Source: Shigella phage Sf17. From it: a DNA stretch of 64,000 nucleotides. A program made the position numbers and the translations under genes. Positions 1 through 64,000 of this stretch are shown piece after piece (within the stretch, counting starts at the first letter, position 1; each line of letters opens with the position of its first letter). The stretch lies in sequence record MF327004; one strand, given 5' to 3'. The notes under the pieces were generated by a model. It was not told the DNA's origin and did not search any database. It saw only the letters and a program-made list of their open reading frames with translations.

Positions 1-21
1 TAAAAAACTTAGAAAATTCCC

Positions 22-50
22 TTGACGAAATCATCACAAATCTATAAAGT
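22..50 (+). promoter_or_regulatory. putative sigma70-like promoter
   Basis: TTGACG at 22-27 and TATAAA-like hexamer about 15-16 bp downstream, upstream of first early ORF. Confidence 0.3.
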
Positions 51-56
51 ACTTAT

Positions 57-112
57 CAACGGGGAGGGAGACTTCCCCACTAAAACAAAATTCCTAAACT
101 GGAGAATCTAGA
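57..112 (+). promoter_or_regulatory. conserved early-gene leader cassette (hairpin GGGGAGGGAGACTTCCCC plus cctaaactGGAGA ribosome-binding region)
   Basis: Near-identical copy at 386-441 and related copy at 655-690, each ending 7-9 nt before an ATG. Confidence 0.5.
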
Positions 113-376
113 ATGAATAATCAAGAAATCACTATCCTGTTACAAATCGGTACTGACAAAGAAGATATCCAACTTTGCAAACGTATTGAAAGTGATTGGT
201 TCAACGGTGAAATCATCGCAGAATCTTATGAAGTAGTTGGATTTATGAATGGTGCAATTGTAAGCCATTTCGGTTTAACTAAATCTGAAGCCGTTGCAAA
301 GTATGACGTTTTATCTTGTGAGATTCTTACAAAATACAATGAAAAAAGACTTGCAACTTATGCAGCAATGAATTAA
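113..376 (+). CDS. hypothetical early protein (87 aa)
   Basis: ORF with GGAGA ribosome-binding site 7 nt upstream inside conserved leader cassette. Confidence 0.5.
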   Translation: MNNQEITILLQIGTDKEDIQLCKRIESDWFNGEIIAESYEVVGFMNGAIVSHFGLTKSEAVAKYDVLSCEILTKYNEKRLATYAAMN

Positions 377-441
377 TATTACTTTCAACGGGGAGGGAGA
401 CTTCCCCACTAACCTAAATTCCTAAACTGGAGACTAGAAAG

Positions 442-618
442 ATGAATTTTGAACAGCGTATGATTAGTAAATTTGGTGCTAAACGTTGGGAAGAGATGAA
501 AAAAGAGCACGAAGAAAGAAAAAATGAAGAAACGGTAGTTATCACTGGTGTAGACTTACTAAATCACTCAGTTACTAACTATATCTTATCTGGTAACTCT
601 TATAAGAAAGTTATCTAA
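442..618 (+). CDS. hypothetical small protein (58 aa, below ORF-track cutoff)
   Basis: ATG at 442 preceded by second copy of conserved hairpin and GGAGA cassette; open to TAA at 616-618. Confidence 0.4.
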   Translation: MNFEQRMISKFGAKRWEEMKKEHEERKNEETVVITGVDLLNHSVTNYILSGNSYKKVI

Positions 619-624
619 TAAGTG

Positions 625-653
625 TTGACAAGGGGTGTAAAAGCCCCTACTAT
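625..653 (+). promoter_or_regulatory. putative sigma70-like promoter overlapping hairpin AGGGGTGTAAAAGCCCCT
   Basis: TTGACA 625-630, 17-bp spacer, TACTAT 648-653; hairpin 631-648 lies in the spacer. Confidence 0.4.
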
Positions 654-690
654 TTAGAACCTAAACAATCCTAAACTGGAGAATCTGAAA

Positions 691-942
691 ATGGCTACTA
701 TCCACGCAACTGTTAACAATTTTGGCTTCCATGTATTAGATGTTAAATTTGATATGGTTGGAACTGGCGATGTTTTTGGCATGGTTGATATGTGTCTAAA
801 AGCAACTATTCAGGACTACAATCAATCTGAGTGGTTCTGGAAAGAAGTAAAACAAGAAGTCTTAAAGGATGGCAAATCCTCTTACTATTGGGGTGATTCT
901 CTTATCACGCTTTACTATGAAGTTGACGGCTTCAATAACTAA
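691..942 (+). CDS. hypothetical early protein (83 aa)
   Basis: ORF preceded by cctaaactGGAGAatctgaaa leader. Confidence 0.5.
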   Translation: MATIHATVNNFGFHVLDVKFDMVGTGDVFGMVDMCLKATIQDYNQSEWFWKEVKQEVLKDGKSSYYWGDSLITLYYEVDGFNN

Positions 943-983
943 CAAGTCGCCGCAACGGGGCAAATAGCCCCAGACACCTTTAC

Positions 984-1007
984 AGCCCCTTAGATGGGGC
1001 TTTTTTA
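984..1007 (+). terminator. rho-independent terminator
   Basis: Hairpin GCCCC-ttagat-GGGGC followed by TTTTTT; a second hairpin GGGGCaaataGCCCC sits just upstream at 955-969. Confidence 0.6.
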
Positions 1008-1009
1008 CG

Positions 1010-2500
1010 TCTATAAAGATTCATATCAGACCTTCAGAGCAATAACTCTATAGCTTACTCTATATCCTCTTATCAAATCAACTTAAATATAAGCCCATAA
1101 CCCGAAAGGGAAGGGCAATCTCTAAAACGCTCTATAACGCTCTATACGGGCTTATCATCTCATCTTAAGCAATCATATTAACCTACTCTTAAAAGCCCTT
1201 TATAGAGCTTTCTAGAGCCTTAAAAGAATCTTATAAGGGTATAAGCTTATAAGCTGGATAGAATCTTGTGAATGGTTAAACAGGGGCTTGATAGTTACTT
1301 TAAAGTATGCTATGGAGTCTAAAAAGAGCTTAAAAGTAACGTAAAAGATGCTTAAAAGTAACGTAAAAGTTAGCCCCCTTTACATTCTCTTAACAAAATC
1401 TTAACAAATGCAACATAGTTATGCTTATTAGAGACTTGTTAGCCCCTTGTTAAATCCTTGTTAGAGGTATGTTAAGAGCTTGTTAGACTCTTTGAAGTCC
1501 CTGTATAAGCCCCTAGAAAGCCCTATAAAGAGCTATACAGGTAGTTGGGGTGTAGTTACTAGGGAGAATCTTAGAAGAGGCTATACAGAGCTACAGAGAG
1601 CTTTTAAGAGGGCTTTATAGAGAATCACTAAGAAGGGAAGGGAACTATAGACCAAGAGATAGTGACCATGTTAATAGCTTGTTAAAAAGGTTTAGAACTT
1701 GTTAGCACCTTGTTAATTATCTTAACAAAATAACTCTTAAGATTTAACTATTTAGCAACTTATAAGCAACTTGTTAGACCCTTGTTAGTAATGTTACAGA
1801 CTTGTTAAGCTCTTGTTAGTCCTGTTAAGAAACTGTTAAGAACTCTGAAGAGATGTTAAGAGCTTGTTAGAGTTGTTAAGAAATTGTTAATGATATTTTA
1901 AGATTTTGCAAAGGGGATGTTACAGGGCTGTTAAGGGCTACCAAGCAGATATACACCCTCTGTAGATATTTTTCAGATTCTCCAAAGACCCTAAAAAGTA
2001 ACCTACCTAGTCTATTTTATAAAAATTTTATAATTCTGAATAACTATCTATACACTATCTTATATAAAACAGGAATTAACAGGCTTATAAGAGACCTTGT
2101 TAGTACCGTGTTAGACCTTGTAGGATAAGCCTTAGAAGGGAATACCTGTTTAGTGTTATATAACAGTCTATATAGAGGCTTAGTAATACCTAGTGATTCT
2201 GCTATATAGGGTACTATCGTTTACCTAGAGATTAAGATGAGTATAGGGGCTTCTAAGGGGCTAGGAAGAGGTTAGGAAGGTGATTGTATAGGGTTGATTA
2301 ATGGTAGGCTTAGAAGGCTTTATAGAGGGCTATATAGAGAGCACTATTTAGGGACTAAGAGGTTATATAGATACTATATAATACTATATAGAGATGATGC
2401 TTAGAGAGGGTGTTTAGAAGGGTATAGATATTTTATCACATATCATGGTGACCCAAGATGAACGGAGTGAATCCCAAATTTTATAAAAATTATAAATTTC
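1010..2500. repeat. non-coding repeat-rich region: phased TTGTTA(A/G) repeats and CTATANAG-type repeats
   Basis: No ORF of 60 aa or more; more than 15 copies of (c)TTGTTA(a/g) at roughly 10-12 bp spacing between 1430-1900; many ctatacag/ctataaag/ctatatag units at 1060-1260 and 2140-2400. Confidence 0.7.
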
Positions 2501-2545
2501 GTAAATTTACTCAATAAAAAGCCCCAATTAAGGGGCTGTATAGTC

Positions 2546-3217
2546 TTACATCAATTCACTAAGCATGGCTTGCAATGAAGTTTTAGAAGTCTGGAAGAAG
2601 TGTGTGAACCCACTATGACGTTCTCTTACCTGAATCATTATCTGGTCACCCTTAATCGGGTGTGAACTAATATGGTATTCATTCATGTTCAGTACAACAC
2701 CCAAACCATCTATAATGTGTCTGAGTATGTCATATTCAACAAATTCTTCTTTACCTGTGACCTTGATACAAACACCTTTGTTGGTTCTCTTAGGGTTTAT
2801 ATCTTCCATAACCAGCATTTGTTGTCCACCAAGAGAAATCATAGAGAACTCTTTACGGTTCTGCTGCTTAACATACATCTCAAGTTTCTTCAAAGTATCT
2901 TCAAAGAACGGATAAGATTTCTTGACAAAGATACCTTCAAGTGGCTCTTTACCTGAATCTTCTCGTTCCATCTTAAGTCGATTAACAAGTAAGTCTAAAG
3001 ACCACTTCTCACTTTCGTCAAGATGTGTGTTGATATCATCTAGGCTAAGTACCAGATACTTTCTTTCAAGTTCAAACTTTTTCATCTCTATCAAATCCTT
3101 AAAACATTTCTTAGTAATTGCTTCCCATTCTTCGGAGTTCTTTCTCTTCCTCTTCAGATGGGGAACCATATCTGTTAAGTTCTTCCAACTCTTCTTCAGT
3201 AGGTGTCCCATAATCAC
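2546..3217 (-). CDS. hypothetical protein (223 aa)
   Basis: Long ORF in a co-directional minus-strand gene block. Confidence 0.5.
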   Translation of the reverse strand: MIMGHLLKKSWKNLTDMVPHLKRKRKNSEEWEAITKKCFKDLIEMKKFELERKYLVLSLDDINTHLDESEKWSLDLLVNRLKMEREDSGKEPLEGIFVKKSYPFFEDTLKKLEMYVKQQNRKEFSMISLGGQQMLVMEDINPKRTNKGVCIKVTGKEEFVEYDILRHIIDGLGVVLNMNEYHISSHPIKGDQIMIQVRERHSGFTHFFQTSKTSLQAMLSELM

Positions 3218-3693
3218 ACTTTAATCTGATACTTTGAACGTTGGTAATCAACTGTGATATAACCATCATAACCTACCAACCATCTTCCACCACGACTGAA
3301 TACCGTGTCTAAATCTGCACTATTAATATCACCTTCAAAACCACAATCAGGAACTTCCCTCTCAATCTTGATAGTTGCTACTACCAAATCTGTATGAGTG
3401 TCTCTAATCATGTACACAGTGTTTGTTTTAATGGCACTTTCATGCTCTTGTTCACGTAAGTCATATGGTGCTAACAAGTCTTTATCGGCTTGTAAGTGAG
3501 ATTCTGAAAAAGCTGCATGAACCATGTAAGCTTCTGAACACTCCCAGATAAAGCTATGAAGAAGAACCTTTGCAGCATGTCTTGAACAACCAAATTCTGC
3601 AACGATATCTTTGTACATATCATCTTTAGTTCCGTTGTTAAGCAAAGCTTTACGCACTATATCTTTAACATTCTTCATCTTTCCAATCCTCAT
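3214..3693 (-). CDS. hypothetical protein (start trimmed from 3729 to limit overlap with upstream gene)
   Basis: ORF 3214-3729; internal ATGs at 3693 and 3678 each follow a GAG-rich ribosome-binding site. Confidence 0.4.
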   Translation of the reverse strand: MRIGKMKNVKDIVRKALLNNGTKDDMYKDIVAEFGCSRHAAKVLLHSFIWECSEAYMVHAAFSESHLQADKDLLAPYDLREQEHESAIKTNTVYMIRDTHTDLVVATIKIEREVPDCGFEGDINSADLDTVFSRGGRWLVGYDGYITVDYQRSKYQIKV

Positions 3694-3961
3694 CTCTCTC
3701 AATTTGAAACTCGTCAGGTAACTCTGCAATAGCTTTCAAGTAATAAGCTTCTTGAATATTGCAAAGTTCTTCATAACCACCATTCATAAGCCAGTTGTAA
3801 CCAGCAGGTACACCATTATCATCGCAGAACCCTGTGTAGAACATTGCTTTATGAATCATGTTAAGTGGCTTGTAAGCAACTTCAACGATGTAGAAAGTGT
3901 TATCTTTCCAACCACCCTTTGGAGGATGGATACCTTTAACACCTCTGGATTGTGGAGTCAT
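3665..3961 (-). CDS. hypothetical protein (98 aa)
   Basis: ORF in minus-strand block. Confidence 0.5.
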   Translation of the reverse strand: MTPQSRGVKGIHPPKGGWKDNTFYIVEVAYKPLNMIHKAMFYTGFCDDNGVPAGYNWLMNGGYEELCNIQEAYYLKAIAELPDEFQIERDEDWKDEEC

Positions 3962-3977
3962 AGATTTTCCTCTAAAC

Positions 3978-4000
3978 AGGGGCTTTTACACCCCTTGACA
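3978..4000 (-). promoter_or_regulatory. intergenic hairpin AGGGGTGTAAAAGCCCCT (minus-strand copy of the element at 631-648)
   Basis: Reverse complement of 3978-3995 matches the hairpin at 631-648; lies between two minus-strand genes. Confidence 0.4.
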
Positions 4001-4002
4001 GA

Positions 4003-4212
4003 TTACTCTTCAACAGATTCTTTATCTTTCTTTGAAGAAGCCTTTTTCTCTTTCTTCTTAGGCTCAGTTGCTGCAATAGCAATGTCAACAAGCTGTGCTA
4101 AGTCAGACTTAATCACTGTTACTGGTTGTTCGTTGTAGAAACCTTTCTCAAGGTACTCTTTGAACTCTTCCAGAGTGTTAAAGCCAAAAGGCTTGACAGG
4201 TGTTCTAATCAT
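4003..4212 (-). CDS. hypothetical protein (69 aa, Lys/Glu-rich C-terminus)
   Basis: ORF in minus-strand block. Confidence 0.45.
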   Translation of the reverse strand: MIRTPVKPFGFNTLEEFKEYLEKGFYNEQPVTVIKSDLAQLVDIAIAATEPKKKEKKASSKKDKESVEE

Positions 4213-4282
4213 TTACCCTCCGAGATATCTTTTAAGATTTTCTGGTTAATCATTTCCGCAATAGCATAGCGGATACAAATTA

Positions 4283-4789
4283 CTAAAATTTTAGGTTGCA
4301 TTCTTTACTTACCTCTTCAAACTTACTCTCAAACTCTACAATCTTCTTCTTGTAAGTCGTCATTCTCAAACATGATAGGATGATACCAACTATTGGAATC
4401 ACATACAAGAACCAAATCTCAGAAATTTTCTTCTCAGCTTGGTTAAACGTCAAATCTTGCATGTACACACTTCCAAAAGAGATGATACAAATCATAGCAA
4501 GAACTACAGATAACATAATTGCTATCCCTGCCCATCCTCTGGTGTTATACTCAGCATTTCTACGCTTATTTTCCAGATTGATAAGTTCGTTATAGTCGGC
4601 TGAGAAGTCTCTGTAGAAAGCTTTCAAATACTCTCTGCTGTAACCTTCAAAGCATCCTGTACCAAACCAATTTTCACCTCCGAAGTGTGAAATAGTCCCT
4701 TTATCACCGTTTGCTTTCACAATCTTGAAAGATACATGGTGCTTAGATTGCTCATAAGAAATCTGGTCTCTTGAATCTTCGTAAATCAT
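4283..4789 (-). CDS. putative membrane protein (two predicted transmembrane helices in C-terminal half)
   Basis: Hydrophobic stretches GWAGIAIMLSVVLAMICIISFG and IWFLYVIPIVGIILSCL. Confidence 0.5.
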   Translation of the reverse strand: MIYEDSRDQISYEQSKHHVSFKIVKANGDKGTISHFGGENWFGTGCFEGYSREYLKAFYRDFSADYNELINLENKRRNAEYNTRGWAGIAIMLSVVLAMICIISFGSVYMQDLTFNQAEKKISEIWFLYVIPIVGIILSCLRMTTYKKKIVEFESKFEEVSKECNLKF

Positions 4790-5004
4790 TGTTCAATCCT
4801 CTTTAATCGTGCATTCCACTCTCTGTCAATCATTCTCTGGAATGTCTTACCTCTGGGAGTAACGTTCTTAAGTGATTCTTCAGTACATACTAAGATATCA
4901 CCTCTGGCAATTTTGCCATAACACTGTTTAGTCTTCTTAGCTCGTCTGTACTGCTCAGAAACAGAGAGCTTCCAGTATTCACCTAAAGTTGTAAACTTTT
5001 TCAT
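4786..5004 (-). CDS. hypothetical basic protein (72 aa)
   Basis: ORF with 4-nt overlap to neighbours. Confidence 0.45.
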   Translation of the reverse strand: MKKFTTLGEYWKLSVSEQYRRAKKTKQCYGKIARGDILVCTEESLKNVTPRGKTFQRMIDREWNARLKRIEQ

Positions 5005-5741
5005 TCTTTCACCATTGCGTTGTAGAATTGCCTTTGAATCTCTTCAGCAATCTGATAAGGTGTGAAACCAGCTTTTAACATCATTCTTACTGTGTACTCA
5101 ATGTCATTCTTATTAACCACATGGTCTGTGACACTGATTGCTTCTTTTAACTCTTCCACATTCTTTTTAGCATCTTCACAAGCGCTGGTCAACATGGAGT
5201 TAAATTTCTTTTGTGGTGTAGTCCAAGCATGACTATGTGGATTTGCATCACAGAAATACTTGAAGTAATCTCTGACGTTATCTACAACCAGAGTTTGATG
5301 ACCATCTTCTTTAGTTTGGTATCGAGACTCTTGCTCAGGTACATCTGCAAGTCTGTGTGTAGGAGCCTCTATAGTAACATCAATCGTTCTAACCTTTGGA
5401 GTTGCCTCTTTCTTCAGAGTCGGAGTTGCCTCAAAAGTTGCCTTTTCAGTTTCTTCTTCATCCCCTACCACAGTATCTTGTAAAGAAATACCCAGAATCT
5501 TTCTGAAGCTTCCTGTGAAGGTTAAGTTTTCAATATCAGTGGTCGAATAGACTTTACCAGCCCATAAGTGTGCTTCTGGACCAAGTGATGTTGCTGGATA
5601 AATCTTGAAATGTAATGTCTTCATAGGTCGGAAGTACACAACCCCGCTATCAGACACATACGTAACAAATGCCTTAGTTCTTTGGGCTGGTGAAGCCTTT
5701 ACATAAATGTAAATTGTGTCTGTCTCTTTAACTTTAACCAT
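5001..5741 (-). CDS. hypothetical protein (246 aa)
   Basis: ORF; GGAGAG ribosome-binding site upstream; minus-strand TTGACA promoter-like sequence at about 5775-5805. Confidence 0.5.
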   Translation of the reverse strand: MVKVKETDTIYIYVKASPAQRTKAFVTYVSDSGVVYFRPMKTLHFKIYPATSLGPEAHLWAGKVYSTTDIENLTFTGSFRKILGISLQDTVVGDEEETEKATFEATPTLKKEATPKVRTIDVTIEAPTHRLADVPEQESRYQTKEDGHQTLVVDNVRDYFKYFCDANPHSHAWTTPQKKFNSMLTSACEDAKKNVEELKEAISVTDHVVNKNDIEYTVRMMLKAGFTPYQIAEEIQRQFYNAMVKE

Positions 5742-5811
5742 TTTATCTCTCCAATAAAAAAGGGAACCACCTTTCGATAGCTCCCATCATACAAAATTCT
5801 AGATATTACTG

Positions 5812-6405
5812 TCAAGTATATTTTCTAGGCAGTAATTTACTTTTTCTGCTTCGAACATCTTCAAGGATAGCTATGAAGTCATCAGAAGCACCCTTCCAAG
5901 GGCTGAAGTTTGGGATATGTTGGCGAATAGCTTCAATAATCGTCTTCATACCTGTGTTCTTCATCCACCAATCTGAGCTTGAGGCAGTCATAACAAAGAA
6001 CTGCTCATCATCGGTTAAGATGACCTCTTTAGTGAATGGGGAGGTGTACGTGGTGATAACTGAACCACCATTCATGTAATATGTACGCTTGTGGACTTTA
6101 TCAAGCATATCATGTAGGTCACCAAACAGTTTCACAACCTCTTGGTGGTTAATGTCTTTCTCAAGGTCTAAACGGTACTTCAGAAGTGCTTCATCAACTT
6201 CTTTAGATGAGAACTTAAAGTACTGTACATCTTCAATGATACATGCAGAGATGTTGTTCACATCCATAGTCAATTTGACAACTTTTGCTGGTGAGTTAAT
6301 GTTTGGCTGGAACGCAGCAAGCACACCCTGAACATTACCGTAGTGTTGGACTAATGCAACTTGTGGAGAATCAACTCCACCCTTTTCTTTAATGTGTACA
6401 CTCAT
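5812..6405 (-). CDS. hypothetical protein (197 aa)
   Basis: ORF in minus-strand block. Confidence 0.5.
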   Translation of the reverse strand: MSVHIKEKGGVDSPQVALVQHYGNVQGVLAAFQPNINSPAKVVKLTMDVNNISACIIEDVQYFKFSSKEVDEALLKYRLDLEKDINHQEVVKLFGDLHDMLDKVHKRTYYMNGGSVITTYTSPFTKEVILTDDEQFFVMTASSSDWWMKNTGMKTIIEAIRQHIPNFSPWKGASDDFIAILEDVRSRKSKLLPRKYT

Positions 6406-6406
6406 A

Positions 6407-6757
6407 CTATAACTTCCTCACTAAATACTTTTTAAGTGGTGTCTTTGGTTTTTCAAAGACCTCAATAGAATCTATTTTGATGCCCTCACCACGCATACCT
6501 GTGGATTGGTAGATGTAGAACTCAAGCATCCCTATATTTTTAGCTGGCATATCATGCTTAACAAAGATGGTCACTGACTCTTCACTTTTAAAGATTACTG
6601 TACCATCTTTATACACAAGCTTATCAGGTTGTTTATAGTCAAGCATATCAAACATCAGAAATAGTCTTTGCTGACATTTGTCCAGCCTTGTTGACAGGGC
6701 TTCTTGTATATCTGCAAAATTCTTATAAACAACGATGTGGAGCTTAAGCATCTGCAT
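6407..6757 (-). CDS. hypothetical protein (start trimmed from 6844)
   Basis: ORF 6407-6844 overlaps upstream gene by 100 nt; internal ATG at 6757 removes most of the overlap. Confidence 0.4.
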   Translation of the reverse strand: MQMLKLHIVVYKNFADIQEALSTRLDKCQQRLFLMFDMLDYKQPDKLVYKDGTVIFKSEESVTIFVKHDMPAKNIGMLEFYIYQSTGMRGEGIKIDSIEVFEKPKTPLKKYLVRKL

Positions 6758-7037
6758 ATTCTCTGACGAAGAAGTAGTTGATTTTGTTATCAGATACCAG
6801 AAGGTCATAGCAAGTAATTTCGAACTTACTCTTTTCAGCATCATAGCTTGTGTATGGCTCGGAAACTTGCTTTGTTGACACTTTTGGGTTATTAGGGTTT
6901 AAAAGGCCACCATAAAGTTTCTTAATGGCCTTTGTCACCACACTCCAGATAACATCATCAGTGAGTTCTTCGTACAGGTCAAACTCAGCTTCATAGCTGA
7001 AGTCATTAATTGGAAAGATAACCTGTACTTTACTCAT
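6744..7037 (-). CDS. hypothetical protein (97 aa)
   Basis: ORF in minus-strand block. Confidence 0.45.
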   Translation of the reverse strand: MSKVQVIFPINDFSYEAEFDLYEELTDDVIWSVVTKAIKKLYGGLLNPNNPKVSTKQVSEPYTSYDAEKSKFEITCYDLLVSDNKINYFFVREYADA

Positions 7038-7038
7038 A

Positions 7039-7419
7039 TCAAACTACCTGTGTAACTTGCAACGCTTCTGTTACGGAGATATCACCGACTTTTTCTTCTT
7101 TGATGAAGGTGAAAGTTAGAAGGGTTGGTTCTGAAACCTCATCTTCCAAAGGTACACCATTCAGTTCATCAAAGATAGCCTGTGTAGTCCAATCTTCCTG
7201 ACCGTCTGGGTAGTGGTAAGCATATTTGTGAAAATTCAGGTCAAACCATCCAAAAATTGGACAACCATCTGCATCATCACCACGGTATGATAGTATGCTA
7301 CCTGACTCAAACTGCAATTTCAGTCTTCCATTGTCTTGGAAAATAATTGCTTTTGCAAAATCACCAGACTCATCTAAATCGTGACCGGATGTGTCAACCA
7401 ATACATCAATCTTATTCAT
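7039..7419 (-). CDS. hypothetical protein (start trimmed from 7518)
   Basis: ORF overlaps upstream gene by 107 nt; internal ATG at 7419. Confidence 0.4.
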   Translation of the reverse strand: MNKIDVLVDTSGHDLDESGDFAKAIIFQDNGRLKLQFESGSILSYRGDDADGCPIFGWFDLNFHKYAYHYPDGQEDWTTQAIFDELNGVPLEDEVSEPTLLTFTFIKEEKVGDISVTEALQVTQVV

Positions 7420-7822
7420 AATAACCTCTCTCAGCTTTCTCAATTTTATCCAGAAGTTTGATACACTCATTGTTATGGTATGTAGCCTCACTCTGGTGTA
7501 ACTTCTTCTTCTGCTCAAGTAGAAATTTATAGTAACCTGATAACTGCTCTCTTGTCAAGGGGTGTTCTGAAATAATATCAAGAGAACTTTCACCTAAAGG
7601 TGAGAACATACCATTGTCATCCACGTTGTACAGTTCACCAGCAAAGAAGCCTTTGTTAGCCATTGTGATAGGTGAGCGTTCAATGACCTCAACAACAAAC
7701 TTTGTGAACACCTTGTCACCCATAGTAATCAACTTGGTTCCTGCAATACGAACCTTCATACCACTTCTTGTGTACTTGAAAGTACCATTATCATTCGCCC
7801 AAAGCTTCATAGTTTTCTCCAT
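7412..7822 (-). CDS. hypothetical protein (136 aa)
   Basis: ORF immediately downstream of endolysin. Confidence 0.5.
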   Translation of the reverse strand: MEKTMKLWANDNGTFKYTRSGMKVRIAGTKLITMGDKVFTKFVVEVIERSPITMANKGFFAGELYNVDDNGMFSPLGESSLDIISEHPLTREQLSGYYKFLLEQKKKLHQSEATYHNNECIKLLDKIEKAERGYYE

Positions 7823-7824
7823 AG

Positions 7825-7851
7825 AAATAAAAAAGGCTCCCGAAGGAGCCT
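7825..7851 (-). terminator. rho-independent terminator (minus strand)
   Basis: Minus strand reads AGGCTCC-ttcg-GGAGCCT followed by TTTTTATTT, directly after the endolysin stop. Confidence 0.55.
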
Positions 7852-7860
7852 CTTAATCTA

Positions 7861-8331
7861 CTATTTTGGATAAACAGCGTCAAGGTAAATCTTGGCTTCC
7901 AAACTACGTCTATTTTGTAGACCCTTGGAAGTTACTTTTTGACCATTCACTGTAATCTTGTTCCACCACTGCATAGCTTCTGCACAACCAGCTTTGTTAC
8001 CAGCATTGTGACGCTTGATAAAAGTTGAATCCTGCATAGCACCGATGCCAATGTTGTAAGTCTCTACAACAAGTGCGTCAAATTCGTTCTGCGTAGTTGG
8101 AACCTTAATTGCTCTGTTTACTGCACCTACATAGTTCTCAACATCTGCAAGGAGATATTGTTCAGCTTGCTCGGCAGTAATCTTCATCCCCATCGTAACA
8201 GGTCTTCCGTTGATACGAATTGTACCATAACCAATTGTAGGGATTCCAGCAGAGTCTTTATAGGCTTCTAAACGAAGCCCTTCAAAGAACTTAATGGCTT
8301 CTAAGCCTTTACTTGAGAGTTGCATTATCAA
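7861..8331 (-). CDS. endolysin, T4-lysozyme-like (glycoside hydrolase family 24)
   Basis: N-terminal motif FEGLRLEAYKDSAGIPTIGYGT matches the Glu-Asp-Thr catalytic spacing of T4 lysozyme. Confidence 0.85.
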   Translation of the reverse strand: MIMQLSSKGLEAIKFFEGLRLEAYKDSAGIPTIGYGTIRINGRPVTMGMKITAEQAEQYLLADVENYVGAVNRAIKVPTTQNEFDALVVETYNIGIGAMQDSTFIKRHNAGNKAGCAEAMQWWNKITVNGQKVTSKGLQNRRSLEAKIYLDAVYPK

Positions 8332-9212
8332 CCTCCTACTGCGTTAATAACCACCTTGGCAGATTGGGATGTGATTGAGCCACCTACACCAGTTACAACA
8401 CAAGAGTAAGTACCTTCATCATCAGCTTTAGAAGTCGGTGTCTTTTCATATGTTGCAGATGTTGCTGAAGGGATATCTACATCATCTTTCTTCCACTGAT
8501 AACCAGTTGCACCAGTGGCTACGATGCTAAGGGTGAGTGTATCTCCCTCTGTAATCTCTTGGTTAGTAGGTTGCTGTGTAATCACAGGCAGTGCATTCAC
8601 AGTTACTGTGGCAGCGTTGGAATTAACACTTGAGCCACCTTCACCAGAAACTACACAGGTGTATGCGCCAGCATCAGTAGGGACTACGCCATTCTTAGTA
8701 TATGTTGCAGAGGTTGCTCCAGAGATGTTTGATGCACCTTTCTTCCACTGATAACCAGTTGCACCAGTAGCAACAACTGAAAGTGTAAGTGTTCCACCCT
8801 CGTTAACAGTTTGGTCAGTTGGCTGCTGTGTAATAACTGGAGGTGTGATTGCATCCTTCAACTTTGCATTAAGCATGGAGAAAGGTTTAACCCTTGCCAA
8901 CCATTCACAATAAACTGTGTCAACATCCTTCCCATTGATGATTGCATACTGCAAGTCCATGAAGAAGTCAGCAGTCCTCATCTGAGCACCAACTGAATAT
9001 AAAAGTTCTTCACTAAATGGAACTGTGTAGTCTGGTGTGTAATTGAAGTCAGTAACTTCTGGAATATCAGACTCAGGCCACGGTGAGCTATATGTCAGAG
9101 GCAGAACGGCCTCTTGATACTTTCTGAAGTCGTATCTTTTGCCAGCTTTAACATTCGCTACAAAGTCTTTAACGAACTCTTTAAAATCTGGATATGTCTT
9201 TGCTTTAATCAT
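8328..9212 (-). CDS. hypothetical protein with N-terminal domain paralogous to adjacent gene and two tandem Ig-like C-terminal repeats
   Basis: Two ~90-aa repeats (PVITQQPT.Q...TLTLS.VATGATGYQWKK...Y.CVV.G.GGS) also seen as DNA repeats; N-terminal 120 aa aligns to ORF 9209-9577. Confidence 0.55.
   Translation of the reverse strand: MIKAKTYPDFKEFVKDFVANVKAGKRYDFRKYQEAVLPLTYSSPWPESDIPEVTDFNYTPDYTVPFSEELLYSVGAQMRTADFFMDLQYAIINGKDVDTVYCEWLARVKPFSMLNAKLKDAITPPVITQQPTDQTVNEGGTLTLSVVATGATGYQWKKGASNISGATSATYTKNGVVPTDAGAYTCVVSGEGGSSVNSNAATVTVNALPVITQQPTNQEITEGDTLTLSIVATGATGYQWKKDDVDIPSATSATYEKTPTSKADDEGTYSCVVTGVGGSITSQSAKVVINAVGG
8350..8880 (-). repeat. intragenic tandem duplication (~270 bp x 2) encoding Ig-like domains
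   Basis: Exact repeat ttcttccactgataaccagttgcaccagt occurs twice with similar flanks. Confidence 0.6.
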
Positions 9213-9577
9213 TTCTTAGCCTCTAATCTTGCATTTAGTCTAAAATAACCTTTGTGCTGCGGTGAAACATCACCTACAACAACTCCGTCAATCTTATAGC
9301 CTTTACCCATCACATATTGAATATCCATCAAAAATGTACCAAGACCAACGATATGAAACATTGGGTAAAGAAGTTCTTCAGTATCTGGTAGAGGAATTTT
9401 AGGTGTGTATTCGGAATATGTTTCGGTAGGGTTGATATCCTTCTCAGGCCATTTGCTATCACGCCATGTTAAGGGTGTCGGAAGTACATCATCAAGATTA
9501 TACCTGTCACCTTCTTGAACACTTTGGACATAAGATTGTAGGAAGCAATAAAAGTCTTTTCCACTCTTTGCCTTCAT
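9209..9577 (-). CDS. hypothetical protein, paralog of N-terminal domain of 8328-9212
   Basis: Shared motifs PLTWRDSKWPEKDI/PLTYSSPWPESDI, EELLY, FLMDIQYV/FFMDLQYA, LNARLE/LNAKLK. Confidence 0.5.
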   Translation of the reverse strand: MKAKSGKDFYCFLQSYVQSVQEGDRYNLDDVLPTPLTWRDSKWPEKDINPTETYSEYTPKIPLPDTEELLYPMFHIVGLGTFLMDIQYVMGKGYKIDGVVVGDVSPQHKGYFRLNARLEAKK

Positions 9578-9587
9578 TATCTATCCT

Positions 9588-9614
9588 TAACAAATAAAAG
9601 GGGCTTTCGCCCCA
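9588..9614 (-). terminator. rho-independent terminator (minus strand)
   Basis: Minus strand GGGGCGAAAGCCCC followed by TTTTATTTG, after stop of gene 9621-10211. Confidence 0.55.
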
Positions 9615-9620
9615 TAAAAC

Positions 9621-10211
9621 TTAAGCCATAGTCTTAAGCATGTTTTTAAGTTTTTTGAGATTCATTGTCTCATCCAACTTAAATCCAAATCCATTGACGT
9701 ACTCAATGAAATCAGATTTCTTACTCAGAGATAACGCATAGTTCATGTCGAAGTCATTACTTGGAGTGGACTCTGGAGAGGTGTTCACATCGAAAGAAAT
9801 CTCTGTGGAAGTATCTTCAGACTCTCTGAGGTTATCAATCACAACACATGTGTAGTTTGCTGGAGAGAATGATGTTGAACCAGCTACATAACTGTATTTA
9901 GCATTGTGGATAAGATTTGAGAATACTTTGAAGAATGTTTCTGAATCATGACACACCAGTTTAAATTCACTATTAGCACCTAAAGCCATAAGTGAATATG
10001 GGCTTTCACCATCAATGTTATAATCTGGGTTCATTGACTGAACAGTAACACGCATCAAGTTATTTGCAATTGTTTTCTGTTTAAATGAATTAGGTACGTA
10101 GTGCATACCTCTTTCACATTGATTGACCAACTCTTTAAGAAGGTCATCAGAATATGGTGAAGTGATTGATACAGACCCATCACCATTATAATTAAAACTC
10201 ACGTTTAACAT
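9621..10211 (-). CDS. hypothetical protein (196 aa)
   Basis: ORF in minus-strand block. Confidence 0.5.
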   Translation of the reverse strand: MLNVSFNYNGDGSVSITSPYSDDLLKELVNQCERGMHYVPNSFKQKTIANNLMRVTVQSMNPDYNIDGESPYSLMALGANSEFKLVCHDSETFFKVFSNLIHNAKYSYVAGSTSFSPANYTCVVIDNLRESEDTSTEISFDVNTSPESTPSNDFDMNYALSLSKKSDFIEYVNGFGFKLDETMNLKKLKNMLKTMA

Positions 10212-10438
10212 TTATCAGTTCTCCTACGATTGATAATCTTGCTGCAATAGAGAAATGAAGCAAATTCACTGGAAGAAACCATTAGAACCTGTTCACTAGA
10301 TTGAGCTATTGCTCTGAAATACATACCAGTTAGTGCATCATAGTGCTTATTCTTTCCAATTGAAGTGATATACCCATGACTCTTTGCAGTTTGGTATAAA
10401 TCAATAATATCTGTGATTTCTAGTTGGGAGCTACACAT
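10205..10438 (-). CDS. hypothetical protein (77 aa)
   Basis: First ORF of minus-strand block, facing a divergent intergenic region. Confidence 0.4.
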   Translation of the reverse strand: MCSSQLEITDIIDLYQTAKSHGYITSIGKNKHYDALTGMYFRAIAQSSEQVLMVSSSEFASFLYCSKIINRRRTDKC

Positions 10439-10680
10439 AAATAATCCTCTTGTCGTCTATAATTTTGAAAGTATAGGTACAAACCAATTTCAGAGGATTT
10501 GTAATAGAGTAATTCTACCCGCTTTGATTCCTTACAGTGATTGGTATTATTACCTGTCTTCAATTTTGAATTGTTTCTCATTAAGTCTCCTTTGTAGATA
10601 AAGGCAGACCTACAGCTTTAGTAAGATGGTACAGTAATCCATACAACAAGTCAAGAAGTATTGCAACTAAAAAATTTACT

Positions 10681-10720
10681 TGACATTCCTCTTGACAACG
10701 TGTAGCCTAATAAATACTTA
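10681..10720 (+). promoter_or_regulatory. putative promoter region with two direct cTTGACA boxes
   Basis: ttacTTGACAttcctcTTGACAacg in the divergent intergenic region 10439-10828. Confidence 0.3.
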
Positions 10721-10828
10721 GAAGATTACTTAAAAGACTCTTCTAAAAAGGCTATTTAAACAGATATCTTTCTGGATATCTATCTCTTATCTTAAAAGCC
10801 TTTTAAGAGGTCTTAAAAGAGGTGAAGA

Positions 10829-11200
10829 ATGACGAAACGAACAAACAAAGGCCAATTCAAGAAAGGTCAATCTGGTAACCCATCAGGTAGACCCAAAGGC
10901 TCACGTAACAAGAGTTCACTGGTCAAGGCACAGTTGACTATTGATAACTCAGCAGAGTATGCTGCAAAGCTGTTTGAGGCCATTGTCACACGTAATGCTG
11001 ACAAGCTTGCAGAGTTCGGATTAAAGGCTGAAGATGTAAACTTAAAGTCCATGATGGAAGCTGGTAAAACCATCATGACTCACTCAGCAGGTGAGATGAA
11101 AGCAATTGCAGCAGATAGCAAAAAACCTTCTGAAAATGGAGGACAGGGAGCACAGGAGAACAAACCAACGTTCTCTGCTGTAGCAACTCTGAAAAAATAA
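10829..11200 (+). CDS. hypothetical basic protein with N-terminal GNPSGRPKG motif
   Basis: ORF with GAGG ribosome-binding site; basic Gly/Pro-rich N-terminus KGQSGNPSGRPKGSRNK. Confidence 0.5.
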   Translation: MTKRTNKGQFKKGQSGNPSGRPKGSRNKSSLVKAQLTIDNSAEYAAKLFEAIVTRNADKLAEFGLKAEDVNLKSMMEAGKTIMTHSAGEMKAIAADSKKPSENGGQGAQENKPTFSAVATLKK

Positions 11201-11276
11201 TAAAAAGGTGTTGACAGGTTCTAAATCAAACGTTAGAGTCTGTCTCACCAAAACATTCTAACGAGAGAGAATTAAT

Positions 11277-12692
11277 ATGAGCGAATTATTTAAGCACTCG
11301 CATTTACATGCAGGTTTAACTGAAAATGGTGCTGTTAACCACACCTCTTCAATGTCTGCACTGGTAGATTTCTACAAAGCTGCTGGTTCAAGCAGAACAA
11401 ATGTAGAGGTTCTTCCAAACTTGTTTTACAAGGCAATGCGAGAAGATATTGATGTAGCAGTTCGAATCCTGTTACATATGCGAGATGCACGAGAAGGTAT
11501 GGGTGAGCGTAAAGCGTTCCGTTATACTCTTACTAAAGCAATCTCTGACGGGATTCTTGATGAGTTCCAAGTATTACGTATCATGGACAAGATTTCTGAT
11601 TTAGGTCGTTATGATGACTTTAAAATCTTTGTTGGTACACGTTACGAAACAGATGCTTTCAAGCATTTAGAATCGGCACTGTTAGACCCTGCAACATCGG
11701 CTCTGGCAGCAAAATGGTTACCACGAGTAAAATCACGACACATGCGTTTTGTTCGTCGTTTCTGTAAGTTTGCAAATCTTTCAGAGAAGCAGTATCGAGT
11801 TCTTCTGTCAGCACTGTCTGACACTGTTGAACAAAAGATTTCAGCAAATGAGTTCGGAGAGATTGATTACAGCAAGCTTCCTTCACTGGCTGCTGCACGT
11901 TATCAAAAACTCTTCAGTCGTAAAGATGGTGAGCGTTATGCAGCATACATTGCAGCACTGACTAAAGGTGAGACAAAGATTAATGCTGGTGCAGTCTACC
12001 CTTATGACATTACAAAGTCAGTCGGTTATGGTAATGCAACCGTTGCAAATGAGCAGTGGAAAGCTTTACCAAACTGGATGAAAGAGGGTGAGAACATTCT
12101 GTGCATGGCAGATGTATCTTCATCTATGACTTGGGAGCGACATGGTTCTGTTACAGCGCTAGACATTGGTGTATCTTTAGCCCTGTACGTTTCAGAACGT
12201 AATACAGGTTGCTTTAAAGATGAATTGATGGTTTACTCTAGCAGACCTCACTTCATCACATTGAGTGGTGATTTACAGACTCGCTTACGTCAAGTGAAGA
12301 GTCATGTAGAGTATGGTTCAACTGACCTACAAGCTGCTTTTGCAAGAATCCTTGAGATTGGTGTTAAAAACAACTTGACTCAGAAAGAGATGCCTAGTAA
12401 GCTTATCATCTTCTCTGATATGCAGTTTAATCAGGTTGATGGAGCAGATGGTCGTACTAACTTTGAAGCAATTCAAGAAAAGTACAAGAAAGCTGGATAT
12501 GAGATGCCACAACTGGTATTCTGGTACTTAGCAAACCGTAACGGTACTTGCGAAGTGTCTGTAAAGGATAACGGTGTAGCGATGGTATCTGGTTTCTCTC
12601 CAGCCACTTTAAAAGCTTTGCTTGGTGGTGAGAAGTTTGACCCTATCAGCGTAATGCTCAAAGCAGTAATGGTTGAACGCTACGATTGGTAA
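11277..12692 (+). CDS. von Willebrand factor A (vWA) domain protein with MIDAS motif; N-terminal ~270 aa unassigned (possibly TROVE/Ro60-like, unverified)
   Basis: DxSxS motif in CMADVSSSMTWERHG followed by vWA-like alternation of hydrophobic strands; 471-aa ORF. Confidence 0.55.
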   Translation: MSELFKHSHLHAGLTENGAVNHTSSMSALVDFYKAAGSSRTNVEVLPNLFYKAMREDIDVAVRILLHMRDAREGMGERKAFRYTLTKAISDGILDEFQVLRIMDKISDLGRYDDFKIFVGTRYETDAFKHLESALLDPATSALAAKWLPRVKSRHMRFVRRFCKFANLSEKQYRVLLSALSDTVEQKISANEFGEIDYSKLPSLAAARYQKLFSRKDGERYAAYIAALTKGETKINAGAVYPYDITKSVGYGNATVANEQWKALPNWMKEGENILCMADVSSSMTWERHGSVTALDIGVSLALYVSERNTGCFKDELMVYSSRPHFITLSGDLQTRLRQVKSHVEYGSTDLQAAFARILEIGVKNNLTQKEMPSKLIIFSDMQFNQVDGADGRTNFEAIQEKYKKAGYEMPQLVFWYLANRNGTCEVSVKDNGVAMVSGFSPATLKALLGGEKFDPISVMLKAVMVERYDW

Positions 12693-12710
12693 AAAGTTTT
12701 AAAAAGGGTA

Positions 12711-12739
12711 TTGACAAAGTGTTTAATACCCTTTAATAT
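12711..12739 (+). promoter_or_regulatory. putative sigma70-like promoter embedded in a hairpin
   Basis: TTGACA 12711-12716, 17-bp spacer, TAATAT 12734-12739; flanked by inverted repeat AAGGGTATT/AATACCCTT. Confidence 0.45.
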
Positions 12740-12800
12740 GTTCTACATAGAAACGAAAAAGAAGTTTTCTGAAATAAATCAAATTATTTTAAAAAACCTC

Positions 12801-12830
12801 TTGACAGACACTAAAAAATAGTGTTATAGT
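12801..12830 (+). promoter_or_regulatory. putative sigma70-like promoter for the tRNA array
   Basis: TTGACA 12801-12806, 18-bp spacer, TATAGT 12825-12830, about 28 nt before first tRNA. Confidence 0.5.
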
Positions 12831-12857
12831 TGTTACATAGGTTGTTAAAAAGATTAT

Positions 12858-12937
12858 CTCCGTTTAGCTCAGTTTGGTTTAGCAGCACTTGCTTTGGGAG
12901 CAAGGGGTCGAAGGTTCAAATCCTTCAACGGAGACCA
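12858..12937 (+). tRNA. tRNA-Pro (anticodon TGG)
   Basis: Manual fold: acceptor CTCCGTT/AACGGAG, anticodon loop tt-TGG-ga, T-arm GAAGGTTCAAATCCTTC, encoded CCA. Confidence 0.55.
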
Positions 12938-12944
12938 AATTATA

Positions 12945-13020
12945 TTCCCGTAGACAAATTAGGTAAAGTCAACACCCTTTCAAGGTGTGGTTTGAGGGTT
13001 CAAGTCCCTTCGGGAATGCC
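12945..13020 (+). tRNA. tRNA-Glu (anticodon TTC)
   Basis: Acceptor ATTCCCG/CGGGAAT, anticodon stem ACACC/GGTGT with loop ct-TTC-aa, T-loop TTCAAGT, CCA. Confidence 0.6.
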
Positions 13021-13027
13021 AGTTTTG

Positions 13028-13100
13028 ACAGAAGACCAATTACAGCAAACAAACTTTTCAATTTCGCGCATAGAAATCCAAAAAAGATTTGGTCTGGTCA
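13028..13100 (+). repeat. structured repeat element R1 (candidate small RNA, not a tRNA)
   Basis: Conserved 5-prime cAGAAGACCaaTTACAGCAAACA and 3-prime tttGGTCTGGTca ends that can pair (AGACCAA/TTGGTCT); AT-rich interior. Confidence 0.45.
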
Positions 13101-13108
13101 TTAAGAAT

Positions 13109-13185
13109 TGCGGGTATAGAGAAAGGGTGTCTCACATGTCTCATTAGCATGTTATCGGTAGGTTCGACTCCTACACCCGCCTCCA
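13109..13185 (+). tRNA. tRNA-Met (anticodon CAT)
   Basis: Acceptor with 6 bp plus terminal mismatch, anticodon loop ct-CAT-ta, T-arm GTAGGTTCGACTCCTAC, CCA. Confidence 0.45.
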
Positions 13186-13190
13186 AATTT

Positions 13191-13260
13191 ACAGAAGGCC
13201 GTTTACAGCAAACACTTAAAATTTTTTATAGGCAAAAAATGAAAAGATACGGTCTGGTAA
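13191..13260 (+). repeat. structured repeat element R2
   Basis: Same conserved ends as R1 (cagaaGGCCGTttacagcaaaca ... atACGGTCTGGTaat). Confidence 0.45.
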
Positions 13261-13269
13261 TACTAACAT

Positions 13270-13346
13270 GGTTAGGAAGCACATAAGGCATGTGCGGTCG
13301 GCTGTTAACCGAATGGTACAGGGTTCGAATCCCTGACTAACCGCCA
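13270..13346 (+). tRNA. tRNA-Asn (anticodon GTT), unusual D-arm
   Basis: Anticodon loop ct-GTT-aa, T-arm CAGGGTTCGAATCCCTG, acceptor ACTAACC-G-CCA; D-region forms 5-bp hairpin GCACAtaaggcaTGTGC. Confidence 0.45.
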
Positions 13347-13410
13347 AGATTTGGGAGAGAAGCGATTGCTCACCGATTTGTAAGGTGCAAGTCCTTAGCC
13401 TGAATAGAAT
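13347..13410 (+). other. tRNA-like fragment (T-arm-like AAGGTGCAAGTCCTT without acceptor or CCA)
   Basis: Contains T-arm-like hairpin but no complementary acceptor strands were found. Confidence 0.25.
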
Positions 13411-13415
13411 AAAAT

Positions 13416-13503
13416 GCGTCGTTATCCCGTAGATGGAAGCGGTGGTGACTGTAAATCACTTGTCATTATGACTCGGGAGGTTCGACTCCTTCACGGCGCA
13501 CCA
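13416..13503 (+). tRNA. tRNA-Tyr (anticodon GTA), long variable arm
   Basis: Acceptor GCGTCGT/ACGGCGC, anticodon loop ct-GTA-aa, extra arm, T-arm GGAGGTTCGACTCCTTC, CCA. Confidence 0.5.
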
Positions 13504-13509
13504 AATAAA

Positions 13510-13586
13510 GGTTATGTAGTTTAACTGGTCAAAATACCTCCCTGTCACGGAGGATGATGAGGGTTCGAATCCCTTCGTAACCGCCA
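13510..13586 (+). tRNA. tRNA-Asp (anticodon GTC)
   Basis: Acceptor GGTTATG/CGTAACC, anticodon stem CCTCC/GGAGG with loop ct-GTC-ac, T-arm GAGGGTTCGAATCCCTT, CCA. Confidence 0.55.
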
Positions 13587-13616
13587 AATTTGAGAGGGCT
13601 TTTTAGCCCCTCCCTT

Positions 13617-13648
13617 AAAGAGTTCTTACGAGTATTCTTTAAAGGAGC
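13617..13648 (+). repeat. palindromic spacer element cttaaagaGTTCTTACGAGtattctttaaagg
   Basis: Related copies at 14541-14570 and 16778-16805. Confidence 0.4.
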
Positions 13649-13724
13649 AGAAGACCAAATACAGCAAGCAATTTTAATATTTCAAGCCAATTTAATTTGA
13701 AAAATTTAAAACTTGGTCTGGTTC
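13647..13724 (+). repeat. structured repeat element R3
   Basis: gcAGAAGACCAAatacagcaagca ... acttGGTCTGGTtcc. Confidence 0.45.
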
Positions 13725-13734
13725 CAACAATTTT

Positions 13735-13865
13735 ACAGAAGACCGTTTACAGCAAACAATAAACAATCTATTTCTCTGGTAAAGAAAAGGCGAAGGTTCG
13801 ATTCCTTCACACGTTACGGCGTGTTGGTGTAATGGAAGCACTTAAGATAAATACGGTCTGGTAAT
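13735..13865 (+). repeat. structured repeat element R4 (long variant containing a tRNA T-arm-like hairpin GAAGGTTCGATTCCTTC)
   Basis: Same conserved ends (cagaAGACCGTttacagcaaaca ... atACGGTCTGGTaat); ~110-nt interior includes a perfect T-arm mimic and hairpin ACACGttacggCGTGT. Confidence 0.45.
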
Positions 13866-13868
13866 CCT

Positions 13869-14001
13869 CTTTGCAGTGACTTATGGAGCTAACCAGTCGT
13901 CCCATGAGTGCCGAAGAGTCTCTTGAGCATGATTCTAGATTAGCTTACTAAGAGATGACTCTACAAACCCTTTAGCAAGGTTTGCGTAGGTTACTGCAAA
14001 G
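13869..14001 (+). ncRNA. candidate structured small RNA S1 (closed by 9-bp helix CTTTGCAGT/ACTGCAAAG)
   Basis: Terminal 9-bp inverted repeat about 115 nt apart plus internal hairpins (GAGTCTCTT...AAGAGAtGACTC; CAAACCctttagcaaGGTTTG); no ORF, no tRNA fold. Confidence 0.35.
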
Positions 14002-14011
14002 ATGATTTAAT

Positions 14012-14087
14012 GGAAGTGTAGCAGAATGGTGATGCGGCAGACTTTTAATCTGACAGGCGACGGGTTCGAATCCCTCCACTTCTACCA
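14012..14087 (+). tRNA. tRNA-Lys (anticodon TTT)
   Basis: Acceptor GGAAGTG/CACTTCT, anticodon loop ct-TTT-aa, T-loop TTCGAAT, CCA. Confidence 0.5.
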
Positions 14088-14092
14088 AATTC

Positions 14093-14159
14093 GCCCCTTA
14101 ACTGAAGAACACATGCGCGGCTGGAAACACCCACTCAATCATTTCTCTACAAAGGGGCA
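14093..14159 (+). other. hairpin-bounded spacer element (GCCCCTT ... AAGGGGC, ~55-nt interior)
   Basis: 7-bp inverted repeat enclosing a non-tRNA sequence. Confidence 0.3.
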
Positions 14160-14168
14160 ACTTATAAT

Positions 14169-14245
14169 GGTTCAGTCGCAGATAAGGTAATGCAAGGGTT
14201 TCATAAGCCCTATGAATGTGGGTTCGATTCCCACCTGAACCTCCA
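14169..14245 (+). tRNA. tRNA with anticodon CAT (Met, initiator or Ile2-type)
   Basis: Acceptor GGTTCAG/CTGAACC, anticodon loop tt-CAT-aa, T-arm GTGGGTTCGATTCCCAC, CCA. Confidence 0.55.
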
Positions 14246-14247
14246 AT

Positions 14248-14323
14248 GCTGGTATAGTTAAGAAGGTTATAACACTCCCCTGATAAGGGAATATCGGTGG
14301 TTCGATTCCACCTACCAGTACCA
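14248..14323 (+). tRNA. tRNA-Ile (anticodon GAT)
   Basis: Acceptor GCTGGTA/TACCAGT, anticodon loop ct-GAT-aa, T-arm GGTGGTTCGATTCCACC, CCA. Confidence 0.6.
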
Positions 14324-14337
14324 AATTTCATAAAGTT

Positions 14338-14367
14338 GTTGACATTAAGATGTGACCACTTTAAGAT
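14338..14367 (+). promoter_or_regulatory. putative internal sigma70-like promoter within the tRNA array
   Basis: TTGACA 14338-14343, 18-bp spacer, TAAGAT 14362-14367. Confidence 0.4.
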
Positions 14368-14571
14368 AACCTTAGTTTTCGTTAGCGTAGCGTCTATTTT
14401 AAAAACTTAAAAATAAATGCAAACGATAATGTTTTTCTGGCAGTAGCTTAATAGGCTAAACACCAGCAGGGTATTCCAACCCCCTGTTAAAGAATTTGGC
14501 GTACTAGCCCACGGTATGATTAATAAAGTGGGCATCTTTAAGGGTTTTCTAAGAGAGCCTTTAAAGATAAT

Positions 14572-14648
14572 GCACCCTTAGTTCAAACGGATAGAGCAAC
14601 GGTCTTCTAAACCGTCAGTTACAGGTTCGAATCCTGTAGGGTGTGCCA
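14572..14648 (+). tRNA. tRNA-Arg (anticodon TCT)
   Basis: Acceptor GCACCCT/AGGGTGT, D-arm TAGTTCAAACGGATAGAGC, anticodon loop ct-TCT-aa, T-arm CAGGTTCGAATCCTG, CCA. Confidence 0.6.
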
Positions 14649-14656
14649 ATTTTAAT

Positions 14657-14777
14657 GGTCAAGACAACACGAGTAAGTTATCTTGGATACGCGTTAAGAG
14701 ATAAACGAAAGTCGGATAGTTGCTGAAGGGTAGCTCCCTTTAATAGTAAGTAGGTTCGACTCCTACCTTGACTGCCA
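14657..14777 (+). other. tRNA-like element with T-arm and 3-prime CCA but ambiguous body (too long or missing anticodon arm)
   Basis: 3-prime GTAGGTTCGACTCCTAC-CTTGACT-G-CCA; candidate 5-prime acceptor at 14657 gives ~120 nt, at 14710 gives ~68 nt. Confidence 0.3.
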
Positions 14778-14942
14778 ATTAGTTAGCAGATTACTATGAC
14801 GACCTTTATGGGTCTCCGCATTGACTTGAAAGAGTCAATCTCATAAGGAGGTGGTCTGTATCTCATGTTTTCCAGAACATGTAAATAATCTGAGAAGAAG
14901 CTTGACAGTGTTGAGATAACAGGGTAAGCTTCGAAATATAGT

Positions 14943-15025
14943 ATGGGACGATGTTAAGACACTAAGGCATGTGCGTAAGCCTCCAAAACTTACTCAAAGG
15001 GGTTCGAATCCTCCGTCCCATGCCA
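14943..15025 (+). tRNA. tRNA, probably Trp (anticodon CCA) with mismatched closing pair
   Basis: Acceptor ATGGGAC/GTCCCAT, anticodon region GTAAGc-ctCCAaa-aCTTAC, T-loop TTCGAAT, CCA; D-region hairpin like the Asn tRNA. Confidence 0.4.
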
Positions 15026-15038
15026 AAGTCTTATTAGG

Positions 15039-15126
15039 GGTAGGTAGCGGCTAATGGAAGCCAAACTGTCTTGAAAACAGTTGCCATTGTAGAGATACGG
15101 TGAGGGTTCGACTCCTTTATCTACCG
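15039..15126 (+). tRNA. tRNA-Ser (anticodon TGA), long variable arm, no encoded CCA
   Basis: Acceptor GGTAGGT/ATCTACC, anticodon stem ACTGT/ACAGT loop ct-TGA-aa, long extra arm, T-loop TTCGACT. Confidence 0.55.
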
Positions 15127-15381
15127 CCTAATAAGATTTAAAGCTGAGACTATTTGTTCGAGCAAGTGTTTCAGGTTTCCTCTTCGTGTATTGGCGTACA
15201 CGGCACTGGTAAAGCACCTAGTAGGTGTCACGGAGAAGAGATAGTATCAAGCTCTCCAAAGGTTCTAGTCACCGGATTAAGCAAGACTATGCAAAGGCCA
15301 ATAGGTCTTTTTAGAGAATTGTTAAGGCATTTGATACCATTGTTGCTTTGGCGTCTTAGCAGTTCTCTACAAAGATTTAAT

Positions 15382-15458
15382 GCACCTATAGCCCAATTGG
15401 AAGAGGCAGCAGACTTAGAATCTGCTCAGTGTGAGTTCGAATCTCTCTAGGTGTACCA
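15382..15458 (+). tRNA. tRNA with anticodon TAG (Leu-type anticodon; short variable arm in manual fold)
   Basis: Acceptor GCACCTA/TAGGTGT, anticodon stem GCAGA/TCTGC loop ct-TAG-aa, T-loop TTCGAAT, CCA; 77 nt. Confidence 0.4.
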
Positions 15459-15465
15459 AATTAAT

Positions 15466-15541
15466 GCAGGTGTAGCAAAATGGTTATGCGGCTGACTCTT
15501 AATCAGTAAGACGATGGGTTCAATTCCCTCCACCTGTACCA
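15466..15541 (+). tRNA. tRNA, tentatively Lys (anticodon CTT)
   Basis: Acceptor GCAGGTG/CACCTGT, anticodon loop ct-CTT-aa, T-loop TTCAATT, CCA. Confidence 0.4.
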
Positions 15542-15547
15542 AACAAT

Positions 15548-15623
15548 GGGGATGTAGTTTACATGGTTAAAACATAAGTTTTGCAAACTTAAGTACAGGG
15601 TTCAATTCCCTGCTTCTCCACCA
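15548..15623 (+). tRNA. tRNA-Ala (anticodon TGC)
   Basis: Anticodon stem TAAGT/ACTTA loop tt-TGC-aa, T-arm CAGGGTTCAATTCCCTG, CCA. Confidence 0.55.
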
Positions 15624-15629
15624 ATTAGT

Positions 15630-15704
15630 GCATCCATAGTTTAAATGGGAAAATTACAGTCTTCCAAACTGAGGTTGAGGGTTCGATTCCCTCTGGATGC
15701 TCCA
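15630..15704 (+). tRNA. tRNA-Gly (anticodon TCC)
   Basis: Acceptor GCATCCA/TGGATGC, anticodon loop ct-TCC-aa, T-arm GAGGGTTCGATTCCCTC, CCA. Confidence 0.6.
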
Positions 15705-15710
15705 AATAAT

Positions 15711-15787
15711 GCTGCTTTCGTATAATTGGCTATTGCACATCCCTTGTAAGGATGGAGATGCAGGTTCGAGTCCTGTGAGCAGCACCA
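15711..15787 (+). tRNA. tRNA-Thr (anticodon TGT)
   Basis: Acceptor GCTGCTT/GAGCAGC, anticodon stem CATCC/GGATG loop ct-TGT-aa, T-loop TTCGAGT, CCA. Confidence 0.6.
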
Positions 15788-15792
15788 ATTTT

Positions 15793-15885
15793 GAGGTCAA
15801 GTGAAAGACCGCTTGAGTCAACTGAAGACCGTAACAAATTCCACGGAGTTGAGTTAGCGGCACAGCTTCAGACCTCTTCAAAGCT
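15793..15885 (+). ncRNA. candidate structured element S3 (nested inverted repeats GAGGTC...GACCTC and CTGAAG...CTTCAG)
   Basis: Non-tRNA spacer with nested helices; contains GAAGACCG word shared with R elements. Confidence 0.3.
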
Positions 15886-15892
15886 CGCTTAG

Positions 15893-15967
15893 TTTATATG
15901 GTAAAGCCCCATCCTTACAAGTTGGTGAAGAAGGTTCAAGTCCTTCAGCGAGTACCAAGTTCCAGTA
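15893..15967 (+). tRNA. tRNA-Val (anticodon TAC)
   Basis: Acceptor GCTCGCT/AGCGAGT, anticodon loop ct-TAC-aa, T-arm GAAGGTTCAAGTCCTTC, CCA. Confidence 0.55.
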
Positions 15968-15968
15968 T

Positions 15969-16046
15969 CCCAATTGGCAGAGGATGCAAGCTCAAACCTT
16001 GTATTAGTGACGGTTCGAATCCGTCTTGGAACACCAATTTTAGGAG
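15969..16046 (+). tRNA. tRNA with anticodon CAA (Leu-type anticodon; short variable arm in manual fold)
   Basis: Acceptor GTTCCAG/TTGGAAC, anticodon stem GCAAG/CTTGT loop ct-CAA-ac, T-arm GACGGTTCGAATCCGTC, CCA. Confidence 0.4.
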
Positions 16047-16052
16047 ATTCCT

Positions 16053-16265
16053 ATGAAGCCTTATGGTAGACATGGTAAAGTTGAAATTGCAAGTTGTGGC
16101 TGCTGTGCAGCACATGATGGTGAAGAAGATTATTACAAATGGCGTACAGACCATCGTAAACGCTTTCTCAGAAGAGATAAGAAGAGAGCTAGACAGGAAT
16201 CTCAAAAGGATATTGCAGAATTAGTTCAAATGGACAGAGCAGCAACCTACGAAGTTGTTAGTTAG
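16053..16265 (+). CDS. possible small basic protein (70 aa) whose 3-prime third overlaps tRNA-Arg; may be spurious
   Basis: AGGAGA ribosome-binding site 6 nt upstream of ATG; last ~17 codons lie inside tRNA-Arg(ACG). Confidence 0.25.
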   Translation: MKPYGRHGKVEIASCGCCAAHDGEEDYYKWRTDHRKRFLRRDKKRARQESQKDIAELVQMDRAATYEVVS

Positions 16266-16291
16266 GGGTTCGAATCCTCTATTCTGCACCA
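16215..16291 (+). tRNA. tRNA-Arg (anticodon ACG)
   Basis: Acceptor GCAGAAT/ATTCTGC, anticodon stem GCAAC/GTTGT loop ct-ACG-aa, T-loop TTCGAAT, CCA. Confidence 0.55.
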
Positions 16292-16309
16292 AATTTAATA
16301 GGTAACATT

Positions 16310-16537
16310 ATGTATAAACTCATAGTTGAAAAACATAAAGATGACCACAAGATTGAAACAGGTAGATTTGGAGATACTTTCTTTATAGCGGTTGGTTGGC
16401 AATGTGACCCGTTAGAAGTTAGAAAGATTGTTTATAACTTTGCTGGATTAGAACTTAAGCAAGCTATCTTCGAAACATCACTACCTGAAAATAAGGATAC
16501 TTGCAATAACGCATATATTCTTTCAAGAGTTCGTTAG
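16310..16537 (+). CDS. possible small protein (75 aa) between tRNA genes
   Basis: ORF fills the gap between two tRNAs; weak ribosome-binding site. Confidence 0.3.
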   Translation: MYKLIVEKHKDDHKIETGRFGDTFFIAVGWQCDPLEVRKIVYNFAGLELKQAIFETSLPENKDTCNNAYILSRVR

Positions 16538-16611
16538 GGGATTAGTTTACAAGGTTAAAACCTCGGTCTTTGAAATCGAAGAAGATGGTTCAATTCCATC
16601 ATCCCCCGCCA
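16536..16611 (+). tRNA. tRNA-Gln (anticodon TTG)
   Basis: Anticodon stem TCGGT/ATCGA loop ct-TTG-aa, T-arm GATGGTTCAATTCCATC, CCA; first acceptor pair mismatched. Confidence 0.5.
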
Positions 16612-16613
16612 AT

Positions 16614-16692
16614 GCTCCATTACTCCAATTGGCAGAGAGGCCAGATTTAAAATCTGTGTTATGTATCGGTTCGAATCCGATATGGAGTACCA
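16614..16692 (+). tRNA. tRNA with anticodon TAA (Leu-type anticodon; short variable arm in manual fold)
   Basis: Acceptor GCTCCAT/ATGGAGT, anticodon stem CCAGA/TCTGT loop tt-TAA-aa, T-arm ATCGGTTCGAATCCGAT, CCA. Confidence 0.4.
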
Positions 16693-16698
16693 AATATT

Positions 16699-16774
16699 AG
16701 CAGTATAGCATAACTGGCAATGCTCCAGCCTCTGAAGCTGAAAGATTAAGGTTCAAATCCTTATACTGCTGCCA
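16699..16774 (+). tRNA. tRNA-Gln (anticodon CTG)
   Basis: Acceptor AGCAGTA/TACTGCT, D-arm GCATaactggcaaTGC, anticodon loop ct-CTG-aa, T-arm TAAGGTTCAAATCCTTA, CCA. Confidence 0.55.
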
Positions 16775-16805
16775 CTTCTAAGGGTTCTTACGAGAGTCCT
16801 TAAAT

Positions 16806-16882
16806 GTGGCCTTATCATAAATGGATAATGACCCATGCTGTGAACATGGTCTATACGGGTTCGATTCCCGTAGGTCACCCCA
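16806..16882 (+). tRNA. tRNA-His (anticodon GTG)
   Basis: Acceptor GTGGCCT/AGGTCAC, anticodon stem CCATG/CATGG loop ct-GTG-aa, T-arm ACGGGTTCGATTCCCGT, CCA. Confidence 0.6.
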
Positions 16883-16888
16883 ATTTAA

Positions 16889-16966
16889 TAGCTCAATTAG
16901 CTTATATGGTTAAAGCGCGTGTCTGAAAAACATGAGAACAGGGTTCAAATCCCGATGGGCTACCAA
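16889..16966 (+). tRNA. tRNA, tentatively Phe (anticodon GAA); imperfect T-stem
   Basis: Acceptor TAGCTCA/TGGGCTA, D-stem GCTT/AAGC, anticodon loop ct-GAA-aa, T-loop TTCAAAT. Confidence 0.4.
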
Positions 16967-16981
16967 CTTTATAGGTGCATA

Positions 16982-17716
16982 ATGAAAGAGATGACAGAAC
17001 AAAGTAAAGAGATTTTTAATCTCCTTAAAGCTGGTAATGGTTTCTCAAACCCTCTTATTACTGGTGCAGCAGTTCTTGGTGGTACTATAGCTGCCTCTCA
17101 ATCATTAGTTAACTCAATTAGTTCTGTAACAGACCCAGCTACACAACAGATTTTAGTTGCTGCTGGACTGACAACAGCCTTATTAGGAAGCTTCACAACA
17201 AGCCTTGGAAGTACAACTTCAACGACAAGTACACTTACTGAGTATGGACAAAAGTCTGTAGATGAGTTTTCACAACGTATGCAAGTAGCCAAAGGTTACT
17301 CTAACGTTATGGGAGCAGCAGGTGAACAGGTTGGATGTACACCATTTAGCGGTATCATGGGCGTAGCTACCGAGTACGGTAATAAAGCGATGGATTTGAT
17401 TAATACCTCCATAGACGCTGTAAATGGCGTTCTAAGCGATTTGCAAGATGCAATCGACCAAGGACTAGATACAATCTCTGAACTCGCTACACAGGCCGTT
17501 ACAGCAATTAATGAGGGTATTGCAAAGATTACTGCATATGCTAATGAAGTAACTCAGATGATTGCAGATGAAGCAGCACTGATTGCAGAATACCTGAAAA
17601 CAAATATTAATGGTTTCCTTGCGAATGTTCTACCAAGCTGGTTTGATGATTCATGTAAAACTGGTGTGATTGATACTATCGCAACTCCAGAGATGAAAGA
17701 AGCTCTGAACAAATAA
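16982..17716 (+). CDS. hypothetical Ala/Thr/Ser-rich protein embedded in the tRNA array (start trimmed from 16919)
   Basis: ORF-track start at 16919 is a GTG inside the preceding tRNA; first ATG clear of the tRNA is 16982. Confidence 0.45.
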   Translation: MKEMTEQSKEIFNLLKAGNGFSNPLITGAAVLGGTIAASQSLVNSISSVTDPATQQILVAAGLTTALLGSFTTSLGSTTSTTSTLTEYGQKSVDEFSQRMQVAKGYSNVMGAAGEQVGCTPFSGIMGVATEYGNKAMDLINTSIDAVNGVLSDLQDAIDQGLDTISELATQAVTAINEGIAKITAYANEVTQMIADEAALIAEYLKTNINGFLANVLPSWFDDSCKTGVIDTIATPEMKEALNK

Positions 17717-17717
17717 T

Positions 17718-17810
17718 GGAAGATTAACCCTAAAAGGTAAGGGAGCAGTTTGCTAAACTGCCAGTAACCGAGAAATCGGCGTACCAGTTCAAGTCTGGTA
17801 TCTTCCTCCA
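17718..17810 (+). tRNA. tRNA-Ser (anticodon GCT), long variable arm
   Basis: Acceptor GGAAGAT/ATCTTCC, anticodon stem GCAGT/ACTGC loop tt-GCT-aa, extra arm, T-arm ACCAGTTCAAGTCTGGT, CCA. Confidence 0.6.
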
Positions 17811-17816
17811 AATTAT

Positions 17817-17892
17817 GTGTCGGTGTCAGAAATGGTTATGTGCCTGTCTGCAAAACAGGTTTATGAGGGTTCGAGTCCCTTCCGATACTCCA
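17817..17892 (+). tRNA. tRNA-Cys (anticodon GCA)
   Basis: Acceptor GTGTCGG/CCGATAC, anticodon stem CCTGT/ACAGG loop ct-GCA-aa, T-arm GAGGGTTCGAGTCCCTT, CCA. Confidence 0.6.
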
Positions 17893-17924
17893 ATTTATAT
17901 TAATATCTCTCTCAAAGTTATTAT

Positions 17925-17984
17925 GCCCTGCTATGAGTATTCTCCCTTTCGCTACCGGAGAGTATTTTTAGACAGGGCTTTTTT
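17925..17984 (+). terminator. rho-independent terminator closing the tRNA array
   Basis: Long hairpin GCCCTG...CAGGGC with inner stem, followed by TTTTTT. Confidence 0.6.
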
Positions 17985-18049
17985 ATAGAGTTATACTTTA
18001 TAGGAAGACCTATACAGTATGTCTCTGGCATACATTGTGGTTTCTCCTT

Positions 18050-18073
18050 GACGGTCTCTGCACCGTCTTTTTT
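18050..18073 (+). terminator. second rho-independent terminator before late operon
   Basis: GACGGT-ctctgc-ACCGTC followed by TTTTTT. Confidence 0.5.
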
Positions 18074-18111
18074 CAGGAGAATCACTATAACTTTAATTTT
18101 GGAGAAATACA

Positions 18112-18318
18112 ATGAACGAGACTAATGTTTACAAAGAACTATATGAAACTCAGAAACAGGCTCAGATGCTTCAAGCAACTGTAATGGCTGTGGCTGAACG
18201 TTTAATTGTTGCAACTGGTATTAACCCACAAGAAGCAACGATGGATAAACTTCTTAATTTAGTAGATGAAAAGTTTGGTGTAGAACCTAAACAGGAATCT
18301 GAAGAAGTTTCTGAATAA
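18112..18318 (+). CDS. hypothetical small protein preceding terminase (68 aa)
   Basis: GGAG ribosome-binding site 8 nt upstream; first gene of late operon. Confidence 0.45.
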   Translation: MNETNVYKELYETQKQAQMLQATVMAVAERLIVATGINPQEATMDKLLNLVDEKFGVEPKQESEEVSE

Positions 18319-18324
18319 TTCTAT

Positions 18325-19941
18325 TTGCAGAGGTGCTTAATGGACTTAAATGTTATTAAGCAGAAGCGAGTGGAAGATGTAAGGAAAGTCCTAGCAGGTG
18401 AGTTGGGGCTTTCTGAAGAAGTAAAAGATATTATCAAATCCTTTGGTAAAGACCCCTCTAAATTCCTTCCAACTCAAATTCTGACTTTATTAAGATACAC
18501 CCCAGACCAAGTAAGACTCATCTTTAAATTGATGACTGACAAGAACTATGTAGCTCCACAGCCTGGCTCTCAAGAGGTATTCTTGAACACTAATGCTGAC
18601 TTGGTACTATATGGTGGTGCTGCTGGTGCTGGTAAGACTGCTGCCCTTTTAATGGACTCACTAAGGTTTATTGAAGACCCAAACTATAACGCTGTTTATT
18701 TCCGTCGAAATACAACACAGTTACAAGGTGGTCTGTGGCCTGCGGCTAAAAAGTTATTTGGTAAGTTTGGTGGAGTTCCACATGAACAGAAAATGACTAT
18801 TACTTTCCCTTCTGGAGCAACTATCAAGTTTACTTATTTGGAACTTGAGAAACACTCAGAAGGTCACCAAGGTATCGAATACTCAGCTATTTATTTCGAC
18901 GAAGGTACACACTTCTCGGCTTCACAGATTTCATATCTTCAGACACGTTTACGTTCTGGTGCTGAAGGTGACTCATATATGAAAATCTCAATGAACCCAG
19001 ATAGAGACCACTTTATTTATGATTGGGTAGAACCTTTCCTAGATGATGCTGGATATCCAGACCCAGAGAAGTGCGGCAGGATTCGTTGGTATGTTATGAA
19101 TGATGGTGTCATGGTTTCTGATTGGGATAGAGATAAAATTCTTGAAATGTTCCCTCTTGAGATTCCTCAAACATATACCTTTATTTCCGGTACAATCGAT
19201 GACAACCCTATTCTAGATTTCCTTGAACCTAAGTATCGTGGTAAATTAGAAAACAACACACCAGTTAACGTTGCACGTTTACGTTTTGGTAACTGGAAAG
19301 CTCGTGCTGAAGGTTCAAACTACTGGCAAAGACAATGGTGTGAAATTGTTGATAGTGTTCCAGCAGACGTATTTGACGTAAGAGCATGGGACTTAGCAGC
19401 AACATTACCTTCTGAGGTTAACCCTAACCCTGACTGGACAGCAGGTGTTAAAATGGGTAAATCTAAAAAAGATGGTTGCTATTATGTGATTAACGTAGTA
19501 AGATTTAGAGATAGACCTTCTGGAGTTGAAACACAAATTAACCAAACTGCTGAAGGTGATGGTAAGCGCACAGGTATTTTTATCCCTCAAGACCCCGGCG
19601 CTGCTGGTAAATCCTACGCAACCTCCCTTATTAGAAAACTTGCTGAGAAAGGTTTCCGAGCAAGAGCTAAACCAACAAATAAAGATAAAGTCACCCGTTT
19701 TGCGGGTTTCTCTGCTGCTTCTGAAGCAGGACTTGTCAAAATTGTTAGAGGCTCTTGGAATGAAGCATATTTCCAAGAACTAGAAGGTTTTTGTGGTGAT
19801 GGTCGTACTAAGGATGACCAAGTGGATGCTACCAGTGATGCTTTCAACAGTCTAAACGAAGTTAAACTATTCAAGCCACCTTCAATGGGTGCTCATACAG
19901 ATATTATGAAGAGTAATCCATATCAGGGGCTAAGACGATAA
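18325..19941 (+). CDS. terminase large subunit
   Basis: Walker A LYGGAAGAGKT, Walker B-like AIYFDEGTH, C-terminal acidic nuclease-like region; 538 aa at head of structural operon. Confidence 0.8.
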   Translation: MQRCLMDLNVIKQKRVEDVRKVLAGELGLSEEVKDIIKSFGKDPSKFLPTQILTLLRYTPDQVRLIFKLMTDKNYVAPQPGSQEVFLNTNADLVLYGGAAGAGKTAALLMDSLRFIEDPNYNAVYFRRNTTQLQGGLWPAAKKLFGKFGGVPHEQKMTITFPSGATIKFTYLELEKHSEGHQGIEYSAIYFDEGTHFSASQISYLQTRLRSGAEGDSYMKISMNPDRDHFIYDWVEPFLDDAGYPDPEKCGRIRWYVMNDGVMVSDWDRDKILEMFPLEIPQTYTFISGTIDDNPILDFLEPKYRGKLENNTPVNVARLRFGNWKARAEGSNYWQRQWCEIVDSVPADVFDVRAWDLAATLPSEVNPNPDWTAGVKMGKSKKDGCYYVINVVRFRDRPSGVETQINQTAEGDGKRTGIFIPQDPGAAGKSYATSLIRKLAEKGFRARAKPTNKDKVTRFAGFSAASEAGLVKIVRGSWNEAYFQELEGFCGDGRTKDDQVDATSDAFNSLNEVKLFKPPSMGAHTDIMKSNPYQGLRR

Positions 19942-19953
19942 TAGGTAGAAAGA

Positions 19954-21420
19954 ATGGCAGATATCACAGAAACACAAGAAAGCCTTCCTCCATTCAGAAT
20001 GGGTGAGGTTGGGAGTCTTGGCCTTAAAGTTCGCTCAGGAAGAATCTATGAAGAACCTAGACAGGCTTTAAGATTCCCAGAAAGTATTAAGACTTTCCAA
20101 CTTATGATGAGAGACCCTTCAGTAGCAGCCTCTGTAAATATTATTAAGATGTTTGTCAGAAAGGTTAACTGGAGATTCGTACCACCGAAGGGAAAAGAGA
20201 AAGATGCCAAGATGATTGAAAGGGCTAATTTCTTTAACTCACTAATGAATGACATGGAGCACGATTGGGCTGACTTTATTAACTCTGTAATGTCATTCTG
20301 TACTTACGGTTTCTGTGTAAACGAGAAAGTTTATAAGAAACGTCAAGGTAAGAAAGGTAAGTACCCTTCAAAATATAATGATGGTTTAATTGGTTGGGCT
20401 AAATTACCAATCCGTAATCAGACTACATTAGACAAATGGTACTTTGACTCTGACTATAGAAAAGTTATTGGTGTTAGACAGAACCTGCGTAATGTTTCCC
20501 ATATTGCAGGAGCAATTAATCTTGGTGAACAACCATTGACAAGAAAGCTTCCTAGAAGTAAATTCTTATTGTTCAAGTATGACGATGAATATGGAAACCC
20601 AGAGGGACGTTCACCATTGCTTAATGCTTATGTTCCTTGGAAATACAAAGTTCAAATTGAAGAGTTTGAAGCAGTTGGTGTTTCCAGAGACTTAGTAGGT
20701 ATGCCAAAGATTGGTCTTCCACCTGATTACTTAGGTGAAGATGCAGAACCTGAAAAGAAAGCTTTTGTTAAATACTGCCAAGAAGTAGTAAATGATTTAA
20801 TTGCTAATGACAGAGCAGGTTTAATTTGGCCTAGATTTATCGACCCAGAAACTAAAGAAGATATCTTTGAGTTCTCATTAGTTTCTCGACAGGGTGCTAA
20901 AGCTTATGATACAGGTTCTATCATTGATAGATACTCTAAGCAGATTATGATGGCGTTTATGTCTGATGTTCTTGCTATGGGACAGTCAAAATATGGCTCG
21001 TTCTCTCTGGCAGATTCTAAGACAAGCTTACTGGCAATGTCAGTGGATATTCTGCTGAAGCAAGTGAAGAATGTAATTAACCGTGATTTGGTTGCTCAGA
21101 CTTATGCACTAAATATGTGGGATGATGAAGAACACGTAGAAATTGTGTACGATGATATTGAGACACCAGACCTTGAAGCTATTGCATCATTCATTCAGAA
21201 AACAGTTGCAGTTGGTGCTCTGGAAGTTGACAAGCCATTGTCTGACAAGCTTAGAGAATATCTTGACCTTGAACCTGCTGATGAGTCTAAACCAGTATCT
21301 GAGAAACTATCTCCAAACACTCAAAGTCGTTCTGGTGATGGTTATCAAACTGCTGGAGAAGGGACTGCTAATACTCCTTCAGCTAAAGACCCAAGTACAG
21401 CTAATAAGGCAAACAAATAA
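19954..21420 (+). CDS. portal protein (putative)
   Basis: 488-aa ORF directly after terminase; acidic C-terminal region; assignment by synteny and size. Confidence 0.6.
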   Translation: MADITETQESLPPFRMGEVGSLGLKVRSGRIYEEPRQALRFPESIKTFQLMMRDPSVAASVNIIKMFVRKVNWRFVPPKGKEKDAKMIERANFFNSLMNDMEHDWADFINSVMSFCTYGFCVNEKVYKKRQGKKGKYPSKYNDGLIGWAKLPIRNQTTLDKWYFDSDYRKVIGVRQNLRNVSHIAGAINLGEQPLTRKLPRSKFLLFKYDDEYGNPEGRSPLLNAYVPWKYKVQIEEFEAVGVSRDLVGMPKIGLPPDYLGEDAEPEKKAFVKYCQEVVNDLIANDRAGLIWPRFIDPETKEDIFEFSLVSRQGAKAYDTGSIIDRYSKQIMMAFMSDVLAMGQSKYGSFSLADSKTSLLAMSVDILLKQVKNVINRDLVAQTYALNMWDDEEHVEIVYDDIETPDLEAIASFIQKTVAVGALEVDKPLSDKLREYLDLEPADESKPVSEKLSPNTQSRSGDGYQTAGEGTANTPSAKDPSTANKANK

Positions 21421-21920
21421 TGGCAGAAGTTATCTCTATTTCCAATGCTACGCGAGTGCATTCTTATAGAGGTGTCTTAATTATCACTGATGAATTAACT
21501 GTAGAGGCTGGCTCAAGGGTCAGCCTTTCAGGGTATGTTAGTGATGGTGGAACCTCTGACGTTTTCACTATTTGCAGGTTACTTGATGCTCCAATGAGCG
21601 GAAAACAGTTTATTTCAAACAATTGTAACGAAATTGTTAAAATTCCATTTGACAGTTCATGCCTTTTGGGTGTAAAGTTATATAACTGTGAGAATAAACG
21701 TGTTAACGTTAATAGTGTTGAAGCTGCATTCATTACCATTGATACAGCATTTCAATCTCCAATGACAGTAAATAAAGAGTCTAACAGACTTGAGTACATT
21801 TTTTCACAAAATGATTACAAAGTACTTGTCAAAGGTAAAGTTTATGATATGATTGTAAATGTGGTAGATGAATCTGGTAACCATTCAACAATCCTTAAAC
21901 AAAAAGTAAGGTTTAATTAA
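21420..21920 (+). CDS. hypothetical head-region protein (166 aa)
   Basis: ORF with start overlapping portal stop. Confidence 0.45.
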   Translation: MAEVISISNATRVHSYRGVLIITDELTVEAGSRVSLSGYVSDGGTSDVFTICRLLDAPMSGKQFISNNCNEIVKIPFDSSCLLGVKLYNCENKRVNVNSVEAAFITIDTAFQSPMTVNKESNRLEYIFSQNDYKVLVKGKVYDMIVNVVDESGNHSTILKQKVRFN

Positions 21921-22252
21921 TGGGAACATTAACGATTGATGGTAAGAATAAAATCCTAGCCACACTAACCCCGACAACTATTGTATTACACAATGTAGAC
22001 CCAACGGCAGACCCTACAGCAAACAAGGTTACTCAGCCAGTGGCTATCTTCTTCTCAGAACCTAATAATGGATTAATTGCTTCAGAAGACACAGTTAATA
22101 TTACTGTTCCGGCTTCTGCTACAGTTTCTCATTTTAGCTTATGGGATGACAACTCTAAGTGCGTGGCAACAGGTGCTCTAAGTAGCCCTCAGTTCTTTGC
22201 TGAAGAAGGAATTTATGTTATCTCTTCAGTATCCATTGACTTAAATAAATAG
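21920..22252 (+). CDS. hypothetical head-region protein (110 aa)
   Basis: ORF with start overlapping previous stop. Confidence 0.45.
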   Translation: MGTLTIDGKNKILATLTPTTIVLHNVDPTADPTANKVTQPVAIFFSEPNNGLIASEDTVNITVPASATVSHFSLWDDNSKCVATGALSSPQFFAEEGIYVISSVSIDLNK

Positions 22253-22263
22253 GGTGAGTAAAA

Positions 22264-23610
22264 ATGAGTTCGAATATCTTCAGACTTGCTGACAGATTAT
22301 TCAACCAACCTTTACTAGCTACAGAATCATTAGCCCACTCAGCAGCGACTTATGTTAATAACCGCTTGTTAGGTGAGGTACAAGCAGCAGTAAACTTCGA
22401 TAAGCCAAAAGGTGAAGCAAGAAGTCTTTTAAAAGTTAAAGAAGACATTGCTATCATCCCTATTATGGGTGGCCTAACACATCGTATGACCTTCATGGAT
22501 GCAATGTGTACTGGTGGACTAAGTTCTTATGAAGGTTTACGCAGAGGCTTTGACGAAGCCCTAGCAGACGAGTCTATTAAGACTATCGTGCTGCACGTTG
22601 ATTCAGGTGGTGGTGAAGCGTCAGGTTGTTTTGAGTTGGCACGTCACATCATGGCTTCAAGAGGCCAAAAGAAAATTATTGCTTATGTAGATGAGTTTGC
22701 TTGCTCTGCTGCATACGCTCTTGCATCTTCCGCTGAAGAAATTATTGCATCACCAGATGCAGATGTTGGTTCAATTGGTGTGATTATGGTTCACCAAGAA
22801 TTAACTAAAGCATTTGAAAAGAATGGCGTAACTATTAACGTTATTAAAGCTGGTGAATTTAAAGGTATGGGTTCCCCATTCCAAGCATTATCAGAAGAAA
22901 GCAAGAATAGACTTCAAAAGAGAATTGATGACACTTACAAGACTTTTACTAGTTTTGTTGCAGACTCACGTAATATCTCTGAAGAAGCTGTAAAGAATAC
23001 TGAGGCGAATGTTTATTCTGCTCAGGAAGCTCTTGAACTTGGTTTAATTAACTCTATCATGTCTCAAGATGATTTCTTAAATTACTTACAAGGTTCTGAA
23101 GAAGCTCCTGTAAGTTTAAACACAAACAATTCAGGTGAAGAAATGACTGAACAAGAAAAGCAAGAACTAGAAGCTCTGCGTCTTCAGGTTGCTCAAATGA
23201 AAGCTAAGGAACAGGAAACAGTTCTTACAGATTTAACTGGTAAGATTTCTGCATCTGCTGAAGCTTTTGGGTTTGATGCAAAAGAAGCTGCAACAGCTAT
23301 TTTAGGTGCTGGTCTTGACAACCCTCTGAGTGTTCTGTTTATGAATGCTATGGAAGGTGCTAACCAGAAACTTAATGAAACTATCGCGTCCCACGCTTCT
23401 GCCATGTCTGAGAAGGATTCTGAAATCACTAAGCTGAAAGAAACTGCTGGTGCTGTTCTGGAACACTCAAACGCTATGGAAGAACTTGGCAATGACGGCG
23501 AAGCAGAAGTGGATGACGGTAAAGACACCGCTCCAGAAGCAAATGCTAATGCTAACGCTGACCAACGCAAACTGGCTCTCCAGAATGCTTTGAAAACTCT
23601 TATCAAATAA
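22264..23610 (+). CDS. prohead protease (S49/ClpP-like) fused to scaffold-like coiled-coil C-terminal region
   Basis: S49-type motif FACSAAYALASSAEEIIASPDADVGSIGVIM in N-terminal half; C-terminal half Ala/Glu-rich and predicted helical. Confidence 0.65.
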   Translation: MSSNIFRLADRLFNQPLLATESLAHSAATYVNNRLLGEVQAAVNFDKPKGEARSLLKVKEDIAIIPIMGGLTHRMTFMDAMCTGGLSSYEGLRRGFDEALADESIKTIVLHVDSGGGEASGCFELARHIMASRGQKKIIAYVDEFACSAAYALASSAEEIIASPDADVGSIGVIMVHQELTKAFEKNGVTINVIKAGEFKGMGSPFQALSEESKNRLQKRIDDTYKTFTSFVADSRNISEEAVKNTEANVYSAQEALELGLINSIMSQDDFLNYLQGSEEAPVSLNTNNSGEEMTEQEKQELEALRLQVAQMKAKEQETVLTDLTGKISASAEAFGFDAKEAATAILGAGLDNPLSVLFMNAMEGANQKLNETIASHASAMSEKDSEITKLKETAGAVLEHSNAMEELGNDGEAEVDDGKDTAPEANANANADQRKLALQNALKTLIK

Positions 23611-23622
23611 GGAACACAAATA

Positions 23623-24000
23623 ATGGCATATCAAGGTTTTACTAAATTAGGTAACAGAGAACCTCTGAACGATATCATCCTTTGGGAACAGATTACACCA
23701 ACTGGTCACTCTCGTAAAGAGTACGCTCCAGTAGCCAGCACTGAATATCGTGTAGGTGAAGTTCTGAAAGCTGATGGTACTAAAGTCGCAGCAGGTGAAG
23801 AAGCTCAGGCAGATTCTGTATGTATCGTTAACTTCTACGCAGACCTACAACTGTCTTACCACGGTCAGTTAAAAGTTGTTGGTATTTACCGTGACGCTGA
23901 ACTGAAAGACATGCTAACTCTGGCAGATAGTGTTGATGCTGCTGCTGTCAAGTCTGCTCTTAAGGCGAAAGGTATTGATTTCGTCCCAACTGGCCTGTAA
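23623..24000 (+). CDS. putative head decoration protein (lambda gpD-like position)
   Basis: 125-aa ORF between protease/scaffold and major capsid gene; assignment by synteny only. Confidence 0.4.
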   Translation: MAYQGFTKLGNREPLNDIILWEQITPTGHSRKEYAPVASTEYRVGEVLKADGTKVAAGEEAQADSVCIVNFYADLQLSYHGQLKVVGIYRDAELKDMLTLADSVDAAAVKSALKAKGIDFVPTGL

Positions 24001-24031
24001 TTAATAATAAGACATTCTGGAGAATTTTACA

Positions 24032-25135
24032 ATGTTGACTAATTCTGAAAAAAGCAGATTTTTCCTTGCTGACTTAACTGGTGAAGTCCAGTCTATTCCA
24101 AATACTTACGGATATATCTCTGGTCTGGGACTGTTCCGTTCTGCTCCACAAACACAGACTACTTTCCTGATGGACTTGACTGATTGGGATATCAGTTTAC
24201 TGGATGCGGTAGACCGTACCAGCCGTAAAGCTGAGACTAGCGCTCCTGAGCGTGTTCGTCAGATTAGCTTCCCGATGATGTACTTCAAGGAAGTTGAAAG
24301 CATCACTCCTGATGAGATTCAGGGTGTTCGTCAGCCAGGCACTGCAAATGAACTGACTACTGAAGCAGTTGTACGTGCTAAGAAGCTGATGAAGATTCGT
24401 ACCAAGTTTGATATTACTCGTGAGTTCTTGTTTATGCAAGCTCTGAAGGGTAAAGTTATCGACGCTAACGGTGTTCTGTACGCAGACCTGTACAAGCAGT
24501 TCGATGTAACTAAGAAGACTATCTACTTCGACTTGGACAACCCGAACTCTGATATCGATGCGCACATTGAAGACCTGCGTATGCACATGGAAGATGAAGC
24601 TAAGACAGGCACTGTAATCAACGGTGAAGAAATTCACATCGTTGTTGACAGAACTTTCTTCAGCAAGCTTATCAAGCATCCTAAGATTCGTGACGCATAC
24701 CTTGCACAACAGACTCCGCTGGCTTGGCAACAGATTACTGGTTCTCTGAGAACTGGTGGTACTGACGGTGTTCAGGCTCACATGAACCGTTTCTACTACG
24801 GTGGTGTTGTATTCGTACAGTACAACGGTAAGTTCAAAGACAAGCGTGGCAAGACTCATACTCTGGTTAGCATTGATGGTGTATCTGATACTAATGTTGG
24901 TGTAGGTCACGCATTCCCTAACGTAGCAATGTTGGGTGAAGCTAACAACATCTTCGAAGTTGCTTACGCTCCATGTCCTAAGATGGGTTATGCAAACACT
25001 CTGGGTCAGGAACTGTATGTGTTCGAATATGAGAAAGACCGTGACGAAGGTATTGACTTCGAAGCCCACTCTTACATGCTGCCATACTGCACACGTCCTC
25101 AACTGCTTGTTGACGTTCGTTCAGACGCTGAGTAA
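24032..25135 (+). CDS. major capsid protein (putative, lambda gpE-like position)
   Basis: 367-aa ORF after protease and decoration genes; GGAG ribosome-binding site; assignment by synteny and size. Confidence 0.6.
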   Translation: MLTNSEKSRFFLADLTGEVQSIPNTYGYISGLGLFRSAPQTQTTFLMDLTDWDISLLDAVDRTSRKAETSAPERVRQISFPMMYFKEVESITPDEIQGVRQPGTANELTTEAVVRAKKLMKIRTKFDITREFLFMQALKGKVIDANGVLYADLYKQFDVTKKTIYFDLDNPNSDIDAHIEDLRMHMEDEAKTGTVINGEEIHIVVDRTFFSKLIKHPKIRDAYLAQQTPLAWQQITGSLRTGGTDGVQAHMNRFYYGGVVFVQYNGKFKDKRGKTHTLVSIDGVSDTNVGVGHAFPNVAMLGEANNIFEVAYAPCPKMGYANTLGQELYVFEYEKDRDEGIDFEAHSYMLPYCTRPQLLVDVRSDAE

Positions 25136-25157
25136 TAACTTGAAAGGAGGGTTATAA

Positions 25158-25607
25158 ATGTGTTATACAGGCGACCCCGCTAATAACCCTCTTGATAGAG
25201 TTCGAATCCTCTGCACCGATACTGACAACAATGAAATCCTCATTGACCAATCGGTGCTAGAGTGGTTCTACCAAGAATCTGGAAAGGATGAAAAGAAAGC
25301 AGCCATCAAAGCTCTTAAATATTTACTCTTTCAAGTAGCCAAGATGGGAGATGAGAAAGTTGGTGGTGTTTATTTACGAAACTCTTCCAGATTCAAATCT
25401 CTGAAAGCTGTCTATGACGACCTAGTTAAAAGCTCTGTTAGTGGCCTCCCTTATGCGGGTGGTATTAACCAGTGTGATATTGACATGCGTCGTCAAAATC
25501 CTTGCTCTGTCAAGAAATATACTGAATATGGCGATGCTGTTAGATACTACGGTAGAGATTACTGTGAACGTGTCAATGGTGTATTTATTATCGAGCGAGA
25601 TGAATAA
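25158..25607 (+). CDS. hypothetical head-tail joining protein
   Basis: ORF between capsid and tail genes. Confidence 0.45.
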   Translation: MCYTGDPANNPLDRVRILCTDTDNNEILIDQSVLEWFYQESGKDEKKAAIKALKYLLFQVAKMGDEKVGGVYLRNSSRFKSLKAVYDDLVKSSVSGLPYAGGINQCDIDMRRQNPCSVKKYTEYGDAVRYYGRDYCERVNGVFIIERDE

Positions 25608-26089
25608 TGGTTAAAAGGGTTATTCACCCCGCTAGAGCTAAATTAGTCGGGGCTATGAAGAACTTGCATACGGCTAATGCTCAAGTTGGGTATTTTCAGG
25701 AACAAGGTCAACATAGCTCTGGTTTTTCTTACTCTGCTTTAATGTACTTGCATGAAGTTATTGGTGTACCAGCAGCTTCAGGTAAAGTATATCGTAGGTT
25801 GTTTGAAATTACTATGATGTTACACAGACAGACCTTGTTAGAGCAGACTAAGAAGAATCTCTATAAGCAATTAAACAGTCTTAATACTGACCCCTCAGAT
25901 ACTTTAGAAGCATTTGCAAAGAGTGCTCAGAAAGCAATTAAAAGAGGTTTTGGTAATACGGCTATATTACCTCCTAACGCTCCATCTACAGTTAAAAAGA
26001 AAGGCTTCAATGCCCCTCTTGTAGAAACTGGAGATTTACGAGATAACCTTGCTTATAAAATCTCTACTAAGAAAGGTATTAAAAAATGA
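25607..26089 (+). CDS. hypothetical head-tail joining protein
   Basis: ORF with overlapping start/stop. Confidence 0.45.
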   Translation: MVKRVIHPARAKLVGAMKNLHTANAQVGYFQEQGQHSSGFSYSALMYLHEVIGVPAASGKVYRRLFEITMMLHRQTLLEQTKKNLYKQLNSLNTDPSDTLEAFAKSAQKAIKRGFGNTAILPPNAPSTVKKKGFNAPLVETGDLRDNLAYKISTKKGIKK

Positions 26090-26487
26090 GACTCTTAAAT
26101 AGACACAGCTTTGTAGTTAAAAGAAAGGTATCTGAAGATGGTCATTACAATGAAGATGGTGATTGGGTAGTTTCACAGGATATTGTATCAATTAACTGCA
26201 AAGGTAATATCCAACCTTATATTAAGGGTTCTGTAAAGAATGGTACACAGATTGTTTTACCTGAAGGTATCAGACTGACAGATACAAGAATCCTTTTCAC
26301 TGTAGCTGAGTTAAGAACGTCTGATGATGTTGATTGGACTGAAGCTGATATTGTCATGATTAAGGGACACGAATACGAAGTCTTTATGACAATGGATTGG
26401 TCTGAACAATTAGCTCACACATCCCATTATGAGTATATCATTATTAGAAGGGATAAGATGAATGCAGTTAGAAACAGCAGAACTTGA
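26086..26487 (+). CDS. hypothetical head-tail joining protein
   Basis: ORF with overlapping start/stop. Confidence 0.45.
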   Translation: MRLLNRHSFVVKRKVSEDGHYNEDGDWVVSQDIVSINCKGNIQPYIKGSVKNGTQIVLPEGIRLTDTRILFTVAELRTSDDVDWTEADIVMIKGHEYEVFMTMDWSEQLAHTSHYEYIIIRRDKMNAVRNSRT

Positions 26488-27061
26488 GAAAGGTATTGTC
26501 CGAGTTTTGGTTGATGTTATTGGTCACCGTTTAGCGAGAGACAAGAATAACAGACCAAATGTTATTAGGGCTTACCCTTCAGATAATTCCAATGATAAAG
26601 GTCTGAAACCAGACCAACCTTTTATTACAGTATACTGTCAAGATGCTACCACACCTTATGGTTGGGTTCTTGATAAGTTCGTGGAAGATGATGTAGTTTG
26701 TTATAGAATTGCTTTTCAGATTCCTGTACTGATTACTGTAAATGGTAAAGGTGCTCACAGTATTATGCTTGAGCTAAAACAAAGATTAGAGATGAGTACT
26801 ACAAGAGATTATCTAGCTGACATGACAGGTGCTTCAGTACTTGATACAGGGGCTATCCCGAATGATTATACTTATCTCAACACAGATTTTGAAAATTCTG
26901 CACCTCTTGTTGTAACCCTTGTAAAAAATTCAGTATTAAAAGATGAGCGTGGAAGTATTATCGAGCGTATCATTGTGGATGGTGAATTGGTTTACGAGGA
27001 AGGACAGGAGCCACCAGAATATACTATCCATCTAGATGTAGACTCCAAAGGGGTAAAATAA
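26462..27061 (+). CDS. hypothetical tail completion protein
   Basis: ORF immediately before putative sheath gene. Confidence 0.45.
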   Translation: MQLETAELEKGIVRVLVDVIGHRLARDKNNRPNVIRAYPSDNSNDKGLKPDQPFITVYCQDATTPYGWVLDKFVEDDVVCYRIAFQIPVLITVNGKGAHSIMLELKQRLEMSTTRDYLADMTGASVLDTGAIPNDYTYLNTDFENSAPLVVTLVKNSVLKDERGSIIERIIVDGELVYEEGQEPPEYTIHLDVDSKGVK

Positions 27062-28414
27062 ATGTGGAATCCAATTGTTAATGTAGATATTACATTGAAC
27101 ACAGCAGGAACTACAAGAGAAGGTTTTGGTTTACCATTATTCCTTGCTTCAACAGATAACTTTGAAGAAAGAATCCGTGGTTATACTTCATTAACAGAAG
27201 TAGCTGAAGACTTTGATGAAAGCACTGCTGCGTATAAAGCTGCAAAACAGCTATGGAGCCAAACTCCAAAAGTAACTCAACTGTATATTGGTAGAAGAAC
27301 TATGCAATATACTGTTTCTATTCCCGACACAGTGGCTGAAGGGAGTGAATATTCATTGACAGTTGCTATTGGTGGTGGTGTTTCTCAGCCATTCCAGTAC
27401 ACTGCAAAAGAAAGCGACACAGCACTTATTGTCTTGAATGAGTTTAAATCACAGATTGAAGCAAGCCCAACAATTAAAGATGGTGTTAATGTTAGTGTAA
27501 CAGGTACTGGTGCTTCTGCGACGATGATTATTACTAAAGCTGGTGATAATGACTTCGTAAAAGTAACGTCTATTACACCTACAACATCTATTGCAGCAAC
27601 AACTGCTGACACGGCTTCCGCTGCTCTGGCATCCATTGAAACATATTCAACAGATTGGTACTTCATCTCAGCAGAAGACAGAACTCAACAGTTTGTCTTA
27701 GCAATGGCTTCAGAGATTCAGGCTCGTAAGAAGATTTTCTTCACAGCTAATGCTGACGTTAAGGCTCTGCAAGGCACTGATTTGACCTCTGCAACAGATG
27801 TTCCAGCACAGTTAGCTAAGAGCAAGTACACTCGTACAGTTTGCTTGTGGCATCACACAGCCGAGTTTGACTACCCAGAAATGGCTTACATTGCATATGG
27901 TGCTCCATACGATGCAGGTTCAATTGCTTGGGGTAACGCTCAGTTAACTGGTGTTGCAGCATCCCTACAACCTGCTAACCAGAGACCACTGACAAGCATT
28001 CAGAAGTCAGCTTTGGATACCCGTAGCTGTAACTTCATTGACCTCGATGGTGGGGTTCCTGTAGTGCGCAGAGGTATCACTTCTGGTGGTGAATGGATTG
28101 ATATTGTACGTGGTGTTGATTGGCTTGAATCTGATTTGAAAACATCTCTGAGAGACTTGCTAATTAATCAGAAGGGTGGTAAGATTACTTATGATGATAC
28201 TGGTATTACCCGTATTCGTCAGGTCATTGAAACATCTCTTCAGCGAGCAGTTAACAGAAACTTTTTGTCAACTTACACCGTTACTGTTCCTAAAGCCTCA
28301 CAAGTTGCATTGGCAGATAAGAAAGCACGTATCCTGAAAGACATTACCTTCCACGGTATTCTTGCAGGGGCTATCTTGGATGTTGACTTGAAAGGCACAG
28401 TGGCTTACGAATAA
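27062..28414 (+). CDS. putative tail sheath protein
   Basis: 450-aa ORF followed by a ~148-aa tube-sized gene, frameshifted chaperone pair and tape measure; contractile-tail gene order. Confidence 0.5.
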   Translation: MWNPIVNVDITLNTAGTTREGFGLPLFLASTDNFEERIRGYTSLTEVAEDFDESTAAYKAAKQLWSQTPKVTQLYIGRRTMQYTVSIPDTVAEGSEYSLTVAIGGGVSQPFQYTAKESDTALIVLNEFKSQIEASPTIKDGVNVSVTGTGASATMIITKAGDNDFVKVTSITPTTSIAATTADTASAALASIETYSTDWYFISAEDRTQQFVLAMASEIQARKKIFFTANADVKALQGTDLTSATDVPAQLAKSKYTRTVCLWHHTAEFDYPEMAYIAYGAPYDAGSIAWGNAQLTGVAASLQPANQRPLTSIQKSALDTRSCNFIDLDGGVPVVRRGITSGGEWIDIVRGVDWLESDLKTSLRDLLINQKGGKITYDDTGITRIRQVIETSLQRAVNRNFLSTYTVTVPKASQVALADKKARILKDITFHGILAGAILDVDLKGTVAYE

Positions 28415-28428
28415 AGGAGTAATTAGGA

Positions 28429-28875
28429 ATGGCTATGTATCAGCAATATTCCCCTAAAGATGTAGTTTGTAGCTGGAATGGCATTGCCATTGAAGGTTTT
28501 GCACCAGACTCATTCTTGCGTCTTCAGAGAAACTCTCCACTTGTTACGCAAGTTGTAGGTGCAGGTGGTCAAGTGGCTCTGACAAGAAATGCAGACAAGA
28601 CAGGTACGATTGAGATTGAGCTAATGCAGACTTCTCTATCAAACCAGATGCTTTCTGCAATTCAAGCTAAACAAGATGACATGGAACTTGAAGAAGATAT
28701 CTCATCTAACTTTGTAATTTACGACCCATCTGGTTCAGTTCTGGCAACAGGTATTAATGCTTGGTTGCAAGAGCTTCCACAGATTGAATTAGGTCGTGAC
28801 CAGAACTCGAAAACTTGGATTTTCGGTTGTGAGAAGTTAGACTACACTTCAACAATCCCTGCGTCAAGCGTTTAA
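28429..28875 (+). CDS. putative tail tube protein
   Basis: 148-aa ORF between sheath and chaperone genes. Confidence 0.45.
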   Translation: MAMYQQYSPKDVVCSWNGIAIEGFAPDSFLRLQRNSPLVTQVVGAGGQVALTRNADKTGTIEIELMQTSLSNQMLSAIQAKQDDMELEEDISSNFVIYDPSGSVLATGINAWLQELPQIELGRDQNSKTWIFGCEKLDYTSTIPASSV

Positions 28876-28951
28876 CAAATCCTAATAAGGGGGAGACTGT
28901 AAAAGGTCTTCCCCTTTTGTGTTTTTATAGCATAACTTTTAAGGAATCACA

Positions 28952-29353
28952 ATGAAGACTGAAACTAAAATGATTAACGGCAAGAAGGTAACTATTATTC
29001 TTCTTGGAGCAAGAGATGGTATCCGTATCTCTATGAAACTTGGTAAAGCAGTTGTACCAGCATTTGCACAGATGTTCTCTGGTTTAACCTCTAAAGATGG
29101 GGAAGCTAAAATCCCATTTAAAGAACTCGTTGAAGCTTGCTTTGAAAAGGTTGACGAACTAGATATTGATGCAATGGCAGAGACACTATTTCAGGGGGCA
29201 ACAGTTAACGACTTCCCACTGAAAATTGATAGTTACTTCCAAGCGAACTACGGTGAATTTATTGACTTCTTAGCTTTTGCTTTGGAGGCAAACTTCGGAA
29301 GTTTTTTCGAGGCAAGCATTTTCAAAAGCCTAACTTCTCAGCAGGAAGCTTAA
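28952..29353 (+). CDS. tail assembly chaperone (G/E-type, zero-frame product)
   Basis: 133-aa ORF immediately upstream of tape measure gene with slippery site near its 3-prime end. Confidence 0.6.
   Translation: MKTETKMINGKKVTIILLGARDGIRISMKLGKAVVPAFAQMFSGLTSKDGEAKIPFKELVEACFEKVDELDIDAMAETLFQGATVNDFPLKIDSYFQANYGEFIDFLAFALEANFGSFFEASIFKSLTSQQEA
29302..29308 (+). promoter_or_regulatory. -1 programmed ribosomal frameshift slippery heptamer T_TTT_TTC
   Basis: Zero-frame codons TTT-TTC at 29303-29308; -1 frame from 29308 is open through ORF 29362-29589. Confidence 0.6.
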
Positions 29354-29589
29354 GTTATTCTATGCAGACCCCGCTGACTGACGGGGCTGTAAAGGCAACT
29401 TATGATGAAGCAGATGAGATGAAATTTGTGCTTGCTATTTATGGTATGGATGGGTGTAAAGAAACACTCAACCAACTTTTTGATATGACCTTCGTTGATT
29501 TATTATCTCTACGTCAGTATTTAGAAATTCAGAAGTCATATAAAGAAGAAATGGCTTACAACGAACTCAGAAAAGCAGGTAAAATTTAA
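29308..29589 (+). CDS. -1 frame extension of tail assembly chaperone (GT/E-prime-type fusion segment)
   Basis: Frame entered from slippery site is uninterrupted to TAA at 29587-29589, which overlaps the tape measure start. Confidence 0.5.
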   Translation, partial: RGKHFQKPNFSAGSLSYSMQTPLTDGAVKATYDEADEMKFVLAIYGMDGCKETLNQLFDMTFVDLLSLRQYLEIQKSYKEEMAYNELRKAGKI

Positions 29590-31825
29590 TGGCACAATAT
29601 ACAGTTGATAGTTTTATTGTTGAACTTGGATTCAGTGAAAAGGTTGTTAAGGGTTTGCAAAGAGTTGAGAAAATGGCTATGCAGTCTGCTCAACGTATCG
29701 AACGTAATATCAATAAAGCCTTTGATGTGAAGCCTAATAGAAGTTCACAAGACGCTCTAAACAGACTTGTAAAAAACGCTCAGACTGCTTCAGGCAGAAT
29801 CAATAAATCCCTAAACAATGCTATGAATTTAGATTCACAAGGTGTAAAATCACTTCGTAGATTAGAAACACAGGGTAAGAAAACAGCCAAAGAAATTAAT
29901 AAGGCTCTAAGACAAGCTATGAATGTTGAAGGTAAAGTCAATGTTCGTGGTGGAGTTGGTAGAGGCCGTGGTAATACTATCCCTCCGGTTGGAGGTGGTG
30001 GTTCACCTAGAGTTAGACCTGATATTGCTCAAAGACAGATGGAAAGAATGTTTAATAACAACTTCTACTCTGGTTTGACTCGTCGTCTTGAAACAATTGG
30101 TGGACAAGGTAACCAAATGGCTACTTCCTTCAGAGGAAGCTTACAAGGAATCTATAATAAGTACAAAGGTAGTGGTAAAGTTGGTGAGTATGAGATGGAA
30201 GTCAAGAAACTCATTGACACTACCAAACGTTGGGTTATTGCAGAAAATGCTAGACTTAAGGCAGTCAGAGAGTCAGCTTGGTTACAAGACAGAGCAAACT
30301 CTTCACTAAGACAGCTTGTAGGTGGTTTTGTTTCAGCGTATGCTATGCTGGAATTAGCTCAGAAGACTATTGATGCAGGTGTAAAGAGACAGTCTGCACA
30401 GTTAGCCTCAACAGCTATCTTTGGAGGGGATACACAGCAAGCTAGAATGTTCGCTGCTACGTTCTCTCACCAGATTGGTCAGAACTACACAGACACTATG
30501 AAGCAGTACTCAAACTTCGCTGCTGGTGCTCAACCAGAGTTAGGTTTTAAAGGGACTCAAGAGTTCTATAAGAATGCTGCTATGTTCTCACGTATTCGTG
30601 GTGCTTCTGATGAAGACTTGAAAGGTATCATGGTTGCTTTCCAGCAAATGGCATCTAAAGGTAAGATTCAGGCTGAAGAACTTCGTGGACAGTTAGGTGA
30701 CCGTTTGGCAGGTGCTGTTCAGTTATTCTCTGATGCTATTGGTAAAACTCCACAAGAACTTGACAAGATGATGAAAGATGGTCAGCTTCTTGCTAAAGAC
30801 GTTCTACCAAAAGTCTCAGAAAAAATGAGAGAGCTTGTTGAAGCAGCAGGTGGTATGAATGCAGTTTCTAAGCAGACAGCCACCTCTATGGGTCAAGCAA
30901 AAGCTATGTGGGATAACACTCTTGTAGCACTTTTCAACAACTCTAGCGAAGGTATTTCACAACTCTCTAACTCAGTTGCAATGTTCTTGCAAGGTTCCCT
31001 TGGTACATCTGAAGCACTTGGTACAGGTATTGGTTACCTTTTAAAAGGTGCTAGTAACCTTCTAGACTTCGTGACAGATATCATGTACCGCATTTCTTCA
31101 TTGTACTATACCTCAATGGGCTATTTCAAGGAATTAGATGCTAGTCAACAGAAACTAATCAAGGATTCTGCTGAGTTAGTTGCTACGTTCACCGCTATTG
31201 GTGTCTCAATTGCAGCTATTACAAAAGTCGCTAAAATCTTTGGTGGTACTGTAGCATTTGTCAAGAGTATCTTTGAAGAAGGTATCTTAGCTAAGATTGC
31301 ACAGAAGTTTGGATTAACTACAGCAGCAGAAACAGCAGCTACAACGGCTGGTGTATCAGCAACCAGAATGGCTCTTGGTGTAGGTGGTTCTGCATTAATG
31401 TTATCTGGTTCAGTTGACAAGAATGCTGGAAAGAGATTTAACGAGGTTAACACACCTAATCCTTTCAATGAAGCTATCTCAGGAATCACTAATCCAAAAC
31501 GTCCAATGTTCTTTGACCAGAATGGACAACTTCAGTTTGCACAATATACCACAGACACTTCTGGAAATATTCAGAGAGTTGATAATGGTTTGTCAAATTG
31601 GGATATTATCATGAACAACCTGTCTGAGTCTCTAAATAACTTTGCAAACAAGTTTAACCAGACACCTATGATGATGACTCCTTCTGGACTACCATTGCAA
31701 ACTAAGCAGACGCTTCACGTTTCCTTTAATCTGGATGGTAAGCAGATTGCTACTAAGATGGTGGATATCACTGATAAGAGTCAGGAAGATATTCTGTTAA
31801 ACTCTAGCTACCCAGAGGATGAATA

Positions 31826-31826
<1 letters not shown>
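29589..31826 (+). CDS. tail tape measure protein
   Basis: 745-aa Ala/Gly-rich largely helical protein directly after frameshifted chaperone genes. Confidence 0.7.
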
Positions 31827-34587
<2,761 letters not shown>

Positions 34588-34588
<1 letters not shown>

Positions 34589-35004
34589 TGAAAACAGATT
34601 TTGCAATCAATCTTGGTGGTGACTACGTAGCTAAATTAGGAAATGATTCTGTATACGTTGCTCACGGAGATTTAAAAATTACGGGTAATCAGATTAGAAT
34701 TATCCCAGAAGACGATAAAGCTACTCAGGTAGCTCAAAGATTACATATTAGGTGTCTTCTAAGGGCTGGAGAAGTATTCTTTAATACATCTGCTGGATTC
34801 CCTTATTTACAGCTTGCGAAGTTCAAGCAGAAGACCTCTATTTTTGATAATTATATGAAAGGTTACCTTGTTGAAACGAGAGATGTAACAAACATCTACA
34901 ACTACTCTTCAACAATGGATAATGCAATGAGAAAAGTGTCAGTAAGATTTAATGCAACGACAACTGCTGACGATGTTGAAATTAATACAGAGGTAAACAT
35001 TTAA
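34588..35004 (+). CDS. putative baseplate wedge protein (gp25/gpW-like)
   Basis: 138-aa ORF between spike-like and J-like genes. Confidence 0.4.
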
Positions 35005-36473
35005 TGGCTGGATTAACAACTACAGGTTTACAAACAAAAAGATATCAAGAAATCTTGGATGATGTTAAAGCAAGTCTGTATAGAGATATCTCACCAAACC
35101 TTGATGTTTCTGAAGATAGCGAACTTGGGTTATTCTTAGCTTCTGTTTGCCGAGGTCTTGCAGACGTTCATGAAATCTTGTCAGAAATCTATGATGGTGG
35201 TACTATTGACAAAGCTGAAGGATTCAGTTTAGATGATGTAACAGCTTTGAATGCTGTATACAGATATGTGGCACAGGCTACAAGAGGTCAAGCTGAGTTC
35301 ACTGGTAATTCTGGTGCTCCTGTACCAGCCACTACAAGATTAAGAAGCACAGCAGGTAACATCTTTTACCCTGTGTCAACTTTCACACTGACTCCATCTT
35401 ACTGTGTAGAGGCAAACTTAGAAGTTAACTCTTTACGAACAGATGCAAACTATGTTATTATCATTGACAACATTGAGTATTCATATCAGCCGACTAGTTC
35501 TGATACCATTACAACATTGCTACAGAAACTTGCAGATGCTATTAATGGTGGTATTATTGCAAAGGCTGAAGTTACTAATGATGGTTCAGTTCTGAGAATC
35601 TATAAAGACACTGGAGATATCATTGCCAGAACTAACCCTATGGTTGTTACTGCAACGACATTCTTAACATTTACAAAGATTACTTCAATCAGTGACGTTG
35701 TAGCAGATGAAACTGGAGCTATCCAGACTCTTGCAGGAACCTTGATTGAGATTGAAACAACTGTAGATGGTCTCGATAGTGTTTTCAACAGATATGACTT
35801 GACAACAGGTCGTGATGAGGAAACTGACACAGAACTGAGACAACGTTACTTAGAATCTCTGGCTGTTACTGGTGTAGGTACTCTAGATGCTATTGTAGCT
35901 GCTGTCAAGAGAGTTCAAGGTGTGTCTGATGCTTCTGGTGTAGAAAATGATACTGAGACAACAAACTCTGATGGTCTTCCTCCGAAGTCTTTTAAGATTG
36001 TTGTAGTTGGTGGTCAGAATGATAATATTGCACAGGCAATCTGGGACACGAAACCTGCTGGTATTCGCCCATATGGTTCAATCTTTGGGACTGCATATGA
36101 CTTAGGTTCTCTCCCTCACGACGTTTACTTTAGTAGACCAATGCCTAAATACGTTTTTGTCAAGGTTACTTACTCTCTTTACGATGAAGAAACTCTTAAC
36201 ATCCCTGAGCAGGATATTCATGACAGAATTGTTCAAGGTATTAATGCCTACGGTAGAACTTTGAAAGTTGGTAACGATGTAATCCCTAACAGAATCTATG
36301 GACATATCTATGATGTGATTCAAGGTATCGAGATTAATGAGATTAAGGTTGCACTTTCAAATAACCAAGCAATTCCACCTGCTGAGGGGCAGTACACAAC
36401 CTCAAGAATCACTATTGATGGTGACCAGTACACTGTTTGGGAAAGCTCACAGTATACAATTACCAAGGAGTAA
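35004..36473 (+). CDS. putative baseplate J-like protein
   Basis: 489-aa ORF in conserved baseplate position. Confidence 0.5.
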
Positions 36474-36475
36474 CA

Positions 36476-37333
36476 ATGTTTAAAAAGATTGAAAACTTTT
36501 ATGAGAAAACATTGGACGAAAGAACTGTAACTCAATTCAAAGATAAGTTTATTTACACAAGTCTATTGAAATCTATCACAGATGAGTTACAATTATTAGA
36601 GGATATCAGTAATCAGTTATATACTGAAAGAAATATTCGTGTAGGTGTTGGCACACAACTTGATAACATCGGGGCTTTGATTAAAGTCCCTAGACCTATT
36701 GGTGCTGATGATGACACTTACAGAGCTATCCTCTACATTCAAATTTTCTTAAGACGTTCTGACACCACACCAAGCTTCTTACAAAGAGCTGTTATGACTC
36801 TTTACAACGCATCATTCAGCCAGATTTTTGAGCACATTACGCCAATGACTGGTGGAATTGTTATCCGTGTAAACACTCGTAATAACGTGTTAGATACAGC
36901 ATACACACTTTCTAAGATTGCTGCAACAACTATTGGTTCAGCAGTTATCCTTAGAGATGTTACCTTAAATGGTACTGCTTGGACTCCTGTAGAGGTTGCT
37001 GATTCATCTCTGGCAATTACTGATGAGAACAATAACTGGTTTGTAACAAACACTAACAAGGGTCTTATTACGAACAACACAGGTGGCTCTCTAGAAGCAA
37101 ATAAATTAGGTAGTTTTGCAGATGCAGGTGTAAGGGATGGTTATGTAAGAGTGGATAAAACTGGTGGAAGTACCAGTAAAGATTATTTAAAAGTCAGCAA
37201 AACAAACAATAGCAACGACTATTTCATTGCTGGTAAAGAAACAGTAGCAGGTGGTGATTATGGGATTATGGCAGAAGTCGCCCAAATCGTCAAAGGCAGA
37301 AAAGATAAATCTCAACAAGAAGGAAGTTCATAA
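36476..37333 (+). CDS. putative baseplate/tail fiber-associated protein (start trimmed from 36437)
   Basis: AAGGAG ribosome-binding site before ATG at 36476, after the upstream stop. Confidence 0.45.
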
Positions 37334-37632
37334 TGTCTCTTTCATGGTCTACAGATACAGTTGATGCTGATGGTAACCAGCTTAAAGTTTTACCACCTCC
37401 AGAAATTCAAGCCACTGGCCTATTAAGGGGTGAGCCTATGGGTCGTCAGTGGTTTAACTATATTATCAACTATTTGCTTAACAAAGTAAATGGTACGGTT
37501 GGAGAGGTTCGTTCATTTGCTACGGAGCAACCTGATTTAGTTTCCAATGGTTGGGAATTAATTGACACAGTAACAGGAACTGCACCCACTAGCACGACTA
37601 ACCTTTACACATACGAATATAAAGGGAGCTAA
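37333..37632 (+). CDS. hypothetical tail protein (99 aa)
   Basis: ORF between baseplate and tail fiber genes. Confidence 0.45.
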
Positions 37633-37634
37633 TA

Positions 37635-38810
37635 ATGCCAGTAGGTGAAATTCAAATTAGTGCATTGCCTCAAGCCTCGTTGCCTATTGATTTAAGTGAT
37701 ATCTTTCACCTTAAGCAAGGTATTGAGGATAAACGATGCACACTTGAGCAATTACTTGCTCCACACGCATCTTTAAGAAATAACCCACACGGTGTTACAA
37801 AGGTTCACGTAGAACTTGGTAATGTTGTTAACGCACTCCAATTAGTGGCTGCTAATAACTTGTCAGACGTGGTTAGTGTTGAAGAGGCTAGGCAGAACCT
37901 TAATATTCTATCAAGTGATGAAGTTAATGCTCTTATCCAGAATCACATTAATGACAAGAATAACCCTCACAACACTAACAAGATTCAAGTAGGTTTGTCT
38001 AATATTCAAAACTGGACATATTCAAACTCTTACTCTGAAGACGCTGATAAGTATGCTACTGCAAAAGCTGTGAATGCTTTATATAGAGCTATCCAGAATA
38101 GCTATCCAATCGGTACTATTCATTTGTCAGTTAACCCTGCAAACCCATCTACATATTTACTTTGTGGTGGTACTTGGGAGTTAGTTTCTAAAGGAAGGTC
38201 TCTTGTCGGTTATGACACAGATACAAGACCTGTAGAATCAGTATTTGGTTCTGCTACTGTAACACTTACACAAAATAACATTCCAAGTCACACACACTCT
38301 GTATTACTAACTGGTGGTGGACACTCCCACAATGCAACAGTAGTAATTTCTAACTTTGACTATGGGACTAAGAGCACATCAAGTTTTGATTATGGTTCTA
38401 AGGCCACAAACGACTCTGGAAGCCACGCTCATAACGTTAATGGTTCTGTAAGCAGTGCTGGTAGTCACAGCCACAGGATTCCATTGAGGGGTTCTGACAG
38501 GGGTGGTGTGAATGCTATTACGGCAACGGCTGATGCAGGTGTTGGTAATGCGTCATATACAGACTTTGATGGGGTTCACACACATACCTTCAACGTTAAT
38601 TCTTCAGTTGGTGGTAACCACTCTCACAGTGTGTATATCGGAGCACATGGACACAGTGTTGCAATTGGTTCACATGGACACTCAGGTACTGTGACAGTTC
38701 AATCTTCTGAGCACACTCACTCAGGTACAACTGGTGCATTTGGTGCTGGACAAGCATTTAATATTGAGCAACCTTCTTATGTTGTATATGTTTGGAAGAG
38801 AACTGCGTAA
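37635..38810 (+). CDS. tail fiber protein with C-terminal His-x-His repeat region
   Basis: C-terminal HTHSV, GHSHNA, SHAHNV, SHSHRI, HTHTF, NHSHSV, GAHGHSVAIGSHGHSG, EHTHSG; ends ...VWKRTA like the next gene. Confidence 0.65.
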   Translation: MPVGEIQISALPQASLPIDLSDIFHLKQGIEDKRCTLEQLLAPHASLRNNPHGVTKVHVELGNVVNALQLVAANNLSDVVSVEEARQNLNILSSDEVNALIQNHINDKNNPHNTNKIQVGLSNIQNWTYSNSYSEDADKYATAKAVNALYRAIQNSYPIGTIHLSVNPANPSTYLLCGGTWELVSKGRSLVGYDTDTRPVESVFGSATVTLTQNNIPSHTHSVLLTGGGHSHNATVVISNFDYGTKSTSSFDYGSKATNDSGSHAHNVNGSVSSAGSHSHRIPLRGSDRGGVNAITATADAGVGNASYTDFDGVHTHTFNVNSSVGGNHSHSVYIGAHGHSVAIGSHGHSGTVTVQSSEHTHSGTTGAFGAGQAFNIEQPSYVVYVWKRTA

Positions 38811-38855
38811 TTATTTTATAAGGGGCTACACAGCCCCTAGAAAGAGGATTTATAA

Positions 38856-41234
38856 ATGGCTGAATATAAGCTAAGTGAGCTAAACAGTATTGATACAGTT
38901 CGCTCAGAAGATTTACTTCACCTAAGAATTATCAAAAGGTCTGATATGCTAGGTGATGAAGACCGTAAAATGACCTATGCAAATTTCCTTGCCTCTTTCA
39001 AACTAGAAAGATTCTTACAACTAACTGGTGGGGATATGACAGGGAATCTTGGCATCGTTAAATTAAGATACGGTGGAAAAGACTTATTAGACCCAACAGG
39101 TTCTTCTGAGGTTATTCTCGGTGACACTGCCAAGACCTTTAGAATTAATGCAAGTGCTTTAAGATTAACTGTAAATGATGCCACAAGGTCTGCAACAGTT
39201 TATCACACACTTAATAAACCATCTCCTAATGAATTAGGTATGAGAACTAACACTGAAAATGATGCAAGATATGCTATGAAGGAAACTGAAAATACCTTCT
39301 TGGCAAGACAAATCATTAATATCAACGGTGTTGGTTTGACACTTAAAAGTATCTTACCAGATGGTGGAGCATATATTGAAGCAAGAGATTCAAATAATGC
39401 TTTGAGATTCACAGTTGGTAACTTGACTTCTGGTACTGATGTTACATTAGTTAACAGCAAAGGTGCTACGTTGACTCTTGGTACAAACTCTGTTAGTGTT
39501 GACAAGAACTTTGAAATCAATGGTCAGGTTCAGCCTAATAACTGGAATAACCTTGATGCAAGATTCTTTACACAGACTGCTGCTGACCAGAGATTTGCAC
39601 GACTTAATGCAAGTAATAACTTTGTTGGGGTTAACAACTTCAACGGGAAGACTTACGTTATTGCAGATAGTAATGCACTTAACTTAAGAGCGGCTACAGA
39701 GAATGCTGCATTATTTATGCGTGGTTATAACAGTGCTGGGACAGGTGCTTGGTATGTAGGTCAACCAGATGGTACGCAGTCTGAGGTTGTTTTAGCAAAC
39801 CAGATGACAAATGTTAACTTGAAAATTGCTACAGAGTTTTCATTTAACAAAGCTATCAACGTAACTGGTCAGGTAAAACCAAGTGACTTTGCAAACTTTG
39901 ATACAAGATATGTTCCAAGCTCTTTAACGAACGTTCTTGCAAGAACTAATGCTGCAAACGTTTTTACTAACCCACAAACTATTGTTACTACAGATGCGGC
40001 TTTCACATTGCAAAGTGGGACAGCTAATTCATCACTGTATATTGTTGGTGCTAATGCAGACGGCAATAGACGTTGGTATGTTGGTAACGGTGAAGGTAGC
40101 AGACCAAATTCCCTGTTCCTATACAACTATTCAAGTGGTGGTGTGCAGTTAGAAATTGCTGAGACTTTCATGTTTAATAGAAGCGTATCAGTATCTGGTC
40201 AGGTTCAGCCTACAGATTGGACAAACTTTGACTCAAGATATTACACACAATCTGCTGCAAACTCAAGATATATGTTGTCTGGTGTGTCTGGAACTGGAAC
40301 AGAAGTAGGTGATGCAACAGGTATTGCTTGGAATTCAAAAACAGGTTTGTACAGTGTTACAAATTCAACTGGTGGGTCTACTCACTTAGTTTACCAAATG
40401 CACCTTGGAGTTGGTACATCTACACCGACTGCACAGTTTAAATTTAACTACAAGAATACTGGAATCTATTATAGAACAGCAAGGGATGGATTTGGTTTTG
40501 AAGAGGTTTGGGCTAAAATCTACACAGACCAAGACAAACCTACACCCTCTGAACTTGGTGCTTACACCAAGGCTGAAGTAGACCAACGTATTGCCTCTGC
40601 GGTAACTGATTCTACAGACCTCAAGAAAGTGTATCCAGTAGGAATTGTGACGTTCTTTGCTTCTAATGTCAACCCAAATACAGCTTTCCCAGGCACTACT
40701 TGGACTTACTTGACAGAGGGTGCAAACAGAACTATTAGAATCGGTTCTGCAAATGGTTCCGATGTGAAAGGGCTTGGTGGTGCTGATACAGTTGCATTAA
40801 GTGTTGGTCATATTCCTGCACACACTCATAGCTTCTCTGGAACAACAAGTACATTTGATTATGGCACTAAGTACACAGACGCTCAAGGTGCTCACGACCA
40901 TGACAGAGGTAACATGGAAATCTCTGGTGACTTTGGTTTCTTCAGAAGTGATGCAAATAGCTTCTATACAGCAAGTGGGGCATTCGCTATCTCAGGTTCA
41001 CAAGCCTCTAGGGGTTATACTGGTTCACAATTCACTTATGGTACACCTGTCAACTTCTACGCATCAAGAACTTGGACAGGGAGAACAAGTTGGGTAGGTG
41101 CTCACGGTCACGGTGTAGGTATTGGTGCTCACAACCACACATTCAGTGGTAACACTGGTGCAACTGGTTCTGGTGCAGCATTCAGTGTTCTTAACACTTA
41201 CATTAAATTAATGGCTTGGGTAAGAACTGCATAA
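38856..41234 (+). CDS. long tail fiber protein with three internal repeats and C-terminal His-x-His region
   Basis: Three repeats GQV(Q/K)P.(D/N)(W/F).N(F/L)D.R(Y/F); C-terminal AHTHSF, GAHDHD, GAHGHGVGIGAHNHTF; ends ...MAWVRTA. Confidence 0.65.
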   Translation: MAEYKLSELNSIDTVRSEDLLHLRIIKRSDMLGDEDRKMTYANFLASFKLERFLQLTGGDMTGNLGIVKLRYGGKDLLDPTGSSEVILGDTAKTFRINASALRLTVNDATRSATVYHTLNKPSPNELGMRTNTENDARYAMKETENTFLARQIININGVGLTLKSILPDGGAYIEARDSNNALRFTVGNLTSGTDVTLVNSKGATLTLGTNSVSVDKNFEINGQVQPNNWNNLDARFFTQTAADQRFARLNASNNFVGVNNFNGKTYVIADSNALNLRAATENAALFMRGYNSAGTGAWYVGQPDGTQSEVVLANQMTNVNLKIATEFSFNKAINVTGQVKPSDFANFDTRYVPSSLTNVLARTNAANVFTNPQTIVTTDAAFTLQSGTANSSLYIVGANADGNRRWYVGNGEGSRPNSLFLYNYSSGGVQLEIAETFMFNRSVSVSGQVQPTDWTNFDSRYYTQSAANSRYMLSGVSGTGTEVGDATGIAWNSKTGLYSVTNSTGGSTHLVYQMHLGVGTSTPTAQFKFNYKNTGIYYRTARDGFGFEEVWAKIYTDQDKPTPSELGAYTKAEVDQRIASAVTDSTDLKKVYPVGIVTFFASNVNPNTAFPGTTWTYLTEGANRTIRIGSANGSDVKGLGGADTVALSVGHIPAHTHSFSGTTSTFDYGTKYTDAQGAHDHDRGNMEISGDFGFFRSDANSFYTASGAFAISGSQASRGYTGSQFTYGTPVNFYASRTWTGRTSWVGAHGHGVGIGAHNHTFSGNTGATGSGAAFSVLNTYIKLMAWVRTA

Positions 41235-41242
41235 TTACCTTG

Positions 41243-41300
41243 TTGACTAACTGTCAAGATGGTGTTAATATTTCTTAGTAGGTATTCTCACCATCTTGGC
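41243..41300 (+). promoter_or_regulatory. intergenic region with palindrome TTGAC-taact-GTCAA and 10-bp inverted repeat CAAGATGGTG...CACCATCTTG
   Basis: Operator-like dyad overlapping a TTGACT -35-like box. Confidence 0.35.
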
Positions 41301-41320
41301 TCAAGAAGTAAGGTGATTAA

Positions 41321-41515
41321 ATGCCAACCATTCTAGCAATCCTCATGAAAAACCTTGGGGCATTCTTTTGGAAGCTTCTTTTTTCTCTTCTCAGTGAATA
41401 CATGATTGAAAAAGTGTTCTTTAAGCTTGCAAGATACCTTGCGAGTAAAACAGATACACCTATTGATGATGAATTTGTAGATACCTTGGAAAAGGCTTTT
41501 AAAGGTGAGAAATAA
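41321..41515 (+). CDS. small membrane protein (holin-like candidate)
   Basis: 64 aa, one predicted transmembrane helix (ILAILMKNLGAFFWKLLFSLL), charged C-terminus. Confidence 0.4.
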   Translation: MPTILAILMKNLGAFFWKLLFSLLSEYMIEKVFFKLARYLASKTDTPIDDEFVDTLEKAFKGEK

Positions 41516-41889
41516 TGAAGTGGCTTGAAGATGCTTTTAAGAATAATATTGGTGCAATCGTTGTAGGTATTTTCAGTGTAATTGGTATGTACACTACAAT
41601 GCAGGTCTCTGATGGTAAACAGGAAGTGTCTATCACAAATAAGTTACAGCAGTTGGATGGTTACTCAAAAGGTAACTATTCAGCTATTCGTGACTTACAA
41701 TCTGATATGAAGCTCCTACAATTAGGGATGGAGAACCAGAAAGTTCAGCTAGAGAATGTTAAGGGAGAAAACGCTAAGTTGACTAAGACCCTTGATAAGT
41801 TCTCTGACAGTGTTAACAACTTAGCACAATCTGTATCAGCTTTGCAAGCAATTACAGAACAAAATACCCAAAGCACTAAAAAGAAATAA
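41515..41889 (+). CDS. membrane-anchored coiled-coil protein (i-spanin-like candidate)
   Basis: N-terminal transmembrane helix (IGAIVVGIFSVIGMY) followed by ~100 aa helical/coiled-coil region. Confidence 0.4.
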   Translation: MKWLEDAFKNNIGAIVVGIFSVIGMYTTMQVSDGKQEVSITNKLQQLDGYSKGNYSAIRDLQSDMKLLQLGMENQKVQLENVKGENAKLTKTLDKFSDSVNNLAQSVSALQAITEQNTQSTKKK

Positions 41890-41894
41890 TTCTA

Positions 41895-41925
41895 AGGCTC
41901 CTTTTTACGGGAGCCTTTTTTGTTT
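41895..41925 (+). terminator. rho-independent terminator at convergence of late operon and minus-strand block
   Basis: AGGCTCC-tttttacg-GGAGCCT followed by TTTTTTG. Confidence 0.65.
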
Positions 41926-42825
41926 CTACTTACCTACTGATAAAGGTGCTTCAATCTTACCAGCATGTTTATACCCTTTCAACCCACCTAGGAAGTCATC
42001 TGCTGTCATATGTCTCAAGTCTTCAAGAGACTTCAAATCTTGATGAATTTCAAACTTAGGTGCTGGGAACTCTTCATTACCAAGAAGCTGAAAAACCTGT
42101 GACATATGGTTCTGGTAGATTTGAGTATCACCATAAGTCCCTACCAGATATCGCGGTGTATACCCCGTCAGTTTACACAACACTTCCAAGATAAAGGCAT
42201 AGGAAGCAATGTTAAATGGTAATCCTAAGAACGTATCACAAGAGCGCTGATACCATTTCAAATCTACCTCATTAGTGTTCGAGATGTAAATCTGAAAAAG
42301 TACATGGCAAGGTGCTAATGCCATAGAGTTACTTGATATATCTGCTGCATTCCATGCGTTAACGAGCATGTAACGGTCTGTAGGAGACTTTCTCATCTTC
42401 TCTACAAGATTACTCAACTGGTCTACAACAACTCCACCATGACCTTCGTAGGCTCTCCATTGGACTCCATAGATTCTTCCTCCAGCGTCCTCCAGCCAAT
42501 CATTCTCTGTAGCATAGGTTGTTTTCAACCAACGTTTAAAATCATCTGTCCAGATAGTCCAACGCTCTCCGTCATTCTCCCCCCAAGTTCTGTAACGCAA
42601 ATGGCCTAGTTGGTTTTCACCGTTCATAAACCATAATGCTTCACCGAGGACTTGACGCATAAACGTTTGTTTTGAGGTGATTAATGGAAATCCACTACGC
42701 ATATCAAAACGGAACTCAGGTGGAGCAAAGGTAGAAATCACTGAGCCAGTTCTGGTTTTACGCAACTCACCAACTGATAAAACATGGTTTAAAATAGCTT
42801 TGTAGCTTACATCTGCTTGTGACAT
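41926..42825 (-). CDS. thyA: thymidylate synthase
   Basis: Motifs ALAPCHVLFQIY (active-site Cys) and QRSCDTFLGLPFNIASYA (Asn retained, so dUMP-specific). Confidence 0.9.
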   Translation of the reverse strand: MSQADVSYKAILNHVLSVGELRKTRTGSVISTFAPPEFRFDMRSGFPLITSKQTFMRQVLGEALWFMNGENQLGHLRYRTWGENDGERWTIWTDDFKRWLKTTYATENDWLEDAGGRIYGVQWRAYEGHGGVVVDQLSNLVEKMRKSPTDRYMLVNAWNAADISSNSMALAPCHVLFQIYISNTNEVDLKWYQRSCDTFLGLPFNIASYAFILEVLCKLTGYTPRYLVGTYGDTQIYQNHMSQVFQLLGNEEFPAPKFEIHQDLKSLEDLRHMTADDFLGGLKGYKHAGKIEAPLSVGK

Positions 42826-42826
42826 A

Positions 42827-43372
42827 TTAGAAAAGCCCTCTTACTTGTGGAACATAGGTATCAAACACCACAGACTTATCTTCTGAAGGTTTGGACTGTA
42901 CTTTAGCAAATAAATCTGTGTCATACAAGTACTGGAAGAAACCCTCATAAGGTAGCTTGACAGTAGCCTCTTCAGTAACTTCCTTAATAACACTGTGGAA
43001 AACTACGTCAGCATACGGCAAAGCTGAGATTAAGATATTGGCTCCACCGATTACTAAAACATCTTCATCAATAGAGCTATCAATATACTTCAGGAAAGCC
43101 CCAAAAGCTTCAGGCTTAACTCTTGCTTTACAATGAGAGTCATCTTTAAAATCCAGACCATAAAAGTCAAGAGAGTTTGTCAAGACAATGTTCTCACGGT
43201 TTGGCAAAGGCTTGCTCCCAAGAGTCTTCCAAGTTTCGCTACCCATCAAGACTAACTGGTTAACAGTCTGCTTCTTAAACTCTGCCATATCTTGTTTATT
43301 ACGAGGCCAAGGCATTCCAGTAGCTGTGCCAAACTCCCCGTTAATACCACTTGCAAAAATTAACTTAATCAT
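42827..43372 (-). CDS. folA: dihydrofolate reductase
   Basis: MIKLIFA...GMPWP...LVLMGSETWKTLG...PLPNRENIVLT...VIGGANI matches DHFR core motifs; adjacent to thyA. Confidence 0.85.
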   Translation of the reverse strand: MIKLIFASGINGEFGTATGMPWPRNKQDMAEFKKQTVNQLVLMGSETWKTLGSKPLPNRENIVLTNSLDFYGLDFKDDSHCKARVKPEAFGAFLKYIDSSIDEDVLVIGGANILISALPYADVVFHSVIKEVTEEATVKLPYEGFFQYLYDTDLFAKVQSKPSEDKSVVFDTYVPQVRGLF

Positions 43373-43641
43373 TTTGTAAATCCTTTGATAATGAACCAGT
43401 TCAGAACACGCTTCACAATCCTGTTTGGATGGTAAATAAGGTGGGGTTGTGGTTCATAACTTCCATAAGCCCAAAAAGATAAAATCTTTCCACATCCACA
43501 GCAACGGGTGTACTCTTCAGCGATATTGCCAGAGACAATCTCTGAAACTTCACCTTGGAAGTTCTCACCTCCACAATGGCAGCATTTAACTGGCTCACCA
43601 TCATTCATGTAACACTGTGATACTCCGCTTAAGATTTTCAT
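43369..43641 (-). CDS. zinc-ribbon-like Cys-rich small protein
   Basis: Paired Cys clusters CCHCGG and CCGCG about 30 residues apart. Confidence 0.45.
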   Translation of the reverse strand: MKILSGVSQCYMNDGEPVKCCHCGGENFQGEVSEIVSGNIAEEYTRCCGCGKILSFWAYGSYEPQPHLIYHPNRIVKRVLNWFIIKGFTK

Positions 43642-44153
43642 TTTTTGTTTACCTTAAAAGTGCGTTCAAATTTTAGTATGAAATCAAGGTCATCAACTTC
43701 ACTTGACAGGAAGTCTTCAAAGTGTTTTGGAACAAAGTCTAAGAAACTCATAGAACCAAAATCACCTGTCAGCTTGATAGTGCCTTGTTCACACTCAGCA
43801 GTTACTACATGACCACCTTCAGTTTGCTTAACAATCTCTACAATATCAGCTATGAAGATGTTTAGCAATGCTTTAAAACTTCTTGGATACTGTGTATCTG
43901 AGTACAGTTCAATACTTGGCTCAAGATTAACTTCAATAGAACGACTATCCCGTAGCTCTGGAGTAAATAAGTGAGCAGGAAGAACACACAGAGAATCAGC
44001 AGTGTCTTCATCAATGAACTCAATAGTTCCTGCATCATAGTTAGTGTCAATCAAGAATGTCTTCTCAGTATGATTTGTGGACTTCATATGCTCAGACAAC
44101 ATTGATTTCAAGAACTCTGCTTCAGGCTGGCAAAGGGTAATTCCAATTTTCAT
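43638..44153 (-). CDS. hypothetical protein (171 aa)
   Basis: ORF with 4-nt overlaps to neighbours. Confidence 0.5.
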   Translation of the reverse strand: MKIGITLCQPEAEFLKSMLSEHMKSTNHTEKTFLIDTNYDAGTIEFIDEDTADSLCVLPAHLFTPELRDSRSIEVNLEPSIELYSDTQYPRSFKALLNIFIADIVEIVKQTEGGHVVTAECEQGTIKLTGDFGSMSFLDFVPKHFEDFLSSEVDDLDFILKFERTFKVNKK

Positions 44154-44154
44154 G

Positions 44155-44658
44155 TTAAACCTCTACAAAAGTATCTTTGTCATTATCGTACTTGAAGAAT
44201 TTTATACACTTTTGTGTCTTCCAGTCAACCTTTTCATCATAAGCAAGACCTTTTGCTACACGCTTTCCAATGGTCTGTATAATGATTTCACGGAGTTTTT
44301 CATATTCCTTCCAAGCTCTTGATACAACAGTTAGGTTATATTTGCGATAACTTTCAACAGATTGTTCGTTATAGCGTATCTCCATAGGGCTTGCAGGCTT
44401 GTACAGATGGGGTAGTAAATCCCAACCCATATGCCCTTCTTCTTTGGCTAGTTCTAGTTGGTGAAGATATTCATTCAACCGTCCATCTTCCTCAAGCCAC
44501 CTGTGAAGTGTCTGCAAGCCTAAGATATTGTTGTTAAAGTGTGATGCACGTTTCACAGAACCTAAATCACAACGATAATCTGACTTTGGTAGTGATAGTA
44601 TACTGCCTTGCAATACACTGTACCCAAAGTATAAATCGAGTTTTAAGGGAAGAGACAT
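44155..44658 (-). CDS. hypothetical protein (167 aa)
   Basis: ORF in minus-strand block. Confidence 0.5.
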   Translation of the reverse strand: MSLPLKLDLYFGYSVLQGSILSLPKSDYRCDLGSVKRASHFNNNILGLQTLHRWLEEDGRLNEYLHQLELAKEEGHMGWDLLPHLYKPASPMEIRYNEQSVESYRKYNLTVVSRAWKEYEKLREIIIQTIGKRVAKGLAYDEKVDWKTQKCIKFFKYDNDKDTFVEV

Positions 44659-45002
44659 TTGATATCCTCATTTTTAAACACAAAAGTTGTATAGTTGTGA
44701 CCATCAACATCTAACCAGACAGCCTTGACTTCAACACCATCTAGGTTCTCTGACAACTCTTTGATGAAGTGGTCTCGCACCTTTTTAGCACTTGTAGTTT
44801 CAAGTTTGATGTTAGAGATTGCAGAGCCAATTGCCATATAACCTCTTACACGATTTGCTTCAGTATGCTTCATACCACCAGTTGTGTAAACCTCTTTCAA
44901 GGTCTCCAGAATTGCATTACCATAAAGCTTCTCTGCTGGAGTTGGTTTACCATAGAAGCCAATTGCAAAGTTATCGTTAAAGATTGCATTTTCACGTTTC
45001 AT
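44643..45002 (-). CDS. hypothetical protein (119 aa)
   Basis: ORF in minus-strand block. Confidence 0.45.
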   Translation of the reverse strand: MKRENAIFNDNFAIGFYGKPTPAEKLYGNAILETLKEVYTTGGMKHTEANRVRGYMAIGSAISNIKLETTSAKKVRDHFIKELSENLDGVEVKAVWLDVDGHNYTTFVFKNEDIKCLFP

Positions 45003-45003
45003 A

Positions 45004-45303
45004 TTAATCTGCCAGCCTTAAGTTAAAGTTTACACCAAGTTTTGTACAAGCATTAAGCATGTACTCTAAAGAAATCTTTTGAGGGTCGTTAATGATATTT
45101 GACACACGACTCTGTGAGATTTCACAAACAGTTGCTACTTGAGCCTGAGAAAGTTTTAGCTTCTCAATCTCTTTAGAGAATCTGAAAGATACAAAATCTT
45201 TCATCTCTTCTATATCCATTGGACAGATATAACTCTCCATTTCCGCCTCTCTATCAGCCTCCCAAGAATCTTGAGGTGCATATGGGTCAAAGACTTCATT
45301 CAT
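45004..45303 (-). CDS. putative helix-turn-helix DNA-binding protein
   Basis: C-terminal segment LSQAQVATVCEISQSRVSNIIN resembles XRE-type helix-turn-helix. Confidence 0.4.
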   Translation of the reverse strand: MNEVFDPYAPQDSWEADREAEMESYICPMDIEEMKDFVSFRFSKEIEKLKLSQAQVATVCEISQSRVSNIINDPQKISLEYMLNACTKLGVNFNLRLAD

Positions 45304-45499
45304 CTTTCTTTCTCCGTTTTCGAGAAGTGTCTATTAACGAATCAAGATTAGTTGCTCTGACGTTTTCACGAGTCCCATTGATGTAGTTATCTAAAGACTC
45401 TACAACGGTTGAATAATCACTTGCCCAAACTCTGTAAATAACTACTCCGTCATCATCGACTACTTCACCGTAGTCTACTCTACAGATGTTCTTCTTCAT
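45296..45499 (-). CDS. hypothetical protein (67 aa)
   Basis: ORF overlapping start of the HTH gene. Confidence 0.4.
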   Translation of the reverse strand: MKKNICRVDYGEVVDDDGVVIYRVWASDYSTVVESLDNYINGTRENVRATNLDSLIDTSRKRRKKDE

Positions 45500-45501
45500 G
45501 A

Positions 45502-45882
45502 TTATAAACCCATGCAGTGACGATTTTCAATAAAGTATTGAACACCTTTGAAAGACTCACGCATAAAATTATCTTTCACATCTTCTACAGTTTCGATACC
45601 TTTACTATCAAGAAGGTCAACGTTCTGAGTAACCATCTCATCTGCTAATCTGTCATAGTAATCTCCCATAAAATGGTAGTTGTAGTCAACCATCTTATCA
45701 GTCATTTCTTGAACAGTCTGAGCAGATAACGGTTTAGTTAACTCTCCAGCATTTGATGCAATTTTCTGTACAATCTTACAAGATTCTAAAGCAACACCAC
45801 TAAAGTTTGCTTCAGGCATCTTCATAGCTGCTGCACTAAAACTCATACCAAGAGCAATGATACCAACAAGTAACTTTTTCAT
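45502..45882 (-). CDS. secreted/periplasmic protein with Sec signal peptide
   Basis: N-terminus MKKLLVGIIALGMSFSAAA with predicted cleavage after AAA; two Cys in mature part. Confidence 0.55.
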   Translation of the reverse strand: MKKLLVGIIALGMSFSAAAMKMPEANFSGVALESCKIVQKIASNAGELTKPLSAQTVQEMTDKMVDYNYHFMGDYYDRLADEMVTQNVDLLDSKGIETVEDVKDNFMRESFKGVQYFIENRHCMGL

Positions 45883-46239
45883 AACTACCTCCTATATAAA
45901 ATTTTGTATACATTTGAGTATAAAAATAAGCTATAACACCTGACTTGTCAACAGATTTTATAGCTTATTTGGCAGATTTTTTATAAGGCTACTGCCATCC
46001 TTCCGCACCCGACCTGACCTCGCCCAACCTTACCTGACTGAACCACACCCGACCAAACATCACTTAAAAACCCTTTTCAAAGACTCTTAAGTGATGTAAT
46101 CGAATTTTTATGTAGCTCCGATTAACTACCCATACCTAACCCCACCTTGCCACACCGAACCAGACCAAACCCAGCCTCATTAAAAGACCCTTTTAAAGAC
46201 CTTTTAAAAAGGAGCCTCCGAAGAGGCTACCTAGTCAAC
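45883..46239. repeat. structured non-coding region A (C/A-rich tracts plus three hairpins)
   Basis: Shares with region B: 10-bp-stem hairpin CATCACTTAA...TTAAGTGATG, hairpin with conserved loop ttttaatgtagc and 3-prime AACTACCC, AT-stem hairpin TTAAAAG-acccttttaaagac-CTTTTAA, and ACC-rich tracts. Confidence 0.6.
46211..46232 (-). terminator. rho-independent terminator (minus strand) after gene 46240-46680
   Basis: Minus strand AGCCTC-ttcg-GAGGCT followed by CCTTTTT. Confidence 0.55.
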
Positions 46240-46680
46240 TTAGAAAGGTTTTCTACGTTGCTTGTTAATGTTAGCTTTCATGGCAGCTAAATGGTTTTGC
46301 TGTTCAATCAGTCGTGAACGTTCTTGATGACTAAGTACCATAGTGTTCACATTCTCAATCGCTTGAGTGGCTTGTTTTAAAGCACGACCAATCTTACTAG
46401 ACATTTTACGTTTTGCAATAGTTGCTTGATGTTTAGGTTCCACCACACGATAACCAACACCCATTGAAGTGACCAGATAAATCTTCTCTTCTTTAAGAAG
46501 CTTCTCAATAAACTTCTCAAGTCGATTTAGGCGTGTAAGTGCGTAAGCTTTCATTTCATCTTCGTACTTAACAATGTCACCTTGATAAGTCGGCTTCACA
46601 ATACCTAAGAAGGTGTCCATCTCAGAGTGTGATACAGTATCACCGTAACTGAACTTTGCTGCTAATGCTTTTGTATTCAT
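46240..46680 (-). CDS. hypothetical protein (146 aa, basic C-terminus) in repeat-bracketed cassette
   Basis: ORF; no recognisable motif. Confidence 0.5.
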   Translation of the reverse strand: MNTKALAAKFSYGDTVSHSEMDTFLGIVKPTYQGDIVKYEDEMKAYALTRLNRLEKFIEKLLKEEKIYLVTSMGVGYRVVEPKHQATIAKRKMSSKIGRALKQATQAIENVNTMVLSHQERSRLIEQQNHLAAMKANINKQRRKPF

Positions 46681-46682
46681 AA

Positions 46683-47640
<958 letters not shown>

Positions 47641-47850
47641 CCGTTGGTTTATGCTGCTCAGTATACTCACCAAATTTTCTATGTCAACAACTTTATATTA
47701 AAAATTCTCTGACTACTGCATTTACTACAAATGATAACAGAGTAAGGGCTAAGGCTGATTTGTATGTTATGCTTAACAGTTTACTTATGAAGTAAGATAA
47801 TGATAAAACAACAAAAACAAACAGGATAATTGCGCTAAACATGCTAACCT

Positions 47851-48951
47851 CTATTCATAATCTCGTATAACAAGCCCAACAGGGAACTGTAAAGACCCCT
47901 TACGAGTCATCTTCTGGAACTGAACCGTTAAAGGCTTCCCGATAAACTCTTCAGGATGTTCAGCAAGATACTTTTTCTTCTCGTGTGTAGTTTTCCATGA
48001 AACATCTACAAAGACGTTAGGAAGAGTCTCTACAACGAACTTACCATGACCACGTTTATCAGTCTTTACACCAGTTACTTTAAATTCCTGTGTGTGCATC
48101 TTCTTGTGCTTAATCAGGAAGTAAGAGCGATGACCACACTCATAGAACGAATCTGGTGAGATTGACCGATACATTGCCCCTTCAAACTTGAGTTTAACCC
48201 AGTTGTCATGAGCATTATCAAATTCTTCCCAAGAGTTAACACGGATTGTCTGAACAGGTACAACCCTGCAAGCATCACCGAGTTCAACGATTGGTGAATT
48301 ATCAATAACTTCACGACGCTCAGGCCAAGATTTAGTCTTGTCACAGATATCATACCAGTAGAATTTAAGAAGGTGACGGTCTGGATTGTCAGCATTCTTA
48401 ATCATAGATACAATATCTTCCAAGTCCCAACCATGAGCATAAATCTCCCCGTCGAAATCCTCAACATCTTTGTGCAGTTTCAGCATAAGAAGAACATCAG
48501 GAATCAACTCTACAGGAATGTTGTATACCGTGTTCTCACGAGAATATGCCGTAAAACTTTCTGAGTCAGCATCTCTTGAAATCCTGCAACGAACACCATC
48601 AAGTTTAGGTTGAGCATCGGCAGGGAATACCAGATACTTCTTGTGACTTATCTTGGAAGCATCCTGAGCAAGCTGTACACCAACCTTCTCAACATTCTCT
48701 GCTTCAGATTTTGTGTAAGCATATCCTTTACGGTCAACCTGCTTCTTGTACTTAGCAGCAACTTCAAAGAGAGCTTGCTGTTCAGCATTACGCTCATTCT
48801 TTTTACCGATGTTCTTAGGTTCTGCTGTGTACTCTTCAAACATCATCTTGCCATTTTCTTTACCATAAGTTGTGACGACTTTATCACCTACAGCAACACA
48901 TGACCAGACGTTGAAAGAACCATCTTTATTTTGTTTGTACAGAATTGTCAT
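47851..48951 (-). CDS. ATP-dependent DNA ligase
   Basis: Adenylation motif I PKLDGVRC; 366 aa, similar in size to T7-type ligases. Confidence 0.8.
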   Translation of the reverse strand: MTILYKQNKDGSFNVWSCVAVGDKVVTTYGKENGKMMFEEYTAEPKNIGKKNERNAEQQALFEVAAKYKKQVDRKGYAYTKSEAENVEKVGVQLAQDASKISHKKYLVFPADAQPKLDGVRCRISRDADSESFTAYSRENTVYNIPVELIPDVLLMLKLHKDVEDFDGEIYAHGWDLEDIVSMIKNADNPDRHLLKFYWYDICDKTKSWPERREVIDNSPIVELGDACRVVPVQTIRVNSWEEFDNAHDNWVKLKFEGAMYRSISPDSFYECGHRSYFLIKHKKMHTQEFKVTGVKTDKRGHGKFVVETLPNVFVDVSWKTTHEKKKYLAEHPEEFIGKPLTVQFQKMTRKGSLQFPVGLVIRDYE

Positions 48952-49154
48952 TTACGTTTCCCACCAATTTCTACATCAATAACTTGTGTGTCTCCACAAA
49001 CATCAAACTTATGAATGATATTCTCTACAGTGTAAGTCCAACCATCAATCCTTACCCATTCACCTTCTCGTGGCACTATTGGGTTACGTTGTGCTACAGT
49101 TGTAGTTGAGTGAACAACGTCATACTTATAGATAAAATTTACCAGAACCTGCAT
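48948..49154 (-). CDS. hypothetical protein (start trimmed from 49205)
   Basis: Internal ATG avoids 50-nt overlap with upstream lipoprotein gene. Confidence 0.35.
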   Translation of the reverse strand: MQVLVNFIYKYDVVHSTTTVAQRNPIVPREGEWVRIDGWTYTVENIIHKFDVCGDTQVIDVEIGGKRK

Positions 49155-49155
49155 A

Positions 49156-49401
49156 TCAATATCCTCCATCAAAAACTGTGGTGTGTGACTGACTATTCTT
49201 CCCATACTTGTAAGAAGTTGTAGTCTGAGAATTTGGGCAGCGAACTACAATAACATCCCTGCTAATGGCATCACCATTAAGCTTATAAATCTTGCAGTCT
49301 TGCATTTCTGGAGGAAGTCTGTAAGAGGCATCCTTATTCTCATAAGAAGGGTTGCACCCCACCAGTAAGACTACTAAAGCTGGTATCAATAATTTTAACA
49401 T
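49156..49401 (-). CDS. putative lipoprotein
   Basis: N-terminus MLKLLIPALVVLLVGCNPSY: signal peptide with lipobox-like LVGC. Confidence 0.55.
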   Translation of the reverse strand: MLKLLIPALVVLLVGCNPSYENKDASYRLPPEMQDCKIYKLNGDAISRDVIVVRCPNSQTTTSYKYGKNSQSHTTVFDGGY

Positions 49402-49411
49402 TTTAAACCTC

Positions 49412-49663
49412 TCAATAAAATAAGTCTGAAGCTTTTGAATTTACAGGATTCAAAGAACCTTCGTAATGTTCTTCATAACCCTCTTGGCAGATATTATACA
49501 GTTCTTTGAATCGGGTTTCATCAACTGGTTTAACATCTTTCTTAGCGCATAAGAAGAGATACCAATCATACCCCAAATCCCTGCACCAAGCCTCTGAGAC
49601 AAAAGCTATTGATTTGTCTTCGCTCTTGAAGATTGCTAAAGCTTCTTGCTCTTTATTGCTCAC
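49412..49663 (-). CDS. hypothetical protein (83 aa)
   Basis: ORF in small-gene island. Confidence 0.45.
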   Translation of the reverse strand: MSNKEQEALAIFKSEDKSIAFVSEAWCRDLGYDWYLFLCAKKDVKPVDETRFKELYNICQEGYEEHYEGSLNPVNSKASDLFY

Positions 49664-49874
49664 GATACTCTACCTCTCTAAAAGTTTTATGGTAATAGAT
49701 TTTGTAGTAAGCTATCTCGTTACTTTTAACATTTGTTTTAAGAAGAGTCCAGTCATAACCTTCACCAACTCTTCCCCAAATGCTATAAAGTTTCATTAAA
49801 GATACTCCATCCAGTTTTCTGCCAAGGTTCCCCCTTGTACCATGCAGCCATTGGGTAACCCATTTCACATACAA
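49653..49874 (-). CDS. hypothetical ORF (73 aa), overlaps neighbour by 92 nt; possibly shorter or spurious
   Basis: ORF-track call; 3-prime-proximal internal ATG at 49796 would remove the overlap. Confidence 0.25.
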   Translation of the reverse strand: MYVKWVTQWLHGTRGNLGRKLDGVSLMKLYSIWGRVGEGYDWTLLKTNVKSNEIAYYKIYYHKTFREVEYREQ

Positions 49875-49974
49875 CCTTTCCGTCTTTTATTTCAAAGAAC
49901 TCATCAGATGTGAAATTTTCATTTCGAACTTTCTTGCCCTGTTTCATAGCTTCGAGAGCTTCTTCGTATGTCAT
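49783..49974 (-). CDS. small protein tentatively resembling DUF2829-type phage proteins (start trimmed from 49989)
   Basis: N-terminus MTYEEALEAMKQGKKVRNENF...; resemblance to DUF2829 is from memory, not a search; ATG at 49974 gives 4-nt overlap with upstream gene. Confidence 0.35.
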   Translation of the reverse strand: MTYEEALEAMKQGKKVRNENFTSDEFFEIKDGKVVCEMGYPMAAWYKGEPWQKTGWSIFNETL

Positions 49975-50180
49975 TTTTGGTGTCTCCAAAATTCAATGTC
50001 AATAAGTTCCTGTGCAATACTCTTCAGATTCCCTTTCAAGAAAACCTTTTCAGAGTTAGGTAGGCTTGCATTATCAATGAGTCTATTCATTCTGTCAAAA
50101 AGAGTTTTCTTCCGATTCTTGATAGTCTCTTTTGAAGCACCTTGCATCATGGCAAGATGAGTTCTTCCACGGTGGCTCAT
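49971..50180 (-). CDS. hypothetical basic protein (69 aa)
   Basis: ORF in small-gene island. Confidence 0.4.
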   Translation of the reverse strand: MSHRGRTHLAMMQGASKETIKNRKKTLFDRMNRLIDNASLPNSEKVFLKGNLKSIAQELIDIEFWRHQK

Positions 50181-50377
50181 AGACGTTCACCTTTAAGGTA
50201 ACCTGTCTTATCCTTGATAATCTTACCTCCAGCAATAAAAATATCAACCTTGCGAAGATTTTCATTAGAAAGCTTGAGGTGCTTATGGCTACTGCAAATG
50301 ATGATGCACATAGTCTCAATCTCACTTTGAGAATATCCAGCACATTGCAGTTGAACTTCAATTTCTGAAATAGTCAT
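50177..50377 (-). CDS. hypothetical protein (66 aa)
   Basis: ORF immediately downstream of DNA polymerase gene. Confidence 0.4.
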   Translation of the reverse strand: MTISEIEVQLQCAGYSQSEIETMCIIICSSHKHLKLSNENLRKVDIFIAGGKIIKDKTGYLKGERL

Positions 50378-50438
50378 ACAAGTCTCCTATACAATATATA
50401 GTATAAGGTACTCTTCCATGAGCACCTTGTCAACACTA

Positions 50439-53138
50439 TTAGTGGACTTCAAGCCACGATTTACCAACTTTCCCTGCACCTGTGACCAATGTCTCTTTTC
50501 TTAGCCCAAGGTTCTTAGATGCTTGACCATAATACCAGTCAGTTACTGCTTTCACATCTGCTGTCATGCTCTCTGGACATTCCCAGCTTGTTTCATCGTG
50601 GTAAGCACAGAGTAAGCGAGCACCAATAGCTGGTTTACGACCATTCAACTTCATCAAACCTTCGTCAATCATACGACGACATGCAAGGTTGATTGCTTCA
50701 TTCTGAACTTGTGCTTCTGAACCCATCAGCAAATAGTTCAAGAGTTTGTGTGGAGACTTACACCACAGCCAAGCCCCAGCAACCTTCACAAAACCACCTT
50801 TAGAGATTGCAGCAGTTTTACCAAACACCTCTTCAAGTGCTTTCTTAGTTGCTTTGAAATCAGCTTCCAAGTTGTCTAACAGTTTCTTAATCTTCGGCAA
50901 ACGCACAAAGTAAGTCTGCTTAGTCAATGCACCTTCCTGAGTAGTTGCTGCTTTAATTGTCTTGGCAAACTTCTCATCACCTGCACCGAACAACAAAGCA
51001 TAGATACCATTCTTAGCTTTCTTACGTCCCTTGCTAATCTCATGAAGAAGATTCTCATCCTGAGTAGCACGACAAGTCAAGATATCTTGCTCATCATTAA
51101 GGCTGAAGTAGATACTGTTCAGAGTGTGAGCATCAGTCCCTGAGTAAACTACGTACAAATCGTTTTCAGAGTCGTAACGCAGATACTTGTCAATCTCTGG
51201 ATTCAGATACTGGTCAAAGTGTTTACAGTAGTATCTTCCATCCTCTTGACGGACAAACTCAATCTCTTCTTTACCCTCTGTTACCGCTTTGGTGAAGTCT
51301 TTATCACCCATGAAGTTACAGAGTAGTACAAGCTGTGCAGAGTTCATATCAACAGATACTACGTTGGTTCCCTCTTCACAAATCCACACTGCCCTCATTG
51401 GCTCACCGTACACGGCAGCACCAGAAGGTACGTTTACAATACCATACTGAGTCATACGTCCAGTAGAAGTACCAAACACCATTGCACCTGCACTCAAACG
51501 ACCATCTGGACGAATCTGGTTCAGCCAACCTTTCTCATCATCCTTTGAGTTCTCAATAGTCCTGCGTCGGTGCATCAAAGTATAGTACTTCGCAATCTTC
51601 TGTCCAAGCTCACCTTCGATTGTATCATAAGAAGACTCTGTAAGCTTTGGTGAAGTCCTAATCAAGCAAGGCTCAAGCACATCTGTGTACTTCTTAACAG
51701 ACCAGTTATGCTCAATGTAATAGACACCTTCATGCTCAATGTAATTCAATCCACAACGTTCAACCATCTCATCCCACTTAGGATGTTTGCGAATCATCTT
51801 TTTGTTGTCTTTGAATCTGCAAACCTTGATAGGACGACCATCAGAATCTTTTTTATAGTTCCAATCATCAGGAATCCAACCAACGGATTTTAAGTAATCC
51901 TTCACCACAGCTACCTGAGTCATTCGTGAAACTTCAAACTCAATTGGTGTGAATGGTGCATCAATCAAACCAGTGTAGCGACTAGACTCTAACTCAAAGT
52001 GGTTAACAACGTGAACATTGTAGTACTTCACAGTTTTCACAGTCTTAACTGGCTTCCAATCTTTACACTTCTTGCCAATCTTCTCATTCAGTTCATTACA
52101 AACTGCACGAGCATCTTTCATTGCTACAAAACCTTCAGGGTACTCTTCTTTTGTGACCGTGTTAGTTGGAGTGTAGCAGTTGCGTTTCTCAACATTAAAA
52201 ATCTTTGTAGTTGGCTTACCATACGGCTTGATAGGGTACTGCTTCAACTCGCCTTCACGCATCTGTTCACGATACTTTGTCTTAGGGTACTTGGTAATCC
52301 TTTTTAAACCGTCAACGTGACCAAATGTATCTACATACTCATTCCAAGACTTGGCAAATTCTTCACCTGTGACTTTACCTTTTGTCTTAATAGTTGGTGG
52401 AAGGTGTGGTTCAACCTCAGCAGCCAACTCATTAGTTAACTTGTCAAGCTCTTTAACGTGGAACTGCATAAGCTCTACATCAGCTTTCCAACCGTTGATA
52501 GCTTGCTGACTCATCCAGAAAGATGTTTCTTTAGCTCGCATGTAGGTTTCATAAGTGTCAACACCACACTTCTTAAGCTTGAGGTACTCATTATCAAGAG
52601 CACGTTTAGTTTTGGCGTTAATCTTAATATCTTCTACAACACGAGTAAGAATCTCTGCATTCCAGACACCCCACTCTTCAATCTCTGGTTTACGGACACC
52701 TACACGAGCACCCCATGCAGCCAAACCATGAGCACCTTTGTAACCTTTTGGTGTAGGTCTATCCATCCACTGTACGCGAGATTGGATAAGTGAATCCTGA
52801 AAGAAGTCACCCCAAGGCTTACACTTAGGATTCTCAAAGTTCCACAGGTCAGGTGCAATGTGATTAAACACCCACCAGTCATAACCAAGACCATTATGGA
52901 TACAAAGACGTTTAGCTTTCAGTGCAAACTCAACCCCTTCACGCAGACCACCTTTGATGTACTTCGTGTACTTGTGACCAAGGATAGGCTCATCAGTGAA
53001 CACCCACACAGCAGGTTCGTCACTGTCATCTTTATAGTCTGCGAAAGCCATTACGTGTGCTTTTGTAAACTCAAGGAGCAACCCATCAGTTTCTGTATCA
53101 CCAACCAAATGTAATTTTTCGAAATCTACATTGTCCAT
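50439..53138 (-). CDS. DNA polymerase, family A, with 3-prime to 5-prime exonuclease domain
   Basis: Exo I motif VGDTETDGL near N-terminus; motif B-like KAKNGIYALLFGAG; motif C LLCAYHDETSWE. Confidence 0.9.
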   Translation of the reverse strand: MDNVDFEKLHLVGDTETDGLLLEFTKAHVMAFADYKDDSDEPAVWVFTDEPILGHKYTKYIKGGLREGVEFALKAKRLCIHNGLGYDWWVFNHIAPDLWNFENPKCKPWGDFFQDSLIQSRVQWMDRPTPKGYKGAHGLAAWGARVGVRKPEIEEWGVWNAEILTRVVEDIKINAKTKRALDNEYLKLKKCGVDTYETYMRAKETSFWMSQQAINGWKADVELMQFHVKELDKLTNELAAEVEPHLPPTIKTKGKVTGEEFAKSWNEYVDTFGHVDGLKRITKYPKTKYREQMREGELKQYPIKPYGKPTTKIFNVEKRNCYTPTNTVTKEEYPEGFVAMKDARAVCNELNEKIGKKCKDWKPVKTVKTVKYYNVHVVNHFELESSRYTGLIDAPFTPIEFEVSRMTQVAVVKDYLKSVGWIPDDWNYKKDSDGRPIKVCRFKDNKKMIRKHPKWDEMVERCGLNYIEHEGVYYIEHNWSVKKYTDVLEPCLIRTSPKLTESSYDTIEGELGQKIAKYYTLMHRRRTIENSKDDEKGWLNQIRPDGRLSAGAMVFGTSTGRMTQYGIVNVPSGAAVYGEPMRAVWICEEGTNVVSVDMNSAQLVLLCNFMGDKDFTKAVTEGKEEIEFVRQEDGRYYCKHFDQYLNPEIDKYLRYDSENDLYVVYSGTDAHTLNSIYFSLNDEQDILTCRATQDENLLHEISKGRKKAKNGIYALLFGAGDEKFAKTIKAATTQEGALTKQTYFVRLPKIKKLLDNLEADFKATKKALEEVFGKTAAISKGGFVKVAGAWLWCKSPHKLLNYLLMGSEAQVQNEAINLACRRMIDEGLMKLNGRKPAIGARLLCAYHDETSWECPESMTADVKAVTDWYYGQASKNLGLRKETLVTGAGKVGKSWLEVH

Positions 53139-53397
53139 TTTTACTCCCTCTCAAATCATTCTGGGTAATACCCTACAGCAATTTTCTGCAAAAAGCAAGT
53201 TGACAAACTGCTTGACAAGGTGTTAGTCTTTTCGAAGTGGGTTTTATCTTAATAGACTCCCTTTATAGATTAACTATACAGTTTCTTTAAAAGTCTTAAA
53301 AGATTTTTAATAGCTTTTAAAAAGCTTTAAAGTTATATGTATAACATACATAAAGATAAGAGATTAAAATCTTTATAGATACTTAACAGAGGCAATC
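53139..53397. promoter_or_regulatory. divergent intergenic control region (tandem TTGACAA boxes, AT-rich palindromes)
   Basis: agTTGACAAactgcTTGACAAgg at 53198-53219; repeated cttaaaag / ctttatag words; separates minus-strand polymerase from plus-strand block. Confidence 0.35.
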
Positions 53398-53838
53398 ATG
53401 CAGAGGATGTACGTTCACCCAGATATCAATAACCTTGTCCAAGCTTTAGAAAGAGTTGAAGCACTTTACATCGAGGCTCAGAAGGAGTATGCTTATCAAC
53501 ATCGTCGAATGGTTGATGTTCAGCATGAGATAGAACTATCAAGTGGATACGACGAAGGTTTAAAGTGCTCGGTATTTGAGCACATGAAAGAGATATCTTC
53601 AGAAAGACGTAAAGCGAAAGACACAATCTTTTTGATAGATACCTTAAAAAATAAGTTGCAAAATGGAACGGACTTAGATAGTCTATCCCAACTGCTTCAG
53701 GATGCAGAGAATACATGGGACAGAAATTACTTCCCACGGTCTGAAAAAGGACTTGACTTCTCTTCACAAGAAAGCTTAAGATTGTCACGACTTACTATTA
53801 ACAAAATGAGAGAGATTAAAGATGAAAACTGTAAATGA
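53398..53838 (+). CDS. hypothetical protein (146 aa)
   Basis: First ORF of plus-strand replication block. Confidence 0.45.
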   Translation: MQRMYVHPDINNLVQALERVEALYIEAQKEYAYQHRRMVDVQHEIELSSGYDEGLKCSVFEHMKEISSERRKAKDTIFLIDTLKNKLQNGTDLDSLSQLLQDAENTWDRNYFPRSEKGLDFSSQESLRLSRLTINKMREIKDENCK

Positions 53839-54616
53839 GATTCTTGAAGAAAAAGGTATTGACGAAGCATTCATGCTGAACACTGTTGAGACTCTTGCTA
53901 TCATTATGCGTAGCAACTCACTGTCAGGAAAATTTATCCCTGAATCTCTGCGTGTTGTAGAAAACGCTGTAGAGAATGACGAAGATTTCCGTAAAGAGGT
54001 TGAATACCTGCTGGCTAATAAGACTGATGCTCTGAAAACCATCCTCATTGGTGTTGATGCCTTTGCAACATACATCTTTGATGAAATGTATTCAGGTGGA
54101 TACATCCAGATTACTGAGAAGGGTATTAAAGAGCTTGATAACATGAGTGATGAAGACCTTCTGAAAGCTATTTGTACGCCAGTTGCTGCTGTAATGGCAT
54201 CGCTAGAGAAGCGTATGAATGATAAGTCACCACGTTATGCAAAACTGGATTGGGGCTTTGATGAAGTATCTGACAAGGCAATTCAGTATGCTGATGAGAC
54301 AATGAATAAGCTGTCAGAGATTACTAATGGTCTCTCTTTAGACCCTATTCAGGTTAAGGTAACTTCACTGTTAAATGCTATCTTTAGCATCATGGGTATC
54401 CATGCTTTACTTGAAGTGTCAAAAATGTTAGAGTCTGACCCAAGCTTTGTAGAGAGCATTTCACAAGGTGCTCATACAGCAGCACTCGGGGATGTATTTA
54501 GCCAAACTGGTGCAGCAGTTCTTAGCACCAAGATTGCAATCAACTTCGGTGAAGAGTTTGTTCAGCAGTTAGAAGCAATGTCTGAGCGTGAACTCACTGG
54601 TTCTAAACTACAATAA
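53822..54616 (+). CDS. hypothetical protein (264 aa)
   Basis: ORF followed by hairpin plus T-run at about 54630-54658. Confidence 0.5.
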   Translation: MKTVNEILEEKGIDEAFMLNTVETLAIIMRSNSLSGKFIPESLRVVENAVENDEDFRKEVEYLLANKTDALKTILIGVDAFATYIFDEMYSGGYIQITEKGIKELDNMSDEDLLKAICTPVAAVMASLEKRMNDKSPRYAKLDWGFDEVSDKAIQYADETMNKLSEITNGLSLDPIQVKVTSLLNAIFSIMGIHALLEVSKMLESDPSFVESISQGAHTAALGDVFSQTGAAVLSTKIAINFGEEFVQQLEAMSERELTGSKLQ

Positions 54617-54673
54617 TTGTGGCATACCCTTAAGCCTCCTTAATTGGGGGCTTTTTATTATGGAGTGAACGAT

Positions 54674-55414
54674 ATGAAAAGTGTTATTGCATTTACTGGA
54701 AAAGCTCGTTCTGGAAAGGATACATCTTGCAGCATTGTAAAAAATCTATTGAATGAGGCTGGATACACTGTTAAAGTGTTTGCGTTTGCCGATAACTTAA
54801 AAGCAACTGCTGGATTTATCTTTGACTTGAACTGGCAAGACCTGTATGGTGATACGAAAGAAACACCTAAAAAGTTTAGCTTAGATTTTGACAATCTTAA
54901 CTCCCGTGTGGCATGGGCTTTCCAGCTAAACATGAAAAGTAAGGGCATCCATGAAGATGCAAAACTTTGTGGGGAAATCACAGACAGGCTTATCAAAGAG
55001 TTAAAGAAAGTTGGTAAACCTACATTGCTTACAAAGCTTGGTTTGAAAAATGAATATATGATTTCCTCAAGACAAATACAGCAAGTCTGGGGTAGTGAGG
55101 TTATCCGTAAAATTCTTGGAGAGCGTTTCTGGATTACAGACTTGGCAGAACGTATTGAAAAATTCTATGGTGATTGTGTTAAGAAAAGTCACATAGGTAT
55201 TGCACTGATATGTGATTTAAGGTTTGATATTGAAGCTGAGTTCCTTCAAAGCTATGATAGCCAGATAATTGAGATTACAAGAAAAGATGCTATTCAGGTG
55301 GCTTCCCATAGCTCTGAACGTGGTATTTCCACTAACTTCTCTCGTGATATTATCCAGAATAATGGAACGATGGAAGAATTAGAGAGTAAACTTAAAACCA
55401 TTATCAATCTATAA
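54674..55414 (+). CDS. deoxynucleoside monophosphate kinase (T4 gp1-like), start trimmed from 54644
   Basis: P-loop IAFTGKARSGKDT and C-terminal NNGTMEELESKLKTIINL parallel T4 dNMP kinase; GGAG ribosome-binding site before ATG 54674. Confidence 0.75.
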   Translation: MKSVIAFTGKARSGKDTSCSIVKNLLNEAGYTVKVFAFADNLKATAGFIFDLNWQDLYGDTKETPKKFSLDFDNLNSRVAWAFQLNMKSKGIHEDAKLCGEITDRLIKELKKVGKPTLLTKLGLKNEYMISSRQIQQVWGSEVIRKILGERFWITDLAERIEKFYGDCVKKSHIGIALICDLRFDIEAEFLQSYDSQIIEITRKDAIQVASHSSERGISTNFSRDIIQNNGTMEELESKLKTIINL

Positions 55415-55417
55415 AAG

Positions 55418-55618
55418 GTGTTGAAGATGAGAGAGAATAACTTTAAAGTAATTGACCACCGTACAGTGGAACTCTCATCTCTTTCCAAAGAAGTTATGAT
55501 GGAGCGACTTGAAAGGGTCGCTTCAAGAAGGAAAGAGATTGCAGAAGAAATCCATGAGCTTGATAAGATTGAAAACGGTCTTAAGGCAGAACTACAACGA
55601 AGAGGTGTGAATGGCTAA
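55418..55618 (+). CDS. hypothetical coiled-coil protein (66 aa)
   Basis: ORF between kinase and primase-helicase. Confidence 0.4.
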   Translation: MLKMRENNFKVIDHRTVELSSLSKEVMMERLERVASRRKEIAEEIHELDKIENGLKAELQRRGVNG

Positions 55619-57602
55619 ACAGAGAAAACTGAAAGATGCTGGAACATTTGTAGGTCACTGTGCATGTCCACGCCATCAATGTTTATCTTCAGATGCAGGT
55701 TCTATATATCGTCATGATGACGGTTCATATTCAATGACATGTTTCAGTTGTGGAAAAGGTTTTCCAGAGTGGGATTTTGATAAAGGGCAGATTGTGAGTA
55801 CTCATACTTCAGGTTCAGAGAATAAAAACCGTACATTTCGTGGTATGGATTTAGATGATGTGAAAGAAAACCTAGAAGCAATGGATTTAAAAGACAGGAA
55901 GATTCCTGCAAAAGTCCTTGAGCGTCTTGGTATTAAAGTTGATATTGATGATAACGGTGATATTGATGCACATTTCTATCCAACATACAAAAAGGATGAA
56001 GATGGGAAGTTGCAACATGTAGGTTATCGTGTTCGTCACAAATATCCAGATGACTATCATAAAGAGCACTTACGTGGGAAGTTGAAAGATTTTTCTGGTG
56101 GTGTCGGAGATATTAAAGGTGAACTGGCTATGTTCGGTTCATGGATTGCTCCAGAAGGTGGTAACCGTCTTTTCATCTGGGAAGGTGAGATGGAATGTGC
56201 TACAGCAATCTACATGACTTCTTTAGCAATTAAAGATAAGTCTAGACGTAAGAATTACTGCCACGTTTCTGTACCATCTGGTGCTAATGTTAAGTCTATC
56301 AAAGAGAACTATCAGTATATTACTTCCTTTGATGAAATCTACCTGTGCTTTGATAATGATGAAGCAGGGGCTAAAGCAACTAAGGAAGCTGCTGGTATCT
56401 TACCTATTGAGAAAGTAAGACTGTTCCAGTATCCTGAAGGTATTAAAGACCTTAGTGAGTGGTGGACTAAGTTCTTCAAAGACAAAGATACAGTCTTAGA
56501 AGGATTTAAACAACGAATCTACAATGCACCTCGTTACTGTCCTGCTGGTATCAAGAACTTTGCAGACGGTTTCGATGCTATGAAGAATCGTGGTCAGATT
56601 CCTTTAATTCCTTTCCCAGATTCTTTCGGGGATTTGAATAAGCTGACTTATGGCGGGTATGGTTTAGGTGAAATTACAACCCTTGCTGCACCTTCATCTG
56701 TAGGTAAATCTGCATATACTCGTGAGATGATTTACAAAGCATGGAAAGATACCGAGTACAACATTGGTGTGATTCCTGTAGAAGATACTTACGAAGAACT
56801 CATGGAAATGCTCTGTGCAATCCATCTTAGTAAGCAGATTTCAGAGATTCCTTACGATGAGCGTAATTGGGATGAGATTAAGGTTGCACATGCTGAGTTA
56901 TCAAAAGGTCGTCGTATTCACATCGTAGACCACCAAGGGGCAATTGACCAAGATAACCTGCTGGAGTTTGTTGACTATCTGGTTAACAGTCTCGATTGTA
57001 AGATTATCATCCTTGACCCTATTACATTGGCACTGTCACGCTCTGATACAGATGAAGAAGAAGTTCTGTCTGAGTTACTTCGTCGCTGTAAGCGTTATCA
57101 GTATGCTCAGGTAAACGTATGTCACGTTCGTAAGAGTGCAGGTGGTCAAAAGGCCAACTCTGAAGGTGGTGATATTTCTGAAGAAGATATCAAGGGTTCT
57201 GGTGCATACTTCCAGATTTCCATGAACAACATTTTGCTTATGCGTAACAAGGTTGACCCAGACCCTGTTAAAAAGAACTTGACAAAAATCAAGCTAACGA
57301 AGTGTCGTCGTCATGGTAAATCAACTGGTATTGCTGGTCACACTTGGTACAATCCAGATACAGGCCGTCTTGTAAAGGCTGCTGGATGCGGTGTTGATAT
57401 TGATGGTGCAGCAGAGAATATTCGTCAGCAGTTTGGTATTGGTGAGGCTGAAGACCATTACGATGACTCTATGCCACACTATGAAGATGTTGATTTTGAC
57501 CGTGAATCTGGAGAGATTTACACACAAGAGCAACGTGAAAGCTCCACCATTCCACCTGTGATTAACGAGGATAATGATGACTGTCCGTTCGAAACTGATT
57601 GA
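55611..57602 (+). CDS. bifunctional DNA primase-helicase (T7 gp4-like)
   Basis: N-terminal Cys4 zinc-binding element (CACPRHQC...CFSCG), TOPRIM motifs (IWEGEMECATAI, CFDNDEAG), helicase Walker A PSSVGKSAYT and Walker B IIILDPIT. Confidence 0.85.
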   Translation: MAKQRKLKDAGTFVGHCACPRHQCLSSDAGSIYRHDDGSYSMTCFSCGKGFPEWDFDKGQIVSTHTSGSENKNRTFRGMDLDDVKENLEAMDLKDRKIPAKVLERLGIKVDIDDNGDIDAHFYPTYKKDEDGKLQHVGYRVRHKYPDDYHKEHLRGKLKDFSGGVGDIKGELAMFGSWIAPEGGNRLFIWEGEMECATAIYMTSLAIKDKSRRKNYCHVSVPSGANVKSIKENYQYITSFDEIYLCFDNDEAGAKATKEAAGILPIEKVRLFQYPEGIKDLSEWWTKFFKDKDTVLEGFKQRIYNAPRYCPAGIKNFADGFDAMKNRGQIPLIPFPDSFGDLNKLTYGGYGLGEITTLAAPSSVGKSAYTREMIYKAWKDTEYNIGVIPVEDTYEELMEMLCAIHLSKQISEIPYDERNWDEIKVAHAELSKGRRIHIVDHQGAIDQDNLLEFVDYLVNSLDCKIIILDPITLALSRSDTDEEEVLSELLRRCKRYQYAQVNVCHVRKSAGGQKANSEGGDISEEDIKGSGAYFQISMNNILLMRNKVDPDPVKKNLTKIKLTKCRRHGKSTGIAGHTWYNPDTGRLVKAAGCGVDIDGAAENIRQQFGIGEAEDHYDDSMPHYEDVDFDRESGEIYTQEQRESSTIPPVINEDNDDCPFETD

Positions 57603-57855
57603 TAGTTATCTGAAGGAGGGTTTTGAACCCTTCTATTCAGAAGAAAGCAGAGAAAAATTTGTAAAAGAGTGCTTGACTAAGATAGAGCAGTTCGGTAAAG
57701 TACTCATCAACAAGGGACATGAAGTAAAGTTTGAACACTTATCAAAAGATAATGTTGAGCAGTTTGCATTAGCGATTGATGGTTTATCTACAGTTTACAT
57801 CTTTACCTTGACTAATAAACATTTTGAATATGAAATATATCGGAGAGATTCATGA
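57574..57855 (+). CDS. hypothetical protein (93 aa)
   Basis: ORF overlapping primase-helicase 3-prime end. Confidence 0.4.
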   Translation: MMTVRSKLIDSYLKEGFEPFYSEESREKFVKECLTKIEQFGKVLINKGHEVKFEHLSKDNVEQFALAIDGLSTVYIFTLTNKHFEYEIYRRDS

Positions 57856-58074
57856 AACATTCTAAAGCATTCGAGAAAGTATTTGGCGATTCCATGAAAG
57901 CAACTGCTGGTAAATCTGCTGAACACTATGTACAGAAGCGAGTTCGTACAGGTAAGACGGCTCGTAAAGCAGCTAAGAAATCTGCTTAAAGTGTTTGACA
58001 AGGGAGTACGAAGTCTGTAAGATTGTACTCCTTGATAGTTGAGTTGAAAGTTAATTTGAGAAAGAGGTATTAAA

Positions 58075-58938
58075 ATGTCTAAAGTTGTTAAAATGAAAGC
58101 TCCGGTAGAGAAGTACAATGGTCAAGAACGTGAGACTCTGCGTTACCTGCTGAAAGATGTTTGGTTCTATTACCTGAACACTATTCCACGCCCTCAAAAG
58201 GGTAAATCTGTGGATAAGCATTTTCCGGGCAAAGATTGTAACTACAGCGTTTCAATTCTGGCAAAAGATGGTAACAAGCTCTTTAAAGAGTTCACCAAGT
58301 CTAAAAAGAGTCCTGAAGGTTGGGATAAAGTTACTACAGAGGCTGTTGATGCAGATGACTTCGAAGAGAAGTTTGGTTGTGAGCCTCCGTTTGAAGCTGA
58401 CACCTATCACATCCTGAAGGTTAGCCGTTCAGCAGCATATAAAGATGGTGCTGTGTGGTCAGCAAAACAGAGTTTCCCTGTAATGCTGGTTGAAGAAATC
58501 AACGGTAAGCGTGTTGCAGTTAAGCAGCCTATGAAGAAAATCAAGGCAGCAAAATCTGATAAGCACGATGATGATAAGACTTACGATGTAATTCATCCAG
58601 ATATTGCAGTTGGTAACGGTTCATTTGGTAGTGTGATTCTGGCGACTCACTTCTACACATTTGAAGGTAACGTTCTGACCAAGCCAATTCAGGAACAATT
58701 TATCATTGATACTCTGGTTCCTTACACTGGTGGTACTGGTGGTGCTACTGAGACTGAACTGGATGAAGATGAACTGGCAATGCTTGGTCTTGCAGGTGTT
58801 GAAGACAACGGTGAAATCACTGAAGAAGATGCAAAAGATTCTGGTGATGAAGGTAAAGGTGGTGATGACGACGATGACGACGACCTGCCAAACCCAGATG
58901 ATGACGACGAAGATGATTTCGAAACTGACGACGAGTAA
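58075..58938 (+). CDS. putative single-stranded DNA-binding protein with acidic C-terminal tail
   Basis: C-terminus GDDDDDDDLPNPDDDDEDDFETDDE resembles acidic tails of phage SSBs; located within the replication block. Confidence 0.5.
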   Translation: MSKVVKMKAPVEKYNGQERETLRYLLKDVWFYYLNTIPRPQKGKSVDKHFPGKDCNYSVSILAKDGNKLFKEFTKSKKSPEGWDKVTTEAVDADDFEEKFGCEPPFEADTYHILKVSRSAAYKDGAVWSAKQSFPVMLVEEINGKRVAVKQPMKKIKAAKSDKHDDDKTYDVIHPDIAVGNGSFGSVILATHFYTFEGNVLTKPIQEQFIIDTLVPYTGGTGGATETELDEDELAMLGLAGVEDNGEITEEDAKDSGDEGKGGDDDDDDDLPNPDDDDEDDFETDDE

Positions 58939-58973
58939 TAGTCAGTAACTACTACAAAGCCCTGTACAGACGT

Positions 58974-60041
58974 ATGGGGCTTTTTCGTATGGAGAGTACA
59001 ATGGAACAATACACCTTAACAAAGCTCCCAGAGAGCGTTACACACGTCTTTATTGACTCTGATAGCATTGCTTACAAAGGTGCTTGTGTAGTTGAAAAAG
59101 CAAAGTACAAGTATGTGAATAAAATCACTGCTGAAGAATCCGACGCTTTTGATAGTGCAAAACTGGCAGCACAATGGCTGTCTGACCAAAGAGTTTTAAC
59201 TGAAGAGTTAGGACTTGACTTTGATGAAGATGAATGGGAAAGACAGACTTGGAAGGAGGCTAAGAGTGAAGCTGAAGCAATTATGGCTACACAGCAAGTT
59301 CTTCAGGAGTGGTTGAAAGTCGTTGGTAAAGAACGCAAATGGATGGGTTACCTTACTGAGAAAGGTGTTCACAAACACAAGGATATCAAAGGTCTTGAAC
59401 ACCAATACCAAGGTAACAGAAAAGAAGCTGTAACACCTACACACCTAGTTGCTTGTCGTGAGTATCTTCTGTCACGACCAGAGTTTAAGCTCCTAAAGGG
59501 GGGCTTCGAAGCAGACTCTATCGTTATTGCAAAAGCTGAGAAGATGGGTAAAAAAGCTGCTCTGATGAGTATTGATAAAGACCTTCGTCAAGCTGAAGGA
59601 ACTTACTGTATTGATATGACTTACGAGAAAGCTCCATTAATTTTCATTGCAGATAATAACGTTGGTGAGATTTGGGATTGCCCTATCAAATCTAAACCGA
59701 AAGCTAAGAAGACAGTCGGAGTAGGTTTTAAATTCCTCTGCTATCAAGCTGTAGCAGGTGATAATGCAGATAACTACTTCGGTTTAAAAGGTGCTGGTAA
59801 GGTTGCAGTGATGAATGCACTGGAAGGTAAAACTACCTACAAAGAGTGCTTAGACGCAATCTATGAGCTTTATGCTAAGAAAGAGTCATACACCTATGAA
59901 TCATGGGATGGTCAGATTGTGACAAGAACTCCACTAGAATTAATGGAGCAACACTTCTGGATTGCTTATCAAGAACGAAATCCTAAAGATGATTTTACGT
60001 TTAAAAAATACAATTGGGAGCCAGTTATGAATGAAGATTAA
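58974..60041 (+). CDS. 5-prime to 3-prime exonuclease / flap endonuclease (RNase H-like)
   Basis: N-terminal acidic cluster VFIDSDSIAY and H3TH-like motif GDNADNYFGLKGAGKVAV; true start may be an internal Met near 59001. Confidence 0.6.
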   Translation: MGLFRMESTMEQYTLTKLPESVTHVFIDSDSIAYKGACVVEKAKYKYVNKITAEESDAFDSAKLAAQWLSDQRVLTEELGLDFDEDEWERQTWKEAKSEAEAIMATQQVLQEWLKVVGKERKWMGYLTEKGVHKHKDIKGLEHQYQGNRKEAVTPTHLVACREYLLSRPEFKLLKGGFEADSIVIAKAEKMGKKAALMSIDKDLRQAEGTYCIDMTYEKAPLIFIADNNVGEIWDCPIKSKPKAKKTVGVGFKFLCYQAVAGDNADNYFGLKGAGKVAVMNALEGKTTYKECLDAIYELYAKKESYTYESWDGQIVTRTPLELMEQHFWIAYQERNPKDDFTFKKYNWEPVMNED

Positions 60042-60531
60042 AGGATTTGGAAATTGCCCTGTTTATGGACATTGGGTTTCACTGTGCGGGGAAATTGACC
60101 CCGCTAACTATTTTGGTTTTGTCTATTTAGTATACTGTAAGAAAACTGGACAATATTATATTGGAAAGAAACAATTTAATAACGTCACTAAGAAAAAGGT
60201 TGCTGGAAAGACCAGACGTAAAGTCGTGACAAAAGAAAGTGATTGGATGACTTATCAAACATCTTCTGAATACATTAAGAAAGATATTGAATCTTTTGGT
60301 GAAAAAGAGTTTGACTTCTACATCATCCAGACTTACTATACGCGAGGTGGCTTAGTTTATGGCGAAGCTAACCTACAACATAAGTTTGACGTCATGACAA
60401 AAAGGATTGACTCTAAGCTTCGACTCTTCTACAATGCAAACATTGCAGCAATCAAGTTTCTTACAAAAGAGACTTATGATGAAGCTGAGAAGAGAATCAC
60501 TAAAATCATGAAACTTAATGAGAGAGTTTAA
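60031..60531 (+). CDS. GIY-YIG-type nuclease domain protein
   Basis: FGFVYLVYCKKTGQYYIGKK fits GIY-(10-11 aa)-YIG spacing, followed by conserved Arg/Glu/Asn positions. Confidence 0.45.
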   Translation: MKIKGFGNCPVYGHWVSLCGEIDPANYFGFVYLVYCKKTGQYYIGKKQFNNVTKKKVAGKTRRKVVTKESDWMTYQTSSEYIKKDIESFGEKEFDFYIIQTYYTRGGLVYGEANLQHKFDVMTKRIDSKLRLFYNANIAAIKFLTKETYDEAEKRITKIMKLNERV

Positions 60532-60532
60532 A

Positions 60533-60748
60533 ATGTTTAATAAAATCAAAAATGACCATGTTTCTAAAATCCAGAGTGGTGTAGCAGCACTGAAGGAAAC
60601 TATCAGTAAAGCTAAGTCAGCTACAGAAGCTGAGATGGATGCTCTGGAATCACAAATTCAACATCTGTTAAGCAAACGTGTTGAACTCAAAGAACGAATG
60701 GACTATATTGAGTCTCAACAAAAGTTGTTTGAAGATAAGGAGGCTTAA
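60533..60748 (+). CDS. hypothetical coiled-coil protein (start trimmed from 60518)
   Basis: ATG at 60533 follows upstream stop. Confidence 0.4.
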   Translation: MFNKIKNDHVSKIQSGVAALKETISKAKSATEAEMDALESQIQHLLSKRVELKERMDYIESQQKLFEDKEA

Positions 60749-61503
60749 TGTTTAATTCCAGAGAATCCGTAAGAAATTGGAATCTACGTTGTGGCAATAA
60801 TCCAAAAGAACCATACAGCACAGAGTATTGGGAATCACTGAAAAGCCAATCTCTGTGTATGCTTGAAGAAGCTAGAGAGTTAGTCGCAGCAGTAGAAGCC
60901 AAAGACCCTGTTGAGACCCTTGATGCTCAAGCTGATTTGCAGTATGTACTTGATGGTTTAATTTTCCTGACACAACATGACCATGATGGTGCTATCAAGG
61001 CTGTTTGTGAAAACAACAACCTCAAATACACAGACGACTATCAAGAAGCTCTACAGCGAATGTTTGATATTGAGAAACGTACTGGTGATGAATGTTACCT
61101 GCGTCAATCAATCATCGAAGGTAAAGAGTGGTTTGCGATTATTCGCAAGTCTGATGGTAAGATTATGAAACAGTCTAATCTTCCAAAAGTTCAACTTGAA
61201 AGTTTTATTGCAGAAGTTGACGCAAAAGAATTATTTGTGGTAACATCTGACACATGCGTTATCTGCCAAGGACTGATTGGAAGTCTTGGTAGTCTTGGCA
61301 TTAAAAACTTTTCTAAAGTTGAACCAATCTCTTCAAAAGCAGATAAAGATTTCTGCCGTGAGAATGGATTATGGCTTGCGGATATTGTGTACTATGATGG
61401 TGAGAAGTTCCATGTAACCTCATATCCGAAATTGAATTATGATGCAATCAACCTCAAGCAGTGGTTGAAAGGAGTCGGTTATAATGGATTCACAGAACAT
61501 TAA
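60748..61503 (+). CDS. putative MazG-like NTP pyrophosphohydrolase domain fused to C-terminal CxxC redoxin-like domain
   Basis: N-terminal LEEARELVAAVEAKDPVETLDAQADLQYVLDGLIFL resembles MazG helices; C-terminal FVVTSDTCVICQGL has CxxC; just upstream of nrdA. Confidence 0.4.
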   Translation: MFNSRESVRNWNLRCGNNPKEPYSTEYWESLKSQSLCMLEEARELVAAVEAKDPVETLDAQADLQYVLDGLIFLTQHDHDGAIKAVCENNNLKYTDDYQEALQRMFDIEKRTGDECYLRQSIIEGKEWFAIIRKSDGKIMKQSNLPKVQLESFIAEVDAKELFVVTSDTCVICQGLIGSLGSLGIKNFSKVEPISSKADKDFCRENGLWLADIVYYDGEKFHVTSYPKLNYDAINLKQWLKGVGYNGFTEH

Positions 61504-61810
61504 TAAAGGTGAAGAAGTGGTGGCAAAAAGCCACTTCTCCAACTACAACCTCTCTATGACAGTGTTTATGAATGATTCACTGTTAGACAAGTACGGAGAG
61601 AAGCCAGAAACGATTCTGGATAATGAACAAGTATTAGCAGCAGTGTTGTATAAGTATGGCTTAAATATTGATAAACCGTACTCTTACGAGATTTGCCAGC
61701 ACAGAAATACTTTTGGTAAAGTTGTTGTAGCCCCCCTGTTCATGGGTGTAGAGCGCACAGATGACCAGTGGATTTACTTGAAACGAAACTTGGATAGATA
61801 TCATGTCTAA
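61484..61810 (+). CDS. hypothetical protein (108 aa)
   Basis: ORF; start may be an internal Met to avoid overlap. Confidence 0.4.
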   Translation: MDSQNINKGEEVVAKSHFSNYNLSMTVFMNDSLLDKYGEKPETILDNEQVLAAVLYKYGLNIDKPYSYEICQHRNTFGKVVVAPLFMGVERTDDQWIYLKRNLDRYHV

Positions 61811-62138
61811 AATTAAGAAGTTAACTAAAGAAGAAATCAAAGCTGGTGAAGAACTAGGCAATGATAAGTTTGGTGAGACATTACATCATGGTGACTTTGT
61901 AATGTACACTGAAGATTGCAAAGGTCGCAGCGATATCAAATTTGGACGAGTTGTCTGCAAAGTACGTGGTAACTTTTCAATTGCAAGACTTGAAGAAGAT
62001 ATTAGTGAGAAACTTGACATGGCATTCGATGAAGGTAAACGTTACTGGTACATGAATACAATGTCTAAAGGTTCACTAACAAAAGTGTCACAGAAGTTCA
62101 TTGAACTCTGGGAAAGTAAAAAGATTTTTAGCATTTAA
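61803..62138 (+). CDS. hypothetical protein (111 aa)
   Basis: ORF followed by strong terminator. Confidence 0.45.
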   Translation: MSKIKKLTKEEIKAGEELGNDKFGETLHHGDFVMYTEDCKGRSDIKFGRVVCKVRGNFSIARLEEDISEKLDMAFDEGKRYWYMNTMSKGSLTKVSQKFIELWESKKIFSI

Positions 62139-62145
62139 TCTCTAA

Positions 62146-62170
62146 GGGGTCTCTTCGGAGACCCTTTTTC
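62146..62170 (+). terminator. rho-independent terminator
   Basis: GGGGTCTC-ttcg-GAGACCC followed by TTTTT. Confidence 0.65.
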
Positions 62171-62189
62171 ACCTGTAGGATTTAATATA

Positions 62190-64000
62190 ATGATTACTAC
62201 TATTCGCAAATCAGACGGTACAATCGTACCATTCGAACCAGAACGTTTAAATAAGTGGGCTTCATGGGCTGACAAGAGAGGAATTATCTGGTCAGAAGTT
62301 GTAATGGAAGCTATGAAGCGTGTCTATGAAGGTTGCACAACAAAAGAAATGCACCAAGCTATGATTGACGTTTGTATTGATAAGCAAACTCAAGAGTACT
62401 CTGATATGGCTGGGAGACTACTTCTTGGCATTATCTACAAAGAAGCTTTTGGTGGATTTACAAAGGTTCCTCAATTACTTCCATTTGTGATGAAGATGGA
62501 GCAGATGGGGCTTTGGGAGCATATGGATTACACACCTGAAGAGATTGACTATTTACAAGGTCACATTGTACATTCAAAAGATATCTCTTATGGGTATGCA
62601 GTACTGAAGCAGTTCCGTGATAAGTATGGAATCCGTGACATTAAAAGTGGTAAGCTGTTTGAGTCTCCACAGTTTATGTTCATGGGTATGGCTATGAAAT
62701 CCTTTGAAAGACAGCCTAAACAGCGCCGTTTAGATGATGTTATTAAGCTCTACACATATCTATCTGACCTGAAGATTAATGCCCCTACACCGTATCTGAA
62801 TGGTCTGAGAGCTACAAAATCTGGCTATGCTTCATGCTGCCTAATTAAAGCAAACGATACTGCTGAATCTCTTGGCATTGCTACAAAAGTAGCTTATGAC
62901 ATGACCACTAAGCAAGCAGGTATTGGTATGCTGATGGAGACCAGAACAATTGGTGATGGAATCCGACAAAATACTATTGAGCATATGGGAAAACTCCCTT
63001 ATTATAAGCTTGTACGTGCTGCTGTAGAAGCTAATAAGCAGAAGAGTCGTGGTGGTTCAGCTAATAACTTCTTCACTGCATTAGACCCACAGATTGAGGA
63101 TTTGCTACGCTTGAAGCACCCTACAACGGTTCCTGCAAAGCGTATTAATGAAATGGATTACTCATTTGGTGCAAATGATTACTTCTGGCAATGTGTACAG
63201 TACGATACAGATTGGTTGCTATTCTCTTACAAAGACGCACCAAGACTGTATGATATGTTCTACACAGCAAGTGCTGATGAATTTGCTATGGCAGTAGGTC
63301 ACGCAGTTCATACAGGTGTTAAACATAAACGTGTAAAGGCTCGTGAGGTTGCCAAGTTGTTTATTCAGCAACGTTATGCTACAGGACGTGTTTACCCGTT
63401 CTTTACTAACAACGCAAACTATCATACACCTTTCAAAGAGCCTTTGAAAATGTCAAACCTGTGTATGGAGATTGTCTTACCAGTTCATGGTTTTGAGGAT
63501 GAAAGAGACCTGTATAGCTACACAGCCAAGAAAGAAGATGGTGAAGTTGCTCTTTGCTTCCTAGCTAGTTTGGTTGCAGGGAGAATCACAGAAGATGAAT
63601 ACGCTGACGTTGCTTATTATGCTCTTGCAATGGTTGACTCCGTTATTGACCTTATGGATTATCCGTATCCGTCAATGCGTAACCATGTTCAGAAGCGTCG
63701 TTCTGTTGGTATTGGCCTTACTAATGTGGCTCATTACCTTGCGAAGAACTATGTGAACTACTCATCAAGGGCTGGTAAAACTAAACTTCATGAGTTGGCT
63801 GAGATGCACTCTTACTTCTTGCATGAAGCATCTTTAAGACTCGCAAAAGAGCGTGGTGTACCAGAGTACATGCAGTTTACTAAGTACCCTGACGGTTGGG
63901 TTCCACCAAAGACTGCTAACAAGAAAATTGATGAAAAGCACGATGCAAAACTTCGTTATGATTGGGATGACCTGTCACATCGAATCAAAGAAAATGGAGG
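62190..64000 (+). CDS. nrdA: ribonucleotide reductase class I large subunit (partial, runs off window end)
   Basis: N-terminal ATP-cone-like IRKSDGTIVPFEPERL, catalytic motif SNLCMEIVLP, frame open from ATG 62190 to 64000. Confidence 0.9.
   Translation, partial: MITTIRKSDGTIVPFEPERLNKWASWADKRGIIWSEVVMEAMKRVYEGCTTKEMHQAMIDVCIDKQTQEYSDMAGRLLLGIIYKEAFGGFTKVPQLLPFVMKMEQMGLWEHMDYTPEEIDYLQGHIVHSKDISYGYAVLKQFRDKYGIRDIKSGKLFESPQFMFMGMAMKSFERQPKQRRLDDVIKLYTYLSDLKINAPTPYLNGLRATKSGYASCCLIKANDTAESLGIATKVAYDMTTKQAGIGMLMETRTIGDGIRQNTIEHMGKLPYYKLVRAAVEANKQKSRGGSANNFFTALDPQIEDLLRLKHPTTVPAKRINEMDYSFGANDYFWQCVQYDTDWLLFSYKDAPRLYDMFYTASADEFAMAVGHAVHTGVKHKRVKAREVAKLFIQQRYATGRVYPFFTNNANYHTPFKEPLKMSNLCMEIVLPVHGFEDERDLYSYTAKKEDGEVALCFLASLVAGRITEDEYADVAYYALAMVDSVIDLMDYPYPSMRNHVQKRRSVGIGLTNVAHYLAKNYVNYSSRAGKTKLHELAEMHSYFLHEASLRLAKERGVPEYMQFTKYPDGWVPPKTANKKIDEKHDAKLRYDWDDLSHRIKENG

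Follow-up and report, generated by a model that had tools for sequence, protein, structure and literature searches.

A tail-less SegE-family GIY-YIG nuclease fixed beside an exonuclease gene in Felix O1-like phages, with a possible junction-resolving role

Introduction

Pfam family SegE_GIY-YIG (PF19835) is named after the T4 homing endonuclease SegE, which has been reported to be an active endonuclease. The seg genes are sporadically distributed among the T-even phages. I-TevI relies for targeting on three parts outside its GIY-YIG catalytic domain: a linker, a zinc finger and an HTH domain. T4 denA, which encodes the GIY-YIG protein endonuclease II, is non-essential. T7 endonuclease I, the product of gene 3, has a PD-(D/E)XK-like fold unrelated to GIY-YIG; it is required for growth and takes part in the breakdown of host DNA. 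Structure-selective GIY-YIG nucleases are represented in eukaryotes by Slx1 and At-HIGLE, both very distant relatives of the protein described below; Slx1 contains a RING domain, and its fungal and animal forms depend on Slx4 (PMC9071465). Our literature search found no earlier description of a phage GIY-YIG resolvase, or of a GIY-YIG protein in the Felix O1-like phages (Ounavirinae). Here we compare a GIY-YIG gene from this phage lineage with these systems.

Results

The window analysed, a 64,000-nucleotide stretch of Shigella phage Sf17 (MF327004), matches Shigella phage Sf19 (MF327005.1) at 100% identity; in that record the gene is gp86, annotated as a "GIY-YIG homing endonuclease". The gene is an ATG-started ORF on the + strand (60031..60531, stop codon included) encoding a protein of 166 aa and 19 kDa. 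The upstream exonuclease gene extends 11 nt into this ORF, and a GGGAG Shine-Dalgarno sequence (60016..60020, +), read from the sequence 10 nt before the ATG, lies within the 3′ end of the exonuclease gene.

The original prediction had called this a stand-alone GIY-YIG domain, and an HMM search bore that out: PF19835 matches with E=1.1e-27 and 97.1 bits, against a gathering cut-off of 25, over profile positions 11–123 of 123. The same family is matched by 150 of 150 sampled relatives, and the PHROG 447 profile (148 positions) accounts for residues 8–153. The label "NAD synthetase" attached to PHROG 447 and to RefSeq records is not upheld; a Pfam search to E 1 returned SegE_GIY-YIG only, and an NCBIfam search returned no NAD synthetase model. 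The predicted lack of a DNA-binding extension also held, in that no NUMOD, HTH or zinc finger module, as joined to the nuclease domain in free-standing homing endonucleases of the Seg type, was found in the protein. NUMOD3 tails are present in 48 of 150 diverse relatives, and tails in the NUMOD3, NUMOD1 or HTH families taken together in about a third of the 150 (at least 48).

The GIY-(10-11 aa)-YIG signature is present as FVY(30–32)-x10-YIG(43–45), FVYLVYCKKTGQYYIG. It lies within the core motif of residues 29–47 (GFVYLVYCKKTGQYYIGKK; 60115..60171, +), some of whose columns are invariant when 150 or 95 diverse relatives are aligned. Y43, G45, K47, W72, Y75, S78, E112 and N135 are invariant in the 150 relatives, at 27–61% identity, and Y32 is conserved in at least 90% of them. 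The codons of the four putative catalytic residues were checked in the sequence and lie on the + strand at 60124–60126 (Y32), 60157–60159 (Y43), 60364–60366 (E112, in the catalytic helix of residues 105–118, 60343..60384) and 60433..60435 (N135, in FYNANIA). W72, Y75 and S78 belong to a loop at 60244..60264 (+). Together with the predicted fold described below, these features show the gene to be a tail-less member of the SegE Pfam family with an intact set of catalytic positions, and nuclease activity is predicted from them.

Three further elements surround the core, all on the + strand. The N-terminal beta extension (residues 1–28, 60031..60114), recognized in the alignments and the structural model, carries a GHW motif whose W15 is invariant in one alignment of relatives (A3) and at least 90% conserved in another (A2). 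A Lys/Arg-rich beta-hairpin insertion (residues 50–69, 60178..60237) appears as strands 50–55 and 64–69 in the model and as a gap relative to T4 SegE; it is a candidate DNA-contacting arm. Finally, a C-terminal amphipathic helix in the model (residues 151–164, 60481..60522) lies outside the Pfam domain, and no DNA-binding family matched it in the Pfam scan.

An AlphaFold model built from the 95-sequence alignment (pLDDT 94) has the characteristic GIY-YIG alpha/beta fold and supersedes an earlier model from a shallow 10-sequence alignment, which was poor over residues 106–148 (pLDDT 68). The nearest structural match is the catalytic domain of I-TevI (PDB 1LN0, 1MK0), which shares 14% sequence identity with gp86. 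In the model, E112 sits in helix 105–118 after strand 94–102, and the order of secondary-structure elements suggests that E112 is the counterpart of I-TevI Glu75 and N135 the counterpart of Asn90 (GYNIA). When profiles were compared, the alignment to I-TevI covered the GIY and YIG strands alone, at a probability of 13%, so these active-site equivalences rest on conservation and secondary-structure order. The I-TevI helix bearing Arg27 and His31 is replaced in gp86 by the beta-hairpin and the W72/Y75/S78 loop. No invariant Arg corresponding to the canonical Arg after YIG (I-TevI R27) was found among the relatives; a low-confidence profile alignment pairs T61 and R62, both in the hairpin insertion, with R27 and the adjacent W28 respectively, and the invariant K47 may stand in for the canonical residue. 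Nothing relevant was found in the PDB by sequence, whether the query was the protein or either of two profiles.

T4 SegE shares with gp86 the GIY-x10-YIG-K motif, the Y-x2-S loop, the catalytic Glu helix and the YN motif, and the pairwise BLASTP match is insignificant (E=0.046). The N-terminal GHW extension, which is missing from I-TevI as well, and the basic hairpin are present in gp86 and absent from SegE, whereas a C-terminal part of about 100 aa in SegE (205 aa in total) is missing from gp86.

The distribution of the gene shows it to be a vertically inherited core gene of the Felix O1-like phages. It is full length in 256 of 256 related phage records, the same number as have the neighbouring exonuclease gene, and the match is a single uninterrupted piece in 254 of them, the exceptions being EC6 and KMM4, where it falls in two pieces. 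No allele lacking the gene was found among the related records. The same gene order occurs in Mooglevirus, Suspvirus, Felixounavirus and Kolesnikvirus and in a Hafnia phage, and thus in at least four Ounavirinae genera. The dN/dS of the gene (0.02–0.07) equals that of the exonuclease gene and is below that of MazG, and its divergence follows that of the neighbouring genes. In contrast to the fixed GIY-YIG gene, an HNH endonuclease gene is inserted sporadically beside it in some relatives. The sporadic presence and absence typical of the T-even seg genes is therefore not seen in the 256 records, and the suggestion that gp86 is a mobile element of the minimal homing endonuclease kind is not supported, given this universal presence together with the fixed synteny, the low dN/dS and the contrasting HNH insertions.

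The gene is embedded in a replication/recombination block of the T7 type, comprising genes for a dNMP kinase, a primase-helicase, an acidic-tail protein, an exonuclease, the GIY-YIG protein, MazG and ribonucleotide reductase. The exonuclease (gp85; 59001..60041, +), identified from the ORF list, PHROG and the annotation, is a FEN/PIN-like 5′–3′ exonuclease of PHROG 107 and the proposed functional partner of gp86. Upstream of it, gp84 (58075..58938, +; 287 aa) has an extremely acidic C-terminal tail and belongs to PHROG 3877, a family of unknown function. It is possibly a single-strand-binding protein; an HMM built without Ounavirinae sequences relates it to gp2.5-like proteins at only about 10 bits, which is a hint. 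Downstream, the small coiled-coil gene gp87 (60533..60748, +; Pfam, PHROG 4442, annotation) begins 2 nt past the GIY-YIG stop and is kept in this position in the Ounavirinae. No other resolvase is present in the PHROG annotation of SUSP1, and none was seen in Sf19 among the matches listed (25 of 37 Pfam families; 111 small proteins).

Relatives of gp86 in uncultured environmental phages show a similar arrangement. An exonuclease gene lies directly upstream in 42 of 83 environmental loci, and it is of the FEN type in 13 and of the unrelated Cas4/PD-(D/E)XK type in 29. The two genes overlap or abut in 41 of the 42 pairs. Pairing was found in 42 of the 47 loci that contain any T7-type replication gene and spans three gene orders. 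In the reverse test, a GIY-YIG gene was found at or near the slot just downstream in all 77 FEN-type exonuclease loci; within a wider span, 74 of the 77 have it in the slot itself. In some phages the same slot is filled by full-length, NUMOD3-tailed forms resembling true homing endonucleases.

After the Cas4-type exonuclease (79 loci), the slot holds GIY-YIG in 33 cases and T7-type endonuclease I (PF05367, Phage_endo_I; E 1e-35 to 7e-48) in 22. Within 3 kb, 33 of these loci have GIY-YIG only, 32 have endonuclease I only, one has both and 13 have neither, and all 23 GIY-YIG-positive module loci whose flanks average 14 kb lack endonuclease I. The two enzymes are thus nearly mutually exclusive (Fisher test, p=2e-10, a value to be discounted because the loci are phylogenetically clustered and independence is overstated). 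The GIY-YIG and endonuclease I loci form separate sub-lineages, with exonuclease identity of at most 61% between and 87–94% within them, so the exclusion may reflect few events. An Endo VII-like gene accompanies GIY-YIG in about eight loci. In T5, the RusA-like resolvase gene D14 adjoins the PHROG-107 exonuclease gene; in T7 itself, genes 3 and 6 are not neighbours.

Functional-screen data are available for the SUSP1 orthologue agp056 (94% identical), which was scored "Not Fit" on CRISPRi-ART knockdown (0.50, p=0.48). The SUSP1 orthologues of the exonuclease and of gp84 (agp054) were both Fit in the same study. The predicted RusA-like resolvase D14 of T5 was also Not Fit, the known resolvase gene 49 of T4 does not appear at its place in the numerical order of the Fit and Semi-Fit genes as far as these are listed there, and the authors themselves report false negatives. 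Because D14 and gene 49 were not scored Fit and false negatives occur, the result for agp056 is weak evidence against a resolvase. A separate PhageMaP preprint describes a GIY-YIG protein, gp77 of Bas63, that counters retron Ec67; the gene in question is bas63_0077, whereas the orthologue of gp86 is bas63_0057.

Discussion

Chances are about even, in our judgement, that gp86 is a domesticated structure-selective endonuclease which, to judge by the position of its gene, plays a junction-resolving role beside the exonuclease, as the gene 3 product does in T7. Its ancestor would have been a relative of homing endonucleases, and the sequence-reading tail would have been lost. Through one-metal GIY-YIG catalysis by Y32, Y43, E112 and N135, the protein would cut branched DNA (Holliday junctions, forks and D-loops) arising from recombination-dependent replication, and these cuts could create or clear substrates for the adjacent exonuclease. 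The basic hairpin of residues 50–69 and the N-terminal extension may make up for the missing DNA-binding domain by contacting DNA or mediating dimerisation. Such a role would parallel that of T7 endonuclease I in T7-like phages and of the predicted RusA-like D14 in T5. In T7-type modules endonuclease I fills the slot that gp86 has, immediately after the exonuclease, and both proteins are small and have no separate DNA-binding domain; functional equivalence of the two is suggested by gene position. A broader and more tentative proposal, whose chances we put somewhat below even, is that a tail-less SegE-type clade was recruited from homing endonucleases as the junction-resolving or debranching enzyme of T7-type modules, displacing T7 endonuclease I, and that it is universal in the Ounavirinae and present in many uncultured environmental phages.

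A different role, which we regard as unlikely, is degradation of host or foreign DNA. In the manner of T4 endonuclease II or of T7 gp3/gp6, the protein could nick or cut non-phage DNA, from which the exonuclease would yield dNMPs for the neighbouring nucleotide enzymes, or it could attack competing elements or defence nucleic acids. The genes for the exonuclease, dNMP kinase, MazG and ribonucleotide reductase that adjoin gp86 are consistent with this, as are the participation of its positional counterpart, T7 endonuclease I, in host DNA breakdown and the agreement between a non-essential denA and the Not Fit score. T4 endonuclease II (DenA, PDB 2WSH) is, like gp86, a stand-alone phage GIY-YIG protein; the two are close in size, and each has additional elements surrounding the core; however, the nearest structural relative of gp86 is I-TevI rather than endonuclease II, and neither DenA-specific similarity nor a sign of host DNA degradation was found. 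Moreover, we know of no reported DNA modification or other self/non-self marker in the Ounavirinae that would protect the phages' own DNA. An orthologue 93.9% identical to gp86 is encoded by the superspreader phages SUSP1 and SUSP2, and yet these phages, in which DNA-degrading endonucleases were said to be absent, release intact, transformable plasmids (PMC5241400). The suggestion of a host-DNA-degrading nuclease of the T4 kind is therefore disfavoured, and the release of intact plasmids is easier to reconcile with structure-selective than with promiscuous cleavage.

Homing could still be the present function if gp86 were an active free-standing endonuclease that cuts a specific site in related genomes without the gene, using the hairpin or a partner protein for recognition. 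We consider this improbable. Membership in a Pfam family named after SegE, the structural match to I-TevI and the existing GenBank annotation all point towards homing, as do the NUMOD3, NUMOD1 or HTH tails in about a third of the relatives, some of them in the same slot, and the use of the exonuclease/GIY-YIG junction as a hot spot by a mobile HNH gene. Against this, every related genome has the gene, so that no empty target allele is seen; strong purifying selection is not expected of a fixed selfish endonuclease; the protein contains no DNA-binding module in the Pfam scan; and homing into a homologous site cannot explain why the gene adjoins exonucleases of two unrelated families and does so in three gene orders. 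Less probable again, to the point of being very doubtful, is the reading of gp86 as a homing endonuclease in decay, or already without catalytic activity, that is kept only by translational coupling to its neighbours. The missing tail, the canonical position without an invariant Arg, the lack of a fitness defect on knockdown and the two-piece gene in the EC6 and KMM4 records could be read in this way, but the whole-gene dN/dS, the invariant or nearly invariant Tyr, Tyr, Glu and Asn positions in relatives down to about 30% identity and the uninterrupted match in all other records argue against decay, and SegE, reported to be active, also has a Lys directly after YIG (YIGKH).

Should the proposal of a structure-selective, junction-resolving enzyme fail, gp86 would be no more than an ordinary GIY-YIG nuclease, already annotated as such. 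If it holds, hundreds of phage genomes, including those of Felix O1-group phages used in therapy and typing, mislabel the gene as "homing endonuclease" or "NAD synthetase". The protein would then be the first Holliday-junction resolvase of the GIY-YIG type known from a bacterial virus, and GIY-YIG would become the fourth protein fold among phage junction-resolving enzymes. It would offer a concrete example of a domesticated homing-endonuclease domain and a clear case of a selfish nuclease turned core replication enzyme. For the Felix O1 group, in whose examined annotations and scans no resolvase appeared, it would supply the debranching enzyme.

Genomic context of the GIY-YIG gene

Shigella phage Sf19 (MF327005.1; genus Mooglevirus, Ounavirinae) matches the window at 100% identity, and its record coordinates minus 637 give window coordinates. 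In Sf19 the GIY-YIG ORF (60031–60531, + strand; 166 aa, ATG start) is gp86, with the annotation "GIY-YIG homing endonuclease". It shares its first 11 nt with the end of the preceding exonuclease gene, has a ribosome-binding site (GGGAG) 10 nt 5′ of its ATG and stops 2 nt before the following gene. The surrounding block, ordered dNMP kinase, primase/helicase, acidic-tail protein, 5′–3′ exonuclease, GIY-YIG, small coiled-coil protein, MazG-like protein and ribonucleotide reductase genes, with a family A DNA polymerase gene just upstream on the opposite strand, is a T7-type replication set. The acidic-tail protein (gp84; 58075–58938, + strand; 287 aa) has an extremely acidic C-terminus that recalls T7 gp2.5, with D/E runs and, five residues from its end, a Phe. 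It matches PHROG 3877 ("unknown function"), and an HMM of gp2.5-like proteins gives it only ~10 bits. Its orthologue in phage SUSP1 is among the strongest Fit genes in the rows shown of the CRISPRi-ART data (score 2.82, p = 3e-7; PMC11879866), and gp84 is probably the phage single-strand-binding protein.

Two further small proteins of Sf19 are encoded outside the window. An alternative candidate for a small nuclease of this genome is gp101 (L005:61–369, in a comparison stretch; 103 aa), a "putative endonuclease" whose sole Pfam match is DUF7390. The anti-retron "GIY-YIG gp77" of Bas63 in the PhageMaP preprint is not the orthologue of gp86; it corresponds to a further gene of this lineage, unrelated to gp86 and encoding 171 aa (bas63_0077, L007:21949–22461; Sf19 gp102, record 71324–71839, L005:425–937). 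No Pfam domain was found in the Sf19 copy, and PHROGs matched it to an HNH endonuclease only weakly (E = 4e-4).

Nuclease domain and architecture

The original prediction of a GIY-YIG nuclease domain is borne out by the HMM search, in which Pfam SegE_GIY-YIG matches gp86 far above the curated cut-off (E = 1.1e-27). PHROG 447 also matches (1e-47); its label, "NAD synthetase", is supported by neither Pfam nor NCBIfam. That label has spread to many RefSeq records of Ounavirinae and T4-like cyanophages, for example NC_042017, NC_028808 and NC_006883 (comparison stretch L003:3944–4381).

An exhaustive HMMER search yielded 2,275 clusters of relatives, about half of 130–190 aa and the remainder of 200–400 aa. 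Across a sample of 150 relatives (27–61% identity), Y43, G45, K47, W72, Y75, S78, E112 and N135 are invariant and W15, G29, F30 and Y32 are conserved at ≥90%; gp86 thus has intact Tyr, Tyr, Glu and Asn positions in its GIY-YIG active site. No invariant Arg equivalent to I-TevI Arg27 was found among the 150; where I-TevI carries this residue on a helix, gp86 has a Lys/Arg-rich beta-hairpin (residues 50–69) and the W72/Y75/S78 loop. T4 SegE shows marginal pairwise similarity to gp86 and lacks both its hairpin and its N-terminal GHW extension. NUMOD3 tails occur in 48 of the 150 relatives, and NUMOD1, I-HmuI-like or HTH tails in others, whereas no NUMOD/HTH-type tail was found in gp86, in agreement with the predicted lack of a DNA-binding extension.

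Conservation within the Ounavirinae

A full-length copy of the GIY-YIG gene is present in 256 phage records (tblastn, E below 1e-60); the neighboring exonuclease occurs in an equal number (256 records at ≥60% identity). In two of the 256, EC6 (NC_027369.1; two annotated proteins, 87 aa and 91 aa) and KMM4 (OP902293.1), the gene is in two pieces, owing either to a frameshift introduced by sequencing or to true inactivation. The order exonuclease–GIY-YIG–small protein–MazG is common to Mooglevirus, Felixounavirus (BPS15Q2, Bas63), Suspvirus, a Hafnia phage and Erwinia phage phiEa21-4. A truly sporadic element at the same site provides a contrast: a 113-aa HNH endonuclease gene lies exactly between the exonuclease and GIY-YIG genes in BPS15Q2, Moogle, Sf14, Sf16, CHB7, EcSzw and others, and is absent from other relatives and from the window (junction 60027–60041; compare L002:2666–3004). 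The HNH gene looks genuinely mobile, with the junction as its insertion site. Pairwise dN/dS of the GIY-YIG gene is 0.02–0.07 for pairs with unsaturated dS (exonuclease, 0.03–0.11; MazG, 0.03–0.16), and the amino-acid divergence of its product parallels that of the exonuclease. The gene is vertically inherited and under selection, neither decaying nor homing.

Pairing with exonucleases and alternation with endonuclease I

The pairing extends beyond the Ounavirinae. Seven metagenomic contigs with short-form relatives were inspected, and in four (three identical loci of relative P0207 and the loci of P0178 and P0011) the GIY-YIG gene and the end of an exonuclease gene overlap, in a block with primase-helicase, family A polymerase and gp2.5-like genes and, further on, ribonucleotide reductase. 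In a fifth contig, that of relative P0220, a Cas4-type exonuclease lies ~1.5 kb upstream, with two ORFs between. The contig exonucleases belong either to PHROG 107, as in Sf19 (FEN-type), or to the unrelated Cas4-domain PHROG 1990. When 80 IMG/VR loci were added to these contigs, an exonuclease stood directly upstream in 42 of the 83 loci with enough upstream sequence (13 FEN-type, 29 Cas4-type), overlapping or abutting the GIY-YIG gene in 41 of the 42. The pairing occurs in three different gene orders and in 42 of 47 loci showing any T7-type replication gene; about half of the relatives occupy other contexts, such as T4-like cyanophages. Viewed from the exonuclease side, GIY-YIG is at or near the position directly downstream (the slot) in 77 of 77 FEN-type loci (72 immediately downstream; 74 by a wider window), none of which contains T7-type endonuclease I (EndoI). 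Tail-less, NUMOD3-repeat-tailed and N-terminally extended versions occupy the slot (L063:3418–4242, L066:3773–4651, L071:5791–6343), and some environmental slot relatives carry an extra CxxC...CxxC segment, a possible zinc finger, before the GHW motif.

At Cas4-type loci (n = 79), the slot holds GIY-YIG in 33, Phage_endo_I in 22 (Pfam E 1e-35 to 7e-48) and other genes in the remaining 24. When up to 3 kb from the exonuclease is counted, 33 loci have GIY-YIG only, 32 EndoI only, one both and 13 neither (odds ratio 0.012; nominal Fisher p 2e-10, which is not a true probability because the loci cluster in separate GIY-YIG and EndoI sub-lineages, with exonuclease identity ≤61% between and 87–94% within them). 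A few displacement events may lie behind the pattern. EndoI was found in 0 of 23 GIY-YIG-positive modules with flanks averaging 14 kb. An Endo VII-like gene co-occurs with GIY-YIG in about eight loci and with EndoI in two. In T5, the RusA-like resolvase D14 is immediately upstream of D15, a PHROG-107 exonuclease as in Sf19 (PMC11879866 supplement). No resolvase appears in the SUSP1 annotation, nor among the 25 listed of the 37 Pfam families matched by 111 small Sf19 proteins.

Predicted role

The role we consider most likely for gp86, at roughly even odds, is that of a structure-selective nuclease cutting branched intermediates of replication and recombination, as endonuclease I does in T7. 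Caveats on this reading are the few displacement events that may lie behind the alternation, the NUMOD3-tailed forms in the slot, the co-occurring Endo VII-like genes and the relatives in other contexts. CRISPRi-ART scored the SUSP1 orthologue agp056 as Not Fit (0.50, p = 0.48, 7 guides) and its neighbors agp054 (acidic-tail protein) and agp055 (exonuclease) as Fit (PMC11879866). This result says little against a resolvase function, because T5 D14 is likewise Not Fit beside Fit neighbors (D15 exonuclease, D11 SSB), T4 gene 49 is missing at its numerical place from the Fit and Semi-Fit lists among the rows shown, and the authors acknowledge false negatives.

Degradation of host DNA, one of two functions originally proposed, or of foreign DNA is unlikely: SUSP1 and SUSP2 both carry a 93.9% identical orthologue, yet release plasmids intact and transformable, which their authors attribute to a lack of hydrolytic endonucleases (Keen et al., PMC5241400), and this argues against promiscuous, EndoII-like activity in vivo. 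The other proposal, a minimal homing endonuclease, could draw on the NUMOD3-tailed forms resembling real homing endonucleases in the same slot, but the non-sporadic, full-length distribution, fixed gene order, vertical inheritance and selection make active homing more doubtful still. That gp86 is an inactive remnant is very improbable given its low dN/dS and intact active-site positions.

In the searchable literature we found neither a phage GIY-YIG resolvase nor GIY-YIG/EndoI displacement described before. Because the gene is already annotated and its family known, the finding is of moderate interest unless experiment confirms the resolvase role. The best description of the gene product is a tail-less, domesticated GIY-YIG nuclease from the SegE clade; the gene is a core part of the Ounavirinae replication/recombination module, coupled to the 5′–3′ exonuclease.

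Follow-up and report, generated by a model that had tools for sequence, protein, structure and literature searches.

A conserved gene near nrdA in Shigella phage Sf17 encodes a predicted fusion of a MazG-like pyrophosphohydrolase and a glutaredoxin/NrdH-like CxxC domain

The gene and its surroundings

The window (the whole stretch of DNA analysed, 64,000 nucleotides from Shigella phage Sf17, record MF327004) has a G+C content of 39.4% and matches Sf19 and Sf13, both Mooglevirus of the Ounavirinae, at about 100% identity. An open reading frame on the plus strand (60748..61503) runs from ATG to TAA in the ORF list of the window and encodes 251 amino acids plus stop. A strong Shine-Dalgarno sequence, AAGGAGG (60737..60743, plus strand), was read from the sequence 4 nt before the ATG, and the upstream ORF ends in a stop codon that shares bases with this start codon (TAATG). 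The gene is 100% identical at the nucleotide level to its counterparts in Shigella phages Sf19 and 3HA14 and 99.9% identical to that of Sf13; it corresponds to Sf13 gp91 and FelixO1 ORF109. In RefSeq, these counterparts are labelled 'MazG-like pyrophosphatase', as is PHROG 2144, which covers the 251-aa protein over its full length (E=7.5e-96). Many GenBank records name the homologues phosphoribosyl-ATP pyrophosphohydrolase, an annotation that is probably misleading. The part of this protein that is already known and labelled in databases is the N-terminal half, and the C-terminal domain alone is unlabelled. Literature searches on a fusion of MazG with a redoxin, and on the gene itself in Felix O1 and the Ounavirinae, yielded only a table entry for phage Sf14, where it is listed as a 'MazG-like pyrophosphatase' of the middle class.

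Two small conserved ORFs (together spanning 61484..62138) lie between the fusion gene and nrdA: one of 108 aa (61484-61810), which overlaps the end of the fusion gene by 20 nt, and one of 111 aa (61803-62138). Neither has a Pfam match, and both are syntenic in Sf13, FelixO1, an Erwinia phage and a metagenomic relative. The gene for the class I ribonucleotide reductase (RNR) large subunit, nrdA (62190..64000), was identified by its Pfam domains (ATP-cone, Ribonuc_red_lgN and Ribonuc_red_lgC, the last with E=1.4e-66) and is partial, running off the window. A preliminary description had put the gene upstream of nrdA, which is correct, although not immediately so, given the two intervening ORFs. 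All four genes are on the same strand. A scan found no terminator-like site between the fusion gene and nrdA, and a promoter scan of the region gave a result no different from that for shuffled sequence.

The order after nrdA in Sf13 and FelixO1 is nrdB, a separate canonical glutaredoxin (Grx) and nrdD. The fusion gene is always part of a replication and nucleotide-metabolism array that comprises dNMP kinase, primase/helicase, exonuclease, the fusion gene, nrdA, nrdB, Grx and nrdD. Its synteny with nrdA/nrdB extends to Sf13, FelixO1, the Erwinia phage, LPML1 and an 87-kb metagenomic contig. The Sf13 annotation includes ThyA, DHFR, dNMP kinase, NrdAB, NrdDG and Grx but names no dUTPase.

This is a real conserved gene and not a chance ORF. 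A protein-level search returned 302 matching phage records, 300 of which cover at least 80% of the length; we therefore rejected the idea that some relatives carry the halves as two genes. All 30 extracted gene copies (that of the window and those of 29 related loci) encode 251 aa, lack internal stops and retain the CVIC motif. The dN/dS ratios of these copies are 0.05-0.10 in the N-terminal part (aa 1-157) and 0.10-0.27 in the C-terminal part (aa 158-251); the latter range rules out a decaying remnant at the C-terminus. In the Ounavirinae the fusion is fixed, as it also is in Ounavirinae-like phages with a size of about 85-90 kb. When a profile of the C-terminal domain was compared with 1.84 billion representative proteins there were six real matches, all to the C-terminal part of proteins of 244-251 aa, and one weak match to a stand-alone NrdH-like protein (E=7.8e-4). 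A further match, to a 370-aa protein (P0025), is spurious, as this is a tandem-repeat protein that shares a short FC..ADIVVYN string. The preliminary description had considered a MazG-like/redoxin fusion unusual, and this is borne out: the domain occurs almost solely in fusion proteins of about 250 aa. As far as these sequence searches indicate, the pairing is kept across the Felix O1-like phage subfamily and is almost absent elsewhere. Stand-alone viral relatives of the N-terminal module (115-180 aa) match aa 1-156 only; because they stop at about aa 155, we conclude that the gene is a true fusion.

Two domains in one polypeptide

The N-terminal module (aa 1-157; 60748..61218, plus strand) is predicted from Pfam, profile searches and its stand-alone relatives to be an all-alpha (d)NTP pyrophosphohydrolase of the DR2231/HisE-like branch in which none of the acidic metal ligands is missing. 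The Pfam family PRA-PH, of the MazG clan, matches aa 17-85 with 30 bits (GA 21.3). In a search of the PDB with the family profile (A4), DR2231 is the best solved relative (E=1.1e-5), followed by the HisE structure 1yvw (E=0.027). The profile aligns to DR2231 in two stretches, including RRADGKQLKPEGW, and structural neighbours in BFVD carry the label 'NTP pyrophosphohydrolase, DR2231-like'. AlphaFold2 (AF2) predicts helices at 25-50, 54-75, 79-93 and 98-112 with pLDDT of 84-97.

The putative metal-binding helices carry E40-E41-x-x-E44 and E56-x-x-D59-x-x-x-D63 (60865..60936, plus strand). In 13 sequences with identity down to 28%, residues E40, E41, E44, D59, D63, N90, K93, K138 and K141 of the module are invariant, and E56 and D136 are each at least 90% conserved. 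The EExxE...ExxD pattern is an established motif type of the MazG/HisE superfamily (Moroz et al. 2005, as cited in PMC5122711). An insertion at aa 95-133 (61030..61146, plus strand), consisting of helix 98-112 and a beta-hairpin (116-133) in the AF2 model, is missing from minimal relatives of 115-125 aa in alignment A4. The module is closed by an S-D-G-K-I-M-K motif (aa 135-141; 61150..61170, plus strand) that is common to DR2231 (RRADGKQLKP).

The C-terminal domain (aa 158-251; 61219..61500, plus strand) has a predicted thioredoxin (Trx) fold of the glutaredoxin/NrdH type. The AF2 topology is beta1-alpha1-beta2-alpha2-beta3-beta4-alpha3 (b1 160-165, a1 171-182, b2 189-191, a2 197-206, b3 212-217, b4 221-225, a3 233-242), that is, the four-stranded mixed sheet and three flanking helices of a minimal Grx-type fold. 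Mean pLDDT is 82.8 for the whole protein, with block means of 82-94 for aa 161-250. With a pTM of 0.50, the model does not predict how the two domains are oriented to each other. The CxxC motif, C170-V-I-C173 (61255..61266, plus strand), lies at the N-terminus of alpha1, with C170 directly preceding the helix and C173 in its first turn. These cysteines are two of only seven invariant columns of the domain among 10 members with identity down to 28%. The residues between them vary (CVIC, CIIC, CAIC, CTLC, CTQC, CRMC, CEIC, CFIC and CSLC).

NrdH and Grx are the best sequence-profile matches of the domain in the PDB, with the CxxC motifs aligned, and hhalign against phage Grx/NrdH gave a probability of 94% over 41 columns. 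The C-terminal domain of one member (P0019) matches Pfam Glutaredoxin (PF00462) with 24.7 bits, above the GA of 22.9, and that of the Erwinia phage reaches 20.9 bits, below it; both matches cover b1-a1-b2 only. The C-terminal part of the window copy alone has no Pfam or NCBIfam match, redoxin families included. Foldseek against the PDB gave E-values of only about 1e-2, and phmmer with the full-length protein as a single sequence against the PDB returned chance matches alone (TRAPPC3, AbpA). We read the phmmer, Pfam and NCBIfam blanks as carrying no information, not as negative evidence, since Trx, Grx and NrdH are found by the family profile and the predicted structure. A recent duplication of the phage's own Grx is ruled out as the source of the domain by an identity of 12% over 41 aligned columns.

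NrdH-redoxins are marked by a C-V/M-Q-C site and a WSGFRP(D/E) segment, and Grx bind glutathione via a CPYC-type site, TVP and GG-x-dD. CVIC resembles the CVQC of NrdH. No WSGFRP-like segment was seen in the C-terminal domain sequences, nor, by inspection of alignment A5, any of the Grx glutathione-binding motifs. In HMM alignments, the Pro of NrdH 'APVV' and of Grx3 'VPQVF' falls on the column of D212, the cis-proline position at the N-terminus of beta3 (61381..61383, plus strand); no member has a proline there, D, C, S or Q being found instead. Across Trx-fold groups, this proline is more conserved than CxxC itself and is implicated in substrate binding (PMC2757866); its importance is also described in PMC2665069. 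It is present in almost every thioredoxin-fold protein that is redox-active. A third cysteine is present in nine of the 10 aligned members but shifts place: it is C203 in seven, whereas the Erwinia phages lack C203 and carry a cysteine in place of the cis-Pro. The remaining member (P0022) has neither of these.

We conclude that aa ~158-251 form a divergent glutaredoxin/NrdH-like thioredoxin-fold domain with CxxC at the canonical active-site position, and that both halves of the protein are familiar kinds. Very probably, they constitute two independently folding and independently conserved domains, a pyrophosphohydrolase and a thioredoxin fold, in one polypeptide. Per-domain profile searches and AF2 give these two recognised folds rather than a single unrelated one. 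The MazG-like N-terminal assignment of the preliminary description is upheld, but its 'MazG-type' is valid at the superfamily level only (PRA-PH, MazG clan), because MazG proper (PF03819) is not among the Pfam matches: it gave none at E <= 10, PRA-PH being accompanied solely by two chance hits, and the module belongs instead to the DR2231/HisE-like branch. The N-terminal helices noted there are present, in a module that is longer than described and extends to about aa 157 with its helix-hairpin insertion. The thioredoxin-like context proposed for CVIC agrees with the AF2 fold and the NrdH/Grx matches, except that the cis-proline is missing.

Possible function and alternatives

We propose that this two-domain fusion is a dNTP pyrophosphatase that may be coupled through its dithiol domain to RNR or to redox state, an explanation to which we assign a probability of roughly 0.5. 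The N-terminal module would convert dNTP to dNMP and PPi, with dUTP the leading candidate substrate. Sequence in this superfamily does not predict substrate specificity, and the similarity to DR2231 is remote (profile E=1e-5). We favor dUTP because DR2231, the closest characterised relative, is dUTP-specific, at least by the title of Mota et al. 2016 ('exclusive activity on dUTP') as listed in PMC10014863; because thymidylate synthase and DHFR are encoded by the phage, whose annotation names no dUTPase; and because stand-alone relatives adjoin ThyX and RNR genes in other phages. One of these relatives (L041) is in a cluster of ThyX, the pyrophosphatase and the RNR large subunit, followed further on by Trx and the RNR small subunit; others (L033-L035) are ~2.6 kb upstream of a Grx-like gene, which is followed by nrdB.

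The C-terminal domain may serve as a dithiol/disulfide module that would give electrons to, or dock on, the phage RNR and in this way tie the pyrophosphatase to the enzymes of dNTP synthesis. Another possibility is that the thiol redox state gates the pyrophosphatase through this domain. The phage does not need this domain as an RNR reductant, as a canonical phage glutaredoxin is encoded directly after nrdB, and the replacement of the cis-proline by D, C, S or Q in every member counts against an RNR-linked function. We hold the redox-active, RNR-linked version as a tentative working model.

The missing proline also bears on two other readings of the C-terminal domain. Without it, nothing would keep the CxxC thiolates from coordinating Zn or a [2Fe-2S] cluster, and the domain could bind a metal or an iron-sulfur centre instead of acting as a disulfide reductase, with pyrophosphatase activity or oligomerisation responding to iron or oxidative status. 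A cluster could bridge two subunits, given that all-alpha NTP pyrophosphohydrolases are typically oligomeric. The absence of proline from all members, the invariance of CxxC in a domain that otherwise diverges to 28% identity, and the mobile third cysteine are consistent with metal binding; however, only two cysteines are invariant, so that the ligand set would be complete only if the protein dimerised or a small-molecule thiol took part, and NrdH and Grx, the closest relatives by sequence, are ordinary reductants of the dithiol type. We consider this doubtful. Somewhat less probable still is that the domain represents a previously unrecognised, phage-private class of CxxC thioredoxin fold that ligates metal or [2Fe-2S], possibly across a pyrophosphatase dimer, or tethers covalently to RNR. 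The domain could also be a redox-inactive thioredoxin-fold scaffold with an interaction or stabilising role, in which CxxC is structural and the protein is a pyrophosphatase with an adaptor. The lack of cis-Pro and of Grx/NrdH accessory motifs, the phage's possession of its own canonical Grx, and the near-restriction of the domain to this one context, as expected of a lineage-specific adaptor, are compatible with a scaffold. Degenerate Trx-fold scaffolds usually lose their cysteines among the first residues; here, both are invariant and lie at the helix-dipole position used for catalysis, which makes a scaffold unlikely.

Two alternatives concern the pyrophosphatase. Combined with the same redoxin domain, the N-terminal module could act on dNTPs in general or with a G/C bias, as a pyrophosphatase that remodels the pool derived from host DNA, rather than as a dUTPase. 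The G+C content of the window (39.4%) is below that of Shigella and E. coli (roughly 51%). The MazG of cyanophage S-PM2 favours dGTP and dCTP, a preference its authors tie to the GC gap with the host (PMC6850273), and some MazG-like enzymes are promiscuous (PMC5122711). Cyanophage MazG is of the MazG-proper branch, whereas the best solved relative of the present module is DR2231, and the ThyX neighbours of its relatives and the absence of an annotated phage dUTPase point to dUMP supply; pool reshaping is possible, but we do not favor it. That the GenBank name is literally right, and the protein is a HisE of histidine biosynthesis, is highly improbable. PRA-PH is the only Pfam family matched and many records use the name; yet the profile ranks DR2231 well above HisE 1yvw, the phage annotation lists no further gene of the histidine pathway, and genes for RNR and thymidylate synthase are the constant neighbours.

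Among the phages that infect Salmonella, E. coli, Shigella and Erwinia, Felix O1 and its relatives are classics of diagnostic and therapeutic use. The fusion gene is conserved through their whole subfamily, while databases label its first half alone. The location of a CxxC domain and a dNTP pyrophosphatase beside RNR suggests that nucleotide reduction, the sanitation of the pool or supply of dUMP, and the thiol or metal status are linked physically or through regulation. If the metal-ligating or RNR-tethering class were to prove real, redox or iron status would directly switch dNTP-pool sanitation in Felix O1-like phages. The C-terminal domain is also a natural CxxC thioredoxin fold without cis-proline, and so bears on the metal-excluding role proposed for that residue.

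Comparison with known systems

DR2231 of Deinococcus radiodurans (PDB 2yeu, 2yf3, 5i0m and others), a MazG-like NTP pyrophosphohydrolase, shares with the N-terminal module a helical core with acidic metal ligands, a V-x-x-x-N-x-x-K helix and a C-terminal R-x-DGK-x-x-KP. The second acidic motif is shifted by one residue (D59xxxD63 in the phage protein, ExxD in DR2231). DR2231 stands alone, with deposited chains of 138-154 aa, whereas the phage protein adds the 39-residue insertion (aa 95-133) and the Trx-fold domain. Unlike NrdH-redoxins and small Grx (PDB 1r7h, 4fiw, 1h75; PF00462), the C-terminal domain has no cis-proline before beta3, shows neither the WSGFRP motif of NrdH nor the glutathione-binding residues of Grx, and occurs almost solely in fusions.

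There is precedent for fusion of a Grx-type domain to an enzyme of dNTP synthesis in the Grx-ATP-cone-NrdB protein of Facklamia ignava, where the domain serves as RNR reductant in cis (PMC6187632). In that protein, a canonical Grx is joined to the small subunit of RNR itself; in the phage, an atypical redoxin is joined to a pyrophosphatase acting downstream of RNR. The MazG of S-PM2 and other 'MazG-like' auxiliary genes likewise encode phage all-alpha NTP pyrophosphohydrolases that are thought to tune dNTP pools (PMC6850273). Enzymes of the S-PM2 type differ in being single-domain members of the MazG-proper branch with a measured dGTP/dCTP preference and no redoxin domain. In the dNTP-synthetase complex of phage T4, gp56 dCTPase/dUTPase, RNR and the thioredoxin NrdC cooperate as separate, non-covalently held polypeptides. 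The likeness to T4 drawn here is one of functional logic, and in the fusion described here two of these roles would share one chain.

Conservation and genomic setting of the fusion gene

The 251-aa protein encoded at 60748..61503 (+) combines an intact pyrophosphatase active-site signature with a thioredoxin-fold domain that carries a CxxC motif, and its gene lies among genes for nucleotide metabolism. The gene is equivalent to Sf13 gp91 and FelixO1 ORF109. It is named 'MazG-like pyrophosphatase' in RefSeq and 'phosphoribosyl-ATP pyrophosphohydrolase' in many GenBank records. At the nucleotide level the region matches both Shigella phage Sf19 and Escherichia phage 3HA14 with 100% identity. Identity to Shigella phage Sf13 is 99.9%; this phage is a Mooglevirus and belongs to the Ounavirinae, the Felix O1-like myovirus subfamily. 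A ribosome-binding site (AAGGAGG, 60737-60743, +) was identified, the stop of the upstream ORF overlaps the gene start, and the gene in turn overlaps the beginning of the following ORF. Using tblastn, the gene was found in 302 phage records, with at least 80% of its length covered in 300 of these. All 30 extracted copies (the window and 29 related loci) encode 251 aa without stops and keep CVIC. Compared with Mooglevirus and Felixounavirus copies, dN/dS values (Nei-Gojobori) are 0.05-0.10 for codons 1-157 and 0.10-0.27 for codons 158-251. Thus, both halves are under purifying selection, and the ORF predicted in the preliminary description is genuine.

The co-directional gene order is dNMP kinase, primase/helicase, a hypothetical protein, exonuclease, GIY-YIG endonuclease, a small coiled-coil ORF, the pyrophosphatase-redoxin gene and two small ORFs. 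The last two (61484-61810, 108 aa; 61803-62138, 111 aa; both +) separate the gene from nrdA (62190 to the window end, +; ATP-cone and RNR domains), which confirms its predicted position upstream of nrdA. They have no Pfam match, and their synteny extends over Mooglevirus, Felixounavirus, Kolesnikvirus and a metagenomic relative. A scan found no terminator-like site between the pyrophosphatase-redoxin gene and nrdA. Where the phage genomes are complete, nrdA is followed by nrdB, then a canonical glutaredoxin of 80 aa, then nrdD. The Sf13 annotation also includes nrdG, thymidylate synthase and DHFR, and neither a dUTPase nor a dCMP deaminase is annotated there.

Two upstream genes merit comment. 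The ORF at 60031-60531 (+) encodes a SegE-type GIY-YIG endonuclease (Pfam PF19835, E=1.1e-27; GFVYLVY...YYIGKK); its RefSeq name in Sf13, FelixO1 and an Erwinia phage, 'NAD synthetase', seems to be a mis-annotation that has been propagated. A gene at 58075-58938 (+), flanked by those for the primase/helicase and the PIN-like exonuclease, encodes a conserved 287-aa protein, 'hypothetical' in databases, with an extremely acidic C-terminal tail (...GGDDDDDDDLPNPDDDDEDDFETDDE). Its tail and position are reminiscent of phage single-stranded-DNA-binding or replication accessory proteins.

The pyrophosphohydrolase module

Residues 1-157 are MazG-like, as had been suggested, at the superfamily level. 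Pfam PRA-PH matches aa 17-85 (30 bits, threshold 21.3), and the Pfam model for MazG proper does not match the protein. The full length is also matched by PHROG 2144, 'MazG-like pyrophosphatase' (E=7.5e-96), which shows that the whole phage family had been catalogued before. The best solved relative, found with a profile of the 13-sequence alignment described next, is DR2231 of Deinococcus radiodurans (E=1.1e-5, two stretches including RRADGKQLKPEGW), followed by HisE (1yvw, E=0.027), with other MazG-related structures lower. In an alignment of 13 sequences, including stand-alone relatives and extending down to 28% identity, E40, E41, E44, D59, D63, V67, N90, K93, K138 and K141 are invariant, with conservation of at least 90% at E56 and D136. 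The acidic residues among these form the EExxE / ExxD pattern of metal ligands that characterises the all-alpha NTP pyrophosphohydrolase superfamily. Residues 95-133 of the window protein are inserted relative to the minimal relatives of 115-125 aa, and AlphaFold2 models them as a helix and a beta-hairpin.

Distant relatives found by scanning viral contigs align to residues 1-156 only. Their stand-alone ORFs (115-180 aa) stop just past (R)-x-DGK-[IV]-[ML]-KP...F[IV]. Because these relatives finish at about aa 155, the C-terminal domain is an addition, which bears out the suspected fusion. In one unrelated viral contig (L041, 3250-8256) the stand-alone pyrophosphatase gene lies directly between those for ThyX and the RNR large subunit, with thioredoxin and RNR small subunit genes downstream. 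In contigs L033-L035 (about 5300-8290) a gene for an 81-aa Grx-like protein, followed by nrdB, lies about 2.6 kb downstream of it. A further viral contig with a stand-alone DR2231-like pyrophosphatase is L043. Genes for pyrophosphatase, redoxin, RNR and thymidylate synthase thus recur together in Ounavirinae and in unrelated contigs, a neighbourhood that favours a role in dUMP/dNTP metabolism. Fusion of a redoxin-like domain to the pyrophosphatase is seen in the Ounavirinae lineage only.

The redoxin-like domain

The C-terminal domain (aa ~158-251) of the window copy has no sequence match of its own in Pfam, NCBIfam or PDB. The AlphaFold2 model (mean pLDDT 82.8; 82-94 in blocks spanning aa 161-250; pTM 0.50, relative domain placement not predicted) indicates a glutaredoxin-type thioredoxin fold: b1 160-165, a1 171-182, b2 189-191, a2 197-206, b3 212-217, b4 221-225 and a3 233-242. 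C170 is immediately N-terminal to a1 and C173 is within its first turn. A profile of 12 C-terminal domains searched against PDB sequences placed NrdH 1r7h first (E=0.019), with Grx3 and NrdH 4fiw/4hs1/4f2i next in rank and the CxxC aligned. Among divergent family members, Pfam Glutaredoxin matches P0019 at 24.7 bits, above the GA of 22.9, and the Erwinia phage copy at 20.9 bits, below it; Glrx-like matches weakly in four of ten family members. Comparison of the family with an alignment of phage Grx and one NrdH-like protein (hhalign) gave 94% probability over b1-a1-b2. These matches substantiate the thioredoxin-like context proposed for CVIC. When ten members with identities as low as 28% are aligned, no more than seven residues stay unchanged in all of them (C170, C173, G184, A198, D199, W239 and L240).

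By inspection, we saw neither Grx glutathione-binding motifs nor the NrdH WSGFRP segment in this domain. D212 aligns with the cis-proline that opens beta3 of NrdH (APVV) and Grx3 (VPQVF). The family residue here is D, C (Erwinia phages), S or Q, and never P; the cis-proline is reportedly more conserved than CxxC across thioredoxin-fold groups (PMC2757866). Given these three absences, we do not class the domain as Grx or NrdH; we regard it as a Grx/NrdH-derived thioredoxin-fold domain of a new subtype. In Erwinia phages (Kolesnikvirus; L046 4977-5723, L048 989-1735) the third cysteine, C203 in the window protein, is missing and Cys occupies the cis-proline position (...IGCVAFFDG), which would bring a third thiol beside CxxC.

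Searching the domain profile against 1.84 billion representative proteins (E<=1e-3) recovered eight. Six (244-251 aa, matched at residues ~156-250) share the architecture. Of the other two, one stands alone, is 93 aa long, carries CVQC (E=7.8e-4) and is itself a genuine Glutaredoxin/NrdH-like protein by Pfam; the second, a repeat protein, was judged spurious. PHROG scans of the C-terminal domains were strong only to PHROG 2144 and weak to PHROG 22, 'thioredoxin domain'. On these searches, the domain is essentially confined to the fusion in Ounavirinae-like phages, and its nearest relatives outside it are NrdH-type redoxins. The most divergent fusion (P0024) is on an 87-kb contig with gene order as in Felix O1. 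'Listeria phage LPML1' (L047, OK283618.1), classified in Ounavirinae, has a 40%-identical orthologue and shares gene order with enterobacterial Felix O1-like phages, including nrdA and nrdB of class Ia; such a phage would be unusual in Listeria, and the host label may be worth checking. BFVD models A0A0U2KZ74 (Pseudomonas phage SM1, 248 aa) and A0A7H0XA75 (272 aa) align structurally over nearly the full length (TM about 0.44, 16-17% identity) and may be independent two-domain pyrophosphatase fusions.

Possible functions

The N-terminal module probably converts dNTP to dNMP and PPi. DR2231, a MazG-like NTP pyrophosphohydrolase, is described as hydrolysing dUTP (PMC5122711), and the title of Mota et al. 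2016 (listed in PMC10014863) refers to its 'exclusive activity on dUTP'. The relationship to DR2231, the lack of an annotated dUTPase and the link with ThyA/ThyX make dUTP the leading candidate substrate; its cleavage would provide dUMP for thymidylate synthase and exclude uracil from DNA. The specificity might alternatively serve G/C-biased pool reshaping, as in cyanophage MazG (PMC6850273), a reading compatible with the window G+C of 39.4% that we consider rather improbable. That the protein is literally HisE, as annotated, is very unlikely given the genomic context.

The C-terminal domain would cycle between dithiol and disulfide. Loss of the cis-proline could instead enable metal or Fe-S binding, which seems unlikely, and we give still less weight to a redox-inert adaptor.

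The gene, its MazG-like database label and both folds are already known. Literature searches turned up no description of the last 95 residues as redoxin-like, of the conserved architecture or of the systematic absence of the cis-proline. The protein is no major surprise, and is worth biochemical study for the RNR, redoxin and phage nucleotide-metabolism fields. Dithiol-disulfide cycling by the C-terminal domain could gate the pyrophosphatase by redox state, or the domain could reduce or dock on the phage RNR, tethering the pyrophosphatase to the dNTP factory. A glutaredoxin fused to NrdB acts as an RNR reductant (PMC6187632), and is a precedent for such an RNR-linked role.
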